Of a stretch of 42,500 nucleotides of DNA, positions 1 to 42,500 are shown piece after piece. The DNA comes from Patescibacteria group bacterium (GTDB lineage: Bacteria; Patescibacteriota; Gracilibacteria; BD1-5; UBA6164): NCBI GenBank assembly GCA_965656795.1, contig CBFHLZ010000002.1, positions 1-42,500 on the forward strand, read 5' to 3'. Under the pieces are notes generated by a model. The model was not told the origin of the DNA, ran no database searches, and was given only the letters and a program-made list of their open reading frames with translations. Position 1 is the stretch's first letter. Every line of letters begins with the position of its first letter. Position numbers and translations under genes: made by a program.

Positions 1-885
1 GCTTCGTTTGGGAAACAAGTTGGAGGACTGATTCAAAAATCACCACAATACGCTCCAATATTTGGTGGTCAAAGTATGCAAAGTATACAACAAGTATGAG
101 GAAAAATTACAGGTGCAGCTAACCAGGTTTCTATTGATAAAGCAAATAGCTTTTCAAAAAAACTTCCATTTTTAAATGAATCTTCTGTTGATAGGACAAG
201 TAAATTACAAAATATTTCTAATAGAATTGAAAATGAATATTGAAATACTAACGTTCCTAATAAATTTTTAAGAAAAGATTTTATAGAAATATTAAAGGCA
301 GCTGATTGAGATGCATCAAATATGGTTAATTCGCCTGAATTTAAGAAAGCTTTTCAATCACTGGGTAAGAAAGTATGACTGAATCCATCTGATATTGCGA
401 ATTTTGATTTCAGAGATGAATCAAAAATTGCTGATACAGTGATAAGACAAATCGAAGGTAAATTTGATGAAAAAACGATATGATTATTAGATGGTGTCTG
501 AAAAAATGGTTGAACATTTGGTAAGTCAGAATTATCTGATTTAGTAAGTTCTGTACAAAGTTGAGAAATAAAAGAAAATGTTACTTCATGAGTAGATGAT
601 AAAATTCAAACTACTGCAAAAAATGCATGAAGTGTAAATTATTATAATATAAGTATTTGATGAGACTCAGTTGGTAATGTATCAGATGGTAAATTAGTAG
701 ATATACCATGATTATTAGATATTGAGCAACAAATATCTAAAATTAGTGATAAACTAACAAACACATATAAATGAGATATAAATAATTCAGAAACATTAAA
801 AAAACATATTAATGATGAATTATATATAAAAGATGAAGATCAAGTGAACAGTATTATAAAAAATCTACAAAAAAAAGATAACTAA
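1..885 (+). CDS. hypothetical protein, C-terminal part (5' end outside window)
   Basis: Frame 1 is open from base 1 to TAA 883-885 once TGA is read as Gly (many in-frame TGA). A hairpin terminator follows. No motif recognised. Confidence 0.6.
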
Positions 886-916
886 AAAAACCTAACTAAA
901 AGTTAGGTTTTTTTTA
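886..916. terminator. bidirectional rho-independent terminator between convergent genes
   Basis: AACCTAACT-AAA-AGTTAGGTT stem-loop flanked by an A-run and a T-run. Confidence 0.6.
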
Positions 917-2110
917 TGAAAAAAATAATTTTTTAAATAAATTTTCATAGGAAATTATTTCGACATCGTCATATATATATTTTCTGATATTTAAAATTTG
1001 GATATCTTGAGTTACTAAATATTTTTTACCATTTACTGGAACTTTGTTTAACTTATTGATCTCTTTTTTAATTTCTTGTTTATCTGAAAATTCTCAAAAA
1101 TGTATACAAATATTTTTTTGATCCTTTTTTACATAAAAATTAAATTCAAATGTTCCATTTATACCAGTATATATTTCATATCAATACGCTAAAAGTTGTT
1201 GATAAAGTAAATTTTCTTTTCTGGTTTGAGGACAGTTACAAAATAAACATAATGAATTTCTCATCCCAGTATCTGTAAAATAATACTTAGATTTTGTAGA
1301 GATAATTTTTCATTTTTTGAAATCAAATGGATTAACTCATAATATAATTTTAGACTGTTGAGCAAAATTAGTATAGTCTATAACTGTTTTTAGAGATATT
1401 TGCATATGTTGACTTATGCATTTATGTAATTCTCTCAATGAAAAGAAAGTATTATTTTTTGAAAGATAACGAATGAAAAAATCAAATAATCATATATTTT
1501 TTACTCAAAAGCTATGATAAATATCTTTTGTGAAAATATCATTTAACATGAGTTGTAAGTGTTTTTTTCTGAAGTGGTTATGCCCTAAAAGAAGTACTTC
1601 AGGGAATGTACCATATAATAGTTGATTTTGAACATCAAAATATTTTCAAATATTATTTACCTTTTCCGGATAAATATGCACTTCATCACAATTGTTTATT
1701 TTTATTGTATTTGAAATAATAATAATCTTATATTTGTTATTGTCTAGATATACAAAATTTAAGAATTCTTTTATATTATCAATTTTGTTTATATTTTTCA
1801 AAATAATAATTTTTATCTGAGGGTTATTTTTCACTTCTAGAATAAAAAATTTTTGGAGATCTTTTCATGATTTAATTTGATTTTCTAAATCGTATTGTTT
1901 ATCAAAATGAAACACTTCTTTTTCTCTTCCTATTTTTTTTATTAATTCATTCATTACACTTGTTTTTCAAGCATTATGAATTCCATTGATAATAACGACT
2001 CTTTTTGTATTGAGTTTTTCTATAATTTCTCTAATTTTTTCTGAATGTTGAAAAAATATTGAAGTTTGAAATAAATGTTCTTTATGATTTTTTAATGTAA
2101 ATTTTGTCAT
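914..2110 (-). CDS. AAA-family ATPase (P-loop N-domain, DUF4143-like layout)
   Basis: 399-codon code-25 ORF, ATG at 2110, TAA at 914-916. Walker A-like INGIHNAGKTS near the N-terminus. Track ORF 1646-1834 is an in-frame fragment of it. Confidence 0.6.
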
Positions 2111-2281
2111 ACTTAAATTATATAAATAATTAATAAATATCTATTACTTTTCAAAATATACTATTATTGTATTATTAATCAAGTTGAATTTTATTATTTA
2201 GTTTTTTTAAGGACAAAAAATATTTATTTTTTGTCTTTTTTTTGTATAATATCGCAAAATTTATTATATATTATAAAATAT

Positions 2282-4045
2282 ATGGAAAAACAAATTCAAC
2301 AATTATTGCAAACAGTTATTAAAAAGAACTATAATGTAGATATTCAAGAGATAAAACTTGAATTTCCACCAAAGAAAGATTTATGAGATTTTGCTTTTGG
2401 TTGTTTTGTGTTATCAAAAGATACAAGAAAAAATCCAGCTATAATAGCAAACGAATTACTTGAACTTTTAAAAAATGAATCTTTAATTGAAGATGTAAAT
2501 ACTGCGGGACCATATTTAAATTTCAAAGTTTCAAAACAAATTTTTGTAGAAGCGCTCAAAAATATGTATGAAAATTTAAACGCACACTTATATTCAAATA
2601 TTTGAAATAATGAAAAAATTATTATTGATTATATTGGTGCAAATGTATGAAAACCACTTCATATCTGACATATGTGTACACCAAATATAGGTCAAGCAAT
2701 GATAAATATATATAAACATTTAGGATATGATGTTATTTCTGATAGTCATATTTGAGATTGGGGAATTATTTTTGGGAAACTCATTACAGCTTATAAACTG
2801 TGGTGAGATGAACAAAAACTTCATGAAAATGCAGTTGAATATTTATTAGAACTTTATATTAAAATAACTGCTGAAGCTAAAAATGATGATACAATAGAAG
2901 AACAAGCAAGAAATGCTTTTAAATTATTATCTTCAGGTGATGAAGAATCGAAAAAACTTTGGGCAGAATTCACTTCATATTCTATCAAAGCTATGAATGA
3001 AAATTTAAATCAATTGAATGTTTTTCCTCAATATAATATTTGAGAAAGTTTTTATGAAGGTTTATGACTTCCTAAAATGGAAGACTATCCAGATTTAACA
3101 GACGATATGCATGAAATTGTAAATGAGTTGGTAAAAAAAGGGATTGCTATAAAAAATGATGATAATTCAGTTTGAGTTGAATTTTCAGACGAATCAAAGT
3201 TAAGCTCTTGTATTTTACAAAAAAGAGATGGAACTCACGGATATTTAGCAAGTGATTTAGCTTGTATTAAATATAGAATTCAAAATTGGTCTCCAGCAAA
3301 AATTGTATATTTTGTAGATGTACGTCAACAACTTCATTTTAAACAAGCTTTTACAATATCTCAACAAGCTGGTTGGTTAGATTGATTATCTCAAGATCAT
3401 AAAACTCAATTATTTCATGCATACAATGGATTTATTTCTGGAAAAGATGGACCATTTTCTACAAGAAAATGAAATATTATTAGAATGTCAGATTTATTGC
3501 AAGAAGCGCAAGATAGAGCGAAAGCTATTATTTTAGAAAAGAGAGATGATATTTCTGGAAAAGAGTTAGAGGAACTTGGTAAAATTATTTGAATCGGAGC
3601 TATTAAATATGGTCATCTCAAAAAATCACGTGAAACTGATATGATTTTTGATTGGGATGAATTTATGACTTTCGAAGGAAATTCATGACCATATATCCAA
3701 TATGCATACGTAAGAGCAAGAAGAATTTTAGAAAATTATTGAAATGATTTAGATTCTAGTGTAATTTGAGTATTTACTAAATCTGAAGAAGTTGACTTAG
3801 TCAAAAATTTAAATTTATACAAAGAAATATTAGAAAAAACTGCTGAAACAAATATGCCTCATCATTTGTGTAAATATGCATTTGAATTAACAAAATCATT
3901 TAATAGTTTTTATAATAATGTACATATTTTAAATGAAGAAGATGAATCTAAGAAAATGATTCGTTTACAACTTGTAGAAGTTTTTTCTCAAACACTTAAA
4001 GAATCATTTTGAATTCTTGGTATTGATATGCCTGAAAAAATGTAA
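2282..4045 (+). CDS. argS: arginine--tRNA ligase
   Basis: PLHIGHM (HIGH motif, with its Gly encoded by TGA 2666-2668), GDFAFGC N-domain, and an anticodon-binding C-terminus ending ...[11 protein letters not shown] 2282, TAA 4043-4045. Confidence 0.95.
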
Positions 4046-4067
4046 ATATTAATAGATATAAATAATA

Positions 4068-4781
4068 ATGGTAGATTATAATAATTTTGCGAAAACCTTT
4101 TCGAAATCTCGTAAAAATATGAAGTGGGAAGAAATGGAATATTTTTTAGAAAAATTAAATATAAATAATTCAACTAAAATATTAGATGTTTGATGTGGTA
4201 ACTGAAGATTTTTATGAGAATTACTCAATAATTTTTGAGAAAAAATAAATAATCAAAATTATATTTGAGCAGATTTATCTTCTGGATTATTAAACGAAGC
4301 TAAAAAGGATTATCCTGACTTTGATTTTAAAGAATTAAATATGTTAGATTTGGATTTACTAAATCCATCCCCTCGTTCCTCGGTACTTCCTTTGACATCA
4401 AAGGAAAACAATAAAGAACAACAGAATTTTTCAGATATATTTTTTTATGCATCTTTTCATCACTTACAAAATATTTCTGATAGAAAAATTGTTTTAGAAA
4501 AAGCATTTGATGTATTAGAAAAATGATGAAAAGTTTATATGACAAATTGGGCCTTGAACTCTGATTTAAATAAAAAAAGATATGCTCAAGCAGAAATAGA
4601 AAATTCCCAAAATAAGTATTGAAGTGTGGACTTTAATATAAAACTTGCTTGAAACGATAGATATTATCATTGTTTTTGCTTAAATGAATTAGAAATATTA
4701 TCACAAGAAGTTTGATTTAAAATAATAGAAAATAGATTGTTTGAAAATGATAGAAACTTTATCACAATTTTAGAGAAATAA
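4068..4781 (+). CDS. class I SAM-dependent methyltransferase (Trm9/Methyltransf_11-like)
   Basis: N-terminal FAKTFSKSRKNMKW, motif I LDVGCGNGRF (two Gly as TGA), later FYASFHHL and LEKGGKVY. Followed by hairpin terminator. Confidence 0.8.
4362..4407 (+). repeat. GC-rich palindromic element copy 1, in-frame inside the methyltransferase CDS
   Basis: AATCCATCCCC...CGGTACT..CCTTTGA..AAAGGAA is shared with 29670-29711. Contains a perfect 8-bp hairpin TCCTTTGA-CA-TCAAAGGA (4388-4405). Confidence 0.55.
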
Positions 4782-4808
4782 AAAAATCCCGAAAGGGATT
4801 TTTTTATT
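4782..4808. terminator. rho-independent terminator (shared by convergent genes)
   Basis: AAAAAATCCC-GAAA-GGGATTTTTTT. Confidence 0.7.
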
Positions 4809-4810
4809 GA

Positions 4811-5614
4811 TTAAAAGTTTGTAATTGGGTATGGAATACCTTGATTTGCAGCAGAAGTATCACTACTACTATTGAGAGTTTCATCAGTTAATACGTTATT
4901 GCTTGAACCTATAAGTGTTTCAGGACATAATGATTTTTCATCATAACAAGATTCACTATCATAACTTCAAACAATTTTTGTTTTATATTGATCACCACCT
5001 TCAACCTTTACTGTATAAGCAATATTATAATAACTTCCTTGTCTATTTCAAGACCAATCTGTATCTGCTGAAAGTGGTTTTTTAAATACAGCATATACAT
5101 ATCTACCAATTCATTCTTCTATTAATGTATTATTTGAACCAACTTTAACATCTCATAATTCTGGATCGTATAAATCTTTTGTAAGATATTTTTTTCCAAG
5201 AGTATTTTGAGAAATTGTACCTTTTGCACCAATTTGTTTTGTTGTCCAATTTGTAGTTCAATCATCTAATCACATAACTTTTCATCCACCAGCAGCTGAT
5301 GTAACTGAATCAATTGCATCACCTGATTTTGATACCACTAATGTGTTTGAAATATTTGCAATAGATCAAGAGTTATACCCCCATCTATTTTCAGTTGCGT
5401 TAAATTCGTCTACTGCTGGATAATAATTATTATCAACATTAAATTGGGCAAGAGAAGTTTCTATTGTTGCAACATCGCTTGTTTTTCTCCCAGCATTTGC
5501 TTTATCAACTGCTCAACCAAAATTTTGGTAGGCAACTACTGAAATAATAGATAAGATAGTAATAACCACTAATAATTCTACGAGCGTAAAGGCTTTATTT
5601 GAAATATTTTTCAT
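4811..5614 (-). CDS. type IV pilin / prepilin-type N-terminal cleavage-methylation domain protein
   Basis: N-terminus MKNISNKAFTLVELLVVITILSII is the classic prepilin leader plus hydrophobic helix. 268 codons under code 25, TAA at 4811-4813. Confidence 0.85.
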
Positions 5615-5752
5615 AGGAGGTATAAAAATAATATATAAACTATTTTATAATATAATTTTTTGAAACGAAGTAAAGAAAAAATTAAAAATTAGAGTTGATT
5701 TTTCTTCATAGAAAGTATATACTCTATTATAAATATTTTTAATAAATATAGT

Positions 5753-7975
5753 ATGTCGTATATAAAGATAGATAAAAAAGTTGAAGCCATCATCCGAAAA
5801 GTGAAAAAATATATGACATGATATACTCCAGCACATATTCATGAGCAAATTTGGAATGCCTATATTTATGCACGTGATGCGCACGAAGGACAAATGAGAA
5901 AATCAGGAGATCCATATATTATCCATCCAGTTGAAGCAACAGATATTTTACTTTCTTTGCAACCGGATATTCATACGATTCAAGCTTGTTTGTTGCATGA
6001 CGTGATTGAGGATACTCCAAAAACAAAAGAAGATATTTATGAAGAATTTTGAGACGAAGTAGCATTTTTATGTGAATGATTAGCTAAATTATCAAATGTT
6101 CGTTATAAATGAAAACAACGTGAAATTGGAAGTCTGAGAAAAATGTTTATTGCCATGGCAGAAGATTTGAGAGTTATATTCGTAAAACTTTCAGACAGAC
6201 TCCATAATATGCAAACTTTAAAATATCATCCAAAACCAGAAAAAAGAGAAAAAATTGCACTCGAAACACTTAATATTTTTTCTCCAATTGCAGATAGATT
6301 ATGACTCTATAATTTAAAAAATTCTCTTGATGAAGAATGTTTTAAAATACTTCATCCGAAAGAATATAAAAATATTGCTAAACAACTCAAATCGCTCGAA
6401 CAATCAAGTGAGGCATTTATGAGAGATGCAAAGCAAGAAATTACTCAAGTGATTTGAAATGAAATAGAAAATTATGAAATTGATTACAGAGTAAAATCTA
6501 TGTTTTCGATTTATAAAAAAATGCAAAAAAAATGACTGACAGATATTAAAAATTTATATGATATTTTTGGGACAAGAATTATTGTAAAAGATTTATCTGA
6601 TTGTTATAAAACCCTAGGTATTATCCATAATAAATGGTCTCCACTCCCATATAGATTTAAAGATTATATTGCTCTACCAAAACCAAATGGATATAAAAGT
6701 ATTCATACGACAGTTGTTTGATTATTAAAACAACATAGACAACAACCAACTGAAATCCAAATTAAAACATTCGAAATGAAACAATACTCTGATATTTGAG
6801 TGGCTGCGCATTTTGAATATAAAGAAAGAGGTTCTGTAGTTTCAAAAGAAGTTGATTGGGTGAAAGAATTAAAAGATGTAGCACAAAATTTAGAAGATAA
6901 CGATTTTATGGGGTCTTTAAAAATAGATTTATTTAAAAATAGAATTTTTGTTTTTACTCCAAAATGAGATCTGATAAATCTTCCGCATGGTTCAACTCCA
7001 GTAGATTTTGCATATTATTTACATACTGATTTATGAGATCATTTAAGTATTGCTCGCGTGAATGAAAAAGTTCATCCACTCGATCAAGAACTTCATAATG
7101 GTGATAGGGTAGAATTGGTTATTGATAAAAATAAAAAACCAAACCCATTTTGGATTTGATTTGTAAAAACAGCAAAAGCTAAAAATGCTATTAAATGATT
7201 TTTGAAAAAAGAAGACAAAGACATTCATAGAGAAAGAGGGAGAGATTTAGTAAATAAATATCTTAAAAAACTCTGACATGAATGATTAGATAAAGATATG
7301 ACGTTATTAAAAAACTTAAATGATCGTGTTTATTCTCAAGAAGAACGTTGGCAATTATTAGAACAAGTAGGGAATTTAAGTCTCAATCCTAATAGTATAA
7401 TTAAAAAAATAGTAGCATCAAATCAACGTATTTTTGATAGAATAGATGAAAAAATAGAAGAAGAAGCTGTAGAATTGGAAGACGAAAATACACAAGTTAT
7501 CAATGAAGAAAATGATGTAAAATCAAACGATATTATTATTTGATGAGAATCGAATTTAGATTATAAGCGTTGTTATTGTTGTAGAAGAACACTTCCAATT
7601 GAAATAGTAGCGCATATCAATTCTTTTTGAAAATTTACGATTCATAGACGTGATTGTAAAATTTTAACAGGAGTGAATAAAGATAGATTGTTGCCAGCAT
7701 ATATTCAAGGAACTCAAGATGAAGAATTATGATATCATATCAATATTGTATTTAAAAATAATACATGAATTTTGAAAATTCTTACAGAAATAATATTTTC
7801 TATGCAAATAGATATAGATGAAATATTATCAAAAAAATTATGAAATATGTATATGTCTTTTGATTTGAAATTAAAAGTACAAAATCACGATTTTATGGTA
7901 ATAGATAGATTTATAGAAAGAATTCAAATGACATTTGCAGATGATTTAATTAATTATAAATCAGAAGAATTATAA
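5753..7975 (+). CDS. rel: bifunctional (p)ppGpp synthetase/hydrolase, long RelA/SpoT homologue
   Basis: HD domain ([14 protein letters not shown]...[21 protein letters not shown]), synthetase domain ([21 protein letters not shown]), and TGS- and ACT-like C-terminal regions. 740 codons. Confidence 0.92.
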
Positions 7976-8011
7976 AAAAACCAGGAAAACTAAGTTTTCC
8001 TGGTTTTTTTA
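7975..8011. terminator. bidirectional terminator between rel and rpsO
   Basis: CCAGGAAAAC-TAA-GTTTTCCTGG flanked by an A-run and a T-run. Confidence 0.7.
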
Positions 8012-8028
8012 TGAAATTAATGTGAAAA

Positions 8029-8298
8029 TTATTTTCTTAATGATAATTTTTCAATTACATTGTTATATTTTTCAACATCTTTTGATTTTAAGTAAGCAAG
8101 AAGTTTTCTTCTTTTTGCTACCATTTTTAAGATACCTCTTCTTGAGTGGTTATCTTTTTTATGTTCTTGTAAGTGGTCTTTTAAATTTTCGATTTCTGCA
8201 GTTAAAATTGCAACTTGTACAGCAGGAGTACCAGTGTCTCCAGCTTTTTCACCAAAATCGGCTACGATTTGTTGTTTTACTTCTTTAGTAACAGCCAT
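8029..8298 (-). CDS. rpsO: 30S ribosomal protein S15
   Basis: [60 protein letters not shown]... is a typical S15. The start is the internal ATG of track ORF 8029-8355. No UGA codons. Confidence 0.95.
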
Positions 8299-8461
8299 AA
8301 TATGTATTTTACATAATAAAAATAGTGTGATGACCAGAAAATACACTAGTAACATCAGCCAGCAGATTATATGAAAAAATAATAAAATGACAAATTAAAA
8401 TTGAAAAATAATCATTGGGAGGTAATATAGAAAAAATTACTTTTAAAAATCTCTCAAAAAT

Positions 8462-9835
8462 ATGCAAGATTATGCACCAAGTTCAAGAAAATTTATCTTT
8501 GAAACCTATAGATTTGATGTAGCTTCTATGCAAGCGCATTTTTATTATAGTTTATTAGATGAAAAAAATCCTGAAAATACAAAAGGCTTTGAAGAAATTA
8601 TAGATTTTGATGATCCAAATTTTGACATTCGTGCTGATGTAGATTTTGGAGTGTTAGAAAATATTTTATTTCATCTACATTTAGCTTTATGAATTAGTTA
8701 TTATAAAGCATATCCAACTGAAAAATTACTTATTAAATCTTGAAATATAGATAAAGAATCTTTAGATTTTTGGAAAAAATTTTATATAAACTGACTCTGA
8801 GAATTTTTATTTCAAAATAAAATTTCTCCGAAAAATTTATTTCAATTTGAATGTATTTCTGATAGAAATATTGAAAAAAAAGAATTTAGTATTTCTGAAA
8901 AATCACTCGTTCCAATTTGAGGTTGAAAAGATTCTATTGTGAGTTTGGAGTTATTGGAAAAAAATAATTTTGAATTTGATACCTTTGTATTTTGAAAAAT
9001 AGATACTATTAAACAAGATTGTATAAATATTTCTGAAAAAAATAATTTTTTTGTAAGTAGAAAAATTTCTGAAAATTTATTCCAACTCAACCAGCAATGA
9101 TATTTTAATGGTCATGTTCCAATTACCTGAATTATTGCTTTTGTAATGCATTGTGTAGCGTATTTATTTGATTATAAATATTTAGTTTTATCAAATGAAT
9201 TATCAGCAAATTTCTGAAATACCACTTGGCAATGAGTCGAAATTAATCATCAATGGAGTAAATCTCTAGAATTTGAAGTAGATTTAAAAAATTATGTTGA
9301 AAAAAATATTTCAGAAAAAATAAAATATTTTTCTCTTTTAAGAGGAATGTATGAAATAAAAATTGCAAAATTATTTTCTCAATTAGGAAAAAAATATTTT
9401 AGTACTTTTTCAAGTTGTAATAATAATTTTAAAATTCAAAAACAAATAAATCATAGTGGAATCTGGTGTAACACTTGTCCAAAATGTGCTTTTGTTTATA
9501 CTATGTTACATCCATTTTTATCATGAGATGAAATACACGAAATTTTTGGAAAAGATTTATACGAAGATGAAAATTTAGAAGCGTTATTTTGAGAACTTTT
9601 ATGAATATCTTGAATAAAACCATTTGAATGTGTTGGGACAAACCAAGAAGTTACTCTTGCAATGTATTATAGTTATAAAAATTATAACGGGAAAAATCTG
9701 CCATTTATTCTTCAAATATTTAAAGAAAAAGTGCTTGAGAATTTTGAAGAAAACACTATAAATACATTAGAAAAAACTTTATTTAGTATTGATCAAAATA
9801 ATATTATTCCAAATAAATTTAAGGAAATTTTATAA
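8462..9835 (+). CDS. PP-loop (adenine-nucleotide alpha-hydrolase-like) protein, function unknown
   Basis: 457 codons. LVPIGGGKDSIV PP-loop-like motif and a later WCNTCPKCAF Cys cluster. Lies directly upstream of the PBP gene. Confidence 0.6.
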
Positions 9836-9848
9836 AAAATAAAAAAAT

Positions 9849-12143
9849 ATGAGGGCAGAAAAACAAATTCAAAAAATATTAAAAAAACTTGATTCTATAA
9901 ATAGATTGTACTTTGTGGCATGATTTTTTGTGTTATTTTGTTTATTTATTGTGAGTAAAATATTTCAATATACCGTTTTTGATAAACAATTTTACGCAGA
10001 CTTAGCTGATAATCAACAAATTTGAGAAGTTACAGTTCCAGTAACCAGATGAAGTATTTATAGTGATACAAATGATGGAACTATTTTAGCAACTTCACTA
10101 AATTTATATGATATTGCCATTGATCCTCAAGTGGAATGATCAAAACAAAATCTTCAAAAATTTCTCGTAGATGTAGTGTATAAAGAAACCTGTGAAACAG
10201 TAAATCGTAACGATTGTTATGATAATGTTTTAAAATTTTTAAAAGTTATAGAATTACCTGAATTTCAATATAATCAGGAATATTTAAAAAAAGTTATTTG
10301 AGAATTTTTATCAAAAAAAATTAATCAAGAATATGTTACGAGTGTGTTTATTGATAAAGAACTCGAACAAGATAAAATTGATGCAATTAAACTATTATGA
10401 CTCAATGGGATTTATCCAAATTTTCCTTATGTCTATGCAAATCCTCAAGAAATTAATCAATTAGAAAATGTAGTGAAAAAACTTTCTCCAATTATGAACT
10501 TAGACGAAGAAAGGTTAAATTCACTCCTTAGACAAAGAAAAATACGTTATGTTCCAATCATGAATAAACTTTCTATTACCACTTCTGAATTTGTGAAAGA
10601 ATATTTACAGGAAGAACAAACTGCATTAAAGAGTGGTTTGATGAGTAAGGAAGAAAAAGTAGGTGGTTTTGTGATATTAAATCCAAGGCCCCATAGATAT
10701 TATCCAGAAAAAGATATTGCCTCTCAAGTTACGGGTTTTGTCGATGGATGAGGGAGATGACATTATGGATTAGAATGATATTTTGATGATTATTTGAAGT
10801 GAAATAGTGGTAAACTTGTCTCAAGAAAAGATATTTATGGAAGAATAATAAATCCAATTTGATTAGATGAAAATTCTTGAGATACTCAATGAGTTGAAAT
10901 TCATACCACTATTGATAGAAATATACAAAAAAAAGTAGAAGAAATTTTAGAAGATTGAGTAAAAAAATATAGAGCAAATAAAGGAACTGTAGTAGTTATG
11001 GAACCAAAAACCTGAAGAATTTTATCAATGGCAAATTATCCAACATATGATCTAAATAATTTTTCTGATGTATATGAATTAGAAAAAGTACGTTATTCGG
11101 TGTATCCAAATCCTACTATAGATTTACTTTGATATCCAGTTTTTGTAGAAGACTCTCAAGAATGACTAAAATATTATTATGATAATAAAGAAATATTATT
11201 AAGGCCAGCAACAACTCAAGAACTTTGAGATACTTTGATAGTAAAATATAAATTTAAAAATGATTTTTGACCTGCTGTATATCAAAATGATGCAATTTCA
11301 TCTTTATACGAACCAGGTTCTATTATGAAATCAATAATTTTTGCAATTGGTTTAGATACAAATGAATTTTGACCAAATGAATTATATCAAGATAATAATA
11401 AGTTAACGGTAGGACCATTTACTATTGGTAATGTTGATAAAACAAATTGTTGAGGATTGAAAAGTTTTTCAAATGCTTTAGATTTTTCATGTAATGTTTG
11501 ATTTGTTCGTATGGTTCAAAAACTTGGGAAACTAATGGTGTATAATTATTTTGAAAATTTTGGTTTTGATTCAAAAACTGGAATAACATTAGAATGAGAA
11601 ACAGCTTGAAAATTAGCAAATTGGACAAAACTTTGAGATACTAGATTTTATACAAATTCTTATGGTTTAGGTATGTCAGTAACACCACTTCAAATGGCAG
11701 CTGCATATTCTGTAATTGCAAATGGAGGACTGTATTATACTCCCAGAATTGTCGATAGTATAGAATTTTCAGATGGAAAAACTATTACCTATAAAACAGA
11801 GGTTCAAAGAAGAGTTTTACAAGAATCTACCTCTAAGCTCATGACAAAACTTTTAGTTCATGGTGTAGCAGAATGAGCTGCAAAAAATGGTTATATCGAA
11901 TGATTTAACTTAGCAGGGAAGACTGGTACTGCCCAGATTGCATCAAGAGGTTGATATGAAGAGTGAGTAGCTTCAACAAACGCTTCTTTTGCCTGATACT
12001 GACCAGCAGAAGATCCAAAATTTGTAGTTATAGTGAAACTTGAAAGACCAAGAACGAGTAATTACTGAGGTTCAACTTCATCATATATTTTCAGAGATAT
12101 TGCTGAATATTTACTTGATGTATATAAAGTTCCGAAAAAATAA
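9849..12143 (+). CDS. penicillin-binding protein 2 / FtsI-type D,D-transpeptidase
   Basis: N-terminal TM helix, SxxK (EPGSIMKS), SxN (FSCN) and KTG (AGKTGTAQ). Track ORFs 10473-10751 and 11673-11876 are in-frame fragments. Confidence 0.9.
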
Positions 12144-12172
12144 AAAACTGATTTTTAAAAATCAGTTTTTTT
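12144..12172 (+). terminator. rho-independent terminator
   Basis: CTGATTTTT/AAAAATCAG stem followed by a T-run. Confidence 0.7.
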
Positions 12173-12229
12173 ATTTTGTATGTAAAATATTTTGTATATA
12201 GTATAAAAAATTATTTATAATAAATTAAT

Positions 12230-13600
12230 ATGAAAAATATATGAATTATTCTGTTATTTTGTTTATTATTTTCTTGTCAAAATGAAGAAACTATTCCAAA
12301 AGATAATATAAATTTAGAAAAATCTATAGAATATAAACAAGATAAAAATAAAATAAATAATACAGAAATAAGAGAAAAATTCGAAGAAAAAATAACACTT
12401 TATTGATTGCTGACTGATTATTTCGTGAATAATTTATCACATCAAGATTATCAAAGTGCCTATGAATTAAAATATAAACCTGAATTAAGTTTTGAAGAAT
12501 TCAAAAAAAATTATACCTTACGTGAAAATGAAGAATTTGTTATCGATAAATTTGATGAAATAAATGAAGAAAAAACTAAAGCAAAAGTAGAAGTTATCCT
12601 ATTTAATAGAGAAAATAAAAATATGACAAAATATATTTCTATTTTTGAAATCATAGATAATAAGTTAAAAACTCTTGATACAAAAGTTGTGACACATGAA
12701 GTTTTAGATACATTTGAATTTGAAGGTTGAAAAGCAATAGTTGAGTGGAATAAATGAAAGAAAAATTTATTTATTGATACAAATGGTGAGAAAAAATTTA
12801 TTTTATCTCGTGAAATAGAATATGATAATAGTAATAATAGATATGATTGGATTTCCACTAAATATACTTTTAATAACTTTGAATTAATCAATAATAATAC
12901 AACACTTTTATTTGAAGCAAATATATGGGAAATATGAATTTTTTATACATATGATTTGTATAAAGAAATTTTATTATGACCATTTTATAATTATGAAAAT
13001 GCATTAGAGTGAAAATACGATAATTACAGAATGGTTAATGATTATTATAATAATCTATCAAATTGAAAATTTGAAAATGCATATAAGTTAAAACATCAAC
13101 CAGATATTTCATTTCAGCAATTTAAAACAAAATATAGTGATTATGAAAATTATAAATATTTTATTGCTTGAAATGAAACTATATCTGAAAATAGTTCAGA
13201 TTTTGAAATTATTTGACTCAATCAGCTCACTTGAGAAATGGTAAAATACTTAGTAAGAATAAATTTTTATAAAAATACTTTTGATTCAAAAGTTGTAAAA
13301 ATAATTCACGAAGAAATAATACAGAATTTCGATTTAAAAAAGGGAAGTTTAGAAGTTCTCTGGAATAAGTGAGTAATAGATGTTTTTTATATCTCTGAAG
13401 ACAATAAGATAAAAATATTTACTTTTTCTCCTCAAATAGATAATAATTCTTGAAAATATTGACGACAAAATTACTTTATGAGTATCAAGGACGCTAAATT
13501 TTTACAAGAAGAAAATAAAATTACTTTTATATTATTTAACTTTGATGATAAAGAAAAATATGAATATTTACTCGATGAAAATATTCTAAAAAAATTATAA
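12230..13600 (+). CDS. lipoprotein with an internally duplicated module
   Basis: Signal peptide with lipobox LLFSC. Two homologous halves (DYFVNNLSHQDYQSAYELKYKPELSFEEFKKNY vs DYYNNLSNGKFENAYKLKHQPDISFQQFKTKY). 456 codons plus TAA. Confidence 0.7.
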
Positions 13601-13638
13601 AAAAAAGACATATAGAAATTTCTATATGTCTTTTTTTT
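13601..13638 (+). terminator. rho-independent terminator
   Basis: AGACATATAGA-AATT-TCTATATGTCT followed by a T-run. Confidence 0.7.
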
Positions 13639-13708
13639 GCAACAAAAAAACACTAGGATACGGCTCGATAGTGTTTGTTTTGTATAATCTGAATAGTTTA
13701 TTTCAATT

Positions 13709-13796
13709 TGGTGCGGAGAGAGGGATTTGAACCCTCACGGACGTAATTGTCCACACGCCCCTCAAGCGTGCGTGTCTACCGTTTCACCACCCCCGC
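13709..13796 (-). tRNA. tRNA-Leu (anticodon GAG), class II with long variable arm, CCA encoded
   Basis: Hand-folded cloverleaf. Acceptor GCGGGGG/TCTCCGC, anticodon stem CACGC/GCGTG with loop TTGAGGG, variable stem GGAC/GTCC, T arm GAGGG-TTCAAAT-CCCTC, 3' ACCA. Confidence 0.88.
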
Positions 13797-13858
13797 GAAT
13801 AAAAAAACTCAATTCAAATCAGTGAAGATTCGATTTGAGTTTTTCTTTTTTATTGAAA

Positions 13859-13933
13859 TGGTGCCGAGAGCGAGATTTGAACTTGCGACACAGGGATTTT
13901 CAGTCCCCTGCTCTACCCCTGAGCTATCCCGGC
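13859..13933 (-). tRNA. tRNA-Phe (anticodon GAA), CCA encoded
   Basis: GCCGGGATAGCTCAGGGGTAGAGCAGGGGACTGAAAATCCCT... with anticodon loop CTGAAAA, T loop TTCAAAT, acceptor GCCGGGA/TCTCGGC. Confidence 0.88.
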
Positions 13934-14085
13934 ATAAATATTTGGTTTGCGTTTCAGCGAGACAGATAATATGAAAATTTAGATTAAAGTCAAAACTTTT
14001 TTAAACTTTTTTGCTTTTTTTCTTTTTGATTATTTTAAAAAGGTGATTACAATGAGCACAATTATTAAAAAATAAAATAAAAAAA

Positions 14086-14328
14086 ATGAAAGTACAAGTA
14101 TGTCATGGGAGAACCTGCACAGAACGTTTTTGCAAATATATCAATACAAGACTTGAAAATGATAAACAAAAATTTTCTTTGAATAATGTTGTTATCGAAG
14201 ATTCAAAATGTATGGGGCAATGTAAAAAATGACCAAATGTGAAAATAGATGATACAATTCACAATTATATGAATCCAGCAAAAGCTGCAGAACTTATTCA
14301 ACCAAAACCTAAGAAAAAAAAGAAATAA
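14086..14328 (+). CDS. thioredoxin-like [2Fe-2S] ferredoxin-family small protein
   Basis: 80 codons. C-x4-C (VCHGRTC) and C-x3-C (CMGQC) spacing typical of thioredoxin-like 2Fe-2S proteins. Lys-rich tail. Confidence 0.55.
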
Positions 14329-14355
14329 AATAATAATACCTATTTATAATAAAAC

Positions 14356-15819
14356 ATGGAAATATTTAATACAAAATCAAGAAAAAAAGAAGAATTTAAA
14401 CCACTTAAACAAGATGCTATAAAAGTATATTACTGTGGACCAACTGTATATAATAATGCACATATTGGGAATTTAAGAACCTATGTATTTTGTGATGTAG
14501 TTGTGAGATCATTAAAATTTTTATGAAACAAAGTTGACAGTGTAATGAATATTACCGATGTTGATGATAAAACAATTAGAGATTCACAAGCTGCAGGTGA
14601 AAAATTATGAGATTTCACTCAAAAATATACAGATATATTTCTAGATGATATTGAAAAATTAGGAATTATCCCTGCAGATAAAGTAGTTCCTGTTACAACT
14701 CTTATACCAGAAATGGTGAGAATGATTCAAACAATGCTCAATAGAAAAAATGCCTATCTTGCAGAAGATGGAAGTATTTATTTTGATGTAAAATCATATA
14801 AAAAATACGGGAAATTCGCAAACTTAGATTTATCTGGAATGAAATCTTCAGTGAGAATTGATAATGATGAATATGAAAAAGATGCTGCTGCTGATTTTGT
14901 TTTATGGAAAGCATATAAATCAGAAGATTGAGAAAATTTCTGGGAAGAAGAATTTGAAATAAAAGGTGAAAAAACAATTTTAAAATGAAGACCAGGTTGG
15001 CATATTGAATGTAGTGCGTGTAATATTAAACATCACGGTCCGCAAATTGATATTCATATGTGAGGTTGCGATTTAGTATTTCCACATCACCAAAATGAAA
15101 TTGCACAAACAGAAGCTTGTACAAGAAAAGAATTTGCAAAATATTGGTTACATTCAGGTCATCTCACAGTTGATGGGAAAAAAATGTCAAAATCTGCAAA
15201 TAATTTTTATACACTTGATGATTTAGAAAAAAAATACTCTCATGTAAAAAATACTGATTTATTCAGAGCTATTCGTCTAGGTTTCATGAATGGTAAATAT
15301 GGTGATAGTGTAGATTTTTCATTTGATAAAATCGAAGCAAACTTAAATACAATCAAAAAAGTTGATGAAAGTCTAAAAACTTTATCAAGAAGTATTGATG
15401 CTGGTGAAAAAGAAGTTTTTGGTATTTCAAGAAACTTTAGAGATGAAATGCAAGTAATCGTTTCAGAATATATGGCAAGAATTGAAGATGATTTTAATAT
15501 GCCAGAAGCAATTGCAGAATTTCATAGTTTTATAAAATTTGTAAATACTGGAGTGGTTGATAAAACTTTTTCTTTAGAAGAAGAAATGGCTTTAATGGAT
15601 ATGTTTGAAACATTTAATGATGTTTTAGCTATCGTTGATTTTACGATTATTGAACTCGAAGAAGAAACTCCAGCTGAAATACTAGAATTATTAGAAAAAA
15701 GAAATCAAGCAAAAGCAGATAAAGATTTTGAAACTGCAGATACTCTCAGAGATGAATTATTATCTCAAGGATTTAAAATTATAGATTCAAGAGAGGGAAG
15801 TTATGTAGAAAAAGTTTAA
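14356..15819 (+). CDS. cysS: cysteine--tRNA ligase
   Basis: YYCGPTVYNNAHIGNLR (HIGH-type motif), GWHIECS, KMSKS. Track ORFs 14713-14931 and 15184-15819 are in-frame pieces. Confidence 0.95.
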
Positions 15820-15837
15820 TTATTAGAACAAAAAATA

Positions 15838-17079
15838 ATGACACCAGAAAATATATTATTAATTATCATCGCTTTAGTTATTTTTGAAGCGATTTTAACA
15901 AAAACTCTATGATTTTTAAATCATAAAAATAAAAAACCTCAGCTTCCAGAAGAACTCAAAGAAGTATATGACGAAAAAAAATATGCAAAATCTCTTGCAT
16001 ATGAAAAGACAAAATATAGTTTTGCAATGTTTTCTTCAATACTTTCTATTGTCGTAACACTTGGAATGTTAATATTTTGAGGATTTGGATTTCTTGATGA
16101 ATTTGTAAGACAATTTAGTGATAATCAAATAATTATTGCTCTATATTTCTTTGGGATAATTACATTATTTCAAACTCTGATTGGATTACCATTTAGTTAT
16201 TATTCAACTTTTGTAATAGAAGAAAAATTTGGATTTAATAAAATGACAAAAAAATTATTTTTTCTTGATACAGTTAAATGATTGATTTTATCTGCTATTT
16301 TAGGAGGATGAATTTTATCACTAATAGTTTGGATTTATTCTATTGCTGGAAATAATTTTTGGTGGTATGCTTGGATTTTGATGACATTTATTTCAATATT
16401 CTTGATGATGTTTTACTCATCAGTGATTGTACCAATTTTTAATAAACAAACTCCTCTAGAAGAAGGGGAATTGAGAAATGCTATTGAAGAATTTTCAAAT
16501 AAAGTAGGATTTAAGCTTGATAATATTTTTGTTATTGATGGTTCAAAAAGATCGAGTAAAGCAAACGCTTATTTTTCTGGGCTTGGTCCAAATAAAAGAA
16601 TAGTTTTATATGATACACTAATAAATGATCTAGAAACTCAAGAACTAGTTGCTGTTTTAGCTCATGAAATTGGTCATTATAAAAGAAAACATACATTTCA
16701 AATGTTAGCCTTTTCTATTCTACAAACTGGATTTATGCTTTTTGTTTTTGGAATAGCTTTAAGTTTTCCAGAAGTGTCTCAAGCGCTTGGTTCGAGTGAA
16801 TGAAGTTTCCATGTTGGAGCAATTGCTTTTGGTATATTATTTGCTCCAATTTCAATTATGATGGGATTACTAACAAGTTTATTATCTAGAAAAAATGAAT
16901 ACGAAGCTGATGAATTTGCTGCAAAACATCATGATGCAGAAAAATTAATTAGTGCTTTGAAAAAATTATCGAGAAATAATCTTTCAAATCTTACTCCACA
17001 TCCAGCATTTGAATTTTTCTATTATTCACACCCAAATCCGTTAAAAAGATTTGCTGCACTCAGAAATGTAAAAAAATAA
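15838..17079 (+). CDS. M48-family (Ste24/HtpX-type) zinc metalloprotease, membrane
   Basis: Multiple TM helices, HEIGHYKRKH (HExxH), a downstream NEYEADEFA glutamate, and a C-terminal HPNPLKR. Confidence 0.85.
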
Positions 17080-17192
17080 TTTTACTTTTTTGTGAATTTT
17101 AAAGGAATATTTTGCAAACAAAATAAAAAACTGCTATAATTATAGTAGTTTTTTATTTGTAAAAAAATAACGTGATCACAAAATTAAAAAAT

Positions 17193-18014
17193 ATGATTTT
17201 GGCTGAAAATCCAGTGAATAAAGAAAATATTTTAGAAAATCCCGATAGTACATTATGAAATTTTATAAATCATTTCATAACTTTTTTGATAATTGTTTTT
17301 GTAGGGGTATTGGTTTTTGAAAGTTTTTGAGAGAATGAAATAGTATATAAAAAATCATTATATATTTTCGAAGCAATTATTTCTTTAGTTTTTGCTTGGG
17401 AATATTTTTATAGATTATTTAAAGCAGAGCATAAAATTTCATTTATTTTTTCTATTGGTAGAATTATTGATCTGCTATCTTTTCTCCCATTTTTCTTAGG
17501 AGTATTTGTGGTTTGAGAATTTTGAAAAGTATTAAGAATTTTAAGAGTATTTAGGATTGTGAGGTTATTGAAAAAAATACCTTTAACGCGTGGATTTATA
17601 AAAGCAATTTGAGAATATAAAGATGAATATGCAGCAGTAACTTTATTATTTGCGATTATATTATTTATCGGTTCTGTAGCAGTGTATTTTACTGAAAGGT
17701 GAATTTCGGGGACAGAATTTACCTCTATTCCGATGGCTCTTTGGTGGGGATTAGTTACGATGACAACCGTTGGTTTTTGAGATATGTATCCAGTCACAGA
17801 TATGTGAAAATTTTTATGAAGTTTCTTAGTGTTTCTTTGACCACTGACTATCTGATTATTTTCGGCTGTAACGGTAATGGTTTTTCAAGAAGCAGCTCGT
17901 AATCAAAATATTTTACACAAACATACTCGAGGAGTAGTTTGTAAAAGATGTAGAACAATGAATCCTCGTGATGCAAACTATTGTATGAAATGTGGGGAAG
18001 AAATGATCAAATAA
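17193..18014 (+). CDS. voltage-gated-type K+ channel with C-terminal zinc-ribbon
   Basis: S4-like RILRVFRIVRLLKK, selectivity filter TMTTVGFGD (Gly by TGA), and C-terminal CKRC...CMKC. GTG at 17172 is an alternative in-frame start. Confidence 0.85.
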
Positions 18015-18040
18015 AAAAGCGCTAAAAGCGCTTTTTTTTT
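18014..18040. terminator. bidirectional terminator
   Basis: AAAAGCGC-TAAA-AGCGCTTTTTTTTT between convergent genes. Confidence 0.7.
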
Positions 18041-18049
18041 AATAGATTA

Positions 18050-18520
18050 TTATTCATTAAAAGCAGCATTTATATCTGCATGCGAATGAAAAATATCTGG
18101 GTCTTCGCTACGAATCAGAGAATCGATTGTTTCGAAAACTAAATCAGCATCAATACCAGCTTCTGCTAGAGTATCGACATCTACGATTTCTTGCCCTTTA
18201 ATAAGCAGTTGTATTGAGTTGCCATCATGCTCTTTAACTAAGCTTACATTAGCTTTTTCAAAGAGTAAACCTAAGCCACCTTCTTCTACACCTCGGTTTA
18301 TATACTCAGCAAGTAAGTCATGATGAAAAATAACTAAGGTGACATCATTTTCGTTTTGTTGATATTCCATTTGTAATTCATTTTTTACGTGAACGATTGG
18401 AACCTTTGTAGATGAAACTTCAAGTGAAGAATCGATTTCTAATTCGACTTCAAAATCGTTGAGTGCACCAACTACTGATTCCAATAGTAGTTTTTGTAAC
18501 TGTTCGTTTAATGTATTCAT
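18050..18520 (-). CDS. small acidic protein, unknown function (paralogue of 18662-19066)
   Basis: Intact 156-aa ORF even under the standard code (none of its 8 Gly codons is TGA). AGGAG lies 7 nt upstream of the ATG. TAA stop and flanking terminators. Confidence 0.7.
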   Translation of the reverse strand: MNTLNEQLQKLLLESVVGALNDFEVELEIDSSLEVSSTKVPIVHVKNELQMEYQQNENDVTLVIFHHDLLAEYINRGVEEGGLGLLFEKANVSLVKEHDGNSIQLLIKGQEIVDVDTLAEAGIDADLVFETIDSLIRSEDPDIFHSHADINAAFNE

Positions 18521-18612
18521 TCTCGTACTCCTTTTTGTATTTGAGAATTCTTACCAAAGGCAAGATAGTAATATCTTATTGATATATTTTATAAGTCAAT
18601 TTTAATGTAAAT

Positions 18613-18640
18613 AAAAAACCCATTTTGCAGTGGGTTTTTA
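18613..18640 (-). terminator. rho-independent terminator of 18662-19066
   Basis: The minus strand reads AAAACCCA-CTGCAAAA-TGGGTTTTTT. Confidence 0.6.
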
Positions 18641-18661
18641 GATTGTTCTAACAAACAAAGA

Positions 18662-19066
18662 TTACTCTTGTTCATTAGAAAATGTTTGTTGTAATCGTTT
18701 GATATCATCAAAGATTTCTCGAGCATTAAATCCTGCTTCGAATAACTCAGTTTGATTAAAATATAAGCCATTTATTTCAGCTTGAATATCACCATTTTCT
18801 TTTAAAATTAATGAAATTTCAAGTTCTAAACTATAATCATAGTCAATAAATTGAGCTGTATTTAGATTATTTACAACAGATATTTCTAAAAAATTATTAT
18901 GTTGAATACATAATATATTTTGAATATTATTGATTTTGTTAGTAAGTATTAAAACAGTCTTTGTTGATTCTTTAATAGGTTTTTGAATAGAAATATTTAA
19001 ACCTGAAAATGCAAAAATCAAACAATCTATCATTAATATCTTTAAAGCATTATTATCTGCATTCAT
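18662..19066 (-). CDS. small acidic protein, unknown function (paralogue of 18050-18520)
   Basis: 134-aa ORF without TGA. AGGAGTA lies 7 nt upstream of the ATG. The C-terminus ...LFEAGFNAREIFDDIKRL aligns with ...LAEAGIDADLVFETIDSL of the neighbour. Confidence 0.65.
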   Translation of the reverse strand: MNADNNALKILMIDCLIFAFSGLNISIQKPIKESTKTVLILTNKINNIQNILCIQHNNFLEISVVNNLNTAQFIDYDYSLELEISLILKENGDIQAEINGLYFNQTELFEAGFNAREIFDDIKRLQQTFSNEQE

Positions 19067-19255
19067 AATGCTACTCCTAATAAATTTAACATAAAAGTAA
19101 TTTTATTATACAATAATTTATAATTAATGCAATTATAAATTATTATGTGTAAAGTTTTTATAATTATTAACTATTATTAATTATCAAAAAACTATTTACA
19201 AAAGCCAAAAACTTACTAAAATGAGAGGAAAATATATTTTAGTAAGTTTTTTTTG

Positions 19256-20944
19256 ATGAAGAATAATTTTTATGTGACAACACCGATTTATTATGGAAAT
19301 GGACCTGTTCATGTAGGGCATTTTTATAGTTCAACTATTGCAAATACGATTTATAAATATCAAAAAATATCTGGAAAAAATGCCAGATTTACAACAGGTA
19401 TTGATGAAAATAGTCAAAAAGCTGTTATAAAGGCTGACGAAGCGGGAATGCCAATTATGGAGTATTTGGATTCAATGGCTGACTCTCATCAAAAAGTATG
19501 GAATCATTTTAATATGGATTATACTGATTTTATAAGAACTACTTCGCAAAGACATAAAGTAACGGTTCAAAATGTTTTACAAAAATGTTTCGATAAAGGT
19601 GATATTTATGAGGGGGAATACGAATGAATGTATTGTGTTGGATGTGAAAGTTTTAAAAAAGACGAAGATTTAGTTTTTAGAAATAAAACTTCTTGAGATA
19701 CTTTTCCTGTTTCAGATAAAGTAAAGCCATCTGAAAATATTGAAAAAGTTTGTCCGGATCATCTTACTCAGCCTGATAAAATTAAAGAAAAAAATTATTT
19801 TTTCAAATTAAAAAAATATCAAACTTGGATAGAAGAATTTTATGAAGCTAATCCAAAATTTGTAAATCCAGACTTTAGATATAATGAAGTAAAAGCATTT
19901 GTATCAAGAGGTTTAGAAGATTTTTCTATTTCAAGAGAAACAAATACTTTTGGTATAAAATTACCATTTGATGATACTCAAGTGACGTACGTTTGGTTTG
20001 ATGCGTTATTTAATTATTACACAAGTTGTATAAAAAGTAGAGCTGGAGATAAAAATAATGAAGAATTTATCGATGAATCAAAAATATTTTGGGAATGAAA
20101 TTCTGAAAATAAAAGAGAAATATTACACGTAGTTTGAAAAGATATCATCAGATTCCATGCAATATTTTGGCCAGCGATGCTTGCAAGTTATTTTGATTTA
20201 GGTGAAACTGATGAAAAATGAGAACTTCATTATAAAAAATCTGATAATGATTATTTACCAAATGAAATTCTTACATGAGGATATTTCACAGTTGATGGTC
20301 AAAAAATGAGTAAATCAATTTGAAATGTTATTGACCCAATCGAATATTCTGAAAAATATTCAAAAGAATTATTAACGCTTTATATGTTATCAGCTTTTCC
20401 AATTGGAAATGATTGAGATTACGATAGACGCGATGCTATTCTTAACTTCAATGCCAAAATGGCAAATAATTTTGGGAATCTTGTGAATAGAGTTGTTGTT
20501 TTAACTATGAAGTTAGGATTAGAAAATGGATTAAGTAGTTCTTCAGATGTTGAAATAAATACACAAACAGAAAGTTATTCTAAAAATTATAATAATTCAA
20601 TGAATGAATATAATTTAAAAGAATCTCTTGATAATACTTTCTTTTTCTTAGATATATTAAATAAATTCGCTGATGATAAACAACCTTGGCAAACAATTAA
20701 GGATGACGATAAAAGCGAAACTATTGAAACGTTGTATACTTTGGCTGAATGAGTGAGACAAGTTGGTTTAAATCTGTATGCATTTTTTCCAGAAAAAATG
20801 TCAGAATTATTTGAAAAACTTGGTTTAGAAAATTATGCTGAAAGATTAGAAAAAGGTGAGTTAGAAAATTTGAGAAAAGAAAAACCAACATTTAATATTA
20901 CTGAAAAAGGATCTCCACTTTTTGCGAGATTTGAAGTAGAATAA
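19256..20944 (+). CDS. metG: methionine--tRNA ligase
   Basis: TTPIYYGNGPVHVGH (HIGH-type motif), zinc knuckle CVGCE...CPDH, KMSKS. TTG at 19253 is an alternative start. Confidence 0.95.
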
Positions 20945-20959
20945 TAATTATTTAAAATT

Positions 20960-21520
20960 ATGTCCCAAATACAGCAAAATATTCATCTTACAAATAAACA
21001 AAAAGCAGCATTACAAAAAGTTCTGACACGTTTTGTGATAATAATTATTATATTTGTAACATTTTTTCCATTTTCACTTATTTGATTATTTTTCATTAAA
21101 AAAATAAAAAATTATTTTTTATCGAATAAAGAATTATTAGAAATAAAAGCAAAATTAAAAGAATTTTCACTCGAAAATGGAAAAAGATACAAAAAAAATA
21201 ATTGATATGGAAATCAATATAAAATTGAAAAAGATCAAGAAAATTTAGAAAACAAAGAAGAAAAAAGAAATAATCAAAGTTCATTTTATGAACAAAATAG
21301 AAAAAAACTTCAAGAAAAATTTTCTAATAATTTAGAAAAAAAATCAGAATCTAGTGCATATGATAATGAAAATTCTTGGAGAAATGCTGTAGGAAAAACA
21401 ACAGCAAAAAATAATAATTTTTTCTGAAATAATAAAAAACCTAAAACTATTTGAAATGGAAAAAGTATTTGGGATGATTATGAAAGTGTCACTGAAAAAT
21501 TTAGTTCTAATAAAAAATAA
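20960..21520 (+). CDS. hypothetical single-pass membrane protein, Lys/Asn-rich
   Basis: 186 codons under code 25. One TM helix (FVIIIIIFVTFFPFSLIGLFF). Its stop overlaps the next ATG (TAATG). Confidence 0.5.
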
Positions 21521-21810
21521 TGAAAATAACTATTAAAAATGCATCATGAGAAATTATTAAAACTTTAGATGCAGACTTAAATAAAACTCTTTTAAAACAA
21601 TTAGAAGCAGAGTGAATTGAAATTCCTTCAGCTTGTTTTACTTGAATTTGTGGAGCATGTATGTGTGAAATTGAAAAAGGAGAAGAGTTTGTAAATAAAG
21701 AAGCAACTACAGCTCCTGGATTTCCTCTGGCCGATGAAGAAGTGATGACGTGTATTGCAAAAATAAATAGTGATGAAGATGGTGAAATTATTTTAAAAAG
21801 TATGTATTAA
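21520..21810 (+). CDS. plant-type [2Fe-2S] ferredoxin
   Basis: SACFTGICGACMCE (C-x4-C-x2-C) plus a distal MTC cysteine. 96 codons. Confidence 0.75.
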
Positions 21811-21837
21811 TAAATTATTTTTTTTAATTAAAAAAAG

Positions 21838-22713
21838 ATGCCTCAAAAAATAAGAAAATGTGTTATCCCAGCTGCTGGATTTGGTACGAGATTTTTACCA
21901 GCTACAAAAGCTCTTCCAAAAGAAATGTTTCCAATCATAGATAAACCTGTGATGCAAATGTTGGTAGAAGAAGCTATTTCAGCTGGGTGCACGGATATTA
22001 TTATTGTTACTGGGAGAAGTAAAAGAGCTATCGAAGATCATTTTGATTCAAATATTGAACTCGAAGAAAGACTCGATAGATCTGGGAAATTTGATTATTT
22101 AAAAACAGTACAAGGCTTAAATAATATGGCAAATATTGTTTATGTAAGACAACCGTATCCAAAAGGTGATTGAGATGCTATTTTAAGAACAAAAAATCTT
22201 GTTTGAGATGAACCATTTTTAGTACTATTTTGAGATGATATCATAGATAATAAAAAATCTGCAGCAAGTCAGTTAGTTGAAACTTTTGCTAGAAAAAATG
22301 CACCAGTTATTGCTACCGTTAAAGTTCCTGAAAATGAAGTTTCTAATTATGGTATTTTAGAAACTTCTAAACCAGACGAAAAAACATTTGAAGTAGAAAA
22401 ATTTTTAGAAAAACCAAAATCAAGTGAAACAAATTCTAGAAATGCAGCAATCTGAAAATATGTAATGACTCCTGAAATATTTTCTTACTTAGAAAAATCT
22501 ACCAGTGGAAGTGGAGATGGTGAAATCCGTTTAGCTGACGCGCTAGAATTAATGAGAAAAGACAAAGATATCTATGGACACGCAGTTGATTGAGATAGAT
22601 ATGATACAGGTTCAAAAATTGGTTATATAAAAGCAACAGTTGCTTATGCATTGCAAAGAGATGAACTCAAAGACGAATTTAAGGATTTTATCAAAAGTTT
22701 AAATATAAAATAA
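21838..22713 (+). CDS. galU: UTP--glucose-1-phosphate uridylyltransferase
   Basis: [31 protein letters not shown], a VEKP-type motif (LEKPK) and GRYDTG-like DRYDTG. Confidence 0.9.
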
Positions 22714-22718
22714 TATTT

Positions 22719-23951
22719 ATGACAAAAATAACTACCATTTGAGGTTGAAATGGTCAATCAAATCTTCTCGACGCATTTTATGATTTTTTTCCTCAATCAA
22801 TAGAAATAACTTCTGTTGTTTCCATGAGTGATGATGGTCGTACAACTTGAGAACTTATGTGAGCATTTAAAAATGAACTTGGTTTACATCTACCACCACC
22901 TGGAGATTTAAGAAGGTGTTTATTCTCACTGAGTTCTTCAAAATATAGAGATTATTTTAAACTGGTTTTTGAGTATATTTTTCTTAATGAAGAAAAAATT
23001 CAAAACTTTACTATTTTTGAATTATTCACTCAAGTAAATAAAGAATTATTATTTTTTGGGAGAGGATGAGATTTAAAAGCAGAATTAAAGAAATTTGTAG
23101 AACTTGAATCATGAGATTTATATAATTTACTCAAAAATCAATATTCTAATATTTTAGATTTAAAACTTCCACTCACTTCAGAATTAAAATGACATAAATT
23201 TGGTAATATTTTAATGGCTAGTTTGTATTATAATTTTGAAAAAAATATTATATCATCGAATAAAAATATTTCAGATAGTTATGATGCAATGATTGATTTT
23301 ATGCATGAATTACTTGATGTACAAGCTTCAGTTGTCCCCGTGACAACAAAAAAAGCAAGGATAAGAGCTATATTATGAAATTGAGAAATCATAGAATCTC
23401 AAGATAGAATCTCAAATGTAGCTGAGTATTCAGCAGGAATAGCTGACTTAGAATTAGCTGATTGTTCTGCTTGAGCTTCTCATAATACAAAAGTTCATAA
23501 TGCTATTGTTTGAGCCGATTATATTTTAGTTTGACCAGGAGATCTATTTACATCGATTATTTCAAATTTTATAATTTGAGGAGTGAAACAATCTCTTTTA
23601 GAATCAAATGCAAAAATAATTTATATTTGAAATTCTACGAATAAATGATGAGAAACTATGTGACTCACTCAACTAGATTTCATTAATAAAATTGAAAGAT
23701 TTTTGGGAAAAAGAATTGATTATTTTGTATTAAATAATGCAAAACCTCAATTATCACAAAAACAAAAAATTGCATTTCAAAATGATATTTCAGTAAAATG
23801 AGGAGATTATTTATTTTTATCTCCTGGAGAAAAATCTGAATTAATCAGAAGAAAAATACAAATTATAGAAGCAGATTTATTAGACGAAGATAGTTTTTAT
23901 AAACATAATAAAGATAAAATATCAAAGGTTATTTTAGATATTATAAAATAG
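22719..23951 (+). CDS. YvcK/CofD-family (UPF0052) gluconeogenesis-factor-like protein
   Basis: N-terminal IGGGNGQSNLL and later VGPGDLFTSII, both typical of the YvcK family. 410 codons, TAG stop. Confidence 0.75.
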
Positions 23952-24008
23952 CTCTGTAATAATTCTGGTAAAAAAATAGAGAATAATTAATTTTTTAAAA
24001 TAAAAAAA

Positions 24009-24356
24009 ATGTTAACATTTTTACATAATAGAAGATGTTCTAAATCTAGAGAAGCTTTAGAAATTTTAGAAAAATCTGGAAAAAAATATCTGATGAGAGA
24101 ATATTTAAAAAATCCTCTTGATTTTGATGAATTAGAAGATTTACAAGCAAAACTTTGAAATATCCCAGCTATAGATTTTACAAGAACAAAAGAAGTAGAA
24201 TTTAAAGAACAGTGATTAGATAAAAATTCTTCTGATCTACAAATTTTTAAAAAAATGCAATCTTTTCCAAAACTTATGGAAAGACCTATACTTATTTCAG
24301 ATTCAAAAGCTGTAGTTTGTAGACCACCAGAAAAAATATTAGAATTATTAAAATAA
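24009..24356 (+). CDS. ArsC/Spx/YffB-family reductase-like protein
   Basis: 115 codons. N-terminal HNRRCSKSREAL and C-terminal ERPIL motif, characteristic of the ArsC family. Confidence 0.7.
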
Positions 24357-24362
24357 TAAAAA

Positions 24363-24764
24363 ATGAATAAATTTGCAGGAACACTTACTTTTACAGGTGA
24401 AGTAGAGGTAAACAAAATCCAAGATAAACATTTAGTCGTAAAATCTCAAGACTCTGAATATACAACTATATTTTTACTTGGAAATACAAGATATGAAACA
24501 AGCGAAGAACTTATAAAATCATATAATATTTGAGAACTCTATGCATACGATATTTCTATTTCTACAGAAGATAATATGACAATTCTCAATAATGAAATTG
24601 ATAAAGAAGGTTTATATGAAGTAGCTAGTTTCGAATCATCTGAAGCTGATTTACGTGATATTATCGAAAGATTTCAAGACTCATTTGAGGTTATGTGTGT
24701 TAGAGAAGCAGAAGAATCAGAAAAATTTGGAAACAGAATAATCAAAGCAGATTTTATTTATTAA
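24363..24764 (+). CDS. hypothetical acidic protein
   Basis: 133-codon ORF with a single in-frame TGA. Track ORF 24576-24764 is its C-terminal part. Confidence 0.5.
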
Positions 24765-24775
24765 AAAATCTTTTC

Positions 24776-25846
24776 ATGAATTTACATATTCACCTTTGAA
24801 CAAACTTAGAATATTTTGACCTATTAAATAAGGGATATCTACTATCGCAAGGAAAAGCCGATAGAGATGTTGCTGGTTTTTTTATGCAAAATTTTCCAGG
24901 GGAATTAGCAGAAACTATTTCTCCACAGTATGAAGTAAATTTTATGTGAATTAGAGAAATAAAAAAGAAAATTTGAAAAGATGCTTTTAATAAAATTGAT
25001 GGAATTTATTATGGTTCAGATAATTGTGAATACTTATCAGTCTATGAATATGAAATAAAAAAAGCTATAGAAAAATTTCAAGAATTTAATAAAAATTATC
25101 CTCCTCATAAAACCAGAAAATTCACACTGGTAACTCCATATGTAGGGGATAGAATGCTTGTAGAATTAGAAAAATCTTTAGAATTTCTCAATGAATTAAA
25201 TATAAAAAACCCAATAGAAATAGTCGTAAATGATTTTGGTGTTTTAAGGCTTTTAGAAAAAAAATATACAAACCTAAAACCTATTTTTTGAAGAGTGATT
25301 CACAAAATATTAAAAACTCCACTTATTGATACTTTTTGATATGAAGCCCATCCAGCTGGAGAAAAAATAAAAAATAAATCGCAGCAAGAAAAACTTTCTT
25401 TGAGAGCTGAAATAGTAAAATGGCAAATGAAATTTTATAATTCAAGTGAAGTTTCTTTAGAGTTATTTAGAAATTTTTTAGAAAAATATTGAGTAGAAAG
25501 AGTTGCATTAGACTTTATGGAAAAAAGAGAAGATTTATTTGATAATTCTCGTTTTTGAAATGTTGGAATAGATTTGTACTATCCATGGGCTTTGATTTTC
25601 ACGGGAAGACTTTGTGATACATCTGCAATCGAAAATCCTAGTAGATGAATGTATGCAACTGATGATATTTGTCCTAGAACCTGTAATAGATATGATGTTT
25701 CGTATAAAATAAAAACTACGGATTATCATATGATTCAAAGAGGAAATGCAGGGTATAGAAGTGAATTAAACCTAGATTTTTTATCAGATGATTTTATGAA
25801 AAATACTAATAATAGACTCGTATTTGCTCCATTCATATCTGTATAA
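24776..25846 (+). CDS. hypothetical protein, possibly a divergent U32-family (peptidase-like TIM barrel) member
   Basis: 356 codons. The order of blocks (GIYYGSDNCE, IEIVVNDFGVLRLL, GVERVALDF, FTGRLC, CPRTCNRYD) parallels U32 proteins. The family assignment is weak. Confidence 0.45.
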
Positions 25847-25884
25847 AATTATAAATAGTTTGGCTTTTCAAACTATTATTCAAG

Positions 25885-25919
25885 AAAAAAAATAATATTC
25901 GGTTGAATATTATTTTTTG
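25885..25919 (+). terminator. rho-independent terminator
   Basis: AATAATATTC-GGTT-GAATATTATT followed by a T-run. Confidence 0.7.
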
Positions 25920-25974
25920 TTTTATATACTCATGACTACTTAATATTAGGTACAACAAAAAAAGGAAAAACATT

Positions 25975-26289
25975 ATGGCAAATTCAACTGGAGTTCGCTG
26001 CGAAAAAATTAAAACTTTATTATCTATTCATCCACTAGTTGACTCTAGTCAACTTAAAGGTTCGGTGATTAATATTGATAATTTAGAAGTAGATTTACAA
26101 GATGATTTAGAAAAATTTTCTTGTGATATGCCTATTATCAGGCAAAATAAATGTGAGTTAATTATTTATTTTTCTTGTTGTACAAAACAAGAAATTATAA
26201 AAATTTCAGCAAAAATGCTTGATTTAGGACATCTAGAGATTGTTCGAAGTGACGTACTAAATTGTATCAGCACTCAAGTAGTTGCATAA
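25975..26289 (+). CDS. small Cys-containing orphan protein
   Basis: 104-aa ORF with no TGA, AAGGA upstream of the ATG, and its own terminator at 26297-26325. Confidence 0.55.
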   Translation: MANSTGVRCEKIKTLLSIHPLVDSSQLKGSVINIDNLEVDLQDDLEKFSCDMPIIRQNKCELIIYFSCCTKQEIIKISAKMLDLGHLEIVRSDVLNCISTQVVA

Positions 26290-26296
26290 TATAGAT

Positions 26297-26325
26297 AAAA
26301 AAACCTTGCTCTCGCAAGGTTTTTT
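26297..26325 (+). terminator. rho-independent terminator
   Basis: AACCTTGC-TCTC-GCAAGGTT followed by a T-run. Confidence 0.7.
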
Positions 26326-26406
26326 GCTTTTTTCTTGCATAATTTATAAAATAAATTATATTTAACAATACAAAATATATAGCACAACTTATTGGAATAT
26401 TTAAAA

Positions 26407-26745
26407 ATGCTACAAGAAGTTCAAGAGGTAGCAAGGAATGCGTTTACAAAAGAGATTTTGTTCAACATTTTAAAAGATGTAGAACAAAGGTATAAAAAGA
26501 TGATTGGTAATCATTATCAATTAAAAATTGGTTTTGAATTATTAGATTCATCTCAACAATATGAAGTAGAACAACTTAGTTTATATCAAATTGATGAAAA
26601 AGCTAGTACAGTTATACTTCATACAAAACTTCATAGTTTTGAAATACATGTGAGAGATCCACAAACATTAGCAAGATTACTTGTACGAGAGTACAATGTA
26701 TTGTCTTGTATTGACGAAATTAAAAATCCAGATAGTTATTTATAA
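26407..26745 (+). CDS. small orphan protein
   Basis: 112 aa from ATG 26407 (TTG 26392 is possible). No TGA. The stop is embedded in hairpin CCAGATAGTTAT-TTA-TAACTATCTGG. Confidence 0.5.
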   Translation: MLQEVQEVARNAFTKEILFNILKDVEQRYKKMIGNHYQLKIGFELLDSSQQYEVEQLSLYQIDEKASTVILHTKLHSFEIHVRDPQTLARLLVREYNVLSCIDEIKNPDSYL

Positions 26746-26762
26746 CTATCTGGATTATTTTT

Positions 26763-27605
26763 TTATTGATTTTTAAAATCAGCTTCATCGAATAATAAAT
26801 CAAGTGCTTTAAGTGCTTCTACTCATCCATTATTTGGAATAATCACGTAAGCATCTTTTATAATTGCTTCTTTGTTGTTGATTAAAACATCAAGTAAGTT
26901 TTTATTATATGCATTGAGATATTGGTATTCTCTTAAAAATTGATTGATATAAATAATATAGGTACGAGCAAAATAATATTTTTGTTTTTCCTCTAAATAT
27001 TCATCAATATTCTCTAAGCTCGCATCTTCATCATAATTATTAAAATCAACAGTAATTTTTTGTTTTATACTTTCAATTTTTTGATTAGAGACTTGCATTT
27101 GTTGTTCAAAAATATTTTTTTGTTCGAGTAATTTTTTGAGTTGATTATTTGTATTTGTATATCTATACTCAAGTTGAGAAATATATGCTTCTAACACATC
27201 TTTTTTATTTAAAGCATTTTCTATGAGGTTTTTTATGCTGGTTTGAAGTACGTTTCTATACTCTTGTACTGCAATCATATTTGCTCAAATTATATTATCA
27301 CGAGCTTTTTTTCTATCAAACATGGCTTCTTGTAAACTCATTACATCTTGATAAATTGTAGCTGGAAGTTCATTGATTAGTTTATGATTAGTTCATAAAT
27401 TTGTAGTGATAGCTACTCAAATACCTCAAAGATTTGAATTATTTACTCATTTAAACTGTTGCAGGTTTGATATATTTGGATTGATTTTTGATTGAGACTT
27501 TTCAAAACCATTTACAAAATAATACGAAATACCAAAAAATACTATTCCAAGTGAGCAACTCAAAATAAATACTTTTCCAATAAATCTTTTTAAATGTTTC
27601 GACAT
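26763..27605 (-). CDS. membrane-anchored coiled-coil protein, unknown function
   Basis: Track ORFs 27447-27635 and 26823-27278 join in frame through TGA codons. N-terminal TM helix (VFILSCSLGIVFFGISYYF). TAA at 26763-26765. Confidence 0.6.
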
Positions 27606-27657
27606 ATTCACTAAATTATATATAATTATTCCCAATTATTGTATCACAAAAAACGCT

Positions 27658-29574
27658 ATGAGGAAAATATTTTCTTTAATTTTTTCATTATTTATCATTT
27701 TTATTCAAATTCAGAGTGTTTTTTGATATCAAAAACCTGAAATTATTTCTCGTGAGCAGTGGTGAGCAGATGAAGAATATAGATATTTAGATTCTACATA
27801 TTGGGAAGAAATTATTGAAAAAAATAAAATCCAACAAAAAAACCTTACTCAAGCACAAAAAGATTATGCTCAAAAACAAGCAGAAAAAAATAAAAATATA
27901 AATAACTACCTCAATATTCATTTTAATGATTATTTAGGAAATACAATTATTTCAAAAAAAGAAAATAATAGACCTTTAGCTTGGAATATTGCTCATTCGG
28001 ATAAAATATATTGAATTGTAGTCCATCATACTGCCACACCAGATATCTATGAAAGTGACGAACAAGCAGTCCAAAGAATATATAAATTTCATGCACTTAC
28101 GCGTGAGTGGTGAGATGTATGATATAATTTTCTGATTTGAAAAAATGGAAAAATATATGAATGAAGAGCTGGTTGAGAAACAACAGTTGCAGCACATGAT
28201 AAGTGGAATAATATTTGAAATATTTGAATTTCATTGATTTGAGATTACTCACATGATGAAATAAATCTAGAGCAACAAAAAGCACTCAAAGAACTTATGT
28301 CATATCTGATTCAAAAGTATAATATTGATTTGAATGCCTGAAATTATTTTCATAAAGAATGTTTAGCACAAGATTGTGAAAATCCAATTATTTCTGAAAA
28401 ACTTGATCCAATTATAGGTCACAGAGATGCTTGACATACAGATTGTCCAGGCGAAGAACTGTATGGACAAATGCAAGAAATTTCGTTTCAATTGAGAAAT
28501 GAGTTATGATTTAGTCTTATAAATACAGCGAAAATTAAAAAATCATTTCAAAATATTTCTCAAGATAAAATGAATAATTTATGGATAAAAATAGATAATT
28601 ATATAGAAAAACTTGATGAAAACAAACAAGAAGATTGGAAGAAAATAATGTATTATAAAGAAATTATTAAATATATTTCAAAAGAAAGTGAGTTTAAAAA
28701 AAAATATGACGTTTTCACACATAAAAATATAGAAAAAGAAAATATTAAAGTAAAATTATCTTATCCACATAGTGATTTTATTTCTATTTCAGATGGAAAT
28801 AAAAATATTGAAATTATAAAAGATGGAAATAAATTAATTGATTTTGCTACGAAAAAATCTGAAAAATTTTATTTCGTAAAATGAGAAAGAAAATATTTAG
28901 AAATAAAATCTTGGGAGAGAAAACCAGATTGGGATTCAAAAAATATATATAATGATAATAAATTTCGAGGAGATTTATTGGTATATATAAATGGCTGAAA
29001 ATTAACAGTAGTAAATATTTTACCTCTGTGAGATTATTTAAAATGATTATGAGAAGTTTCTAATACTGAAAACGAACATAAAGCAAAAACTATTTTTACT
29101 TCTGCTCGTACATATGCTTATTGGTATATGACTCAAGCAAGAAAATTTCCAGGTGAAATATATGATGCGAGTGATGATCCAAATGTCTTTCAAAAATATT
29201 TATGATATTCACTAGAAATGCGTAGTCCGAGACTTAATAAATTTCTTGATGAAACAAAAAATCAAATTATTTCATATAATTGAGAAATAATAAAACCTTG
29301 GTATTCGAGCCAAACTTCTGGAAAAACTTTGAGTTATTATGAATATTGTATACAAAATAATGAAGAAAATTTTTGTGAAGAAAATCAAAAAAAATATCCA
29401 TTTTTAGTTTGAGTACAAGATCCAGGTTCAACAGGAAAAACCCAATACTGACATTGAGTTTGAGTTTCTTGAGCTGGAGCTAAATATTTTTCAGATAAAT
29501 GATGGAATTATAATATGATTATTTGATATTATCTTCCTGGAGTGGAAATAAATTATTTACCAAAAAGAAGTTAA
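27658..29574 (+). CDS. secreted N-acetylmuramoyl-L-alanine amidase (Amidase_2/PGRP) fused to a SpoIID-like domain
   Basis: Signal peptide. Amidase_2 blocks IVVHHTAT, GYNFLIGKNGKIYEGR, IIGHRDAGHTDCPG. C-terminal SpoIID-like blocks (ARTYAYWY, FQKYLGY, WYSSQTSGKT, GHGVGVSGAGA). Confidence 0.8.
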
Positions 29575-29607
29575 ACATCATTGATTTTTTATAAATTCAC
29601 GGTAAAA

Positions 29608-29645
29608 TAAAAAGAATTGAAAATATATTTTCAATTCTTTTTTTA
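29608..29645 (+). terminator. rho-independent terminator
   Basis: AAGAATTGAAAATA/TATTTTCAATTCTT stem followed by a T-run. Confidence 0.7.
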
Positions 29646-29669
29646 TTATAAAAAAAGAAAAAAAATAAT

Positions 29670-29711
29670 AATCCATCCCCCTTCGGGTACTACCTTTGAA
29701 AAAGGAAGGTG
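29670..29711 (+). repeat. GC-rich palindromic element copy 2 (intergenic, upstream of uvrB)
   Basis: AATCCATCCCCCTTCGGGTACTACCTTTGAAAAAGGAAGGTG. Shares the 11-mer AATCCATCCCC, GGTACT and the CCTTTGA..AAAGGAA hairpin with 4362-4407. Confidence 0.55.
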
Positions 29712-29760
29712 AAATAGAAAGAAATAAAATTAATAAAAAATAATTAAATATAAAAAAAAC

Positions 29761-31920
29761 ATGTCAGAAAAATTTGAATTAGTTTCAAAATATTCTCCAG
29801 CTGGAGATCAAGGTGAAGCGATTAAAGAAATAAATAAAAACCTCAAAAATAAAGAAAAATTTCAAACTCTTTGGTGAGTAACCGGTTCAGGAAAAACTTT
29901 TACAATGGCAAATATTATCAAAGATGTAAATAAACCAACTTTGATTATTGCGCATAATAAAACTCTTGCTGCACAACTGGCGAATGAATTTAAAGAGTTT
30001 TTCCCAAATAATTCGGTGCATTATTTTGTGAGTTACTATGACTATTACCAACCAGAAGCGTATGTAGCAAAAACTGATACTTATATAGAAAAAGAATCTA
30101 CTATCAATGAAGAAATTGATAGACTTCGTCATGCTGCTACTCAAGATTTACTCACGAGAAAAGATGTTATTATTGTTGCATCTGTTTCTTGTATCTACGG
30201 TATTTGAGATATTTCTATGTATTTAGAACAAGTTTTTGATATAAAAGTAGGTCAAGAATATGTGATGGAAGATTTGCTTAATAGATTAGTTTCTATTCAA
30301 TATTCTCGTAGTGGAGCTGACTTTAAACCAGGAAATTTTCAAGTTATGTGAGACTTACTCGAAATATTTCCAGCCAGCAGTGAAACAGTTATTTCTATAG
30401 AATTTTGGTGAGATGAAGTGACTCAAATCACGAGTAGAAATTATCTCACAGGAGAAATTTATGAATATTTACAACACACGACTATTTTTCCTGCCAAACA
30501 TACTGTTACAACAAAAGATAGAATACTAGAAATAGTCCCAAAAATAAAAAAAGATCTCGATGAAAGACTCGCTTTTTTCAAAGAAAATTGAGATGTTTTG
30601 AAATATGAAAGACTCAAAGCAAAAGTAGAATATGATCTTGAAATGATGCAAGAAGTTGGGTATGTAAATGGGATAGAAAATTATTCAGCATATTTAGATG
30701 GAAGACAACCATGAGAATCTCCAGCTACTTTGATCGATTATTTTGGAGATGATTTTTTATGTATGGTGGATGAATCACACATGACTTTTTCTCAAATTTG
30801 AGGAATGTATGCAGGGGATAGAGCCAGAAAAACAAATCTTGTTGAAAATGGTTTTAGACTCCCGAGTGCGATGGAAAATAGACCTTTGCAATTTAGTGAA
30901 TTTGAATGAAAAATGTCTCAAATGATTGCAGTTTCAGCAACTCCGAGCGCATATGAAATAGAAAAAAGTTGTGACGATCCTCAAGAATTTTTTGATTTTG
31001 ATCCAACTCATGGAGAAAAATGGGTTCCAAATGAAAATAAAAGAGTTGTTCCTCAATTGATTCGTCCAACAGGTTTACTCGATCCAGAAATCGAACTAAA
31101 ACCTATGGATTTTATGGTGGATGATATTATGAAACATATTTCTGAGATAGTAGAATTATGAGAAAGAATGTTAATCACTACCGTAACAAAACGTTCGAGT
31201 GAAGAACTCACTGATTATTTAGTTGAAAATGGAGTAAAAGTAAAATATCTTCATAGTGAGGTTGATACACTCGAAAGACTTGATATTTTAAAAGACTTGA
31301 GAATGTGAGTGATTGATGTAATTGTATGAGTGAATCTCCTCAGAGAATGACTTGATCTACCTGAAGTTTCTAGAATTGCTATTTTAGATGCAGATAAACA
31401 AGGGTTTTTGCGTAGTGAATCAGCACTTATTCAAATTATTGGGAGAGCAGCGAGAAATGCAAAATGAAAAGTATTTATGTATGTTCAACAACTCAAAAAC
31501 TTTGAATATTCAGCTCAAGATGGTGCTATTTTAAAATCAGCTGAAAAAAATAGAGTCTTAGATGAAGAAGAACCAGGAATGTTTCGTGTGGATAAAGCAA
31601 AATTTTGTAATACAGATGGATTGATGATATCTCAAGCAATGAAAAAAGCTATTTGATTAACGTATTATAGAAGAAATTTACAAAAAGCACACAATGAAAA
31701 AACATGAATGCAAGCAACAACTGTTTTTTCCAAAATAAAAGATATGTGAATTAATACAAAAGATAAAGATTATGCGGTATTAGATAAAAAATCAGTTGAA
31801 AAAGAATTATCAAAACTCGAACTTGAAATGGATATTGCTTCGGCAAATATGGAATATGAAAAAGCTGCTGAAATAAGAGATCAAATTTTGGAATTAAAAA
31901 AATGAAAAAGAAAATTATAA
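29761..31920 (+). CDS. uvrB: excinuclease ABC subunit B
   Basis: [13 protein letters not shown] Walker A (first Gly by TGA 29875-29877), [22 protein letters not shown], and a C-terminal UVR motif ([11 protein letters not shown]). Confidence 0.95.
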
Positions 31921-31956
31921 AAAAATATTTTCTCAATTGAGAAAATATTTTTTTTA
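31920..31956. terminator. bidirectional terminator
   Basis: AAATATTTTCTC-AATT-GAGAAAATATTT flanked by an A-run and a T-run. Confidence 0.7.
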
Positions 31957-31960
31957 TGTT

Positions 31961-32914
31961 TTAATTTCTTTCAAAAAGAAATTGTCCATCAAATCATTTT
32001 GTTTGTTTTTCTAGTAGTTTGAAATTATGCCCTTCAAGTAAGTTCACAAATCCATCAACTCAAAATCTATATACTTGAATTAATTTAATACTATAACCTG
32101 GTAAAAATACTATATTATAATTTTTAATATCAATACTTACTTTTTTATTAAATTTGAAGTAAAAACTAAATTGAAGTGCTTCACTTTCAGTATGCTCAGA
32201 TGACTCTAGAATTATTTCACCATCACTTGGGTTAATTCAATCACTAATAATTTTATTGAGTAGAAATTTTTTCTTATCATTTTCATCAGAAAGATATTTT
32301 TTATATATTTCAAATAATTTTAAATCATCTTCTACTTTTTTTCACTTTCTAATTCAAATATCTATCCAAATTTTATCATTTTCATCTAATATATTATATA
32401 AAATATTTATTATTTTTGTATATTTTATATTCCCAAATGTCCCACCAAAAAATGCAAATACTTTTCTGTCGTAGTTTTTACATAAATTATTTATCTCACT
32501 TTTAAATTCATCTGAACCGAAATCAGCTCTAAGAAATTTTTTATTATTTTTTAACTCCTTAAGGTTTTCAACTGACATATCAATCATTTGAGTTGAAGTA
32601 TCTACTCAGATGTAATCAACTGTGTATTCATCTGAAAGATTGCTCATAATATATTTTTCAGTTTCAGAATTTCCACAACCTAAGCTAATAAAAATTGTTT
32701 TTTCTTCTTTCTTAAATGTTTTTTTAGAAAAATCTAAAAAGTCGTCATTACTTAAAATATCTTTATTTGTGTACGTTTGATTTTTAGAATTATAATATGC
32801 TGATCAACCGTCTCCAGAATATAATAACCATTGATCAATTTCTTCATTTTCATATCAATTAATCAATTGTCTTTGATACATTGGGTCAGAAATGGTATTG
32901 TAAATTTGAGTCAT
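31961..32914 (-). CDS. EgtD-like (Methyltransf_33-type) SAM-dependent methyltransferase
   Basis: 318 codons. FISLGCGNSETEKYI (motif I), YIGVDTS and FAFFGGTFGNI follow the EgtD block order (LGSGTSEKT / FDVD / FLGSTIGN). Track ORF 32354-32587 is in frame. Confidence 0.55.
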
Positions 32915-32925
32915 AATAAGGTGAT

Positions 32926-33813
32926 TTATAAGCTAAATGAATAAGTATCTCAGATTTCGAGTTTGATTTCGTTGTTCATAACTTGTCATTTTTTGAAACG
33001 AAACATAAAAGCAAAATAATCATGTTCTCACGATTCTATTGAAAGAGTTTCAATTTTATCATTTATATTTGGTGTTTTTAAAAGTTCATCTAAAACTTCA
33101 CGATTATTTATTTTCCAAGTTACATTTGCTGTGTTTTGATAAACACTATCAAAACATTCATTTGAAAAATTACTGAATGTAACACTGATAAGATAATCTT
33201 TGAGTTTTTTATATTCACAAATATCTAATTTTTTACAATGTGTAGATAAATTATCTTCAGCCTGTTGAATAGAATCTATATTTTTATAATCGATGACCAT
33301 TTCTAGTGGTGAAAATATAGCTTGAGTTTCAAAAGCCATTCTCACTTGTTTATTATCTTTGAGATTATTGATTGTTTTGAGATTATCATCTCTATCAGCA
33401 AGTTTGAGTAAAAAAACTTTTATATCTTTTGTCCCACCATATAAAAATTTATCTATTTTTCTTTCAAAAACTATATCTGATTTATAGAGTTGTTTTGTAT
33501 TTTTTGTAACTGCGTCAACCATGAAACCTATTTTATCTCAAAATTTTTCATAAATTTCGTTGATTTCAATATTTTCATTGTCTTCGACAGTATCGTGAAG
33601 TAATCAAGCAGCGACTAAATCTATATTTCCAAATTTATGGTATAAATCTATTGCTACAGCTAAGGGGTGAATGAAATAATCTTCACCGGATTTTCTTTTT
33701 TGACCTAAATGAGCTTGGTATGCAAAATCATATGCAAGCTGTAACTTCTGTTTTTGTTGCTCATCAACTGAGTCACAAATATCTGAAAACTTGTGGGATA
33801 ATTCTCAATACAT
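32926..33813 (-). CDS. stand-alone Rel/SpoT-type HD hydrolase (small alarmone hydrolase-like) with unknown C-terminal domain
   Basis: QKRKSGEDYFIHPLAVA...AAGLLHDTVED, MVDAVTK and LKLADRDDNLKT match the Rel hydrolase domain. About 150 extra C-terminal residues have no motif. Lies 11 nt upstream of the methyltransferase. Confidence 0.75.
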
Positions 33814-33931
33814 ACTATATTTAGTTAAAAAAAAGGCTACTTGTAACTATAGCAGAAAAATATTTTATATCAAGTTTAATATTAAGTATTTTTAGATTAT
33901 AATTATTTTATTTTTAGAAAATAAAAGTTTC

Positions 33932-33959
33932 TTTACATTCAAAAAAAAAACTATATATT
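33932..33959 (+). promoter_or_regulatory. candidate sigma70-type promoter of ssrA
   Basis: TTTACA (33932-33937), 16-nt spacer, TATATT (33954-33959), 8 nt before the tmRNA 5' GGGG. Confidence 0.4.
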
Positions 33960-33967
33960 ACTCTTGC

Positions 33968-34434
33968 GGGGCTAATCTTGGTTTCTATTAGGAGAATTGT
34001 CCGTCTTATATGCTATCTGGGAGGTGTTTGTGACTTCCATAATCAATCATAAACAAACATAAATGCAAAAAATAGAATTGCAGGAGGTTTAAAAGCTTTT
34101 ACTAAAGCTCCTTCATTTACGTTAGCTAACGCAGCGTAATAGTCTCGCTCCACAAAAGAGAGTTTTAGAGACGTAGCCTTCCCAAGGGATGATGACATTT
34201 GTCTGCTACACATTTTTAGAAAATTTTAACGAGAGAAGTTTCTAAAAATTATTAAATTCCCGTCTTGTAGGATCGAGTATGATTTTGTTTTGTACCTACG
34301 AGTATTAATAAATATAATCTTTATATACACTTTTTGTTTGTTCTCTATGTATATAAATATCAAAATAAACTATGATAGTAGAAGTATTTGACTGGCCTCT
34401 TAAGACATGGGTTCAAATCCCATTAGCTCCACCA
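33968..34434 (+). ncRNA. ssrA: tmRNA (SsrA)
   Basis: 5' GGGGCTA pairs with 3' TAGCTCC-ACCA (G3:U70). T arm GGGTTCAAATCCC. Tag ORF 34065-34136 = AKNRIAGGLKAFTKAPSFTLANAA, followed by TAA TAG. Confidence 0.9.
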
Positions 34435-35959
34435 ATTGAATTTTAGACACTTTCGATACTTCGAAAGCCTGATAAATAAGAGAAAAAGTAGGTGTTCATA
34501 CCTGCTTTTTTTTGTTGATTGGAATTCCTTGTGGAAATATGTTTTTTATCAAGTCTTTTTGATTTTCTAAATTTCATTTTTTCCAGATATCTAAGCTATT
34601 TTTGAACTTTTTAATTTTATTTTTTAGGGGTGTTCAGACATTTTTTAGCTCTTGATTTATTTCTTGAGTTTTTTTCTTTTTTTCGAGTTCTAATTTTTCA
34701 ATTTCTCATTCATAATTTGAAATTAAAATTTCAGATTGAGTATTTCAAATTCTATTAATATAAGTATGAATCTTTTTATCAATTTGTTTAATTTCTTGTT
34801 GTAATTTTTCTTTATAAATAATTTTATCTTTATTTCTTTCTTCTATTTTTTGTTTCACAATATATTCAAAAGCTTCAAAAAACTCATCAGACGGTTTAAT
34901 ATTTTCTAAATAACTTTCAAAATCTTTATGAAAATTATCTCTATTAATTCATTTTCATTTCATTGAAGATTTTTTGGGATATGTATAGTATGGAAATTTT
35001 TCTTTTTTTCATCTACTCCAACCACTACTAAGCATTCCATTTGATTCTTCACAGTATAAGAAACCACGTAAAGGGAAATCTGTGCTGATATCATTTCTAT
35101 TCGCATTGCTTTCTATATATCTTTGTTTTTTAGATTTTGAAATGAGTCTTTGTTGAATTTTTTCATAAGTTTCCATAGAAATAATACCAGAGTGTTTAGC
35201 TTTTCTAAGAGATATATTCCACTTTGGTAATTCTAAATATCCAGTATATAAAACATTTCTGAGTAAATTATTTATAGTCGAAAGAGATTTATAATTTCAT
35301 TTTTTATTTATATCTACAATATGTAATCATTTTTTATGGAAGAATTTAATAAGTTCTGAGGTAGTATCAATAATTCCATTACTATAATCTTCAAATCATT
35401 TTTTGATTACTTTTGCTTTTTGTTCATCTTGAACAACTATTTTTCATCCATTTTTACATTCAGAATAAGTGAATCAAATAGGAACTCTAAAACACCAAAA
35501 TCACTGCTCTAATCTTGCTCTCATTCTACTATTTACTCTTTGTTTATTTTTGTCTTTTTCGTATTGTGCTACTACAACTGAAATATTTTCTTTAAAATCT
35601 CATTCAGGTGATTCTTCAAATTGAAAATTTGGACTTGCTAATTCAACTCATCTTTTTTTGAATTCAGCCTTTAATAAACTATGAACTTGAATATCTCTTG
35701 ATAATCTATTTAAATCTTCAAATATCACTATATAGTTTTGAGATTTATTAGAATCTATATATTTAAATAGCTCCTGTATAGATTTTCTTTCAAATACTCA
35801 TCAACTTACTCATTCGTCATTAAAAACCTTCTCAACCGAAATTCAGAGGGTATTTTCAGCATAATCTCTACACCTTTTCTCTTGTGATGAAAGTCAATTT
35901 CATTCTTTGACCTGTTTTGCAGATGAAACTCTACAATATATTATTCATTTAAGATTCAT
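34400..35959 (-). CDS. large serine recombinase (resolvase catalytic domain + recombinase domain + zinc ribbon/coiled coil)
   Basis: MNLKGIIYCRVSSAKQ (catalytic Ser context), LNRLSRD, YTGY, a Cys-containing CEESNG region and a long coiled coil. 519 aa under code 25, with TAA located inside ssrA. Confidence 0.85.
34488..34513 (+). terminator. ssrA rho-independent terminator
   Basis: GTAGGT-GTTCAT-ACCTGC followed by T8. Lies antisense within the recombinase reading frame. Confidence 0.55.
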
Positions 35960-36503
35960 GATTTGATATTAAGGTATATATATTTTTTTTAAGATTTGGA
36001 TTATCTTTAATAAGTCATAAACTTTCTCATAAAGTTTCAAATTTCTCACATAATTCAGGGTTAATAACTTTTGTACTAATAAATAAGAAATCATATTCAG
36101 ATTTATAAAACATATAAATTCAAAAAGCCATAAAAAGTTTATTATTCAAATCTCAAAATAATGCTTTATGCATTTCAATACATTTATAAATTTGTATTTC
36201 AACAAATCATTCTAATTGAATATCACTATCAATATAATCCTTTTCATCATTACGAGAATGCTTACAAAAATTAGCAAATTTATTAAATTTAAAGAAGAAA
36301 GCTTTCTTTTCTTTTTCGCTTACTTCTGGATTGATTCAATCTTCAAGTCTAAGTCAAATTCATTTTTTTCTATCTAAATCTTCTAAAAGTGTTTTAGTAG
36401 AGTGAATTAGAGTATTAATTGCTATATAGCTTTCATCATTTAAAAATAATTTTATTGCAGTCTCAATTTGTTCTCTAGCAATATCTTCTTTATAGTATTT
36501 CAT
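35949..36503 (-). CDS. hypothetical protein, translationally coupled to the recombinase
   Basis: 184-codon code-25 ORF whose last 11 nt overlap the recombinase ATG (35957-35959). No motif recognised. Confidence 0.6.
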
Positions 36504-36597
36504 AAAAATAATTATTAAATATGTAATTCATTGTCTACATATATTTATATGTAAAATATAAATATTGTAAAGGTATTTTTTAAAGAAGAAGGTAATA

Positions 36598-36714
36598 TTA
36601 ATTACCTTCTAGTGTTTCTATATAAATTTCTGCCAGTTGTGATAAGAGTTGTATAATCTGTTCTTTTTCAGATTCTGTATATCAAGAGGGAAGTAAGTCT
36701 TTAATTTGACTCAT
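36598..36714 (-). CDS. possible 38-aa acidic small protein
   Basis: Its ATG overlaps the last codons of Rep. MSQIKDLLPSGYTESEKEQIIQLLSQLAEIYIETLEGN. The stop lies in the 10-bp perfect hairpin AGAAGGTAAT-ATTA-ATTACCTTCT. Confidence 0.3.
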
Positions 36715-37774
36715 TGATTCTTTCTTCTTGTTTTGCGAATATATATTTTGTTTCTCTTATAGATATTGAATCTATATATTTTTCAGGATCAAAAATATTT
36801 CCCTCTATTCATAACGCTATATCGTGTTTTGTAATATCAGATAATAATAAACATCTGATTAAAATATCAACTGGGCAGGCTCATAATTTTAGAATTGTTT
36901 TTGCATATCATTGAAACGAACTGATATATCTATCTCTAAGAATTTGATTTGCTTGTAACTCTTCGAGATTAATTTTTTTATTGAGTCGTTTTAATTTTTC
37001 TATATCTTGTGTTTTAATTTTTTCAAATAATTTTGTGTGCTTTTCTATATATTTTATAAATAGGTTTAATATATAACTTTTGTCTAATAGGTTATTAATT
37101 TTAAAATTTTTAATTAATTCTGTTCGAAATTCTAATTCTATTCTTGTGATATTATCCTCGAGTAAATAATCTCAATAAAGAACTTGTTTATTTTTCTTTT
37201 TAATATCTTTTATTTTATCGTAGATTCTAATTAGAAGAGCTTTATTATATCTCTTTTGATATTCTCAAATATAGTGTGTTTCTACTTCTCATTTTGCACC
37301 AAAGTATGAAGCTCATTTTTGACTCAAGTCATTAAAATTTTTTAAAATATTATCAATTGGTTTTTTAATATCTATTGCTAAATCGAATCTTTTAAGAGTA
37401 TTAAATCTTTTCCCATTGTTTAAATCGGTTCTATCAAGCATTAAATATGAATCTATAAAATCTATAATTTCATTTAACTCCATTATCTGAAAAGCACTTC
37501 AATAGACTTTGAAATAATCTCGTGTTTCAATTGAAGTATTTAATTTCTTTCAAATATAAAAAGCGAAACAGGGAAAATTATTTTTCCAAAAATCTACTTT
37601 AAATTCATAATCTCTGAGTTTATCACTTTTTTTCAAAGTAAATTCATCAAAGATTAAGTAATCGGTATTACTATTATTTATTCACTCAAGAAGCATTTCA
37701 TAGTTGCAAAAAGTTCCGTAAATTTCAATTTCATCCACATTAAAATTGAATATATCTGATTGTTTTAAAAACAT
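36701..37774 (-). CDS. Rep_trans-like rolling-circle replication initiation protein
   Basis: 357 aa. KRFDLAIDI, THYIGEYQKRYNKALLIRIYDKIKDI and ITRIELEFR follow the RiDlAiD / tvYiG...riYdK / RvElel pattern of the replication initiation factor family. Confidence 0.65.
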
Positions 37775-37872
37775 ATTTATTATATTTAATAAGTAAAAAT
37801 AATACTTATTAAGAATTCTTATACTTTTTCCTTTTATTAAGAGGTTAAAGTAACTACTAGTAATATAAGTTA

Positions 37873-38003
37873 CCCCACTATTATGGATAGTGGGGATTTT
37901 TTCATTTTTTCCATTTATTTTTGTAGTTATTCAAAGATAAATTGGCAAGTTTATTGGTTCAAGGCCGCGAACCAAAACTTGCAATTTATCTTCTCATAAC
38001 TGT
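37873..38003. other. structured non-coding region upstream of Rep (candidate replication origin)
   Basis: CCCCACTAT-TATGG-ATAGTGGGG hairpin (37873-37895). Then a 22-25 bp arm hairpin GATAAATTGGCAAGTTTATTGGTTC-AAGGCCGC-GAACCAAAACTTGCAATTTATC (37936-37990) with a GC-rich loop. Confidence 0.4.
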
Positions 38004-38062
38004 TGGATAGATATGGAAAAAATAAAAAAAGAAATGTAAAAAATTAGCTAATTTCGGAACTT

Positions 38063-38104
38063 AAAAAAAAGCACCTGCAAAAGGATAGACCTTTTGCTAG
38101 TGCT
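38063..38104 (-). terminator. rho-independent terminator of 38158-39168
   Basis: The minus strand reads AGCACTAGCAAAAGG-loop-CCTTTTGCAGGTGCT followed by T8. Confidence 0.6.
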
Positions 38105-38157
38105 TAGTTTATTAATAAGGTTGTAGTATTGAGGTGTACACCTTTTCTAAAATTTTA

Positions 38158-39168
38158 TTAAAAATCTCTATATAATGCTCATCATTTAAACCTTAAAAAA
38201 AGTTTATTTGTTTTAAATCAAGTTTTAAATCTTCTATTGATAGCGTTTTTTGTATCATTTACAATATGAGAACTTTTATAAAATAATTGTATATTATCTG
38301 TTTGTTCTAAATGCTTAAATAAATCAAATTTATCTATTCATATATTTTTATCATTATTTTGAAAAATTTTTACTAACATCATATAAGGCTTTTCATCTTT
38401 TGTAAAACTTATAGAATTTCCATTATATCTCATTATTCATTCTCTTGGGAAAAATTCTACATAATCTTTATGTATTTTTTCTCAAGTTATTTTTTCATAT
38501 AGTTTTACTAAATCTTCTTCTTTACATAAATAGTTTTCTAATTCAGCATCATTAAATAAGTATTCAATTTGTTTTTTAACTGAATTAACTCAATAATCAG
38601 TTTGGATTCTTTCTAAATATTTTCTTGAAAAATCATCTTTAATATTACTTAATCAAAGATAAATTCTTCTATTTCTATTATCTATTTCAGTTATTTCATT
38701 TAAAAAATCTTCACAAATTTTATGATATTCTTCATTCTTAGATACATATATTTCTATAAATCAATAAAGTTCTAAGTTTCTCAAAAATATTTTTCTATTT
38801 TGATGTATAGTCTCAACTTCTTCTTCTCATATATGATGATAATATTCTTTTATATTTTTAGGGATTAGTGTAGTTCATTTATTAACATTAAATATTCCAC
38901 TTTTTCTATCTTTTACATCTATTCATTTATATATAAAATCTCTTAAATCTTTCATAAAGTCAGAGTATTCTTTTATACTTTGAAAATTCATTTGTTTTTC
39001 AAAATCCTTAGCAACATCTTCAAGATATAAACTTTGGGGAATTTTTTTGGCTTTCCTATACTTGGGTATTCATTTTATTAAATCATTTATTACGTCTACA
39101 AATATTAGTTTTTCTATATCTTTAGAATTGTTATATATATCAATTATATTTTTAAAATCTGCTTTCAT
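38158..39168 (-). CDS. hypothetical protein with possible C-terminal winged-helix DNA-binding domain
   Basis: 336 aa under code 25. The C-terminal ISFTKDEKPYMMLVKIF...NAINRRFK resembles OmpR/CadC-type wHTH spacing. The N-terminal 250 aa have no motif. Confidence 0.55.
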
Positions 39169-39370
39169 TAATATAAGTTAAAATTAAATTTTAAATCAAT
39201 TATATTAAATAATGCAAAATAAAAAAGTCCAATCTCCCTTGAGATTTAGACTTTTTTTTATATTTACAAAATATTTAATATATATGTTATTATAAAATGT
39301 AATCTATTGAATGTAGATTTATTGACTACAAAAATTATTATTTAGTTTAATTATCTTAAAAAAAATTATT

Positions 39371-39574
39371 ATGGATATTAAAGAAAAATTATGAAATAGA
39401 ATAAAAGAGATAAGAAAAGAAAAAAATATATCTCAAGAACAATTATGATTTAAATCTAAGTTACATAGAACTTACTTATCATCAGTTGAAAGATGATTAA
39501 AAAATATTTCAGTTGAAAATATAGAAAAAGTAGCTTTAGCTTTATGAGTTGAAGTTAAAGATTTATTTAATTAA
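39371..39574 (+). CDS. XRE-family HTH protein, likely RM controller (C) protein
   Basis: 67 aa. IKEIRKEKNISQEQLGFKSKLHRTYLSSVERG is a canonical HTH_3. Lies immediately upstream of the endonuclease gene. Confidence 0.75.
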
Positions 39575-39584
39575 AAATTAACTT

Positions 39585-40301
39585 ATGAAAAAATTAAATC
39601 ATAATGAGTTGTTAGAAAAATATTGAGAATTAAAAAGTGAATGGGAAAGACAATTAAAATGACTTTGAATAAAATTACCTAAATTAGAAAATTGAGATAA
39701 ATATACTATAGATTCTTTAGTATTAATATACTTTTTTATGAATTTTAGAAAAGTAGTTACTAAGCAACAATTAACAAATTTTGTTCAATTTTATAAGCCA
39801 GAAATCAATGATGTTCAACAATGAAGACATTTATCTCAACAAAAATGATGGTATATAATTTCTTGACAAAGATGAGATGAAAAATGTAAAGAAATGGTAG
39901 TAAAACCTTGAGAGTATATGTTATATTCATTAGAAGAAATGTATCCTTGATATATTTTGAACAGAAAAACAACTTTAAATAATTGAGATTTTGAAGAAAT
40001 AAAAAAAATATATGATTTTAGATGTGCTACTTGTGGTTCAAAAGAATGAGAAGAAAATTTTTTATATAGAGGAAGTATTACAAAACTTGAAAAATGACAT
40101 ATGAATCCTTTAAAAGATTTAACATCAGATAATACAATCCCTCAATGTGATAAATGTAATAAAGCTTATAGAAATTATTTTGAATTTGATAGAAAATGAA
40201 GAGTAAGGTCTGTTACAGATCCAAAGATTATATTAAAATCAGATATTAATATACAAAAAGAAATGTATGAAATATTAAAAAAGAAAATAGATAGTAATTA
40301 A
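39585..40301 (+). CDS. type II restriction endonuclease candidate, HNH (beta-beta-alpha-Me) type
   Basis: 238 aa. CATCGS...GHMNP...PQCDKCN has a Cys4/His arrangement typical of HNH nucleases. Positioned between the C protein and the convergent C5-MTase. Confidence 0.6.
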
Positions 40302-40315
40302 TTACTATCTATTTT
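40284..40315. terminator. perfect 32-bp palindrome at the R/M gene junction
   Basis: AAAATAGATAGTAATT|AATTACTATCTATTTT. Contains both stop codons. Confidence 0.6.
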
Positions 40316-41401
40316 AAATATTTGTTTATTTAGTTCATTCATAATTGCTTTTGATAACAAAGGCGGGACAGCATTTCAAATTTGTAAATTTTTTGTTCAT
40401 CTACTTCATTTAAAAACAAAATTATCTGGAAATGATTGTATTCTTGCTCATTCTCTTGTAGATAGAGGTCTAGAGTGTATAGGATGAATACATCTACTAG
40501 AGGAAGGAGTTCATAAATTTCTAGTTATAGTTGTTGAAGGTTTATCCCACCATAATTTTCAATATGTATTTTTAAATCAAGACTTAGGTTTTATATCAAT
40601 ATATTCATCTCATAAATCTGAAGCACATTGTCAATCCTTTAATACTTCCATTAACTTTATTAAATTTTCTCAATTTTTAGGTTTATCGTGGTCAGATATT
40701 TTGTCATTATTTTTTCTTAAATATTTTTGATAATCATTTTTTGCTTCATCTTTATAAGTTTTTATTCAATTATGATTAATTTCTGGTAAATCAGAAATTG
40801 CATCTGATAAAGTTATATGTTTTTTTTCTCAAGATTTAGGTTTATCAAAATGAGTAGGTTGTGGAAAGTCAAAATCTACTCATACTTTATTACCTATTAT
40901 TATAACTCTTTCTCTTATTTGTGGGACTCAATAATCAGCAGCATTTAATATTTTATATTTTACTTTGTATCATAGTCATTCAAATAGTTCTATAATATAT
41001 TTTAACAACTCTCATCATCACATTGAAGTTAATCATTTAACATTTTCAAATATAAAAGCTTTAGGATTGACTTCTTTTAAAATCCTATAATATTCTTGAA
41101 ATAAGTTTCATCTGTCATCATCCATTAATCTTTTTCAAAGTGTACTATAAGCTTGACAGGGAGGTCATCATATAATTAAATCTACTCATTTAGCTTTATT
41201 TCATAAATCATCTAATATTTTTTTATATGATATGTTTTTAATATCATCATTATAAACTTTTACTCAAGGATGATTATGTTCATAAGTTTCAGCCATATCT
41301 TTTAATATTTCAACAGCTGCAATAATTTTATATTCTTTAGAATGAAAAAAAGGATATGATAATCCTCAGACTCAAGCAAATAAATCAATAGCTTTAATCA
41401 T
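40298..41401 (-). CDS. DNA (cytosine-5)-methyltransferase
   Basis: Motif I DLFAGVGG, motif IV GGPPCQAYS, ENV, QIRERV, and motif X GNAVPP. Most Gly codons are TGA. 367 aa. Confidence 0.92.
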
Positions 41402-41573
41402 TTATATTTTTTAAAATTAATATTTAATTTAATATACTAATTTATTAAAATATTACAAGTTAAAAATGTAATTTATCGAATACATAAAAAATGTTATTAT
41501 TTTACTTTTAGTATTTTGTATTATAATCTAAATTAATATTTATAAATTATATTTTATTTTTTAATAAAAAAAG

Positions 41574-42094
41574 ATGATAATTAAAAGTATAAAAATAGAA
41601 AATTTTAAGTCTATTGAAAATATTGAATTTGATGTAAAAAAATATTGAGATAGTTATACAACTATGCTTCTTTGAATAAATGAATATTGAAAAAGTAATG
41701 TTTTGCAAGCAATGTCTTTTTTAGATACACCGAAAGAAAAATTTGATGATTATATAATTCTGATAATGTTTTTACAATTAGAGATTTAGTCTGAGAAATA
41801 AAGAATGAATGAACAATAGAAGATACCTTATGAATAAATTTTATTGAAAGTTTTTTTAAGAAAAATTATAAGAAAAAATTTTCTAAAGAATCTACACTAG
41901 TTTTTAAAGATGAAAAACCTTTTATTAATCAAATAAAAATATTTTTACAACAAAATAATGAATATAGTGATGAATTTATATTTGATTTTAAAAAAGAAAT
42001 ATCAGAATCTTTTAATCCTACTAAGACAAAACTCAATTCGGATTTTCATTTACTAAAATCATTAATTGATAAAATAGATGAAAAATTATCTTAA
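41574..42094 (+). pseudogene. frameshifted, truncated AAA_15/OLD-like ATPase N-terminal remnant
   Basis: IKSIKIENFKSIENIEF...LLGINEYGKSNVLQAMSF (typical N-terminus and Walker A) ends at TAG 41787-41789. The reading frame continues in another frame to TAA 42092-42094. No Walker B or nuclease part. Confidence 0.5.
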
Positions 42095-42101
42095 TAAAGT
42101 G

Positions 42102-42130
42102 TTCAAATTATCTCTTATAAACTCCACCAA
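42102..42130 (+). repeat. degenerate duplicate of the ssrA 3' end (candidate attR)
   Basis: GTTCAAATTATCTCTTATAAACTCCACCAA versus ssrA GTTCAAATCCCATTAGCTCCACCAA (34410-34435). Confidence 0.5.
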
Positions 42131-42185
42131 ACATGTAAAACAGATGATCTAAAAATATTTTATTTAGAGATCAGTATAAAAATTA

Positions 42186-42228
42186 AAAAGAGATAGGAAA
42201 AATTAATTTCTTGTCTCTTTTTGTTTTT
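42186..42228 (+). terminator. possible terminator
   Basis: AAGAGATAGGAAA...TTTCTTGTCTCTT imperfect stem followed by T-rich sequence. Confidence 0.35.
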
Positions 42229-42282
42229 GCATTTTCTGTTAAATTATAGTATAATAATTACAATAAAAATTACTTTAAAAGT

Positions 42283-42500
42283 ATGTGAGTAGATTTACCA
42301 CCAGTAACATCAGCTGAAATATGATCAGAATTGCAAAAACCTCAAGCCCAAGAGGTTGTTTCAGTATGAGAATGTAAATCTCCTGACTTTCAAAAACAAT
42401 TTGATAAGCTACAAACTCTAACAAAAGAAAAAACTGAAAAACTTCAAGAAGAAATGCAGTATTCAGAGAAGCAAAAAGAAATATTAAGAAAAATTTATTG
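42283..42500 (+). CDS. hypothetical protein, N-terminal part (3' end outside window)
   Basis: ATG 42283, open to the window end under code 25 (MGVDLPPVTSAEIGSELQKPQAQE...). Confidence 0.45.

What the first reader, a model, noticed from the sequence alone, without database searches (positions are those of the whole stretch)
33968..42130. ~7.7 kb integrative element inserted at the 3' end of ssrA, combining serine recombinase, rolling-circle Rep and an RM cassette
Everything from the base after the tmRNA CCA to 42094 is accessory: a serine recombinase, an unknown protein, a Rep_trans-like initiator, a hairpin-rich non-coding region, a second unknown protein, C-R-M genes and an ATPase remnant. 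At 42102-42130 there is a decayed second copy of the ssrA terminus. It keeps the T-loop GTTCAAAT and the exact C-rich 9-mer CTCCACCAA (34427-34435 vs 42122-42130), which is unusual sequence in this AT-rich DNA. Together these look like attL/attR of an integrated plasmid-like element. Mobile elements of code-25 CPR bacteria are very poorly described. An ssrA-targeting element using a serine rather than tyrosine recombinase together with an RCR replicon is an unusual architecture.
Basis: partly seen in the sequence, partly recalled or inferred. Interest (0 to 1): 0.8.

Follow-up and report, generated by a model that had tools for sequence, protein, structure and literature searches.

The report
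Integrative plasmid-like element at tmRNA gene
A 7.7 kb mobile element sits at the end of the tmRNA gene of a recoded (UGA = glycine) Gracilibacteria genome, and its serine integrase gene contains its own attachment site, so integration cuts off the last 14 codons of the gene and leaves them at the far end of the element.

Summary
ssrA lies at 33968-34434. A 7,695 bp insert (34436-42130) follows it. The insert carries a large serine recombinase (LSR), a Rep_trans-fold initiator with a conserved hairpin origin, a C/R/M restriction-modification cassette and a frameshifted AAA_15 ATPase remnant.

The "decayed second copy of ssrA" at 42101-42130 is not a decayed duplicate. Read on the minus strand, 42086-42130 encodes LVEFIRDNLNTLLR*. 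This is the native C-terminal tail of the recombinase seen in relatives whose gene is uninterrupted (29.9 bits, E 3.6e-8; next best hit in the window 9.9 bits). So attP lies inside the 3' end of the LSR gene, and integration replaces the tail with ssrA-derived codons.

GTTCAAAT sits 8 nt from the core in ssrA and 13 nt from it in the P arm. This is the 5 bp attB/attP offset described for LSR zinc-ribbon motifs. It holds in every element and contiguous attP examined here.

A close relative (88.6% nt) has an empty site, and its homology stops exactly at 34435.

Of 116 full-length homologs, 74 end in tRNA- or tmRNA-derived codons. The only precedent found is the Dehalococcoides ssrA islands with DsiB (2011). 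Verdict: a new variant of a known kind. No circular junction was found, and activity is untested.

The parts
33968..34434 (+). ssrA (tmRNA gene), the integration target. It stays intact after integration.
   Evidence: Rfam RF00023, 68.5 bits, E 1e-24.
34411..34418 (+). B-arm motif GTTCAAAT (the tmRNA T-loop), 8 nt upstream of the core. Putative zinc-ribbon-domain (ZD) motif in the attB register.
   Evidence: The LSR 5 bp rule is taken from PMC3783163.
34427..34435 (+). attL core CTCCACCAA (tmRNA acceptor end, CCA, plus one base). The crossover lies inside it.
   Evidence: Exact 9-mer shared with attR. Homology to the empty-site relative L028 ends exactly at 34435.
34436..34513 (+). P' arm. It contains an inverted GTTC-type motif 6 nt from the core, a conserved hairpin (34450-34467) and a terminator-like hairpin followed by T8 (34488-34513). 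This stretch replaces the native ssrA 3' flank. All of it is antisense inside the recombinase coding sequence.
   Evidence: Ungapped comparison of 16 elements. Folding of 14 of them: the first hairpin forms in 13 of 14 and the second in 13 of 14, with differing stem sequences.
34400..35959 (-). Large serine recombinase gene as it stands in the integrated state (519 aa). The last 11 codons, LMGFEPMS plus stop, are read from ssrA.
   Evidence: Pfam Resolvase E 2.5e-25 and Recombinase E 1.3e-6. Many ~520-aa homologs. dN/dS 0.18 against L027.
35949..36503 (-). ORF of 184 aa, function unknown, not conserved in sister elements.
   Evidence: No hit in Pfam, PHROGs, NCBIfam or PADLOC. No tblastn match in the other loci.
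36701..37774 (-). Rep_trans-fold protein of 357 aa. Either a rolling-circle replication initiator or a MOB_T-like relaxase.
   Evidence: AF2 model pLDDT 81. The top six Foldseek PDB hits are RepSTK1 and RepDE (4CIJ, 4CWC, 4CWE), E ~2e-7. PF02486 is hit by 4 of 33 homologs. The gene is adjacent to the LSR gene in L001, L033/L034, L035 and L036.
37868..38001 (-). Candidate double-strand origin. It has a long inverted repeat (37925-38001) and a GC-rich hairpin CCCCACTAT/ATAGTGGGG (37873-37895) followed by GGTAAC.
   Evidence: The region is conserved upstream of the Rep gene in 5 elements: 40 predicted pairs, 16 with compensatory changes, consensus -33.5 kcal/mol.
38158..39168 (-). ORF of 336 aa, a backbone gene of unknown function. 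Its terminator is at 38077-38097.
   Evidence: 11 homologs, none with a Pfam domain. Weak homologs occupy the same position in L035 and L036. The AF2 model is unusable, pLDDT 38.
39371..39574 (+). Controller (C) protein of the RM cassette.
   Evidence: Pfam HTH_3 E 2e-15. PADLOC Control_protein E 1e-23.
39585..40301 (+). Putative HNH-type restriction endonuclease (238 aa).
   Evidence: The assignment rests on its position between C and M and on weak PHROG HNH endonuclease hits, E 3e-5. No PADLOC, Pfam or NCBIfam hit.
40298..41401 (-). C5 cytosine DNA methyltransferase.
   Evidence: PF00145 E 2.4e-76. PADLOC MTase_II E 1.5e-110.
41574..42094 (+). Frameshifted, truncated AAA_15 (OLD/Gabija-type) ATPase remnant.
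   Evidence: The N-terminal 58 aa match PF13175 positions 1-54 of 374, E 2.8e-11. The frame then changes, and the ORF ends against the P arm.
42086..42130 (-). attR P arm, which is the orphaned native 3' end of the recombinase gene (LVEFIRDNLNTLLR plus stop). It contains GTTCAAAT (42101-42108) 13 nt from the core and the core CTCCACCAA (42122-42130).
   Evidence: Tail HMM 29.9 bits, E 3.6e-8; next best in the window 9.9 bits. It aligns with contiguous attP sites in L002, L003 and L006. Comparable orphan tails occur in L036 and L033.
42131..42223 (+). B' arm and the displaced native ssrA terminator (17-pair stem, 42184-42223).
   Evidence: Terminator scan. Empty sites in other genomes have a hairpin shortly after the CCA.

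Best explanation
Window 34436-42130 is an integrated 7.7 kb integrative and replicative element.

Integration. Its large serine recombinase recombines an attP that lies inside the last ~25 codons of its own gene with an attB formed by the 3' end of ssrA (T-loop, acceptor strand and CCA). The crossover falls within CCACCA(A/T). ssrA is therefore left intact. The recombinase gene loses its native 14-codon tail, which ends up 7.7 kb away at attR, and acquires 11 ssrA-encoded codons instead.

Site recognition. The enzyme probably reads the T-loop sequence GTTCNA with its zinc-ribbon-type domain. The same motif is present in the P arm 5 bp further from the core. This is the attB/attP discrimination rule of large serine integrases.

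ssrA expression. The P' arm supplies a hairpin and an intrinsic terminator that replace the displaced ssrA terminator.

After excision. Excision would restore the full recombinase gene on a circle. The Rep_trans-fold protein could then replicate that circle, or nick it for transfer, from the conserved hairpin origin upstream of its gene.

Cargo. The cargo is a C-controlled type II RM system plus a dead ATPase gene. Sister elements carry other defence cargo.

What is shown: the boundaries, the split gene, the motif offset, the empty site in a relative, family-wide tRNA/tmRNA targeting and the Rep fold. What is inferred: the crossover dinucleotide, ZD-motif recognition, present-day activity, the replication mode and the excision factor.
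For: Boundaries:
- Homology to the close relative L028 (88.6% nt; flanking HD protein 92% aa) ends exactly at 34435, and L028 has no insert.
- The 9-mer core occurs only at the two ends.
- The orphan tail at 42086-42130(-) scores 29.9 bits, E 3.6e-8, against an HMM of 15 intact tails.

Generality:
- L036 (tRNA-Lys, 6.7 kb element) has an orphan tail at its far end, 26.8 bits. L033 (tmRNA, 7.7 kb) has one at 16.8 bits. L035 has a weak one.
- All P arms read GTTCAAAT-13 nt-core. All targets read GTTCNNNN-8 nt-core.
- This 5 bp shift matches the ZD-motif rule in PMC3783163.
- The Asn-Leu-Asn codons that encode the motif use rare codons: TTG 8% of Leu, CTG 2% of Leu, AAC 9% of Asn.

Family:
- 74 of 116 full-length homologs end in reverse-read tRNA or tmRNA sequence, and 18 carry native tails.
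- This was verified at loci with tmRNA (L001, L033, L035, L039), tRNA-Lys (L036-L038) and tRNA-Phe (L040).

Mobility:
- Recombinase dS against L027 is 0.63, versus 1.30-1.38 for the flanking genes. dN/dS is 0.18.
- L013, a close relative, keeps only the last 41 codons as a scar.

Rep and origin. Replacement terminator. Displaced native terminator.
Against: - No circular (attP) junction of this element was found. The metagenome scan gave one related attP-like junction (L032) whose tail is out of frame, and the viral scan gave nothing.
- None of the full contigs tested, including two with intact-tail recombinases (L002, L004), has terminal overlap, so none is shown to be circular. One intact-tail gene (L006) sits in a chromosomal context next to a tyrosine integrase.
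- The right flank of the empty-site relative is not homologous to window 42131-42500. The empty site is therefore proven on the left side only.
- The crossover dinucleotide is unresolved. The identity blocks place it in CCACCA(A/T), but the inverted GTTC motifs in attP centre on the first two core bases.
- Gracilibacteria members lack a detectable Zn_ribbon_recom domain and its cysteines.
- No recombination directionality factor was identified.
- The element carries a dead ATPase gene.
Confidence: 0.85

Rival explanations
1. [quoted passage not shown] On this reading the element is an old, immobilised insertion.
For: GTTCAAAT and CTCCACCAA are shared with ssrA with an indel between them. The element holds a dead ATPase gene. 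No circular junction was found.
Against: The 5-nt spacing difference is identical in four integrated elements and three contiguous attP sites. The segment encodes a conserved protein tail, 29.9 bits. No tyrosine integrase is present in the element. The recombinase is under purifying selection and is younger than its flanks.
Confidence: 0.04
2. The boundaries and the split gene are real, but this copy is domesticated or inactive. The truncated-tail recombinase cannot excise, and the element is now a fixed RM island.
For: No recombination directionality factor was recognised. There is an ATPase pseudogene. No attP junction of this element was recovered. L013 shows that such elements decay in place.
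Against: All backbone ORFs are intact. dN/dS is 0.18, and recombinase dS is half that of the flanks. An empty site exists in a relative with 88.6% nt identity. attL and attR cores are identical.
Confidence: 0.25
3. The Rep_trans-fold protein is a MOB_T-type relaxase that nicks an oriT for mobilisation. It is not a replication initiator, which would make the element an integrative mobilisable element rather than an integrative plasmid.
For: MOB_T relaxases of Tn916- and ICESt3-type elements belong to the Rep_trans superfamily (own knowledge). Related intact-tail recombinases travel with relaxase and coupling-protein genes in L002-L004.
Against: The closest structures are plasmid RCR initiators. 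No HTH N-domain typical of MOB_T was seen in the model. No coupling protein or T4SS gene is present in this element.
Confidence: 0.3
4. The similarity at 42101-42130 is due to chance in AT-rich DNA.
For: The local alignment score of the ssrA end against this site (26) is exceeded elsewhere in the window.
Against: 0 of 100 shuffles give the two-block pattern. The tail HMM gives E 3.6e-8. The site lies exactly where accessory genes end and a terminator begins.
Confidence: 0.01

Closest known systems
Dehalococcoides ssrA-specific genomic islands with the DsiB serine recombinase (McMurdie et al. 2011, PMC3146451)
   Same: A ~520-540 aa serine recombinase on the reverse strand next to ssrA, with its 3' end overlapping attL. 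A short repeat of the ssrA end marks the far boundary. A TTCAG-type motif lies just upstream of that repeat. The authors speculated that the gene may be complete only on the circle.
   Different: There is no DsiA partner recombinase, and no RecF, ParB or Mom module or pseudo-tRNA. The core is 9 bp instead of 20 bp. The backbone has a Rep_trans-fold gene plus a hairpin origin, and the cargo is an RM system. The host is a UGA = Gly Gracilibacterium. Here the orphan tail is shown to match intact tails, and the 5 bp motif offset is documented. Sequence relatedness to DsiB itself could not be tested.
Phage large serine integrases (A118/LI, Bxb1, phiC31, SPbeta SprA)
   Same: Resolvase plus Recombinase domain architecture. 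Short att sites. A shared motif placed 5 bp closer to the centre in attB than in attP (PMC3783163).
   Different: The target is an RNA gene end rather than a protein-coding gene or intergenic site. attP lies inside the integrase coding sequence. The zinc-binding cysteines are not detectable in the Gracilibacteria clade.
SSV-type archaeal tyrosine integrases, whose attP lies within the int gene
   Same: Integration into a tRNA gene partitions the integrase gene itself (PMC8371274 listed; otherwise own knowledge).
   Different: The enzyme family is unrelated (tyrosine versus serine). SSV integration splits the gene into two large parts, whereas here only the last 14 codons are exchanged and a full-length ORF persists.
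Tyrosine-integrase islands at tRNA and tmRNA genes (Williams 2002/2003; Islander)
   Same: They use the 3' end of ssrA or tRNA genes and restore the gene. The element provides the 3' flank.
   Different: The recombinase family differs. Those islands have longer identity blocks with true direct repeats and no 5 bp register shift.
pT181/pC194-type Rep_trans rolling-circle plasmids and integrative RCR elements such as pSAM2
   Same: A Rep_trans-fold initiator sits next to a hairpin-rich origin. pSAM2 is an integrative element with a rolling-circle replicative form (mentioned in PMC3146451).
   Different: Sequence similarity to Rep_trans is marginal (best E 4e-4, in 4 of 33 homologs). Only 45 homologs exist, and those whose loci were fetched lie in this element family. 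The nick site is unknown.

Membership tests
Large serine recombinase (integrase) | N-terminal resolvase catalytic domain with the catalytic Ser | tested here: met
   PF00239 E 2.5e-25, residues 6-153. The motif YCRVSS is present. PDB hits are TP901-1 Int and TnpX.
Large serine recombinase (integrase) | Recombinase domain (RD) following the catalytic domain | tested here: met
   PF07508 E 1.3e-6, residues 179-272.
Large serine recombinase (integrase) | Zinc-ribbon domain with four Cys and an embedded coiled coil | tested here: inconclusive
   PF13408 is detected only in distant homologs (P0062 onward), not in the window protein or in P0002-P0058. The corresponding segment of the window protein has one Cys, against four in P0063. 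No structure of the recombinase was predicted.
Large serine recombinase (integrase) | attB and attP share a distal motif shifted by 5 bp | tested here: met
   The left arms have GTTCAAAT at 8 nt (B) and 13 nt (P) from the core, in 4 integrated elements and 3 contiguous attP sites. The rule is from PMC3783163. The right arms are not resolved.
Large serine recombinase (integrase) | Identical central dinucleotide at the crossover | tested here: inconclusive
   The shared cores are CTCCACCAA in the window and CCACCAT(T) in L036. The exact dinucleotide cannot be assigned.
Dehalococcoides DsiB-type ssrA islands | Serine recombinase on the reverse strand next to ssrA, with its 3' end overlapping attL | tested here: met
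   The ORF spans 34400-35959(-) and overlaps ssrA 34400-34434.
Dehalococcoides DsiB-type ssrA islands | [quoted passage not shown] | tested here: met
   A 9-bp core lies at 42122-42130. It is shorter than the 20 bp reported for Dehalococcoides.
Dehalococcoides DsiB-type ssrA islands | Second small serine recombinase (DsiA) and the RecF/ParB/Mom/RNAP-domain integration module | tested here: not met
   No second Resolvase domain, and no ParB, RecF or Mom hits, in any element ORF.
Dehalococcoides DsiB-type ssrA islands | Sequence or phylogenetic relatedness to DsiB (ACZ62382) | not testable with these tools
   The DsiB sequence could not be fetched, and cluster look-ups gave no organism names.
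Rep_trans (PF02486) rolling-circle initiators | Significant match to the family profile | tested here: inconclusive
   The window protein has no hit at E <= 0.01. 4 of 33 homologs hit PF02486, best E 4.4e-4. The PDB profile search was empty.
Rep_trans (PF02486) rolling-circle initiators | Rep_trans fold | tested here: met
   The six best Foldseek hits are all RepSTK1 or RepDE, E 2-5e-7, probability 1.0, TM 0.34-0.47. TBP-fold proteins come next.
Rep_trans (PF02486) rolling-circle initiators | Catalytic Tyr, and a nick site in an origin hairpin | not tested
   Invariant Tyr 168, 185, 203 and 242, plus RFDLAID and TRIELEFR motifs, are present. Conserved hairpins lie upstream. No assignment of the catalytic residue or the nick site was made.
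C-controlled type II restriction-modification system | Controller protein, methyltransferase and endonuclease in one cassette | tested here: inconclusive
   C matches PADLOC Control_protein at 1e-23. M matches MTase_II at 1.5e-110. R is supported only by weak HNH hits.

The most novel reading that the evidence does not exclude
The exchange of the C-terminal tail may be functional rather than incidental. On this reading the native tail (VEFxRxNLNxL, conserved even in distant clades as VDMVRKSWNSL) is needed for attP x attB integration, or it blocks excision. Replacing it with tRNA- or tmRNA-derived codons would then change the enzyme's directionality or activity. The element would carry a self-contained integration/excision switch without a classical directionality factor. 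More broadly, a cross-phylum clade of serine integrases may read the universal T-loop plus CCA end of tRNA and tmRNA genes.
Probability: 0.2. Interest if true: 0.8.

Novelty: new variant of a known kind. Interest (0 to 1): 0.6.

Why it matters
1. It gives a precisely delimited, apparently complete mobile element for Gracilibacteria (UGA = Gly). A full-text search for "Gracilibacteria" together with "serine recombinase" returned no papers. The element also shows how RM and other defence cargo moves between these genomes.

2. It turns a 2011 side remark about Dehalococcoides dsiB into a testable rule. A widespread clade of large serine integrases targets the 3' end of tRNA and tmRNA genes, and each member keeps attP inside its own coding sequence.

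3. The att sites can be read directly from genome sequence: the gene's own tail gives the P arm, and the tRNA T-loop and CCA give the B arm. The targets are among the most conserved sequences in bacteria. This makes the clade a candidate source of integrases with predictable landing sites in many hosts.

4. It shows that ORF tails of the GFEP, GIEP or GLEP type on serine recombinases are a practical marker of integrated copies.

Tried and rejected
- ARAGORN found no tmRNA in the window. Rfam did.
- Table-11 ORF listing was useless because UGA is a sense codon.
Homolog ids were used instead.
- Pfam, PHROGs, NCBIfam and PADLOC gave nothing for the 184-aa and 336-aa proteins.
- The AF2 model of the 336-aa family was too poor to search, pLDDT 38.
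- The PDB profile search with the Rep alignment was empty.
- The scan for the P'-arm sequence found nothing in viral contigs. In metagenome contigs it found only one 1.8 kb contig, L032, an attP-like junction with an out-of-frame tail.
- No fetched full contig has terminal overlap, so no circular form is shown.
- The right flank of the empty-site relative L028 and the scar relative L013 does not match window 42131-42500. The window ends 370 nt after attR.
- A dyad-symmetry scan of attP gave no clear centre in this AT-rich DNA. The central dinucleotide was left open.
- RNAalifold on the ungapped P'-arm alignment was uninformative because hairpin registers differ. Per-sequence folding was used instead.
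- Cluster look-ups returned no organism names for distant homologs, so a direct link to DsiB could not be made.
- No orphan tails were found within 10 kb in L007, L037 or L038. Those elements are probably longer, or their tails differ.

Full report
OBSERVATION. The window has 25.6% G+C, and its genes are readable only if UGA is a sense codon. Opposite the 23 UGA codons of the recombinase gene, standard-code homologs carry Gly in 130 of 253 aligned cells, and Trp is not among the eight commonest residues there. TGG aligns with Trp in 43 of 44 cells. This is genetic code 25. Rfam places a 467-nt tmRNA at 33968-34434 on the + strand (68.5 bits); ARAGORN missed it. CTCCACCAA occurs only at 34427-34435 and 42122-42130. 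GTTCAAAT occurs on the + strand only at 34411 and 42101. The two-block pattern has 2 matches, against none in 100 shuffles.

GENE CONTENT (code 25).
- Large serine recombinase, 34400-35959(-): Resolvase E 2.5e-25, Recombinase E 1.3e-6.
- Unknown ORF of 184 aa, 35949-36503(-).
- A 357-aa protein, 36701-37774(-). It has no direct Pfam hit. Its AlphaFold model (pLDDT 81) matches only Rep_trans rolling-circle initiators at the top of a PDB search (4CIJ, 4CWC, 4CWE; E ~2e-7). Of 33 homologs, 4 hit PF02486.
- A conserved unknown ORF of 336 aa, 38158-39168(-).
- A controller protein: PADLOC Control_protein E 1e-23.
- A putative HNH endonuclease, with weak support only.
- A C5 methyltransferase: PF00145 E 2.4e-76, MTase_II E 1.5e-110.
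- An AAA_15 ATPase remnant from 41574, which keeps profile positions 1-54 of 374 and then shifts frame.

THE KEY POINT: attP IS INSIDE THE RECOMBINASE GENE. The recombinase ORF does not stop before ssrA. It reads 36 nt into it and ends ...LVELMGFEPMS*. Its homologs fall into classes by C-terminus.
- 74 of 116 full-length proteins end in reverse-read tRNA or tmRNA sequence, such as MVELMGFEPMS, MVELDGFEPTS, MVGHPGLEPRT...NWANNP or VEMPGIEPGS.
- 18 end in a different, conserved tail, such as MVEFVRNNLNNLLD or MVDFVRENLNFLFK. In distant clades this tail reads VDMVRKSWNSLE...
- The remaining 24 have other tails.

Read on the minus strand, 42086-42130 encodes LVEFIRDNLNTLLR*, with stop codons just upstream in the same frame. 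An HMM of 15 such tails, searched against all 2,127 six-frame peptides of the window, scores this orphan at 29.9 bits (E 3.6e-8). The next best score is 9.9 bits. The "second copy of the ssrA terminus" is therefore the severed native 3' end of the recombinase gene. Joining 42086-42130 to 34436 onward rebuilds a 522-aa protein. It also rebuilds an attP that aligns, without gaps, with the contiguous gene ends in L002, L003 and L006.

THE 5 bp REGISTER. In ssrA, GTTCAAAT (the T-loop) lies 8 nt from the core. In the P arm it lies 13 nt from the core. The same 13-nt spacing is seen in L033, L035, L036, L002, L003 and L006 (L032 has 12 nt). The same 8-nt spacing holds in their tmRNA or tRNA-Lys targets. 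Rutherford et al. showed that the zinc-ribbon-domain motif of LI integrase occupies positions 16-24 in attP half-sites and 11-19 in attB half-sites. That is a 5 bp shift, and they found it in most serine integrase systems (PMC3783163). The motif is encoded by Asn-Leu-Asn codons AAT-TTG/CTG-AAC. TTG, CTG and AAC make up only 8%, 2% and 9% of their synonymous sets in this genome. This suggests selection on the DNA as well as on the protein.

BOUNDARIES AND MOBILITY. A scan of GTDB species representatives for the tmRNA 3' end gave 19 loci. Four have a recombinase (or a remnant of one) reading into ssrA. In most of the others the CCA is followed by unrelated sequence without a recombinase ORF, often a terminator hairpin.
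- L028 is a close relative: the flanking HD-domain protein is 92% identical, and nucleotide identity is 88.6% over 2.5 kb. Its site is empty, and the blastn alignment ends exactly at window 34435.
- L013, equally close, keeps only 91 nt of the P' arm, which is the last 41 codons of the recombinase. This is a deletion scar.
- L027 is a more distant species (flanking proteins about 60% identical) with a recombinase 81.5% identical. Recombinase dS is 0.63, against 1.30-1.38 for the flanking genes, and dN/dS is 0.18. The recombinase is therefore constrained and younger than the host divergence.
- On the right side, a 17-pair terminator at 42184-42223 fits a displaced ssrA terminator.
- The window ends 370 nt after attR, and neither relative matches that stretch. 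The right flank therefore lacks a direct empty-site comparison.

GENERALITY. Complete sister elements show the same layout.
- L036: tRNA-Lys target, 6,735 bp, orphan tail MVEFLRKNLNTL at 26.8 bits.
- L033/L034: tmRNA target, 7,680 bp, orphan at 16.8 bits.
- L035: tmRNA target, 8,636 bp, weak orphan with a mutated core.

Their backbone is the same: a ~340-aa protein, a ~360-aa Rep_trans-fold protein and the recombinase. Their cargo differs: a BglII-type RM system; an N6/N4 methyltransferase with an HTH protein; or DUF2726 with an HTH protein. Relatives that target tRNA-Lys carry AIPR, GmrSD and type I RM genes. Distant, standard-code members sit against tmRNA next to smpB (L039) and against tRNA-Phe (L040). 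In L036 the two cores are ACCCACCAT and CTCCACCAT, which limits the crossover to CCACCAT(T). In the window it must lie within CTCCACCAA. The inverted GTTC-type motif in the P' arm lies 6 nt from the core. That would centre a symmetric attP on the first two core bases, which does not agree with the L036 constraint. I leave the central dinucleotide open.

WHAT THE ELEMENT SUPPLIES TO ssrA. The first 80 nt after the CCA are antisense to the conserved ...KKQVGTPTFSLIYQ... part of the recombinase. They form a hairpin and then a second hairpin followed by a T-run. Stem sequences differ among 14 elements, but the folds are kept. This looks like a replacement 3' flank and terminator for ssrA.

REPLICATION MODULE. 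Upstream of the Rep gene, five elements share two features: a ~30-bp-stem inverted repeat (window 37925-38001) and a GC-rich hairpin (37873-37895) followed by GGTAAC. There are 40 predicted pairs, 16 of them with compensatory changes. This is a good candidate for a double-strand origin. It could instead be an oriT if the protein acts as a MOB_T-type relaxase.

COMPARISON WITH WHAT IS KNOWN. The closest precedent is the Dehalococcoides ssrA island family. [quoted passage not shown] They have a 20-bp ssrA repeat and a TTCAG... motif upstream of it. The authors remarked that dsiB might be fully functional only on the circle (PMC3146451). The present element shares that logic. It lacks DsiA and the rest of that integration module. 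It has a different backbone (Rep_trans fold plus origin) and a shorter core, and it comes from a different phylum with a different genetic code. I could not test sequence relatedness to DsiB. A search for Gracilibacteria together with serine recombinase found no papers. Searches for serine integrases with attP inside the gene turned up only the archaeal tyrosine (SSV-type) analogy.

VERDICT. The mechanistic reading of the right-end repeat is corrected, and the claim of an unprecedented architecture is tempered. This is a new variant of a known kind. The att sites are unusually well resolved, and the family-wide rule is testable. Present-day activity, the crossover dinucleotide, the excision factor and the role of the tail exchange remain open.

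Noticed in passing
L013 (CAXHZN010000004.1), about 6370-6493: A close relative of the window organism keeps only the last 41 codons of the recombinase (93% identical) next to ssrA. This is a deletion scar of the same element type. The window (full element), L028 (empty) and L013 (scar) are three states of one site.
   Followed up: partly
window 34436-34513, and the same position in 13 other elements: Two hairpins lie antisense inside the recombinase coding sequence. The second has a GTTCAAA loop and a T-run. Stem sequences change between elements but the pairing is kept. They are probably a replacement ssrA terminator, and the first may also be part of the P' half-site.
   Followed up: partly
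recombinase homologs P0001-P0058 compared with P0062 onward: The Gracilibacteria clade has no detectable Zn_ribbon_recom domain, and the corresponding segment has one Cys instead of four. Distant clades keep the domain. How the distal motif is read without zinc ligands is unclear.
   Followed up: no
L006, 7735-11575: An intact-tail recombinase (unsplit attP) sits in a 50 kb chromosomal contig directly after a tyrosine integrase gene. Either a larger island carries the serine-recombinase element as a passenger, or intact-tail copies are not always free circles.
   Followed up: no
L002, L003, L004: Intact-tail recombinases of the same family lie on contigs with MobC, a relaxase, a TraG-like coupling protein, DnaJ and a TIR-domain protein. 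The same integrase module therefore also serves larger mobilisable or conjugative elements.
   Followed up: no
L036-L038, L039: The cargo of sister elements is almost entirely defence: BglII-type RM, AIPR, GmrSD, type I RM, DUF2726, and a reverse transcriptase with an HTH protein in L039. The integrase clade seems to act as a shuttle for defence genes.
   Followed up: partly
P0003, P0009, P0018, P0029, P0033, P0023, P0042: A third class of C-termini shares the Leu/Met-Val (or MVGH) junction codons and then diverges, for example LVMICIVIFLV or MVGHYKQLANFFYKIS. These may be attP forms of other target classes, secondary integration sites or tandem junctions.
   Followed up: no
L032, 1380-1450: This attP-like junction has GTTCAAAA 12 nt (not 13) from the core, and a stop codon directly after LVE. 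It may be a frameshifted tail or a junction between tandem elements.
   Followed up: partly
L028, 53-700: The empty-site relative has a different C5-methyltransferase-like ORF just downstream of ssrA (24% identical to the window enzyme). The region after ssrA may be a general hotspot for RM genes.
   Followed up: no
window 8242-8357 (-): Rfam reports a ribosomal protein S15 leader (45.1 bits, above gathering) in this recoded genome.
   Followed up: no
window 33968-34434: The tmRNA is long (467 nt) with large insertions relative to the Rfam model. ARAGORN did not detect it here, although it detected the tmRNAs of L033, L035 and L039.
   Followed up: no
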